Assembly (NCBI GenBank): GCA_046758565.1
Contig: JBHIAO010000171.1
Location: 1-11,063, forward strand
Length of the DNA: 11,063 nucleotides
Direction of reading: 5' to 3'
Origin: Anaerolineae bacterium
GTDB taxonomy: Bacteria > Chloroflexota > Anaerolineae > Epilineales > JAANWY01
Shown here: piece after piece, positions 1 through 11,063 of the stretch
Layout of the letters: each line of letters starts with the position of its first letter
How positions within the stretch are numbered: position 1 is the stretch's first letter
Program-made: the position numbers and the translations under genes
The notes under the pieces: model-generated
What the model was told of the DNA's origin: nothing
Database searches by the model: none
What the model saw: the letters and a program-made list of their open reading frames with translations, nothing else

Positions 1-854
1 TTGGGTCGGAACCACCTGTCGAAGAGCTGGTCCAGAGTGCCGTCGGCCTGCATGGCCTCCAGCACCATGTTCGTCGGCTCGATGAGGTCGGAGCCCTGTT
101 GGAAGACGAACCCCAGGAACTCGCCGGCGGTCACACGCGGACCGGCGATCTTCAGCTTGCCCAGGTTCTCGTTCATGAAGCCGACGGCCGCCACCTCGTC
201 GATGATGACCGCGTCCACATCGCCCGACATGAGGGCGCTGACGGGCAGGTCGAAGGTGTCGAAGGACTGGATGCGCCCCTCGCCCACGAGCTTGATGGCG
301 GTGGCCTCATTGGTGGTGCCCAGTTGGACTCCGATGACCTTGTCGGTGAGGGCGACCAGGGAGTCCTTGTCCTGGATGTCGGCTTCGTCGGCGCGGACCA
401 GGATGACCTGGCCGTACTCCATGTAGGGGTCGGAGAAGGCCACGACCTTCTTGCGCTCGTCGGTGATGGTGATGCCGTCAGCAGCGACGTCGAACTCACC
501 GGCGGCAGCGGCTTCGAAGATGCCCTCCCAGGCAGTTTCGACGAAGACCGGGCTGCAGTTGAGACGGCTACAGATTTCACGCCAGGCGTCGTAGTCCCAG
601 CCAACGCCTTCACCAGAGTCCTTGTCGATGACGTTGAAGGGCGGGTAGGCATTCTCCACCGCGATCCGCACCTCACGCCCGCCCAGGTCAGGGATCGCAG
701 CAGCGGGCTCCGGTGTAGGGGGCGGGGGAGCTATGGTTGCTGTGGGCGGAGGAGGTGAGGTGGGGGTGGGAGCAGCCGCCCTGCCACACCCGGCCACTAG
801 CAAAGCCAGAACTGCCAATGTCAGCAGCAGGAGGAACGCAATGTGCTTGCGCAT
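1..854 (-). CDS. Polar amino-acid ABC transporter substrate-binding lipoprotein (family-3 SBP), 5' partial; the 3' end lies beyond position 1
   Basis: I translated the minus strand by hand from the ATG at 854..852 and found no stops down to position 1. The product begins MRKHIAFLLLLTLAVLALLVAGCGRAAAPTPTSPPPTATIAPPPPTPEPAAAIPDLGGREVRIAVENAYPPFNVIDKDSGEGVGWDYDAWREI...GEFDVAADGITITDERKKVVAFSDPYMEYGQVILVRAD...DAVIIDEVAAVGFMNE.... It has a lipoprotein signal peptide with an LVAGC lipobox, then a Pro/Thr/Ala-rich linker, then SBP_bac_3-type motifs (GITITxER..VxFSxPY). An AGGAG RBS sits 8 nt upstream of the ATG. The gene is absent from the supplied ORF track; only its antisense and alternate-frame ORFs (99..758 +, 173..676 -) are listed. 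Confidence 0.8.
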   Translation of the reverse strand, partial: MRKHIAFLLLLTLAVLALLVAGCGRAAAPTPTSPPPPTATIAPPPPTPEPAAAIPDLGGREVRIAVENAYPPFNVIDKDSGEGVGWDYDAWREICSRLNCSPVFVETAWEGIFEAAAAGEFDVAADGITITDERKKVVAFSDPYMEYGQVILVRADEADIQDKDSLVALTDKVIGVQLGTTNEATAIKLVGEGRIQSFDTFDLPVSALMSGDVDAVIIDEVAAVGFMNENLGKLKIAGPRVTAGEFLGFVFQQGSDLIEPTNMVLEAMQADGTLDQLFDRWFRP

Positions 855-1089
855 ACCCTTTTCTCCTCTCTGTTCGCTCAGGTCGGTGCAATCTTGAGAC
901 ACAACGCGGGGAGCCAGCCCGGCAATGTCAGACGTACTACGACTTCGTTGGCACGCATCCCTCCTCTCCTTGGACTCTCTATTGCTGGGGTTTGGCAATT
1001 GTTTCGTAGGGTTCAACGACCTCAATCAGTATAGGCGAAAGTTTCAGCACAGTCAAACACCGGGACATGGAGCATCTCGCGGTGGCATC

Positions 1090-1118
1090 TTGTCAGCAGC
1101 CGAGAGCTGTGATATAAT
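1090..1118 (+). promoter_or_regulatory. Sigma70-type promoter: TTGTCA (1090-1095), 17-nt spacer, TGaTATAAT extended -10 (1110-1118); predicted TSS ~1125
   Basis: Direct read gives TTGTCA, then gcagccgagagctgtga (17 nt), then TATAAT. A TG sits 1 nt upstream of the -10 hexamer. The element is about 60 nt upstream of the GGAGG/GTG of the sORF at 1180. Confidence 0.5.
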
Positions 1119-1179
1119 TTGGATTGGGAACAGGTGTGAATGCAGGTCATCTGAGGCCTTGTCCGAAAGGAGGTCAAGT

Positions 1180-1323
1180 GTGACGCTTCCACGTCGCCGG
1201 CGCCAGAAGCGTGGGCAAAGGAAACAGCGTGACTGGAAGCAGATTGCTTTCTACGTGTTAAGTGCGTTGGTTGCCATCAGCATGGCGTCTGCCTACGCCC
1301 TCTCATACCTCGCGGGGCGGTGA
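1180..1323 (+). CDS. Small (47 aa) highly basic single-TM protein: MTLPRRRRQKRGQRKQRDWKQIAFYVLSALVAISMASAYALSYLAGR
   Basis: GGAGG at 1169-1173 lies 6 nt before an in-frame GTG at 1180, and a strong promoter sits upstream. The N-terminus is Arg/Lys-rich (12 of 19 residues) and is followed by about 22 hydrophobic residues. A TGA stop at 1321-1323 is followed directly by a large hairpin. It forms the 3' part of the 132-aa track ORF 925..1323, whose first ~85 codons look non-coding. Confidence 0.45.
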   Translation: MTLPRRRRQKRGQRKQRDWKQIAFYVLSALVAISMASAYALSYLAGR

Positions 1324-1332
1324 TCACTCACA

Positions 1333-1411
1333 GCCGGCGTAAAACGTAAAACGTGAAACGTGATGTCGCCATCTCGCACTCGCATCACGTTTCGCGTTTT
1401 ACGGCGCCCGG
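1333..1411. terminator. Long imperfect palindrome built from tandem heptamers (CGTAAAA CGTAAAA CGTGAAA CGTGATG / CATCACG TTTCGCG TTTTACG) with a GC clamp, placed between convergent genes; likely a bidirectional, U-tract-poor terminator or structured element
   Basis: The left arm (1338-1365) pairs with the right arm (1383-1403) with one wobble. An outer ccggcg/cgcccgg clamp bulges one extra heptamer. The loop is 17 nt. The element sits 10 nt after the sORF stop and 12 nt after the floT stop (1423-1425) on the opposite strand. Confidence 0.45.
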
Positions 1412-1422
1412 ATCGACTGATC

Positions 1423-2955
1423 CTATTCCTCAGGCTCGATCTCAACCTTTACCGGGCTTTCCCTGGATGCTCCACCATCGCCGGCTGCCCGCTTGAGGGC
1501 CGGCAGGTCCTGAATCGTGCGGATGATGTCGATGCCGGTGAGCGCCTCCACCGCCGCCGGCACCTGCGCGATGATTTCGGTGACGTCGCGGGTCACTCGG
1601 GAACTGCCGGCACCTCCGGCACTGTCACCGCCGATGACGACGATGCGATCGGTCTTGCTGAGCGGCTGAGCGATTGCGCCGGCCAACTCCGGCAGGCCGG
1701 CGAGCAACTGCTCGATGATGGCCGCCTGATTGTACATTGCCCAGGCTTCTGCCTTCTTCGCCTTGGCCTCGGCCTCAGCCAAACCCTGCTGCCGGATCAC
1801 TTCGGCCTGTGCCAGACCTTGTGCCTTGGCGACCTCAGCCTGTGCAATACCCCGTGCCCGGTTGGCATCGGCTTCACCCTCGCCGACCCGCCGCAACGCT
1901 GCCGCCTGACCTTCAGCCTCGGTCTCGGTCTGGAAGCGCTTGGCCTTGGCTAGCGTCTCAATACGGTACTGCTCGGCCTCGGCCGGCCTGCGGATCGTGG
2001 CCTCCAGCTCCTTCTCCTTGCGCAGTGCTTCCTGCTGCTGAACTTCGATCTGCTTCTGCTTGTCGATCACTTCGATCTGAACTTCTTCAGCCTTGACCTT
2101 CTGGTTGGTTATGGCCTGCTGGAGCGCGTAAGCCAGCTCAGCCTCGGCTGTCTGGCGATTGACCTCCGCGTCGTACTTGGCCTTTTGAACCTGGAAGTTC
2201 TTTTCGGCTTCGGCGATCTTGGTTTGTGCCAGGAATCGTGCTTCCTCACCCTCCTGCTCTGCCTCCGCCGAGCGAATCTTGGCATCCCGGGCCGCCAGTG
2301 CCTCACCGATTGCGGCGTCACGCTTGACTTCGGCCGTCCGGGCCTTGCCCAGGGCATCCAGGTAGCCTTCATCATCCCGGATGTCGCGGATGGTGAACGA
2401 GATAATCCCGAGACCCATGTTCGCCAGGTCGCCGGCGGCCACTTCCTGCACCTGCTGGGCGAAGGCATCCCGGTCTTTGTAGATCTCCTCGACTGACATC
2501 GTACCGAGGATGGCGCGTAGATGGCCCTCCAAAGTCTGTAGTGCCACCTGCTGGATCTCGCTCTCAGTCTTGCTCAGAAACTGTTCGGCCGCCGTGTAGA
2601 TCGAGACATCGTCGCCCCGGACTTTCACCTGGGCAACGCCATCGACGGTGACCGGAACACCTTTGACGGTGTAGACCTTCGGCGTCACCACATCAATGGT
2701 CATGATTTCCAACGAGAGATCGTCAACCCGTTCCACCACCGGCCAGATGAATGTACCACCACCCTTGACGATGCGAAAACCGACGGTCTCGGGCAGGCCG
2801 GTGACCGGGTTCACGATCTGACGCTTGCGGCCAGAAATGACCAGCACTTCGTTGGGGCCGACCTTCTTGTATCGCGTCGAATAGACGAACGCCAGTGTCA
2901 GCAATACAAACAACAGAGCGAAAATAGCGAAACTTGCACCTAGTAGTCCCACCAT
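1423..2955 (-). CDS. floT: Flotillin (SPFH/Band-7 domain protein, long FloT/YuaG type with Ala/Glu-rich coiled-coil repeats), ~510 aa
   Basis: The ORF has an N-terminal TM helix (LLGASFAIFALLFVLLTLAFVY) followed by an SPFH domain. A long EA-rich region (AEAEQEGEEA..., KAEAWAMYNQA) follows and the C-terminus ends in a flotillin-type tail. I chose the ATG at 2955..2953 as the start, because GGAGG at 2967..2963 lies 7 nt upstream of it. The track ORF starts 6 codons earlier, at 2973, and that earlier ATG overlaps the RBS. The gene is immediately downstream of an NfeD-like gene, as in yuaF-floT. Confidence 0.9.
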   Translation of the reverse strand: MVGLLGASFAIFALLFVLLTLAFVYSTRYKKVGPNEVLVISGRKRQIVNPVTGLPETVGFRIVKGGGTFIWPVVERVDDLSLEIMTIDVVTPKVYTVKGVPVTVDGVAQVKVRGDDVSIYTAAEQFLSKTESEIQQVALQTLEGHLRAILGTMSVEEIYKDRDAFAQQVQEVAAGDLANMGLGIISFTIRDIRDDEGYLDALGKARTAEVKRDAAIGEALAARDAKIRSAEAEQEGEEARFLAQTKIAEAEKNFQVQKAKYDAEVNRQTAEAELAYALQQAITNQKVKAEEVQIEVIDKQKQIEVQQQEALRKEKELEATIRRPAEAEQYRIETLAKAKRFQTETEAEGQAAALRRVGEGEADANRARGIAQAEVAKAQGLAQAEVIRQQGLAEAEAKAKKAEAWAMYNQAAIIEQLLAGLPELAGAIAQPLSKTDRIVVIGGDSAGGAGSSRVTRDVTEIIAQVPAAVEALTGIDIIRTIQDLPALKRAAGDGGASRESPVKVEIEPEE

Positions 2956-2981
2956 CTTTATGCCTCCTACCATAAGTCGAA

Positions 2982-3059
2982 GTGATCAGTAATCAGTAAT
3001 CAGTGATCAGTAGTCAAAATCTGAAACTGATTACTGATTACTGATCACTGATTACTGAC
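2982..3059. repeat. ~78-bp palindrome made of tandem 7-bp repeats: (GTRATCA)x5, loop aaatctgaaa, (CTGATYA)x4+; predicted ~31-bp hairpin in the nfeD-floT intercistronic region
   Basis: The left arm is GTGATCA GTAATCA GTAATCA GTGATCA GTAGTCA (2982-3016). The right arm is CTGATTA CTGATTA CTGATCA CTGATTA CTGAC (3027-3059). The arms are reverse complements with about 3 non-Watson-Crick positions. The right arm overlaps the last 5 codons of nfeD, and the left arm ends 15 nt before the floT RBS. Confidence 0.6.
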
Positions 3060-3650
3060 TTCATCAAGTGGCCTAACGATTGCCACGTTCCCGACTATGC
3101 GTTCGATCGTGACCACCGTGCCCCGCGGGATTGACTGCCCGCCGGCTGCTCGGGCGCTGGTTGTGACCCGCCCGCCACGCGCCACGAAGGCCACCTCTCC
3201 CAGCCGGCCCGGCGCGATGCGTGTGATCACCTCGCCTGTTGCTCCGATGACATGCGCCGCCGTCACCTCACTGGAACTCTGCGGCGCAATCAGGAAATAT
3301 CCGAAGGCGAAGTGTGCTATCGCAGCGATGACCAGGGCGCCGGCCGCCGCCCAGAGCAAACTGGCCTGGGCCGAGACGTTGAACAATCCCGTCGAAATGA
3401 GTCCGAATGCGCCGAACGCGGTGATGAAACTGGCGATGGTCACCGGGCTCAAAGAAGTGACGCTCACGTCGCCGTGCTCGAAGGAAATATCATGGCCGCC
3501 GCTGAGGTCGACGTCGCCACCACCGAAGCCGAAGTCATGCAACTCGCCGGCAACCAGGATGACGACGGCATAGACGACGCCGACGATGAGCAACGCGAAA
3601 TACAGGCAGCTCAATGTCGAGAGATTTGCCAGGTCCGTCAACTGTGTCAT
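3045..3650 (-). CDS. NfeD-like (YuaF-like short NfeD homolog) membrane protein, the usual flotillin operon partner, 201 aa
   Basis: The N-terminal half is hydrophobic, with TM helices (LYFALLIVGVVYAVVILVAG; FITAFGAFGLISTGLF; LLWAAAGALVIAAIAHFAFGYFLI). The C-terminal ~70 aa (VIGATGEVITRIAPGRLGEVAFVARGGRVTTSARAAGGQSIPRGTVVTIERIVGNVAIVRP) fits an OB-fold beta-barrel. The gene is directly upstream of, and co-oriented with, flotillin. Established knowledge: nfeD and flotillin genes are syntenic and co-transcribed in many bacteria. Confidence 0.8.
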   Translation of the reverse strand: MTQLTDLANLSTLSCLYFALLIVGVVYAVVILVAGELHDFGFGGGDVDLSGGHDISFEHGDVSVTSLSPVTIASFITAFGAFGLISTGLFNVSAQASLLWAAAGALVIAAIAHFAFGYFLIAPQSSSEVTAAHVIGATGEVITRIAPGRLGEVAFVARGGRVTTSARAAGGQSIPRGTVVTIERIVGNVAIVRPLDEVSNQ

Positions 3651-3774
3651 TGCCCTACCCTCAGTCTTACAAATCTATACGAGGCAGGTGCCAAGAAGTC
3701 GCGCGCCGTGGCATAGTCCGAAGTTGACTATTCACGTTGTCGGCTTGGCGAGCAATGAATTGCCCGCTTGCCAT

Positions 3775-3797
3775 GAAAAATCTGTGAAAACAGATCA
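3775..3797 (-). terminator. Weak candidate intrinsic terminator after hutI (ATCTGT-tttc-ACAGAT followed by TTTT on the minus strand)
   Basis: The minus strand reads gATCTGTtttcACAGATttttcat about 35 nt after the hutI stop (3833..3831). The stem is only 6 bp with 2 GC pairs, so the call is marginal. Confidence 0.25.
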
Positions 3798-3830
3798 ACC
3801 AAGCAGCGAATGGGACTTAGGGCTTCGGAC

Positions 3831-5147
3831 TTAAGCCAACCCGCTGAAAACCTCGTGAATTCTGCCGGCTTTGATGACCGTGGATACCAGGTCCTCCCCG
3901 AACCGATACGCCAGGTGACGGTAATCTGGCACGTCGAGGATGACGAGGTCGCCGGCCTTGCCCGGTTCCAGGCTCCCCACTTTCTCGCCGACGCCTGACG
4001 CATAGGCCGCATTGATCGTGGCGGCCACGACGGCCTCGGCAGGTGTCAAGTGCAGGTAGCGCGTGGCCAGGGCGATCATGAACGGCATTGAAACACACCA
4101 GCATGTGCCTGGATTGATGTCGGTCCCCAGGGCAATCGACAGCCCTCGTTCAATCATGGTACGGGCGTCAGCGTAGTGATTGGAGCCTAGACCGAAGGTC
4201 GTCCCCGGCAACAATACGCCGACCATGCCGACCTCGGCCATTTGCTCGATTTCTGCGTGGGGAGTTACGGTCAGGTGATCGGCGGACGTGGCGCGCAGCT
4301 CAGCCGCCAGTGCTGCACCGCCCAGGGATCCGAACTCGTCGGCATGTATCTTGAGCCCCAGCCCCAACTCGCGCGCCCTTTCCAGCACACGCCTGGACTG
4401 GGCCAGATTGAAGGCCCCGGCGTCGCAGAAGACATCGACGAAGACCGCCACTGGGTGATCCTTGCCGGCTGCCACGTTGGCGAGTGGGGGCAGGAGTGCA
4501 TCGGCCACGGCGATGCGTGGCAGCATCTCATCGACAACCTCGTCGATGAAGTCGTCAGCTCGGCCGCGGTATTCGTCTGGAACGGCGTGGGCTGCCAGGA
4601 ACGTGGGTATCAGATCGATGGGATGCTCGGTGTTCAGGACGGAAATGGCTGCCAATATCTTCAGCTCGTCGTCGAACGTCAGGCCGTAGCCAGTCTTGGC
4701 CTCGGCAGTCGTGGTCCCATAGGTCAGCATCGCGTTGAGTCGCTTGCGCGACTGTGCGATGAGCTCTTGTAGCGACGCCAGTCGCGTCGCGCGCACCGTG
4801 GACATGATGCCGCCACCGGCCGCCATGATTTTCTGGTAGGTCGCGCCAGCAATGCGCTGTTCAAACTCCTCCACCCGGTCGCCGGCAAAGACCACATGCG
4901 TGTGGGCATCCACGAAGCCGGGTATGATGACGTGGCCGGCAGCGTCCATCTCTGCCCTCGCCACAACAGCGCTCTTAACCTCGGTCGTCGGCCCGACATG
5001 GGTGATCTGGCCATCGAGAATAGCGACAGCGCCGTTCTCAATCAGGCCAATGTCTCGCTGATTGACACCACTCAGCGGGCCATCTGGCGCAGTACAGGTG
5101 AGTAGTTGGGAGGCACTGTGGATGAGTAGATCTACGTTCTTAGTCAT
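3831..5147 (-). CDS. hutI: Imidazolonepropionase (HutI, amidohydrolase superfamily), 438 aa
   Basis: The ORF carries HutI hallmarks: PGFVDAHTHVVFAG (metal-binding HxH), GGGIMSTVRATR, MLTYGTTTAEAKTGYGL, LKIHADEFGSLGGAALAAELRATSADHL, LLPGTTFGLG, ALGTDINPGT, NAAYA.G.GE. Collinear similarity to B. subtilis HutI runs along the full length. The start ATG at 5147..5145 is 18 nt after the livF stop. Confidence 0.9.
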   Translation of the reverse strand: MTKNVDLLIHSASQLLTCTAPDGPLSGVNQRDIGLIENGAVAILDGQITHVGPTTEVKSAVVARAEMDAAGHVIIPGFVDAHTHVVFAGDRVEEFEQRIAGATYQKIMAAGGGIMSTVRATRLASLQELIAQSRKRLNAMLTYGTTTAEAKTGYGLTFDDELKILAAISVLNTEHPIDLIPTFLAAHAVPDEYRGRADDFIDEVVDEMLPRIAVADALLPPLANVAAGKDHPVAVFVDVFCDAGAFNLAQSRRVLERARELGLGLKIHADEFGSLGGAALAAELRATSADHLTVTPHAEIEQMAEVGMVGVLLPGTTFGLGSNHYADARTMIERGLSIALGTDINPGTCWCVSMPFMIALATRYLHLTPAEAVVAATINAAYASGVGEKVGSLEPGKAGDLVILDVPDYRHLAYRFGEDLVSTVIKAGRIHEVFSGLA

Positions 5148-5165
5148 GGTATAGGGCTCTTCCGT

Positions 5166-5870
5166 TTATATCAGTAGATACCTCTGCCTCACTTCGTCGT
5201 TCTCTCTTAGTTCCGCAACGCTCCCCTCGTAACGGATTCGGCCGTTATCAATAATGTAGCCGCGATCGCTTAGCCTTAGGGCAGACCTCACATTCTGTTC
5301 GGCCAGGAGAACAGTCAAGCCGGCCTCCTTCAGCTTTGCTATCTGCTCCTCCAGGGCGCGCACCAGCAGCGGCGCCAGCCCCTCAGTGGGCTCGTCAAGG
5401 AGCAAGAGTTCTGGATTGCCCATTAGAGCCCGCGCGATGGCCAACATCTTTTGCTCGCCACCGCTCAGGTGACCGCCCCGGTTGGACTCTTTCTCTTTCA
5501 GGACGGGGAAGAGCTCGTAAACCTTCTCATTATCCCACCCCCAGTCCCAGTTACCACTTGCCGGCTTGGCAGCTATCTCGAGATTGTCCCGAACCGTGAG
5601 ATCAGCGAAGATCCTCCTATCGTCAGGGACGTAGCCTATCCCTTTGCGGGCCCGCAAATACGGTTCTTCACCAGTTATTTCCTCCCCCTTGAGCTTGATG
5701 CTCCCTTGCTGCGGCGGCGTAAGACCCATGATGCTCTTCAGAGTGGTGGTCTTTCCTGCCCCATTCCGGCCCAGGAGACACACGACCTCGCCCGGCTCAA
5801 CCCTGAGCGAGACGCCAAACAGGATATGGCTCAAACCGTAGTAAGTGTGAATTCCCTCCACCGCAAGCAT
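5166..5870 (-). CDS. livF: HAAT-family (LIV-type) ABC transporter ATP-binding protein, LivF-like, 234 aa
   Basis: It has a Walker A (GRNGAGKTTT), an ABC signature (LSGGEQKM) and a Walker B (LLLLDEP). The length is typical of the second ATPase in a LIV system. Its ATG overlaps the livG stop (ATGA at 5872..5868). Confidence 0.85.
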   Translation of the reverse strand: MLAVEGIHTYYGLSHILFGVSLRVEPGEVVCLLGRNGAGKTTTLKSIMGLTPPQQGSIKLKGEEITGEEPYLRARKGIGYVPDDRRIFADLTVRDNLEIAAKPASGNWDWGWDNEKVYELFPVLKEKESNRGGHLSGGEQKMLAIARALMGNPELLLLDEPTEGLAPLLVRALEEQIAKLKEAGLTVLLAEQNVRSALRLSDRGYIIDNGRIRYEGSVAELRENDEVRQRYLLI

Positions 5871-6604
5871 CACTGGCCTCCGAGATAAGCCTCCTGCACT
5901 TCCTTGTTGGTTTTCACCTCTTCCAGCGTTCCCTGGATGAGGGTTCGTCCCTGGTGCATAACCATAATGCTCTCGGCAACAGAGAATACCACATCCATGT
6001 CATGTTCGCAAAACAAGATGGTTATGCCCCGTGTATGGGCGAGTTGCCTAACGAGTTCCATCGTTGCGAACGTTTCCTCCGGAGACATACCGGCGGTAGG
6101 TTCATCCAGAATCAGCAACTCCGGTTCGTTGCCTAAAGCCATAGCTATCTCCAGGACTCTCTGGTCGCCATGGGACAGGGAGCCGGCGATGTTCCTGGCT
6201 TTATCTGAAAGACCCAAGCTTCCCAATATACTGTGTGTCTCTTCAACGGCCAGGGTCCGGGCTGGGCGGAAAAGGTGAGAGCTTCTGCGTTGCTGGGAGA
6301 GTACGGCTACCTGAACGTTCTCGAAAACGGTGAGCCGGGGGAAGATGTTGGCTATTTGAAACGACCTGGCAATTCCTCTCTCGCAAATCTGGTACGGGGG
6401 CAGTCCACTGATATCCTCCCCCTTAAAGATTATCTTTCCCCGATTCGGCTTCAGTTGACCGGTAATGAGATTAAACAAGGTGGTTTTGCCGGCGCCGTTG
6501 GGTCCGATCACCACCACCAGCTCACCATCCGCCACGGTAAGGTTCGCTCCGTTCACCGCCACAAAGTCGCCGAACGACTTGTATACGGCGTCCACCTGCA
6601 ACAT
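5870..6604 (-). CDS. livG: HAAT-family (LIV-type) ABC transporter ATP-binding protein, LivG-like, 244 aa
   Basis: It has a Walker A (GPNGAGKTTLFN), a signature (LSHGDQRVLEIAMAL) and a Walker B (LLILDEP). Its ATG at 6604..6602 abuts the livM stop (6607..6605). Confidence 0.85.
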   Translation of the reverse strand: MLQVDAVYKSFGDFVAVNGANLTVADGELVVVIGPNGAGKTTLFNLITGQLKPNRGKIIFKGEDISGLPPYQICERGIARSFQIANIFPRLTVFENVQVAVLSQQRRSSHLFRPARTLAVEETHSILGSLGLSDKARNIAGSLSHGDQRVLEIAMALGNEPELLILDEPTAGMSPEETFATMELVRQLAHTRGITILFCEHDMDVVFSVAESIMVMHQGRTLIQGTLEEVKTNKEVQEAYLGGQ

Positions 6605-7570
6605 CTACTTGCTGCCCCTTTCCGCTACCGCTTTTTCAGGCTGGGGCTCAAATCGCTCCAGCAAGTAACCCAGAACCCCCTGTGGCAAGAAGAAGATGAG
6701 CAGGATCAGGACTACCCCCAAAACCAAAGTCCAGTACTCCGTATAACTGCCGACGAAAGTTCGCAGTGCCACGATCATTGCCGCCCCTACCGCCGGTCCA
6801 AGAAAAGTGAACCAACCTCCTAGAAGGCACATGATGAATATCTCGAGCGACAGAACCCAGAATAGCAGGTCAGGGAAAACGGAATGTTCTAGCACCACGA
6901 AAAGAACGCCGGCCACCCCAGCGAAGAAGCTGGCAATCACTATTGCCAGCAGTTGATGGCGCCTCACATTAACACCGATCGCCTCACATCGCTGCGGATT
7001 GTCCCTGATGGCCTGAAGTGTAGCCCCGAACGGGGATTTCACAATGATGAACAGAGCTACCAGACAAATTACAAAGATGAGCAGAATGAAGTAATACGAA
7101 TTGTTGACGGGGGATAGGATTGACGGGATAGGAATGCCGTGTAGGCCATCATCTCCGCCAGTAAAGGAGTACCATCGAAAAACGACGGCCCAGATCAGTG
7201 AACCTAAGGAAATCTGGAGCATACCAAAATACAGCTCGGTCAACCGAACGCAAAACCATCCGATGAGCAGCCCTACCACTGCTGCTGCGATTGGTCCAGC
7301 GATGAAGCCCACCCACGCAGGCAGGGAAGTTTTCGTCAACGTCAGAGCGACGGCATATGCCCCTACGCCATAGAAAACGGCGTGATGAAACTGAAACAGA
7401 CCGCCGTAGCCGAGGGCCAGGTTGAGGCTCATAGCCACCAAGGCGGTGACGAAAATCAAAGCCAGTAGATAGACGTAGAATAGGGGTACCAAGGCCGGCA
7501 AGACCAGCAAGACAGTCAGAATAGCTACTGCTGACCCGAGCCACCTCCGATTAACGATTCCTGTGAGCAA
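6605..7570 (-). CDS. livM: HAAT-family ABC transporter permease, LivM-like, 321 aa (TTG start)
   Basis: It is a polytopic membrane protein with 8 or more hydrophobic helices and a LivM-type architecture. It is followed immediately by livG. The predicted start is TTG at 7570, with an AGGAGG only 4 nt upstream (short spacing). This suggests translational coupling to livH, whose stop is at 7585..7583. Confidence 0.8.
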   Translation of the reverse strand: MLTGIVNRRWLGSAVAILTVLLVLPALVPLFYVYLLALIFVTALVAMSLNLALGYGGLFQFHHAVFYGVGAYAVALTLTKTSLPAWVGFIAGPIAAAVVGLLIGWFCVRLTELYFGMLQISLGSLIWAVVFRWYSFTGGDDGLHGIPIPSILSPVNNSYYFILLIFVICLVALFIIVKSPFGATLQAIRDNPQRCEAIGVNVRRHQLLAIVIASFFAGVAGVLFVVLEHSVFPDLLFWVLSLEIFIMCLLGGWFTFLGPAVGAAMIVALRTFVGSYTEYWTLVLGVVLILLIFFLPQGVLGYLLERFEPQPEKAVAERGSK

Positions 7571-7582
7571 ATCCCCTCCTCG

Positions 7583-8479
7583 TTACCAGTCCGATCCAAA
7601 CAGCCCTCTAGGTCGCAAGAGCAGCACGATCACCACCGCAGCATAGGGGAAAACGATGGCGAATTGCGGCCAGAGGAGAATACCAACGGACTGGGTCACG
7701 CCAAAAATGAGAGAACCAACCAGAGCGCCCCAGATGTTGCCCAACCCCCCAATGGTAACGATAAGAAAGGCTTCGATAATGATAGTGTGATCCATGCCCA
7801 AAGTGACGCTCACGGTAGGGGCGATCAGAGCCCCACCCAGGCCGGCAAGGTAGCAGCCAAGTACAAACGCGCCGGCAAATACCAGGCTTACATTTATTCC
7901 CAGCACACCCACCATCTCTCTGTCAACTGCCGCTGCCTGAGAAATCTTGCCCAACTTGGTTTTGGTCACAAAGAGCCATAGACCTACAGCCACCAGAGGA
8001 CCAACAAGGAGAAGAAACAGATTGTACCGGGGCAAGGGCGCACCAAGTACGGAAACCGAGCCACTGAGGATGCTGGGCGCCACGACCGACCTGTACGTTG
8101 GACCCCAAACCAACTTCACCAGATCACCGAGGATAAGCATTAAGGCGAAGGTAAATAGGATGAGCATCAAGTGCTCTCTCTGGTAGAGATGACGGAACAA
8201 CGCTCTCTCCACAATCAAGCCGATGAGAGCGACGGCCAAGGGAGCGAGTATTAGGGCCAGCCAGAAACCGACGGGGCTACTACCGAACTGGGTGGAAATG
8301 GAATAGGCTGCGAACGCTCCAATCATGTAGAGCGAGCCGTGGGCGATGTTCGGGACTCTAAGTACTCCAAGAATGAAACTTAGCCCAGCGGACACAATAA
8401 ACAAGACCATCGTCCGGCTAAGTCCAACCAACAACTGGCCACCCAGAGTAGCGAAGCTGATGCTTTGCCCGAGTTCCAC
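7583..8479 (-). CDS. livH: HAAT-family ABC transporter permease, LivH-like, 298 aa
   Basis: It is a polytopic membrane protein carrying the conserved LivH permease region (...GINVSLVFAGAFVLGCYLAGLGGALIAP...). It is the first of two permease genes downstream of the binding-protein gene. Confidence 0.8.
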   Translation of the reverse strand: MELGQSISFATLGGQLLVGLSRTMVLFIVSAGLSFILGVLRVPNIAHGSLYMIGAFAAYSISTQFGSSPVGFWLALILAPLAVALIGLIVERALFRHLYQREHLMLILFTFALMLILGDLVKLVWGPTYRSVVAPSILSGSVSVLGAPLPRYNLFLLLVGPLVAVGLWLFVTKTKLGKISQAAAVDREMVGVLGINVSLVFAGAFVLGCYLAGLGGALIAPTVSVTLGMDHTIIIEAFLIVTIGGLGNIWGALVGSLIFGVTQSVGILLWPQFAIVFPYAAVVIVLLLRPRGLFGSDW

Positions 8480-8507
8480 AGTGCAGCTTTCCTTTGCAAA
8501 ACGAACT

Positions 8508-8542
8508 AGTAGCTGGGGGCTGACAGCCCCCAGCTACTTTTT
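8508..8542. terminator. Perfect 13-bp GC-rich stem-loop (AGTAGCTGGGGGC-tgaca-GCCCCCAGCTACT) flanked by A5 and T4, in the livK-livH intercistronic gap; candidate partial (attenuating) intra-operon terminator / mRNA stabiliser
   Basis: On the minus-strand mRNA the stem is followed by AGUUCGUUUUG, an interrupted U tract. On the plus strand it is followed by TTTT. It lies between the livK stop (8601..8599) and the livH start (8479). Confidence 0.5.
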
Positions 8543-8598
8543 AGGCGTGATTCATCTACGGTTCGAATGCCCCTTGACCATTGAGTGGTAGTCGGAGA

Positions 8599-9909
8599 TT
8601 ACGAACCTCCACGCGCTTGCTCAATATCTTCGCACGTGGGCATGACATCCGGGCCACTCAAGGTCTCGATTTCGGAGGAAACGAGAAACTCGTATTCTGG
8701 CACCTTCTTGGTCACACCCATGTAGATCGGCAGCACCGCCTGATGGTCACAGGCTCGCATCTCTATCTCGCCGGCTGGGCCATCTACCTTCAACCCCTCC
8801 AGAGCATCAATGAACTTCTCCTTGTCCAAGGAGCCCGCCTTCCTATACGCCTCGGCTATGAACTGCGCTGTCATATAGCCATGAAAAGCAGGAAAGCCTG
8901 GTGGATGCCCATAGGCCTCCTCAAACGCTTCAACGAACGCCTTATTGGCGGGGGTGTCCGGATAGTAGAAGTGATAGTCCATGCTGCCCATCACACCCTC
9001 AGGTGCCTCCCCACCCAGTGGTTTGAGAACAGCGTGATCTGTCGCCGTGTGAACCCAGACCTGAACCTGCTCAGACATGCCGGTTGCCTTGACTGCCTTC
9101 ATGACATTGGCCATGCTGGAGCCACCAGTCGCGAAAATGACGGCGTCTGGTTTAGCCGCCACAATCGCAGTGATATACGGTATCAGGTCAGGTTCGCCTG
9201 TCTTCCACCACGACTCCCCTACGATTTCCACGTCGGGCTTAAGTGCCTTCAGATTGCGCTGAACCGCGTTCGCTATGGCGTGTCCATACTCGTAGTCATC
9301 CCCGGCAACCCAGTACTTAGCGAAGGGTTTCTTCGCTAGCGCAGTCGCCCCGGCTTTGCCAGCCATGGCAGTGTTCTCACCGGTGGCGAAAACGTAACGA
9401 TGTCCTTTCTCGCCGGTAATGCGCTCACTCTTCGCAATCCACACGATGAGTGGGACTTTCTGTTCTTTGGCATAATCGGACACGGCCAGGGCGACACCGC
9501 TGCTAATTATGCCAACGAGGACGTCCACCTGCTCCTTCAGTACCAGCTCTTTGGCCATGCTGAGACCGAGATCCACCTTGTACTTACTGTCCCGGGTGGT
9601 ATACTCAATCGTCGTCCCCAGGACGCCCTCTTTGTTGATCTCCTCCAAGGCCAGCTTGAAGCCGTTGAGAGCATCTTCGCCGAAAACCGCCGGCGGTCCG
9701 CTGTAGGTATCGATGATCCCCACCTTGATAGGGCGATCAACTTTGGGTGCGCCTTGTGGTGCTGCAGGAACACAAGCAACACCCAAGGCCGCGATCAAAC
9801 CAAGCGCCACGCATACCAGCGCAGCTTTCTGCAGGAATTGAGACCTGCCTAGCTTCTGCACGATGAGTTGTCCTACTGGACGACTAAACCGGTTCTGCTG
9901 ACTCGTCAT
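8599..9909 (-). CDS. livK: HAAT-family periplasmic substrate-binding protein (LivK/LivJ-like, type-I PBP), probable lipoprotein, ~436 aa
   Basis: The start was chosen at the ATG at 9909..9907 (MTSQQNRF...). AAGGAGG lies 9 nt upstream. The track ORF extends 26 codons further, to 9987, with no RBS there. It has a signal peptide with Cys (AALVCVALGLIAALGVAC) and then a LivK-type fold (KVGIIDTYSGP..., GESWWKTGEPD...). Confidence 0.85.
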   Translation of the reverse strand: MTSQQNRFSRPVGQLIVQKLGRSQFLQKAALVCVALGLIAALGVACVPAAPQGAPKVDRPIKVGIIDTYSGPPAVFGEDALNGFKLALEEINKEGVLGTTIEYTTRDSKYKVDLGLSMAKELVLKEQVDVLVGIISSGVALAVSDYAKEQKVPLIVWIAKSERITGEKGHRYVFATGENTAMAGKAGATALAKKPFAKYWVAGDDYEYGHAIANAVQRNLKALKPDVEIVGESWWKTGEPDLIPYITAIVAAKPDAVIFATGGSSMANVMKAVKATGMSEQVQVWVHTATDHAVLKPLGGEAPEGVMGSMDYHFYYPDTPANKAFVEAFEEAYGHPPGFPAFHGYMTAQFIAEAYRKAGSLDKEKFIDALEGLKVDGPAGEIEMRACDHQAVLPIYMGVTKKVPEYEFLVSSEIETLSGPDVMPTCEDIEQARGGS

Positions 9910-10039
9910 TTCTCGGCGCCTCCTTTGCGTTGTTGGACACGATAAGCTCGGCTTCGGTGCATGCCTCTTATCGCGCCTGTCTATCATATGCCACCATCAC
10001 ACGACCTCTGCCGACTTGTCGGTTTGAGGCGAAGGTTCA

Positions 10040-10201
10040 CTAGGCGTATTTGTAGGCGATAAACAGAAGAGTTCCCAAAATGGCACACTGTCTGACGAGA
10101 GTGGGAACAAAAAGGGTCGAGCCAATGATGACCATCGTGGCGGCATCATAATACCACATCACAGATACTACGTCAAGAGGTTGTGAGGGCGTGGCGGACA
10201 T
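10040..10201 (-). CDS. Hypothetical 53-aa hydrophobic small protein (MSATPSQPLDVVSVMWYYDAATMVIIGSTLFVPTLVRQCAILGTLLFIAYKYA); overlaps the last 34 nt of the rSAM gene
   Basis: GGAGG (rc of 10211-10215) lies 9 nt upstream of the ATG at 10201..10199, and the stop TAG is at 10042..10040. There are two hydrophobic stretches. The region has lower GC (~48%) than its flanks. This reading conflicts with a strong promoter (10148-10176) that would start transcription inside this ORF. Only the C-terminal 31 codons, from the ATG at 10135, would then be on that transcript. Confidence 0.3.
   Translation of the reverse strand: MSATPSQPLDVVSVMWYYDAATMVIIGSTLFVPTLVRQCAILGTLLFIAYKYA
10148..10176 (-). promoter_or_regulatory. 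Near-consensus sigma70 promoter on the minus strand: TTGACG (rc 10176..10171), 17-nt spacer, TGgTATTAT extended -10 (rc 10153..10148); TSS ~10141, candidate promoter of the livK operon
   Basis: The minus-strand read is cctcTTGACGtagtatctgtgatgtggTATTATgatgccgccacgATG. The spacer is exactly 17 nt. A TG sits 1 nt upstream of the -10 hexamer. The rSAM stop codon TAG lies inside the spacer. Confidence 0.4.
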
Positions 10202-11063
10202 TTCGAAAGCCCTCCGTACACATCACGCTTCGGGCAGTGGGGGTCGCTCTCGGCGAAACTGCCACCGAAGGCCATGACCACTGCCGGGCAGCCTTTGCAC
10301 AGCTCCAGGTAGGAGCACGCTCTGCACCGACCTCGCATCTCACCCTCTAGTTGCCGGAATCGCTGGAACACCTTCGAGCCCCGCCAGGCCCGCGTGAAGT
10401 CCCCCTGGCCCACATCCGACCAGCGTACGTGACTACACGGCAGCACCCGGCCGTCCTGGAGAACGGTCACAAACTTCCTCGCAGCGCAGCAACCCCACAC
10501 CCCGGCCGCGTACAGTCGCTCCGGGGGCCGGTCGGTGAGGAGGAAGGTGAGGGAGGCATCCAGTGTGGTCTTGCACTCTGGCGACAGACCTGGGAGGTCT
10601 CCTCGTTCTCCAACATGATCAGATGCGTTGGCTGAAGCTGTTGTTGAGCTTGCGGAATGCCATGTGGAGACCTCCGAGGTCTTGACTCGGTCTTTGGCTG
10701 TGGATTGTAGCTTGCGTAACACTCTCCGCACAACCCGATAACCCTCGGCATCCAACGATTCCCGCTCCAGCCAGTCCCCGTCCGTGGTCGGAGGCTTGGG
10801 GCGCAGGAGGTTGACGGTCGCGGCCCCCAGCCGCCGGCCCAGACGGATGACCTGCTCCAACTCCGCCACGCTGCTCCGGGTGATGAGGAAGTTGATGCCA
10901 AAGCGCAGGCCGGCCTGCCGGCAGGTGTGAATGGCTGCCATGGCGCCCCCGAAGTTGGGCCGGGTGGTCGCATTTGTTTCCTCCGTCGCCCCGTTGAGGG
11001 AGATTTGCACCTGACCCACGCCGGCCTCTTTCAGCGCCACCGCCAGGTCCGGCGTTAGCCGGT
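10168..11063 (-). CDS. Radical SAM / SPASM-domain protein (peptide-modifying maturase class), 5' partial; the N-terminal CxxxCxxC region lies beyond the window
   Basis: The frame stays open to the window edge. The first residues read ..LTPDLAVALKEAGVGQVQISLNGATEETNATTRPNFGGAMAAIHTCRQAGLRFGINFLITRSSVAELEQVIRLGRRLGAATVNLL, the end of the rSAM TIM barrel. The C-terminal SPASM signature is GVWGCCAARKFVTVLQDGRVLPC ... FTRAWRGSKVFQRFRQLEGEMRGRCRACSYLELCKGCPA ... DPHCP. This gives auxiliary-cluster cysteines in a CxxCx5CxxC arrangement. The stop TAG is at 10170..10168. Confidence 0.8.
   Translation of the reverse strand, partial: RLTPDLAVALKEAGVGQVQISLNGATEETNATTRPNFGGAMAAIHTCRQAGLRFGINFLITRSSVAELEQVIRLGRRLGAATVNLLRPKPPTTDGDWLERESLDAEGYRVVRRVLRKLQSTAKDRVKTSEVSTWHSASSTTASANASDHVGERGDLPGLSPECKTTLDASLTFLLTDRPPERLYAAGVWGCCAARKFVTVLQDGRVLPCSHVRWSDVGQGDFTRAWRGSKVFQRFRQLEGEMRGRCRACSYLELCKGCPAVVMAFGGSFAESDPHCPKRDVYGGLSKCPPRPHNLLT

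Follow-up and report, generated by a model that had tools for sequence, protein, structure and literature searches.

A Polybasic, Predicted Single-Pass Membrane Protein Encoded Next to floT Belongs to a Small-Protein Family of Anaerolineae and Thermoflexia

A 47-codon gene found in a stretch of 11,063 nucleotides from an Anaerolineae metagenome-assembled genome (MAG; the whole stretch is called the window below) encodes a protein, MTLPRRRRQKRGQRKQRDWKQIAFYVLSALVAISMASAYALSYLAGR, which on the evidence of profile searches is a member of a previously unmodelled small-protein family confined to Anaerolineae and Thermoflexia. On balance, it appears probable that this is a 47-residue integral membrane protein, made from strong signals, which acts through its helix, either in homo-oligomeric form or as a subunit with an accessory or regulatory role, its tail fixing the topology and binding an anionic surface. 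Synthesis would be driven by a strong extended -10 sigma-70 promoter together with a strong Shine-Dalgarno sequence; the polybasic N-terminus of about 20 residues would stay in the cytoplasm and a single helix would span the membrane, inside which it may engage in specific helix-helix contacts as AcrZ, KdpF, and MgrB do. Such contacts could let it assist or regulate a larger membrane protein as one of its subunits, or could join copies of it into a homo-oligomer, and the polybasic tail, besides fixing the topology, may bind acidic lipids, nucleic acid or an acidic protein.

As a kind, small single-pass membrane proteins are already well known, and no new mechanism is put forward here; the family itself is undescribed. 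The characterized examples come almost all from Proteobacteria and Firmicutes, and the class is under-studied. What is added is a family from the Anaerolineae and Thermoflexia, groups that have received little study; it comprises about 75 clusters, lacks a Pfam or NCBIfam model, and comes with a usable seed alignment and a topology prediction that is anchored by a natural fusion.

Gene Organization and Expression Signals

The features of the window that surround the gene are collected in Table 1. The promoter TTGTCA-17-TGaTATAAT, the GGAGG-6nt-GTG translation start and the 47-codon open reading frame (ORF), all three of which had been read from the same DNA in a preliminary description, are present as described. 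Its view of the promoter as one of the cleanest in the window also holds, since this is the top sigma-70-like site of the window (11/12 plus TG) and is kept in related loci; a promoter of equal quality occurred in 0.3% of 400 Markov-1 simulated windows. The pattern TTGnnn-17/18-TGnTATAAT can also be found in L002, L004, L006, L007, L008, L011/12, L020, and L021/22, with a promoter-to-start-codon distance of 28-39 nt in these relatives (116 nt in L007), and a promoter with a GGAGG-type Shine-Dalgarno sequence is present even in P0008, P0009, and P0016, which are 45-57% identical. The Shine-Dalgarno context GAAAGGAGGT is invariant in five lineages. Near-consensus extended -10 sigma-70 promoters would thus seem to be both used and conserved in these Chloroflexota. 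In the Pro/Thr-tail sub-clade, the small ORF (sORF) lies downstream of same-strand genes, and no promoter obviously belonging to it was seen. The back-to-back promoter of the SBP_bac_3 gene is kept in L021/L022 (GTTTGACA…CCTATACTGA).

Table 1. Features of the window around the 47-codon gene.
Feature	Coordinates	Strand	Remarks
SBP_bac_3 lipoprotein gene	3-854	-	ABC-transporter gene
Promoter of the SBP_bac_3 gene, TTGACT-17-TATACT	1056-1028	-	Consensus scan; back-to-back with the promoter of the 47-codon ORF
Sigma-70-type promoter, extended -10	1090-1118	+	TTGTCA 1090-1095, 17-nt spacer, TG 1110-1111, TATAAT 1113-1118
5' leader, about 55 nt	1125-1179	+	Putative; transcription start deduced from the -10 position
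Shine-Dalgarno GGAGG	1169-1173	+	6-nt gap, then GTG at 1180
CDS, 47 codons, GTG start	1180-1323	+	Stop TGA 1321-1323; polybasic N-terminus and transmembrane helix
Long hairpin	1336-1408	unstranded	dG -51.1 kcal/mol, z = -6.95; inverted repeats I5, I6
floT	1423-2973	-	Band_7 and Flot domains (Pfam matches); convergent with the 47-codon ORF
nfeD	3045-3650	-	Next gene beyond floT
Amidohydrolase gene	3831-5147	-	Beyond nfeD
Liv-type ABC transporter, SPASM protein		-	After the amidohydrolase gene

The 47-codon gene is best read as a monocistronic unit. Contrary to the earlier supposition that it falls below the size cutoff of most annotation pipelines, it already has a GenBank entry (hypothetical protein ACE5LU_14045, Anaerolineae MAG). 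Other readings of the immediate surroundings were considered and set aside. An in-frame upstream extension to a 132-aa ORF (925-1323) would run through the promoter, and in the orthologues the corresponding open stretch has anything from 6 to 94 codons. A 26-codon upstream ORF on the minus strand (958-878) is not kept in L021/22 and is probably due to chance. As to an Arg/Lys-rich leader peptide controlling a downstream gene, the window holds no downstream gene in the same direction, and what is conserved in the peptide is its helix.

Between the ORF and floT, a hairpin is formed by arms made of AAACGTR heptamer repeats, with no U-tract on either strand. The preliminary description had rightly noted a large hairpin, which is very stable, but had placed it directly at the end of the ORF; it begins 13 nt past the stop codon. 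Hairpin sequence of the AAACGTR type can also be found in L002/3/10 and L007, while L004/6/8/9 have an unrelated GC-rich hairpin at the same position; the structure of the spacer hairpin is therefore conserved and its sequence is not. It is presumed to be a bidirectional transcript end or stabilizer, common to the sORF and floT.

Evidence for a Protein-Coding Gene

The close orthologues were gathered from a protein search, which gave four further clusters (all 47 aa, 72-83% identical), and from a genome scan, which added three more loci from Anaerolineae or Anaerolineales MAGs; all the genomes compared are MAGs or metagenome contigs. Every one of the seven orthologues has 47 codons, beginning with ATG, GTG or TTG at one fixed position. 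Frame conservation and dN/dS had been proposed at the outset as a check on the ORF, and both speak for it: its frame alone is free of stops in 7/7 orthologues, the other five frames having stops, and pairwise dN/dS ranges from 0.05 to 0.27 at dS values of 0.3 to above 1 (five lineages). The 56 variable columns are distributed as 10/12/34 over codon positions 1/2/3 (binomial p = 2.5e-5), and an excess of synonymous changes can be seen in several distant family pairs. In the leader, the upstream region and the 3' spacer, the sequences of the orthologues diverge freely. This substitution pattern indicates that the 47-codon ORF is a protein-coding gene under purifying selection. FloT is about 90% identical (90-92%) among the same window-clade genomes; by this comparison, the 47-aa peptide evolves faster than FloT yet is clearly constrained.

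The distance from promoter to hairpin, about 285 nt, is that of a small RNA, and elsewhere the same module forms the N-terminus of a larger protein. It could therefore be imagined that the promoter makes an sRNA ending at the hairpin, the ORF being incidental, or that the ORF is the decaying N-terminal remnant of a larger gene. Both ideas are improbable in the extreme, given codon-periodic substitutions with dN/dS of about 0.1, conserved positions of start, stop and Shine-Dalgarno sequence, some 75 protein clusters sharing the architecture, and the free divergence of leader and spacer just mentioned. Rfam gave no match at gathering thresholds over the whole window, and within 1000-1450 the sole match at E < 1 came from a miRNA hairpin model, which fitted the terminator below threshold (22 bits vs. 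67). The 5' leader shows no significant fold (z = -0.09) and none that would sequester the Shine-Dalgarno sequence. The non-coding RNA that the preliminary description had offered as an alternative is thus unsupported, because of the codon-periodic substitutions, the empty Rfam result and the lack of a significant leader fold.

A Small-Protein Family of Anaerolineae and Thermoflexia

Searching 1.84 billion representative proteins with a profile of five sequences gave eight matches, all of 35-50 aa; iterated profiles gave 26 and then, with a 24-sequence profile, about 75 clusters at E < 1e-3. These clusters are 37-82 aa long and come from Anaerolineae or Thermoflexia (Chloroflexota) wherever their source is labelled, and none of them has a precomputed Pfam domain. 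The family alignments are A3, A4, and A5, and a narrower alignment, A6, was used for the metagenome scan; against the family profiles, the window peptide scores 83-113 bits. At or above threshold, nothing was found for the family in Pfam, NCBIfam, PADLOC, PHROGs or a PDB sequence search (in NCBIfam there is no match even at E < 10), and the literature search found no description of this small-protein family or of a third small protein of the flotillin operon.

The family signature, which the window peptide carries, is a basic N-terminus followed by R-D-W-[KR]-Q-I-x-F-Y-V-L-S-x-L-V-x-I-S-M-A-x-G-Y-V-L. The most conserved positions are R17, W19, I22, F24, S28, V31, I33, S34, M35, and G38; across the family, S34 never varies, and I22, S28, and M35 hardly do. 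The N-terminus often starts with MARK and is variable in length, with a net charge of +4 to +11; the value of +4 belongs to one member, P0007, whose start is possibly mis-called. Three forms of C-terminus can be distinguished, namely an end a few residues past the helix (as in the window), a Pro/Thr-rich tail, or a Pro/Thr linker with a short second hydrophobic stretch.

Sequence conservation sits in the helix and in the R-D-W-[KR]-Q-I interface motif, and the N-terminal tail is conserved in composition only. Because the helix and the interface motif are conserved in sequence, and the tail only in charge, action inside the membrane by helix contacts is considered most probable.

Membrane Helix, Topology and Basic Tail

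Residues 1-21 of the window protein have a net charge of +9, or +10 when the free amino terminus is counted, and the charge on the C-side of the helix is +1; the earlier estimate of about +11 was thus too high, while the very basic character of the N-terminus is borne out. A transmembrane helix is predicted at about residues 22-44, with about three residues beyond it. Its 19-residue core (residues 22-40) has a Kyte-Doolittle value of 1.87, all members of the family lying at about 1.9-3.0. Given the family alignment, AF2 yields one helix over residues 10-45, of which only residues 21-40 are confident, at a pLDDT of about 90. With its conserved length, the purifying selection on it and the confident AF2 helix over the hydrophobic stretch, the product is predicted to be a single-pass membrane protein, as the preliminary description had also read it.

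The split in charge, +9 before the helix and +1 after it, leads to an N-in/C-out prediction. Larger homologues can be found in L029, L035, and L037, where proteins of about 310 aa begin with the same module and a Pro/Thr/Ala linker and carry a metallophosphoesterase domain of the calcineurin-like type (60.5 bits to Pfam Metallophos); the identity of the module to these fused proteins is 54-59%. From this arrangement, the module is judged to act as a type II signal anchor in the Metallophos fusions, and homology to this N-terminal anchor suggests the same N-in/C-out topology for the window protein. The C-terminal tails of other family members are rich in Pro/Thr, as extracytoplasmic linkers typically are. 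A tail-anchored-like, N-in/C-out topology, which the preliminary description had listed for prediction, is thus supported indirectly, by charge distribution and by the natural fusion. It is conceivable, though not likely, that the module of basic tail and helix is a class-specific membrane-targeting or sorting signal, which would then occur on its own as well as joined to an exported enzyme.

Regarding the faces of the helix, the helical moment gave no significant sign of one-sided conservation (3709/5000 shuffles at or above the observed value), the conserved residues being spread all round the helix and not on one face. This may mean that the helix makes contacts from every side, or that the family lacks the depth needed to decide the matter.

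The tail itself could be the functional part. ElaB and YqjD are C-tail-anchored proteins for which ribosome binding has been proposed, and a polybasic tail could likewise hold a polyanion at the membrane, be it the ribosome, rRNA, nucleoid DNA or RNA. A charge of +6 to +11 over 10-25 residues far exceeds what topology needs and is kept even though the sequence is not, and the strong expression signals would also suit a tether of this type. However, it is the helix and not the tail that is conserved in sequence, the tail of P0007 has a charge of only +4 if its start is correctly called, and no homology to ElaB/YqjD or to nucleic-acid-binding families was found in Pfam and NCBIfam. A polyanion tether is accordingly regarded as unlikely.

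Being small and hydrophobic, charged at one end and the product of a stand-alone gene, the window peptide can also recall a type I toxin-like or pore-forming peptide, whose overproduction would depolarize the membrane, and two relatives show very weak PHROG similarities to holin and hemolysin helices, which are non-significant (E = 0.08-0.23). Several features are at odds with this. No promoter-like site was seen on the minus strand over 1125-1410 by a consensus scan, which an unconventional antisense promoter could escape, and the leader has no significant structure hiding the Shine-Dalgarno sequence, as reported above. A near-consensus promoter together with a Shine-Dalgarno sequence that matches the consensus implies constitutive production at a high level, and this cannot be reconciled with an unrepressed toxin. 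The gene has a conserved chromosomal position across a bacterial class, is under purifying selection and looks vertically inherited, and PADLOC returned no matches. Most type I toxins have helix and charge in the reverse order to that of the window peptide, in which the charge precedes the helix. The toxin-like function raised in the preliminary description is for these reasons very improbable.

Gene Neighbourhood and the Flotillin Question

In the window clade, the sORF is convergent with floT-nfeD in 7/7 genomes, with a long hairpin in the spacer, while its upstream neighbour changes at least four times: SBP(-), ABC ATPase(+), GH1(+), and PFOR-like(-). In the nearest outgroups (P0008 in L020; P0009 in L011-13 and L028), the sORF is directly convergent with the orthologous amidohydrolase gene (62-70% identical), followed by urocanase, and no flotillin gene lies between sORF and amidohydrolase gene in any of these loci. 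Judged from this outgroup arrangement, nfeD-floT looks like an insertion or a deletion.

More distant lineages show other surroundings. An OadA-like gene and BCCP precede the sORF in L014-19, and in L016/17 it is followed by the genes of a 137-aa and then a 103-aa protein. In L024-27, hisZGD on the opposite strand is followed by the sORF, EamA and the gene of a 110-aa protein; in L030-38, a GAF histidine kinase gene on the opposite strand is followed by the sORF. In L023 (P0054, 39% identical), the immediate neighbours are once more nfeD (162 aa, 38% identical) and floT (63% identical), here upstream and divergent, and the sORF is followed by EamA. No flotillin gene was found within ±5-6 kb in L014-19, L024-27, and L029-38; the survey covered the downstream side for L016/17 and the upstream side for L021/22. 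Adjacency to flotillin is thus seen in 2 of about 10 lineages (the window clade and L023), in two configurations, and is absent in at least eight others. In neither configuration is the sORF ever on the same strand as nfeD-floT, so that it is not co-transcribed with them.

These data bear on the suggestion, made for the window at first sight, of a small protein associated with membrane microdomains. The convergent floT is there; the microdomain link is weak, with adjacency in so few lineages. A dedicated partner of NfeD-flotillin, recruited to or modulating flotillin assemblies, would explain why the convergent floT is constant throughout the window clade even though the upstream neighbour differs, and why the adjacency survived or arose in two configurations, P0054 adjoining a divergent nfeD-floT; as an example, the basic tail could bind an acidic, Glu/Ala-rich region of FloT or anionic raft lipids. 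If true, such a partnership accounts for an adjacency in two configurations despite a FloT that is only 63% identical, and the family might then be a Chloroflexota-specific third small component of the NfeD-flotillin (SPFH) microdomain scaffold. Both the partnership and the third-component role are nonetheless doubtful, the latter no less than the former: the sORF is never co-transcribed with nfeD-floT, the closest outgroups have the amidohydrolase gene in the convergent position, flotillin is missing near the sORF in most lineages, and flotillin operons have been described as consisting of nfeD plus flotillin only (PMC11222466). The adjacency is more than would be expected from pure chance, and retained ancestral synteny can also explain it. 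The adjacency does not make the family a component of the flotillin operon, and it is not one of the general features of the family. As the neighbourhood varies between lineages, context points to no consistent partner; candidate partners are NfeD-FloT, EamA and a conserved 105-aa Cys-rich protein.

Comparison with Known Systems

Two Pfam families, DUF2116 (an archaeal 'probable treble clef') and DUF5345, match weakly through their C-terminal part, which consists of a basic stretch and a helix. At E < 1, these matches concern 11/25 and 8/25 family members, respectively. The window peptide scores below the gathering cut-off of DUF2116 (12.6 vs. 26.8 bits) and has no match to DUF5345 or OAD_gamma; the best family member reaches 22.6 bits vs. 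27. Unlike the DUF2116 treble clef, the window peptide has no Cys or His for a zinc ribbon. What they have in common is limited to composition and architecture.

OadG (PF04277) is likewise small and has a single helix, and some family members with Pro-rich tails are encoded just after OadA-like and biotin-carrier genes (L014-19). Identity with OadG was rejected, the only Pfam match being 15.2 bits vs. 27 in 1/25 members, with no OadB pump gene nearby and an opposite predicted topology; the window has no decarboxylase genes. One family member bears a JGI machine name of the oxaloacetate/methylmalonyl-CoA decarboxylase gamma/delta subunit type; it was this name, along with the OadA-BCCP surroundings of two lineages, that had brought OadG into question.

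With the type I toxins TisB, Hok, and Fst, the window peptide shares its small hydrophobic nature and a stand-alone gene, but the gene has strong, seemingly constitutive signals and is syntenic, and neither an antisense RNA signal nor a repressive leader was found for it.

A closer likeness is provided by the type II signal-anchor of the Metallophos proteins of L029, L035, and L037, with its homologous basic N-terminus, helix (…GQIFLYILSGVVVLSMALGYAF) and Pro/Thr linker, whereas the window protein stops three residues after the helix and lacks the passenger domain. Free-standing forms of the module greatly outnumber the fused form.

Small bacterial membrane proteins with a single helix work by attaching to larger membrane proteins (PMC12648545), and SRP brings about their insertion (PMC7549839). 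AcrZ, KdpF, MgrB, and YohP have no sequence relationship to the window protein, whose tail is unusually long and basic (+9) and whose family is restricted to Chloroflexota; acrZ, kdpF, and mgrB have partners, while the window gene is in no operon that would point to one. In general architecture, the window protein is nevertheless very much of their kind: as in AcrZ (49 aa), KdpF (29 aa), MgrB, and YohP, a protein of at most 50 aa with one transmembrane helix is encoded by a small gene of its own, and its conserved residues can be found in the helix.

Fusion and gene neighbors of the sORF

The module formed by the sORF, a 47-codon gene encoding a basic tail and a single transmembrane helix, is also fused into a calcineurin-like metallophosphoesterase of ~310 aa, whose N-terminal signal anchor it forms, in three related loci (L029, L035, and L037), where it consists of the basic tail, the conserved helix and a Pro/Thr linker. 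In three distant lineages (L016, L024, and L023), a protein of ~105 aa is encoded one to two genes 3' of the sORF; these proteins share 47-55% mutual identity and an N-terminal motif, NCPY[FY][FY]xDY[HF]RG[RQ]E, and have no Pfam match. In two of these three lineages, an EamA transporter gene begins 4-26 nt past the sORF, and EamA together with the ~105-aa protein may constitute a set of operon partners in that sub-clade.

Features of the sORF neighborhood and of related loci
Feature	Locus	Position	Strand	Repeat unit	Remarks
26-codon uORF, SBP_bac_3 gene leader	window	958-878	-		MRANEVVVRLTLPGWLPALCLKIAPT; strong Shine-Dalgarno sequence
~105-aa protein gene	L016	826-1137
~105-aa protein gene	L024	6169-6501
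~105-aa protein gene	L023	7354-7677
sORF-module/metallophosphoesterase fusion	L029	2629-3567
sORF-module/metallophosphoesterase fusion	L035	~6013-6945
sORF-module/metallophosphoesterase fusion	L037	~5594-6526
Hairpin, nfeD-floT spacer	window	2981-3058		RATCAGT	dG -45.8 kcal/mol, z = -7.8
Hairpin, floT 3' side	window	1336-1408		AAACGTR	dG -51.1 kcal/mol, z = -6.95

Upstream region of the sORF

An amino-acid ABC transporter operon (SBP, permease, and ATPase) adjoins the sORF. When its orientation in L002 and L010 was compared with that in the window, L007, and L021, the operon of L002 was found inverted relative to the window, with the arrangement on the sORF-floT side unaltered and the breakpoint of the rearrangement lying just 5' of the sORF promoter. 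An extra palindrome of ~38 nt (GTTAGACCCTAAAGGTTTCTGAAAACCTTTAGGGTCTG), possibly the insertion of a small repeat element, is present in the sORF leader of L007 (4916-4955) as well as of L001, and in the L007 lineage it widens the interval between the -10 element and the start codon to 116 nt. On the minus strand, the promoter at 1056-1028, upstream of the 26-codon uORF of the SBP_bac_3 gene leader, is conserved. The orthologous leaders of L021 and L022 do not preserve the uORF, which is therefore probably a chance feature.

floT and its flanking hairpins

Orthologues of floT begin at the equivalent of its second Met (M[AV]GILGAS…), and the mechanically listed start of the gene (1423-2973, minus strand; MVGGIKMVGLLGAS…) probably overextends it by 6 codons. 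Two very stable hairpins, the arms of which are tandem heptamer repeats, flank floT, one in the nfeD-floT spacer and the other on its 3' side. The spacer hairpin can also be found, with a varying number of repeats, in L004, L007, and L008; its place is taken by an unrelated hairpin in L009, and in L023, where nfeD-floT is divergent from the sORF, by a GC-rich hairpin of ~45 nt present three times in tandem. The spacer hairpin may act within the operon as a processing, stability or attenuation element setting the NfeD:FloT ratio.

Follow-up and report, generated by a model that had tools for sequence, protein, structure and literature searches.

Heptanucleotide Repeats and Related Hairpins in Bacteria

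The tandem 7-bp repeats of cyanobacteria known as STRRs, for which Mazel et al. reportedly listed the units CCCCAGT, TTGGTCA, and CAACAGT in 1990, are the closest described counterparts of the element that is the subject of this analysis. They form hairpins between hupS and hupL that may raise the stability of the transcript, and the roles proposed for them are transcript stability or translational coupling (PMC2670836). Heptameric SSRs more generally are over-represented in intergenic regions, are flanked by the same genes across related strains, vary in length, and sometimes occur as inverted pairs, and their proposed origin is slippage tied to the footprint of the polymerase (PMC4692102). 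A further group, the TAACTGA repeats described by MacGregor in 2015 from Beggiatoaceae, Cyanobacteria, and Bacteroidetes, consists of intergenic heptamer arrays mixed with other heptamers, which contain stops in all frames in one orientation and at which contigs often break. Nearly all of these are direct repeats located a few nucleotides 5' of start codons, with a single inverted case in the BOGUAY genome (PMC4679880).

The stretch of DNA analyzed here in its entirety (the window) comprises 11,063 nucleotides from an Anaerolineae bacterium (contig JBHIAO010000171.1) and carries, downstream of the flotillin gene floT, a hairpin built from tandem heptamers. With the cyanobacterial STRRs it shares tandem 7-nt intergenic units that exist in many copies and in several unit types per genome, as well as inverted arrays that form hairpins inside an operon, as is the case at the nfeD–floT junction. 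It differs from them in that the host is an Anaerolineae-like member of the Chloroflexota and the units are CGTRAAA and CAGTRAT, which places the element outside the STRRs in the strict sense. It does have what characterizes a heptamer-SSR hairpin, namely at least three tandem 7-nt units, an intergenic site, inverted arrays, and dispersed copies in the lineage. The heptameric SSRs of Xanthomonas and Nostoc (GGGAATC / GGGGAYT) are similar in their intergenic enrichment, fixed gene neighbors, variation of length and sequence, and occasional inversion; however, the units of that group are rich in G and capable of G-quadruplex formation, whereas the ones described here are A/T-rich, have an ACGT core, and form Watson–Crick hairpins. 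The TAACTGA unit resembles those of the second hairpin of the window (TTACTGA / TCACTGA), but the floT-downstream element is inverted and lies 3' of two genes, and tandem TAACTGA was absent from every locus examined. In the literature on heptamer repeats and Chloroflexi, no paper describing such repeats in that phylum was found.

Two classes of hairpins that are not named after a heptamer also have to be compared. The REPs of E. coli have a conserved, nonrepetitive sequence and are mobilized by RAYT transposases, and in that they differ from the present element, of which just the 7-nt unit is common to the copies, the arms being tandem arrays and the loops and flanks differing. GC-rich hairpins without U-tracts, of which the E. 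coli REP is an example, stabilize RNA 3' ends without causing termination, and U-tract-less hairpins also mark mRNA 3' ends that are trimmed back after Rho-dependent termination (PMC12642595). By analogy, the floT-downstream element would most likely work like the REP/BIME elements of E. coli. Bidirectional intrinsic terminators, in turn, are similar in being located between converging genes and in having an A-rich 5' arm and a U-rich 3' arm on both strands, and the element stands where relatives have canonical terminators; unlike these, it has no U-tract, a loop of 17 nt, and a stem of only about 43% G+C.

Structure of the Hairpin Downstream of floT

The whole element, including an outer G+C clamp, extends over positions 1333–1411, as seen in the fold of 1325–1420 on both strands. 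Its 5' arm (1338–1365), recognized in the sequence, by TRF, and by the inverted-repeat search, consists of the four tandem heptamers CGTAAAA (1338–1344), CGTAAAA (1345–1351), CGTGAAA (1352–1358), and CGTGATG (1359–1365). It is followed by a loop of 17 nt, tcgccatctcgcactcg (1366–1382; sequence and fold), and by the 3' arm (1383–1403; sequence, fold, and inverted-repeat search) with the units CATCACG (1383–1389), TTTCGCG (1390–1396), and TTTTACG (1397–1403). The repeat search identified inverted arms at 1345–1365 and 1383–1403, each 21 nt long, 95% complementary, and spaced by 17 nt, and TRF reported a period of 7 with 3.4 copies and 94% matches. The resulting stem of 21 bp is closed by the clamp, in which 1334–1340 pairs with 1401–1411, while the extra heptamer is the first unit of the left arm (1338–1344), the AAAA of which is bulged upon folding. 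One position of the 3' arm forms a G–U pair in the plus-strand RNA and a C–A mismatch in the minus-strand RNA. The free energies calculated for 1325–1420 are −44.1 kcal/mol for the plus strand (z −6.1) and −40.5 kcal/mol for the minus strand (z −3.5), with 0 of 200 shuffled sequences being as stable in either case. The description given in the earlier note, that of a tandem-heptamer palindrome with a 17-nt loop, a GC clamp, and one bulged extra unit, is therefore borne out by the sequence, by TRF, and by the folding of both strands.

A period scan of the whole window revealed strong period-7 self-similarity at 1336–1365, 2980–3016, and 3024–3060 only, and no strong self-similarity anywhere in the window at periods of 5, 6, 8, 9, or 10. 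A search of 900–3300 against Rfam returned nothing above the gathering threshold; there were sub-threshold matches to microRNA precursors, scoring 22.4 bits (threshold 67) and 32.9 bits (threshold 89), which were set aside as generic long-hairpin artifacts.

A scan for canonical terminators found no terminator-like site at 1333–1411, the loop range of the scanner being 3–8 nt and the loop of the element 17 nt. Elsewhere in the window, at 8508–8538, a canonical terminator is present. The U-tract of an intrinsic terminator (at least 5 U in the 8 nt directly after the stem) is absent from the element. The remark that the element lacks a U tract is therefore correct in the canonical sense, although on the floT-sense strand the unpaired extra unit places UUUUA straight after the 21-bp stem.

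Gene Context and the Second Hairpin

The flotillin gene floT (1423–2955, minus strand; 510 aa) is identified by Pfam matches to PF01145 (SPFH/Band 7, 4.9e-28) and PF15975 and by homologues named flotillin, the best of which, at 85–91% identity, are encoded by Anaerolineae MAGs; its GGAGG ribosome-binding site is located at 2963–2967. Preceding it on the same strand is an nfeD-like gene (3045–3650), assigned from a weak match to PF01957 and from orthologues called NfeD_TM, whose last codons and stop are made from a heptamer array. Further upstream, and likewise on the minus strand, Pfam places an amidohydrolase gene, a liv-type ABC transporter, and a SPASM-domain gene. The Pfam scan, which covered 10 ORFs of the window, gave no transposase.

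Convergent to floT lies an sORF (1180–1323, plus strand) for a small membrane protein of 47 aa, recognized from its conservation in relatives. Its product is 60–79% identical in three of them (L002, L003, and L006), four related loci have a gene predicted at this place, and a sigma-70-like promoter match (TTGTCA-17-TATAAT, with TG; 1090–1118, plus strand), which is a consensus match only, precedes it. The sORF assumed in the earlier note is a real gene. The stop codons of floT (1423) and of the sORF (1323) are separated by 99 nt, most of which the hairpin takes up, and 1333–1411 is the sole structured element between the two genes.

The second heptamer hairpin, (CAGTRAT)5-loop-(ATYACTG)5, was located at 2981–3058 by sequence, fold, repeat search, and TRF, and has arms of 31 nt that are 90% complementary, with fold z-scores of −8.5 and −9.8 on the two strands. 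One end of this hairpin includes the final 14 nt of nfeD, the TGA stop of which lies within a heptamer unit, and its other end is separated from the floT ribosome-binding site by 13 nt. Two analogous hairpins with different units do, as claimed previously, flank floT. The further statement that they delimit this gene exactly holds for the bracketing as such but not for its precision, as the margins are about 11–25 nt and the upstream hairpin overlaps the end of nfeD. An identical FloT is on record only in a Logan contig of 2.3 kb (SRR29324601), the end of which falls within the upstream hairpin.

A Dispersed Family of CGTRAAA Hairpins

The scan for further copies used three CGTRAAA units, CGTRAAACGTRAAACGTRA, against one genome per species (596 Gb), and the proportions calculated among the matches listed are only indicative. 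At least 120 loci match CGTRAAACGTRAAACGTRA, compared with about 35 expected by chance (calculated for 596 Gb at uniform base composition). Among the matches listed, 72 of 120 loci (~60%) are labeled Chloroflexota and are distributed over Anaerolineae, Chloroflexia, Thermoflexales, Ardenticatenaceae, Caldilineaceae, and others, the remainder of the listed matches belonging to Verrucomicrobiota, Acidobacteriota, Poribacteria, Bacteroidota, and other phyla. An inverted partner is present within 150 nt of 56 of the 141 arrays among the matches listed (~40%), versus 1 in the complement-only control. The 52 nonredundant hairpins among these matches mostly have 3–8 units per arm and mostly loops of 0–18 nt, and their arms mix CGTGAAA, CGTAAAA, CGTGATG, and variants thereof. 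The units, the length of the arms, the small loop, and the polarity all make the copy in the window a typical member of the family. Hairpins of the form (CGTRAAA)n-loop-(TTTYACG)n appear to be abundant in Chloroflexota and would be the counterpart there of the cyanobacterial STRR hairpins.

Most arrays among the matches listed (102 of 141) are intergenic or at the ends of ORFs, although long ORFs make up 87% of the sequence. The remaining 39 of 141 are found within ORFs in antisense orientation only, and some of these ORFs may be spurious, TTTYACG having no stop codon. The 77 arrays among the matches listed whose context could be classified comprise 55 in tandem, 12 in convergent, and 10 in divergent regions. 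Single arrays have no orientation bias relative to their neighboring genes (27 vs 23 at 3' ends and 18 vs 20 at 5' ends). Very short distances from stop codons to CGTRAAA arrays were discounted as an artifact, as the unit itself holds stops in all three frames. The slight GC gradient of the stems (0.54 G+C in the loop-proximal unit vs 0.41–0.45) is too weak to build on.

Heptamers of other sequences also occur at these loci. Among non-seed arrays of the listed loci with TRF scores of at least 40, a period of 7 was found 118 times, 14 was found 49 times, and 21 was found 25 times, compared to 6 for period 6 and 25 for period 8, and with a lower threshold, the non-seed arrays of the listed loci proved to contain 151 different 7-mer units. 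The CAGTRAT unit of the second hairpin is dispersed as well, being present in L016, L106, L118, and L123 as well as on viral contigs of IMG/VR (97 stretches), some of which carry one hairpin per 1–2 kb. Two loci, L001 and L006, terminate inside heptamer arrays.

The CGTRAAA family is thus dispersed, mostly intergenic, and unlinked to floT. A search with tblastn for FloT, NfeD, and the sORF product showed that 1 of the 120 loci among the matches listed encodes floT, and at that locus, the nfeD–floT locus of a Verrucomicrobia genome (L047), the arrays are 1–2.4 kb away and not adjacent to the gene; a general association with floT was rejected. The earlier note had envisaged a small repeat family targeting this locus, of which the membership (at least 120 loci) stands and the targeting of floT (1 of 120 listed loci) is not supported. 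Its suggestion of specificity for floT fails in the same search, in which the palindromes turned out to be widespread without an association with that gene. A typical CGTRAAA hairpin is also present in MAG GCA_046756905.1, which holds the closest relative of floT; it is located on another contig (L053), in a divergent intergenic region between a methyltransferase and an ECF sigma-factor gene, and the floT of this MAG (L002) is itself followed by a canonical terminator.

Orthologous floT Loci

In the window, floT is followed by a CGTRAAA hairpin of 4 + 3 units and preceded, at the nfeD–floT junction, by a CAGTRAT hairpin. The same arrangement is seen in L003 (FloT 90% identical), where the downstream hairpin has 2 + 3 units and an unrelated loop. 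In L002 (91%), floT is followed by a GC stem with a T-run, and the junction is occupied by a different long imperfect hairpin. A GC stem with a T-run also follows floT in L004 (85%), with remnant CAGTRAT units at the junction, such remnants being found at the junction of L005 too. In L006 (86%), floT is followed by a pair of GC-rich stem-loops that lack a T-run, and arrays of both unit types are located at the junction. Among more remote FloT sequences, a CGTRAAA-type hairpin is found after floT in L127 (71%), a CGTRAAA direct array and then a canonical terminator in L138 (70%), and a different heptamer array in L130 (68%). Most other relatives have canonical terminators after floT, and more distant nfeD–floT operons have short junctions without hairpins.

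The comparison of ortholog flanks thus gives a mixed answer to whether the downstream hairpin is conserved, since it is present in L003 and L127 and replaced by a canonical terminator in L002 and L004. The view that the element stands in the position of a terminator, on the other hand, is supported, as orthologous loci hold GC-stem and T-run terminators at the same place. The heptamer hairpin thus occupies the terminator position, where, even at short evolutionary distances, it and canonical terminators can stand in for each other.

In an unbiased sample of 80 floT-anchored metagenome loci, 7 period-7 arrays were found in 524 kb, which is no overall enrichment, and heptamer richness would accordingly belong to particular lineages rather than to floT neighborhoods. 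It has to be noted that 4 of these 7 arrays, in L127, L130, and L138, are within about 200 nt 3' of floT, and that CGTRAAA-type arrays occur directly 3' of floT in four relatives, down to 70% identity. This recurrence is suggestive of positional persistence and is not fully separable from chance in heptamer-rich genomes; it is confounded in that the contigs are 2.6–3.3 kb long and come from heptamer-rich genomes, so that the flanks of floT represent most of the intergenic DNA sampled.

Proposed Role of the Hairpins

The model that we consider probable, with some reserve, is that the floT-downstream element belongs to a class of heptanucleotide SSR hairpins found throughout the lineage and acts mainly as a REP-like barrier at 3' ends. 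According to this model, replication slippage would cause the arrays to grow, shrink, and drift by whole units, as might be exemplified by the 4 + 3 units of the window, the 2 + 3 units of L003, and their unrelated loops. The element would be transcribed at the 3' ends of both the nfeD–floT operon and the convergent sORF, and either transcript would be able to form a stem of about 21–25 bp. Once read-through transcription had terminated further on, the hairpin would block 3'-to-5' exonucleases and thereby fix the 3' ends of the mRNAs. The hairpin at the nfeD–floT junction would act likewise, as an intercistronic stabilizer or a processing site.

The preference for a REP-like barrier as the main role is derived from the lack of a U-tract following the stem. 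Of 31 CGTRAAA hairpins checked among the listed matches, just 1 has TTTT directly behind the stem, as does none of 43 CAGTRAT hairpins, and the T fraction at this place is 0.27–0.33. For that reason, a canonical bidirectional intrinsic terminator was dropped as the main mechanism, and the absence of the U-tract across the family favors a role as 3'-end barrier or processing site over classical intrinsic termination. Weak bidirectional termination could possibly be added to it, aided by the U-rich 3' arm.

The bracketing of floT we infer to be a local consequence of two family members occupying neighboring intergenic sites, with no dedicated system behind it. The family may also have no single function, since the divergent regions (10 of 77 classifiable among the listed matches, and L053) exclude a 3'-end role at those sites.

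Arm Polarity and Alternative Models

The two arms of these hairpins are not equivalent. As the order A-loop-A′ reads identically from both strands, the polarity is intrinsic to the hairpin, and the purine-rich CGTRAAA forms the 5' arm in 54 of the 56 hairpins among the matches listed; a separate count from TRF output at the listed loci gave 27 of 27. CAGTRAT is the 5' arm in all 141 hairpins of the viral contigs, and the second hairpin of the window has the same polarity. In 18 hairpins of the listed loci that are made of other units, the 5' arm has more G than C in 14, more C than G in 3, and equal numbers in 1 (one-sided binomial ~0.006); an A>T rule for the same hairpins, at just 11:6 for the listed loci, was weaker than the 14:3 for G>C and was not retained. 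Such a polarity rule was not found described for STRRs. Its near-invariance is predicted neither by slippage alone nor by a simple exonuclease barrier, and it fits either the need for a pyrimidine-rich, weakly hybridizing 3' arm, as in a terminator, or a polar origin or spread.

This leads to a more far-reaching model, possible but in our estimate unlikely, in which the heptamer hairpins are polar modular elements of Chloroflexota chromosomes and of some viral contigs, being either self-propagating palindromes recognized as ssDNA or "zipper" bidirectional terminators rather than passive products of slippage. In the latter version, the pyrimidine-rich 3' arm would form a weak RNA:DNA hybrid, which the purine-rich 5' arm would strip unit by unit, and the gain or loss of whole units would tune the strength of the terminator.

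That the hairpins are nothing but by-products of polymerase slippage, with no function at the level of the RNA, and that arrays and their inverted copies simply pile up under weak selection, we regard as rather improbable. This explanation would account for the occupation of all intergenic contexts (tandem, convergent, and divergent, in the numbers given above for the listed matches), for single arrays having no orientation bias toward neighboring genes, and for the extreme diversity of units, and it agrees with the published attribution of heptamer excess to the polymerase footprint (PMC4692102). Furthermore, canonical terminators directly followed by TTTYACG arrays in L011 and L097 suggest that arrays may be seeded from T-tracts. 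Neutral slippage does not, however, predict the polarity rule, nor would it explain why the complementarity of the arms is kept between the window and L003 although the loops have fully diverged, and the 99-nt gap of the window has no alternative terminator or 3' hairpin.

A mobile or templated palindrome of the REP/MITE type, spread by an enzyme that reads the hairpin as ssDNA (a RAYT/IS200-type Y1 transposase or similar), is quite unlikely in our view. The unit number and order vary between arms and between copies as slippage predicts, the copy in the window has neither flanks nor loop in common with other copies, and the more than 150 unit types are hard to reconcile with one recognition system. 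Pfam found no transposase gene in the window (10 ORFs), and as the orthologous intergenic regions do not align, no target-site duplication or insertion borders can be defined. The model does draw on several observations, the first being the polarity of CGTRAAA (54/56 among listed matches) and CAGTRAT (141/141). In some Anaerolineae (L022, L035, L090, L104, and L109), moreover, a longer conserved palindrome has the heptamer hairpin at its center, and in Chloroflexia MAGs (L008, L009, and L093), a conserved stretch of about 280 nt lies between inverted arrays. The occupation of the same site in some close relatives and its absence from others, as well as the recurrence of a hairpin every 1–2 kb on some viral contigs, would also be in line with mobility.

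A paired system dedicated to floT, as proposed originally, would generate a discrete stable mRNA, for instance by RNase III processing upstream and termination downstream, and would be selected for flotillin expression. Stems of 21–31 bp are long enough for RNase III, and the two hairpins, which bracket floT tightly in the window, have persisted in L003. A strong hairpin is likewise present at the nfeD–floT junction of L002, with remnants in L004 and L006, and the 4 of 7 period-7 arrays of the floT-anchored metagenome sample that lie about 200 nt or less 3' of floT point in the same direction. Against such a system, the same types of hairpins are found at many unrelated loci and genomes, the closest-relative MAG (L002) has a canonical terminator after floT, and distant nfeD–floT operons have short, hairpin-free junctions, while the floT-adjacent arrays are on very short contigs of heptamer-rich genomes, for which the flanks of floT account for the bulk of the sampled intergenic DNA. 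With CGTRAAA arrays widespread and 1 of 120 listed loci carrying floT, we found no evidence for a dedicated system and consider it highly doubtful.

Finally, an array on double-stranded DNA that phases a DNA-binding or nucleoid protein through an ACGT core every 7 bp in both arms, and through GATC/TGATCA in the second hairpin, is most improbable, because although the core is self-complementary in both unit families, so that the arms differ in the spacer alone, and TRF arrays also occur at periods of 14 and 21 (two and three heptamers), neither a candidate protein nor a known motif came to light, these cores are missing from the more than 150 other units, and duplex binding requires neither the hairpin arrangement nor the polarity.

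Implications

For the window itself, little is at stake, the floT bracket being a local coincidence of a common repeat class. For annotators, the analysis implies that such hairpins should be read as STRR-like repeats and not as gene-specific regulators. As heptamer arrays break assemblies, they may also contribute to the fragmentation of Anaerolineae MAGs. More generally, a second large reservoir of such hairpins, in addition to that of the cyanobacteria, appears to exist in the Chloroflexota, and the strict polarity of their arms provides a testable handle on the old question of what repeats of the STRR type do.

Polarity of the Heptamer Hairpins

The hairpins built from tandem heptamers are oriented almost invariantly with respect to their arms. 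Among the matches listed in the genome scan (L007-L126), 54 of 56 hairpins have CGTRAAA as the 5' arm, and in the stretches of IMG/VR viral contigs (L207-L303) the same holds for CAGTRAT in all 141 of 141; of the hairpins built from other units, 14 of 18 have more G than C in the 5' arm. Both hairpins of the window, at 1338-1403 and 2981-3058, follow this rule. The viral-contig CAGTRAT hairpins share the unit and the architecture of the one at the nfeD-floT junction of the window, and in some contigs (L238, L283, L293, L276, and L227) they recur every 1-2 kb; the hairpin-dense contigs have a median G+C content of about 61%, and AAAGGCAAAAA is a frequent loop in them.

Longer Elements and Contig Ends

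In MAGs of Ardenticatenaceae, Promineifilaceae, and Leptofilum, the CGTRAAA hairpin sits at the centre of a conserved palindromic element of greater length (L022 6595-6753, L035 3867-4025, L090 2344-2502, L104 103-297, and L109 12-170), with flanks similar to GGGTCTTTGGGATTTTGTGGGGTTT ... GGCTTGTCAACCC and a loop near CCAGAGAG, which looks like a dispersed repeat of the REP/MITE type. A conserved segment of ~280 nt, ..CTGTCATC ... GATGACAGGG.., is enclosed by CGTGAAA arrays in inverted orientation in MAGs of Chloroflexia and Chloroflexota (L008 7439-7884, L009 3143-3579, L093 3823-3988, and L085 7815-8000), which suggests a composite element whose termini are formed by the heptamer arrays.

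In these lineages the heptamer repeats evidently interrupt assemblies made from short reads, with contigs starting or ending within an array at L001 (1-30), L006 (1-90), L010, L057, and L117; in the 8-kb slices that represent the longer contigs of L044, L085, and L120, the array is situated at a slice edge. A separate 17-nt inverted repeat, AGACCTGGGAGGTCTCC / GGAGACCTCCGAGGTCT, occupies window positions 10586-10682 within an ORF with a SPASM domain, its arms being 94% complementary and 63 nt apart.

Arrays at Gene Ends and Terminators

At window positions 3045-3058 the heptamer array encodes the last codons and the stop codon of nfeD, as was also noted for the floT-relative loci L003 and L004. 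Since, moreover, NfeD ends in ...KPLDEVSNQ* in the window versus ...KPLEE* in the relative L002, the array has taken the place of the gene's native end.

In a liv-type ABC operon, the gene for the substrate-binding protein is separated from that for the first permease by a G+C-rich hairpin with a perfect 15-bp stem and a T-rich stretch after it (window 8508-8538). This is a canonical terminator or attenuator, which means that ordinary terminators are also in use in the source genome. At L011 (3391-3549) and L097 (799-957), loci of the genome scan, TTTYACG arrays stand directly 3' of canonical GC hairpins, where the T-tract would be expected (GCGGGGCTTTTCACGTTTCACGTTTTACG is an example), a position hinting that the T-tract of a terminator can give rise to an array.

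The Small ORF Opposite floT

The product of the sORF at window 1180-1323 (+) is a conserved protein of 47 aa that has a basic N-terminus and a single hydrophobic segment; all close relatives encode it opposite floT. The sORF is preceded by a promoter-like site (1090-1118, + strand), with a divergent one at 1056-1028 (- strand). The product may be a small membrane protein with a functional tie to the nfeD-floT locus.

Follow-up and report, generated by a model that had tools for sequence, protein, structure and literature searches.

The window examined here, the whole stretch of 11,063 nucleotides from an Anaerolineae bacterium, ends on its right side within a gene for a radical-SAM (rSAM) enzyme carrying a SPASM domain. 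On the same strand this gene is followed by an orphan small open reading frame (sORF) that overlaps its 3′ end, by a spacer with a promoter-like site, and by the genes of a branched-chain amino-acid ABC transporter (Table 1). The preliminary description of this DNA had seen here the possible edge of a peptide-modification locus, to which both the sORF and a patch of low GC would belong.

Table 1. Features of the window discussed in the text
Feature	Positions	Strand	Basis or remark
Radical-SAM/SPASM maturase-type gene, 3′ part (297 codons + stop)	10168..11063	-	Translation; family alignment
rSAM barrel, C-terminal half (fragment residues 1-118)	10708..11061	-	Partial PF04055 match; family-invariant columns
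Hypervariable low-complexity linker insert (fragment residues 120-163, STAKDRV...SPEC)	10573..10704	-	Length comparison, alignment
SPASM auxiliary Fe-S cluster domain (fragment residues 191-276)	10234..10491	-	HMM scores, conserved Cys
Unconserved C-terminal tail of rSAM protein (21 residues)	10171..10233	-	Family alignment; holds sORF Shine-Dalgarno motif and start codon
GGAGG Shine-Dalgarno-like motif	10211..10215	-	9 nt before sORF ATG; read from sequence
Orphan 53-codon hydrophobic ORF (sORF)	10040..10201	-	ATG 10201-10199; overlaps rSAM ORF by 34 nt
Sigma-70-like promoter: TTGACG (10176-10171), 17 nt, TGg-TATTAT (10156-10148)	10148..10176	-	Consensus match
Spacer from rSAM stop to livK start (258 nt, GC 0.51)	9910..10167	-	Probable junction of lineage-specific gene replacement
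livK-H-M-G-F branched-chain amino-acid ABC transporter operon	5166..9909	-	ORFs; 80 orthologous loci found

The enzyme and its family

The rSAM reading frame leaves the window at its right end: positions 10171-11061 encode 297 residues, closed by a TAG at 10170-10168, which is about the 3′ two-thirds of the gene. The 5′ portion of some 135-150 codons, with the CX3CX2C motif and a predicted RRE-like domain, would lie beyond the contig end and is predicted to begin roughly as MxxLSPxTxxRPEPxGAL. The gene has a GC content of 0.643, and its fragment matches with 100% identity the NCBI entry MFQ5856760.1, 'SPASM domain-containing protein, partial [Anaerolineae bacterium]', from a contig of 11063 bp. 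The earlier claim of an rSAM fragment with a complete SPASM domain is borne out, since the fragment passes the curated cutoffs of both TIGR04085 (35.4 bits, cutoff 27) and PF13186 (23.8 bits, cutoff 21.5) and its seven SPASM cysteines (fragment residues 191, 209, 246, 249, 255, 258 and 276) are kept across 36 family members. In the truncated barrel, which lacks the CX3CX2C motif, PF04055 matches residues 2-73 with 19.7 bits (cutoff 29.5); the full-length orthologue P0003 reaches 67.7 bits, and orthologues bear the motif as CDQACAGCFY.

The linker between barrel and SPASM domain had been called unusually long. Its length is real, with 73 residues from RPKPPT to TLDAS, the third longest of 36 (family median 44.5, range 34-92), but it is a hypervariable feature of the family: the insert is not conserved, and its place is taken in other members by tandem repeats of DLRPETC. 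The protein beyond the last cysteine is likewise variable in sequence, and is 2 aa long in 11 of the 36 members.

Sequence comparison places the enzyme in a tight, so far unclassified Chloroflexota family with 58-89% identity. There were 189 homologues, and the best 120 of these 189 show 58-100% identity at a length of about 420-485 aa; nearly all of the 120 come from Anaerolineae or Chloroflexota. The CX3CX2C motif and the seven SPASM cysteines are conserved in the family alignment. Comparison of the fragment with the TIGRFAM/SPASM subfamilies, which had been proposed as a check, confirmed a maturase-type rSAM/SPASM enzyme that fits neither AhbD, NirJ, PqqE and MftC nor other curated families. 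Both the fragment and a full-length orthologue fall far under every NCBIfam cutoff, the top scores of the orthologue being 126.6 bits for AhbD, 120 for NirJ2 and 111 for PqqE. The fragment scores 98.4 bits against AhbD (TIGR04545, equivalog cutoff 500 bits) and 59 against PqqE (TIGR02109, cutoff 381 bits). For MftC (TIGR03962, cutoff 265 bits), a family further defined by an MftB gene and a neighbouring MftA peptide with Val-Tyr at its C-terminus, fragment and orthologue score 57.6 and 109.5 bits, respectively. Among the PADLOC defence-system models there were only generic viperin matches to the rSAM core, and a literature search on SPASM enzymes in Anaerolineae or Chloroflexi yielded nothing relevant.

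At the level of structure, a PDB search with the family profile found PqqE (6c8v) at E = 8e-21 and aligned SuiB from profile position 2. PqqE was also the only PDB match of the fragment in the window, whose SPASM domain aligns to residues 259-355 of 6c8v. The AF2 model of a full-length orthologue begins with three strands (E8-13, E16-21, E26-31) and three helices (H32-43, H51-59, H71-84), a beta3-alpha3 topology with block-mean pLDDT of 73-94; its SPASM region is of low confidence (pLDDT ~40-55). The top whole-chain Foldseek matches of this orthologue are SuiB, SkfB, PqqE and CteB. It is this predicted topology, with the whole-chain fold matches, that suggests an RRE-like N-terminal domain; four N-terminal domains gave no Pfam match at E<=10, PqqD (PF05402) included, and a profile of 13 such domains gave no significant PDB match.

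The sORF and the spacer upstream of the liv operon

The sORF itself is present exactly as first described, with its 53 codons, its overlap with the rSAM gene and its GGAGG-9nt-ATG start. The same arrangement is found at livK, where AAGGAGG (9925-9919) precedes the ATG at 9909 by a 9-nt spacer. What it encodes is a different question. The preliminary description took it as a candidate substrate of the maturase or an immunity/export helper, which would make the locus the edge of a RiPP cluster. Its position next to and overlapping the rSAM gene, its own translation start, its coding-like codon usage and the RiPP-maturase-like architecture of the enzyme speak for this idea, but the lack of co-occurrence largely refutes it and leaves it barely credible. 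Although more than 100 genomes carry the maturase at 58-89% conservation, the best tblastn match of the sORF in 34 rSAM loci and 80 livK loci had an E of 0.57, and a related ORF lies downstream of the enzyme gene in 0 of 34 loci. A phmmer search of 1.84e9 representative proteins returned only the query. The preliminary description had itself named such a want of conservation beside orthologous maturases as speaking against its proposal. Moreover, the genes that follow those of the orthologous enzymes vary between loci (RNase PH, a 204-aa membrane protein and others), the overlap falls within the unconserved 21-aa tail, and no peptidase or transporter is common to the loci.

Alternatively, the sORF could be a real gene, specific to this lineage, for a small hydrophobic or membrane protein that is translated from an rSAM read-through transcript and has no functional link to the maturase. 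This would agree with our main reading of the rest of the locus, and we give it somewhat less than an even chance. Its length alone is within chance expectation: of Markov-random 351-nt regions with matching composition, 67% contain a complete ORF of 53 codons or more. Its codon-usage signal does go beyond chance. Over the 41 non-overlapping codons the log-likelihood ratio (LLR) is 0.28. Among off-frame windows only 1.5% score this high, and among random sequences free of stops only 0.3% (p ~0.003-0.015); within true-frame windows the value stands at the 26th percentile. In addition, GC3 (0.60) is higher than GC1 and GC2, a pattern also seen in the membrane genes livH and livM, the Shine-Dalgarno motif and its spacing match those of livK, and a gene caller predicted the ORF on a Logan contig that is identical to window positions 8123-10236; identical sequence is present in the reads of SRR29324601. 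The peptide has a GRAVY of 0.94 and one segment over the Kyte-Doolittle threshold of 1.6, but Arg and Asp break the hydrophobic stretch, so that it falls short of a clean transmembrane helix. Against a real gene also stand the missing homologues and the absence of the protein sequence from every NCBI source, the GenBank annotation having apparently left it uncalled. Neither NCBIfam nor PADLOC gave a match, and the one to Pfam YrhK (PF14145; 16.4 bits, E = 0.0084) is under the gathering cutoff of 26.1. Finally, the promoter-like site inside the sORF would start the liv transcript downstream of the sORF ATG. We also considered a remnant of the 204-aa membrane gene of the relatives and rejected it, as tblastn found no similarity of that gene to the window.

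The promoter-like site matches the sigma-70 consensus at 10 of 12 positions and has an extended -10 element. It overlaps the rSAM stop codon, lies within the sORF and faces livK, and it is the best sigma-70-like site upstream of that gene; the window holds three sites with at least 10 of 12 matches, all outside long conserved genes. The liv operon would be transcribed from this promoter, with a predicted start near position 10141. Such an arrangement brings up a further role for the sORF, or for a product of its internal start M23 (MVIIGSTLFVPTLV...), as a branched-chain-rich leader peptide or uORF that tunes liv expression. The sORF precedes livK by 130 nt and shares its strand, Ile, Leu and Val make up 30% of its residues, and the promoter-like site would put the transcription start just upstream of M23. 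However, this share is ordinary for a hydrophobic peptide, the interval between sORF and livK has only weak repeats and no terminator or antiterminator, the leader folds no better than shuffled sequence (z-score -0.71), the spacer has no Rfam match at E<=1, and a related upstream ORF was found in 0 of 80 livK-orthologous loci. We therefore consider regulation of this kind very improbable.

The low-GC patch, first put at about 48%, proved to be a real dip: GC is 0.494 over the sORF and 0.476 in its non-overlapping part, compared with 0.559 in livK. It is not linked to the maturase, however, and corresponds to the spacer between rSAM and liv genes with its strong promoter-like site; other spacers in the window reach 0.415-0.55, so that the dip at the sORF is no deeper than theirs. 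The liv operon as a whole (GC 0.53-0.57) is lower in GC than the flanking genes (0.61-0.64), and its first gene was called on the Logan contig as a livK of 436 aa with Peripla_BP_5/6 domains. Past the rSAM coding end there is no DNA similarity to any related locus. In the two closest relatives, L001 and L037, a gene for the 204-aa membrane protein follows the rSAM gene; L037 has at least this gene in common with L001, where a hexapeptide-repeat gene comes next, before hutI. The window is syntenic with L001 over rSAM ... hutI-nfeD-flotillin-SBP, with the liv operon in place of two L001 genes. Judged by this gene order, the spacer arose where the livKHMGF operon replaced genes of the closest relatives. 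On this reading the sORF and the low-GC patch stand outside the maturase system, the sORF being an orphan, translated or not.

A conserved partner gene in related genomes

A different gene accompanies the enzyme in its relatives. Directly upstream of the rSAM gene, a partner gene of about 272 aa is found in 32 of the 32 family loci that have upstream sequence, and in 27 of these 32 the two genes are separated by -1 to +11 nt, usually with overlapping stop and start codons. When the neighbours of 33 loci were clustered, the common families were the rSAM enzyme (31 loci) and the partner (30 loci), followed by urocanase with 7; no PqqD, short precursor, peptidase or transporter was common to the loci, nor were tetrapyrrole or pqq genes. 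The surrounding genes are housekeeping-like, among them purA, RNase PH, mutS and hut genes. From its orthologues, the partner gene of the present genome must lie just past position 11063.

The partner is 60-89% conserved among orthologues, has no match in Pfam, NCBIfam, PADLOC or PDB sequences, and lacks any Cys-rich or sulfatase motif. It is modelled with confidence by AF2 (pLDDT 87.8), although residues 1-13 fall below pLDDT 50 despite being invariant. These belong to the N-terminal tail MLKAxWxGYEIDSSEAAYE, in which Lys3 is not invariant (K, R or Q). An MftA-like C-terminal Val-Tyr was looked for on the partner and rejected, as the C-terminus varies among orthologues (HMIY, TYCL, TYVL, AYPL).

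These data change the picture of a peptide-modification locus, of which the real precursor and the rest of the cluster were expected upstream, past position 11063. Something is indeed encoded there in orthologous loci; however, it is a folded protein of about 270 aa and not a short leader-core peptide. The hallmarks of a classical RiPP cluster, a co-occurring short precursor and a conserved leader peptidase or exporter, were not found, and the edge of a wider locus is contradicted by the presence of only two genes common to the 33 loci. By gene content and order, the rSAM enzyme and its partner form a two-gene module and not a RiPP cluster. In a distant homologue with 38% identity (L036), no partner-like or tail-like ORF was seen upstream.

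Proposed function and comparison with known maturases

Our overall reading, to which we assign a probability of roughly 0.55, is that a three-domain maturase and the upstream partner are encoded in a two-gene operon and that the partner is modified, the sORF and the low-GC patch belonging to an unrelated liv spacer. The enzyme would have three parts: an RRE-like domain at its N-terminus, the radical-SAM barrel, and a SPASM domain carrying two auxiliary clusters. In relatives, the partner gene comes first and the rSAM gene second in a self-contained operon. The enzyme would dock the partner, and the 5′-deoxyadenosyl radical would then modify it post-translationally, the best candidate site being the invariant N-terminal tail with its very low AF2 confidence. 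The system would then serve to mature a protein, in the manner of anSME or QhpD, and not to make a secreted RiPP. A bolder version, which we put forward tentatively and would not bet on, is that of an undescribed Chloroflexota protein-maturation pair in which the tail is read as a RiPP leader and core, and a radical crosslink or cofactor is installed on a full-size protein by a repurposed RiPP-type maturase.

One could instead regard the enzyme as an rSAM protein of cofactor or small-molecule metabolism, like AhbD, NirJ or PqqE, with the 272-aa protein as an accessory (a scaffold, a chaperone or an enzyme that uses the product). We think this unlikely, although it carries real weight. Its best NCBIfam matches are AhbD, NirJ2 and PqqE, its best PDB sequence match is PqqE, and the 60-89% conservation and housekeeping neighbours resemble primary metabolism more than a RiPP pathway. 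However, the scores are 3-5 fold under the curated cutoffs, the expected tetrapyrrole or pqq genes are not common to the loci, the enzyme has an additional N-terminal domain of RRE-like topology, and its best whole-chain fold matches are peptide maturases. Adjacency and translational coupling as such fit an accessory or chaperone role of the partner equally well.

Genome mining usually takes rSAM/SPASM maturases as pointers to RiPP natural-product clusters. Here a RiPP-maturase architecture is tied to a conserved, protein-sized partner of no recognisable family, in several Chloroflexota lineages. If the partner is modified as in our main reading, a new member would join the protein modifications that depend on rSAM enzymes, perhaps in the form of a protein-derived cofactor, and two families now annotated as hypothetical would gain a function. 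Genome mining should also be cautious here: when a small hydrophobic ORF with a good Shine-Dalgarno motif stands beside a maturase, it counts as evidence of a precursor only if the two recur together in other genomes.

Among known systems, the best whole-chain fold matches are SuiB/StrB (the maturase that forms the Lys-Trp crosslink of streptide), SkfB and CteB, all three-domain RiPP maturases of the RRE-rSAM-SPASM/twitch type (5v1q, E = 3.7e-15, TM 0.55; also 6efn and 5why). The present family resembles them in the beta3-alpha3 domain predicted at its N-terminus, in its barrel with the CX3CX2C motif and in having an auxiliary-cluster domain at the C-terminus. In contrast, identity is only 14-16%, the present N-terminal domain has no sequence-level RRE/PqqD match, and the neighbouring gene encodes a folded protein of 272 aa instead of a 20-60-aa precursor, with no protease or exporter. 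Since Lys3 of the partner is not invariant, a streptide-type Lys-Trp link is unlikely.

AhbD and NirJ, the rSAM enzymes of heme and heme d1, are the top NCBIfam matches of both the fragment and the full-length orthologue, but AhbD's cutoff of 500 is far off, they lack the extra N-terminal domain, and no conserved tetrapyrrole genes lie near the present family. The systems closest in concept are anSME and QhpD, each an rSAM/SPASM enzyme with a protein-sized substrate encoded alongside; in the latter, the enzyme is paired with the adjacent QhpC. Structures of anSME are also significant fold matches (4k37, E = 3e-10). Unlike these, the present loci have no sulfatase or quinohemoprotein amine dehydrogenase context, and anSME is without an N-terminal RRE-like domain.

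The best solved relative at the sequence level is PqqE, which crosslinks Glu and Tyr in PQQ formation and, like the present enzyme with its predicted RRE, is a SPASM enzyme that acts with an RRE. PqqE, however, uses a separate PqqD, and the pqqA-D genes are absent from the present family loci. The tail of the partner also has a Glu and a Tyr, with the spacing E-x2-Y, whereas the motif of PqqA is E-x3-Y.

An unclassified SPASM radical-SAM enzyme

The window corresponds to one whole contig (11,063 bp) from an Anaerolineae MAG. Its right end carries the 3' part of a radical-SAM (rSAM) gene whose 297-residue product is 100% identical to NCBI MFQ5856760.1 ('SPASM domain-containing protein, partial'). 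On re-reading the sequence, all the descriptive statements of the preliminary description proved correct: the rSAM/SPASM fragment, the overlapping 53-codon small ORF (sORF), its GGAGG-9nt-ATG start and the low GC. The SPASM domain passed both curated cutoffs (TIGR04085, 35.4 bits against 27; PF13186, 23.8 against 21.5) and can be aligned with that of PqqE. Its seven cysteines are kept across the family, whose alignment also displays the CX3CX2C motif.

The enzyme belongs to an unclassified family of SPASM rSAM proteins. The top NCBIfam matches of the fragment (AhbD, TIGR04053, NirJ2, PqqE and MftC) were each far under cutoff, and the full-length orthologue P0003 was likewise far short of the required 265-500 bits, with scores of 127, 120, 111 and 110. 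Because these scores are so low, the protein was not placed in a non-RiPP SPASM family, the outcome that the preliminary description had regarded as adverse to its proposal. None of the curated families tested fits the enzyme, and a literature search on the family found nothing. The fragment has 189 homologous matches, the best 120 of which (58-100% identity, 420-485 aa) are almost all from Anaerolineae or Chloroflexota; the family is large and tight.

Full-length members have about 90 additional N-terminal residues, which AF2 models with three strands and then three helices (block-mean pLDDT 73-94); RiPP recognition elements (RREs) have this predicted topology. In a whole-chain Foldseek search SuiB, SkfB, PqqE and CteB led the matches, with anSME next, and a profile search aligned SuiB starting at profile position 2. 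Since the N-terminal domain matched neither Pfam PqqD nor PDB chains at the sequence level, the RRE assignment is structural and provisional.

The linker that joins the barrel to the SPASM domain had been described as unusually long. It is indeed the third longest among 36 members, at 73 residues, but the region is hypervariable across the family (34-92 residues). Several members (P0040, P0011, P0016, P0008 and P0030 are listed with the linker) have DLRPETC heptads in tandem, as many as seven of them in P0040, an unusual repeat expansion within an Fe-S enzyme.

A protein-sized partner

The preliminary description expected the real partner beyond position 11063, in the form of a short precursor. 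The location holds, as a gene for a ~272-aa protein lies immediately 5' of the rSAM gene in 32/32 family loci having upstream sequence, but a short precursor is not conserved. For 27 of these 32 loci the intergenic distance is -1 to +11 nt, suggestive of translational coupling. By neighbour clustering, the rSAM gene (31 loci) and the partner (30 loci) are the sole families common to the loci; the cluster genes also anticipated there did not materialize, with no conserved peptidase, transporter or stand-alone PqqD. The pairing is obligatory. After these two in frequency come urocanase (7 loci), an aminotransferase (6 loci) and hutI (5, window included); the repeated presence of histidine-utilisation genes near the module could reflect shared synteny or hint at function.

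The partner family shows 60-89% conservation, is labelled 'hypothetical' in each source naming it, and has no match in Pfam, NCBIfam, PADLOC or PDB sequences. In L001, a close relative's locus, it occupies 7038-7856; neither this protein nor its orthologues have a family assignment, and their fold neighbours are weak. Almost every position of residues 1-18 (MLKAxWxGYEIDSSEAAYE) is invariant across Chloroflexota lineages, although the AF2 model gives residues 1-13 a pLDDT below 50. An MftA-like Val-Tyr end was ruled out, as the C-terminus varies among orthologues.

We infer that the enzyme acts on the partner. Its RRE-like domain would probably engage the invariant N-terminal tail, an aromatic or acidic residue would probably be modified by 5'-deoxyadenosyl-radical chemistry, and the SPASM clusters would handle electron transfer. 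Such a mechanism would most resemble those of two groups of SPASM enzymes: RRE-bearing maturases (SuiB, CteB, SkfB, and PqqE together with PqqD) and enzymes that modify proteins (anSME, QhpD). The leading alternative is that the enzyme carries out a cofactor-type reaction, with the partner as an accessory protein. A physiological maturation role is favoured over a secreted natural product by how highly conserved both proteins are and by the housekeeping genes near them. The chief new element is this protein-sized partner of a maturase-type enzyme, encoded outside the window and deduced from orthologous loci.

The sORF and the liv junction

The rSAM enzyme and the sORF do not co-occur across orthologous loci. 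With the sORF as query, phmmer against 1.84 billion representative proteins returned only a self-match, which comes from a Logan contig with the same sequence as window 8123-10236, although a 53-residue query searched in so large a database could give significant matches only to fairly close homologues. The protein is absent from NCBI sources, and tblastn found nothing in 34 orthologous-maturase loci or in 80 metagenomic loci with livK orthologues (67-81% identity), these synteny-restricted searches having been run at E up to 50. Similarity of the spacer DNA to other loci is confined to the last conserved rSAM codons. The 21-residue rSAM tail holding the sORF Shine-Dalgarno and ATG is unconserved, and 11/36 family members end two residues past the last cysteine. 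By these comparisons the sORF is not conserved, which leaves unsupported the idea that it encodes a maturase substrate or helper.

Its length is uninformative: 67% of random 351-nt sequences of the same composition contain a complete ORF of 53 codons or more, and orthologous loci often show mechanical ORFs of 40-100 codons that straddle the rSAM stop. In codon usage the sORF resembles coding sequence. Over its 41 non-overlapping codons the log-likelihood ratio is 0.28, which is the 26th percentile among true-frame windows taken from genes in the window; only 1.5% of windows read off-frame and 0.3% of random sequences free of stops attain this value. The livK start has the same geometry (AAGGAGG 9925-9919, ATG at 9909). 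GC is 0.49 (0.476 outside the overlap), against 0.64 for the rSAM gene and 0.56 for livK. The peptide is hydrophobic (GRAVY 0.94), with Asp19 and Arg37 interrupting the hydrophobic stretch and one 19-residue window only above 1.6.

Features of the window and of locus L001
Feature	Position	Strand	Basis or detail
rSAM ORF	open at right end, TAG stop 10170-10168	minus	ORF reading, translation
rSAM linker	10573-10704	minus	hypervariable, between barrel and SPASM domain
SPASM domain	10234-10491 (fragment residues 191-276)	minus	TIGR04085, PF13186 matches
sORF	10201-10040, 53 codons	minus	ORF reading; 34-nt overlap with rSAM ORF
sORF Shine-Dalgarno GGAGG	10215-10211	minus	sequence; spacer 9 nt
Sigma-70-like site within sORF	TTGACG 10176-10171, 17 nt, TGgTATTAT ending 10148	minus	10/12 matches, extended -10
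Hairpin, livK stop to livH start	8508-8538	minus	perfect 14-bp GC-rich stem AGTAGCTGGGGGCTGTCAGCCCCCAGCTACT, then T-rich run
Sigma-70-like site, 859-1422 spacer	1090-1118	plus	11/12 matches, extended -10
Sigma-70-like site, 859-1422 spacer	1056-1028	minus	10/12 matches
Amino-acid ABC transporter substrate-binding lipoprotein gene	1-855, open at left end	minus	MRKHIAFLLLLTLAVLALLVAGCG..., lipobox
Histidine-utilisation neighbourhood of module (L001)	4212-6661 and 10567-11883		neighbour clustering

Among the closest relatives, those represented by long contigs (loci L001 and L037) carry a gene for a 204-aa membrane protein right after the rSAM gene. Next in L001 come a hexapeptide-repeat gene and then hutI, nfeD, flotillin and an SBP_bac_3 gene. 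The hutI-nfeD-flotillin-SBP series recurs in the window (5147 down to 1), where the livKHMGF operon stands in place of the first two post-rSAM genes of L001. This replacement and the lower GC of the liv operon (5166-9909; 0.53-0.57 against 0.61-0.64 for the flanking rSAM, hutI, nfeD and flotillin genes; GC3 0.61-0.68 against 0.73-0.75) suggest its recent acquisition or rearrangement. The sORF and low-GC patch lie exactly at the rSAM-liv junction.

The rSAM-livK spacer has no Rfam family, unusual RNA stability or terminator. Of the promoter-like sites upstream of livK, the one inside the sORF ranks best, and its TTGACG overlaps the rSAM stop. Only three sites in the window reach at least 10/12 matches, two in the 859-1422 spacer and one inside the sORF, and all fall outside long conserved genes.

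Within the operon, the hairpin after livK looks like a terminator or attenuator and could lift expression of the binding protein relative to the permease genes. Flotillin and the SBP_bac_3 lipoprotein gene flank the 859-1422 spacer, a 560-nt stretch of lower GC. The lipoprotein gene is syntenic with its L001 counterpart, and the equivalent L001 spacer contains a 47-aa gene call on the minus strand.
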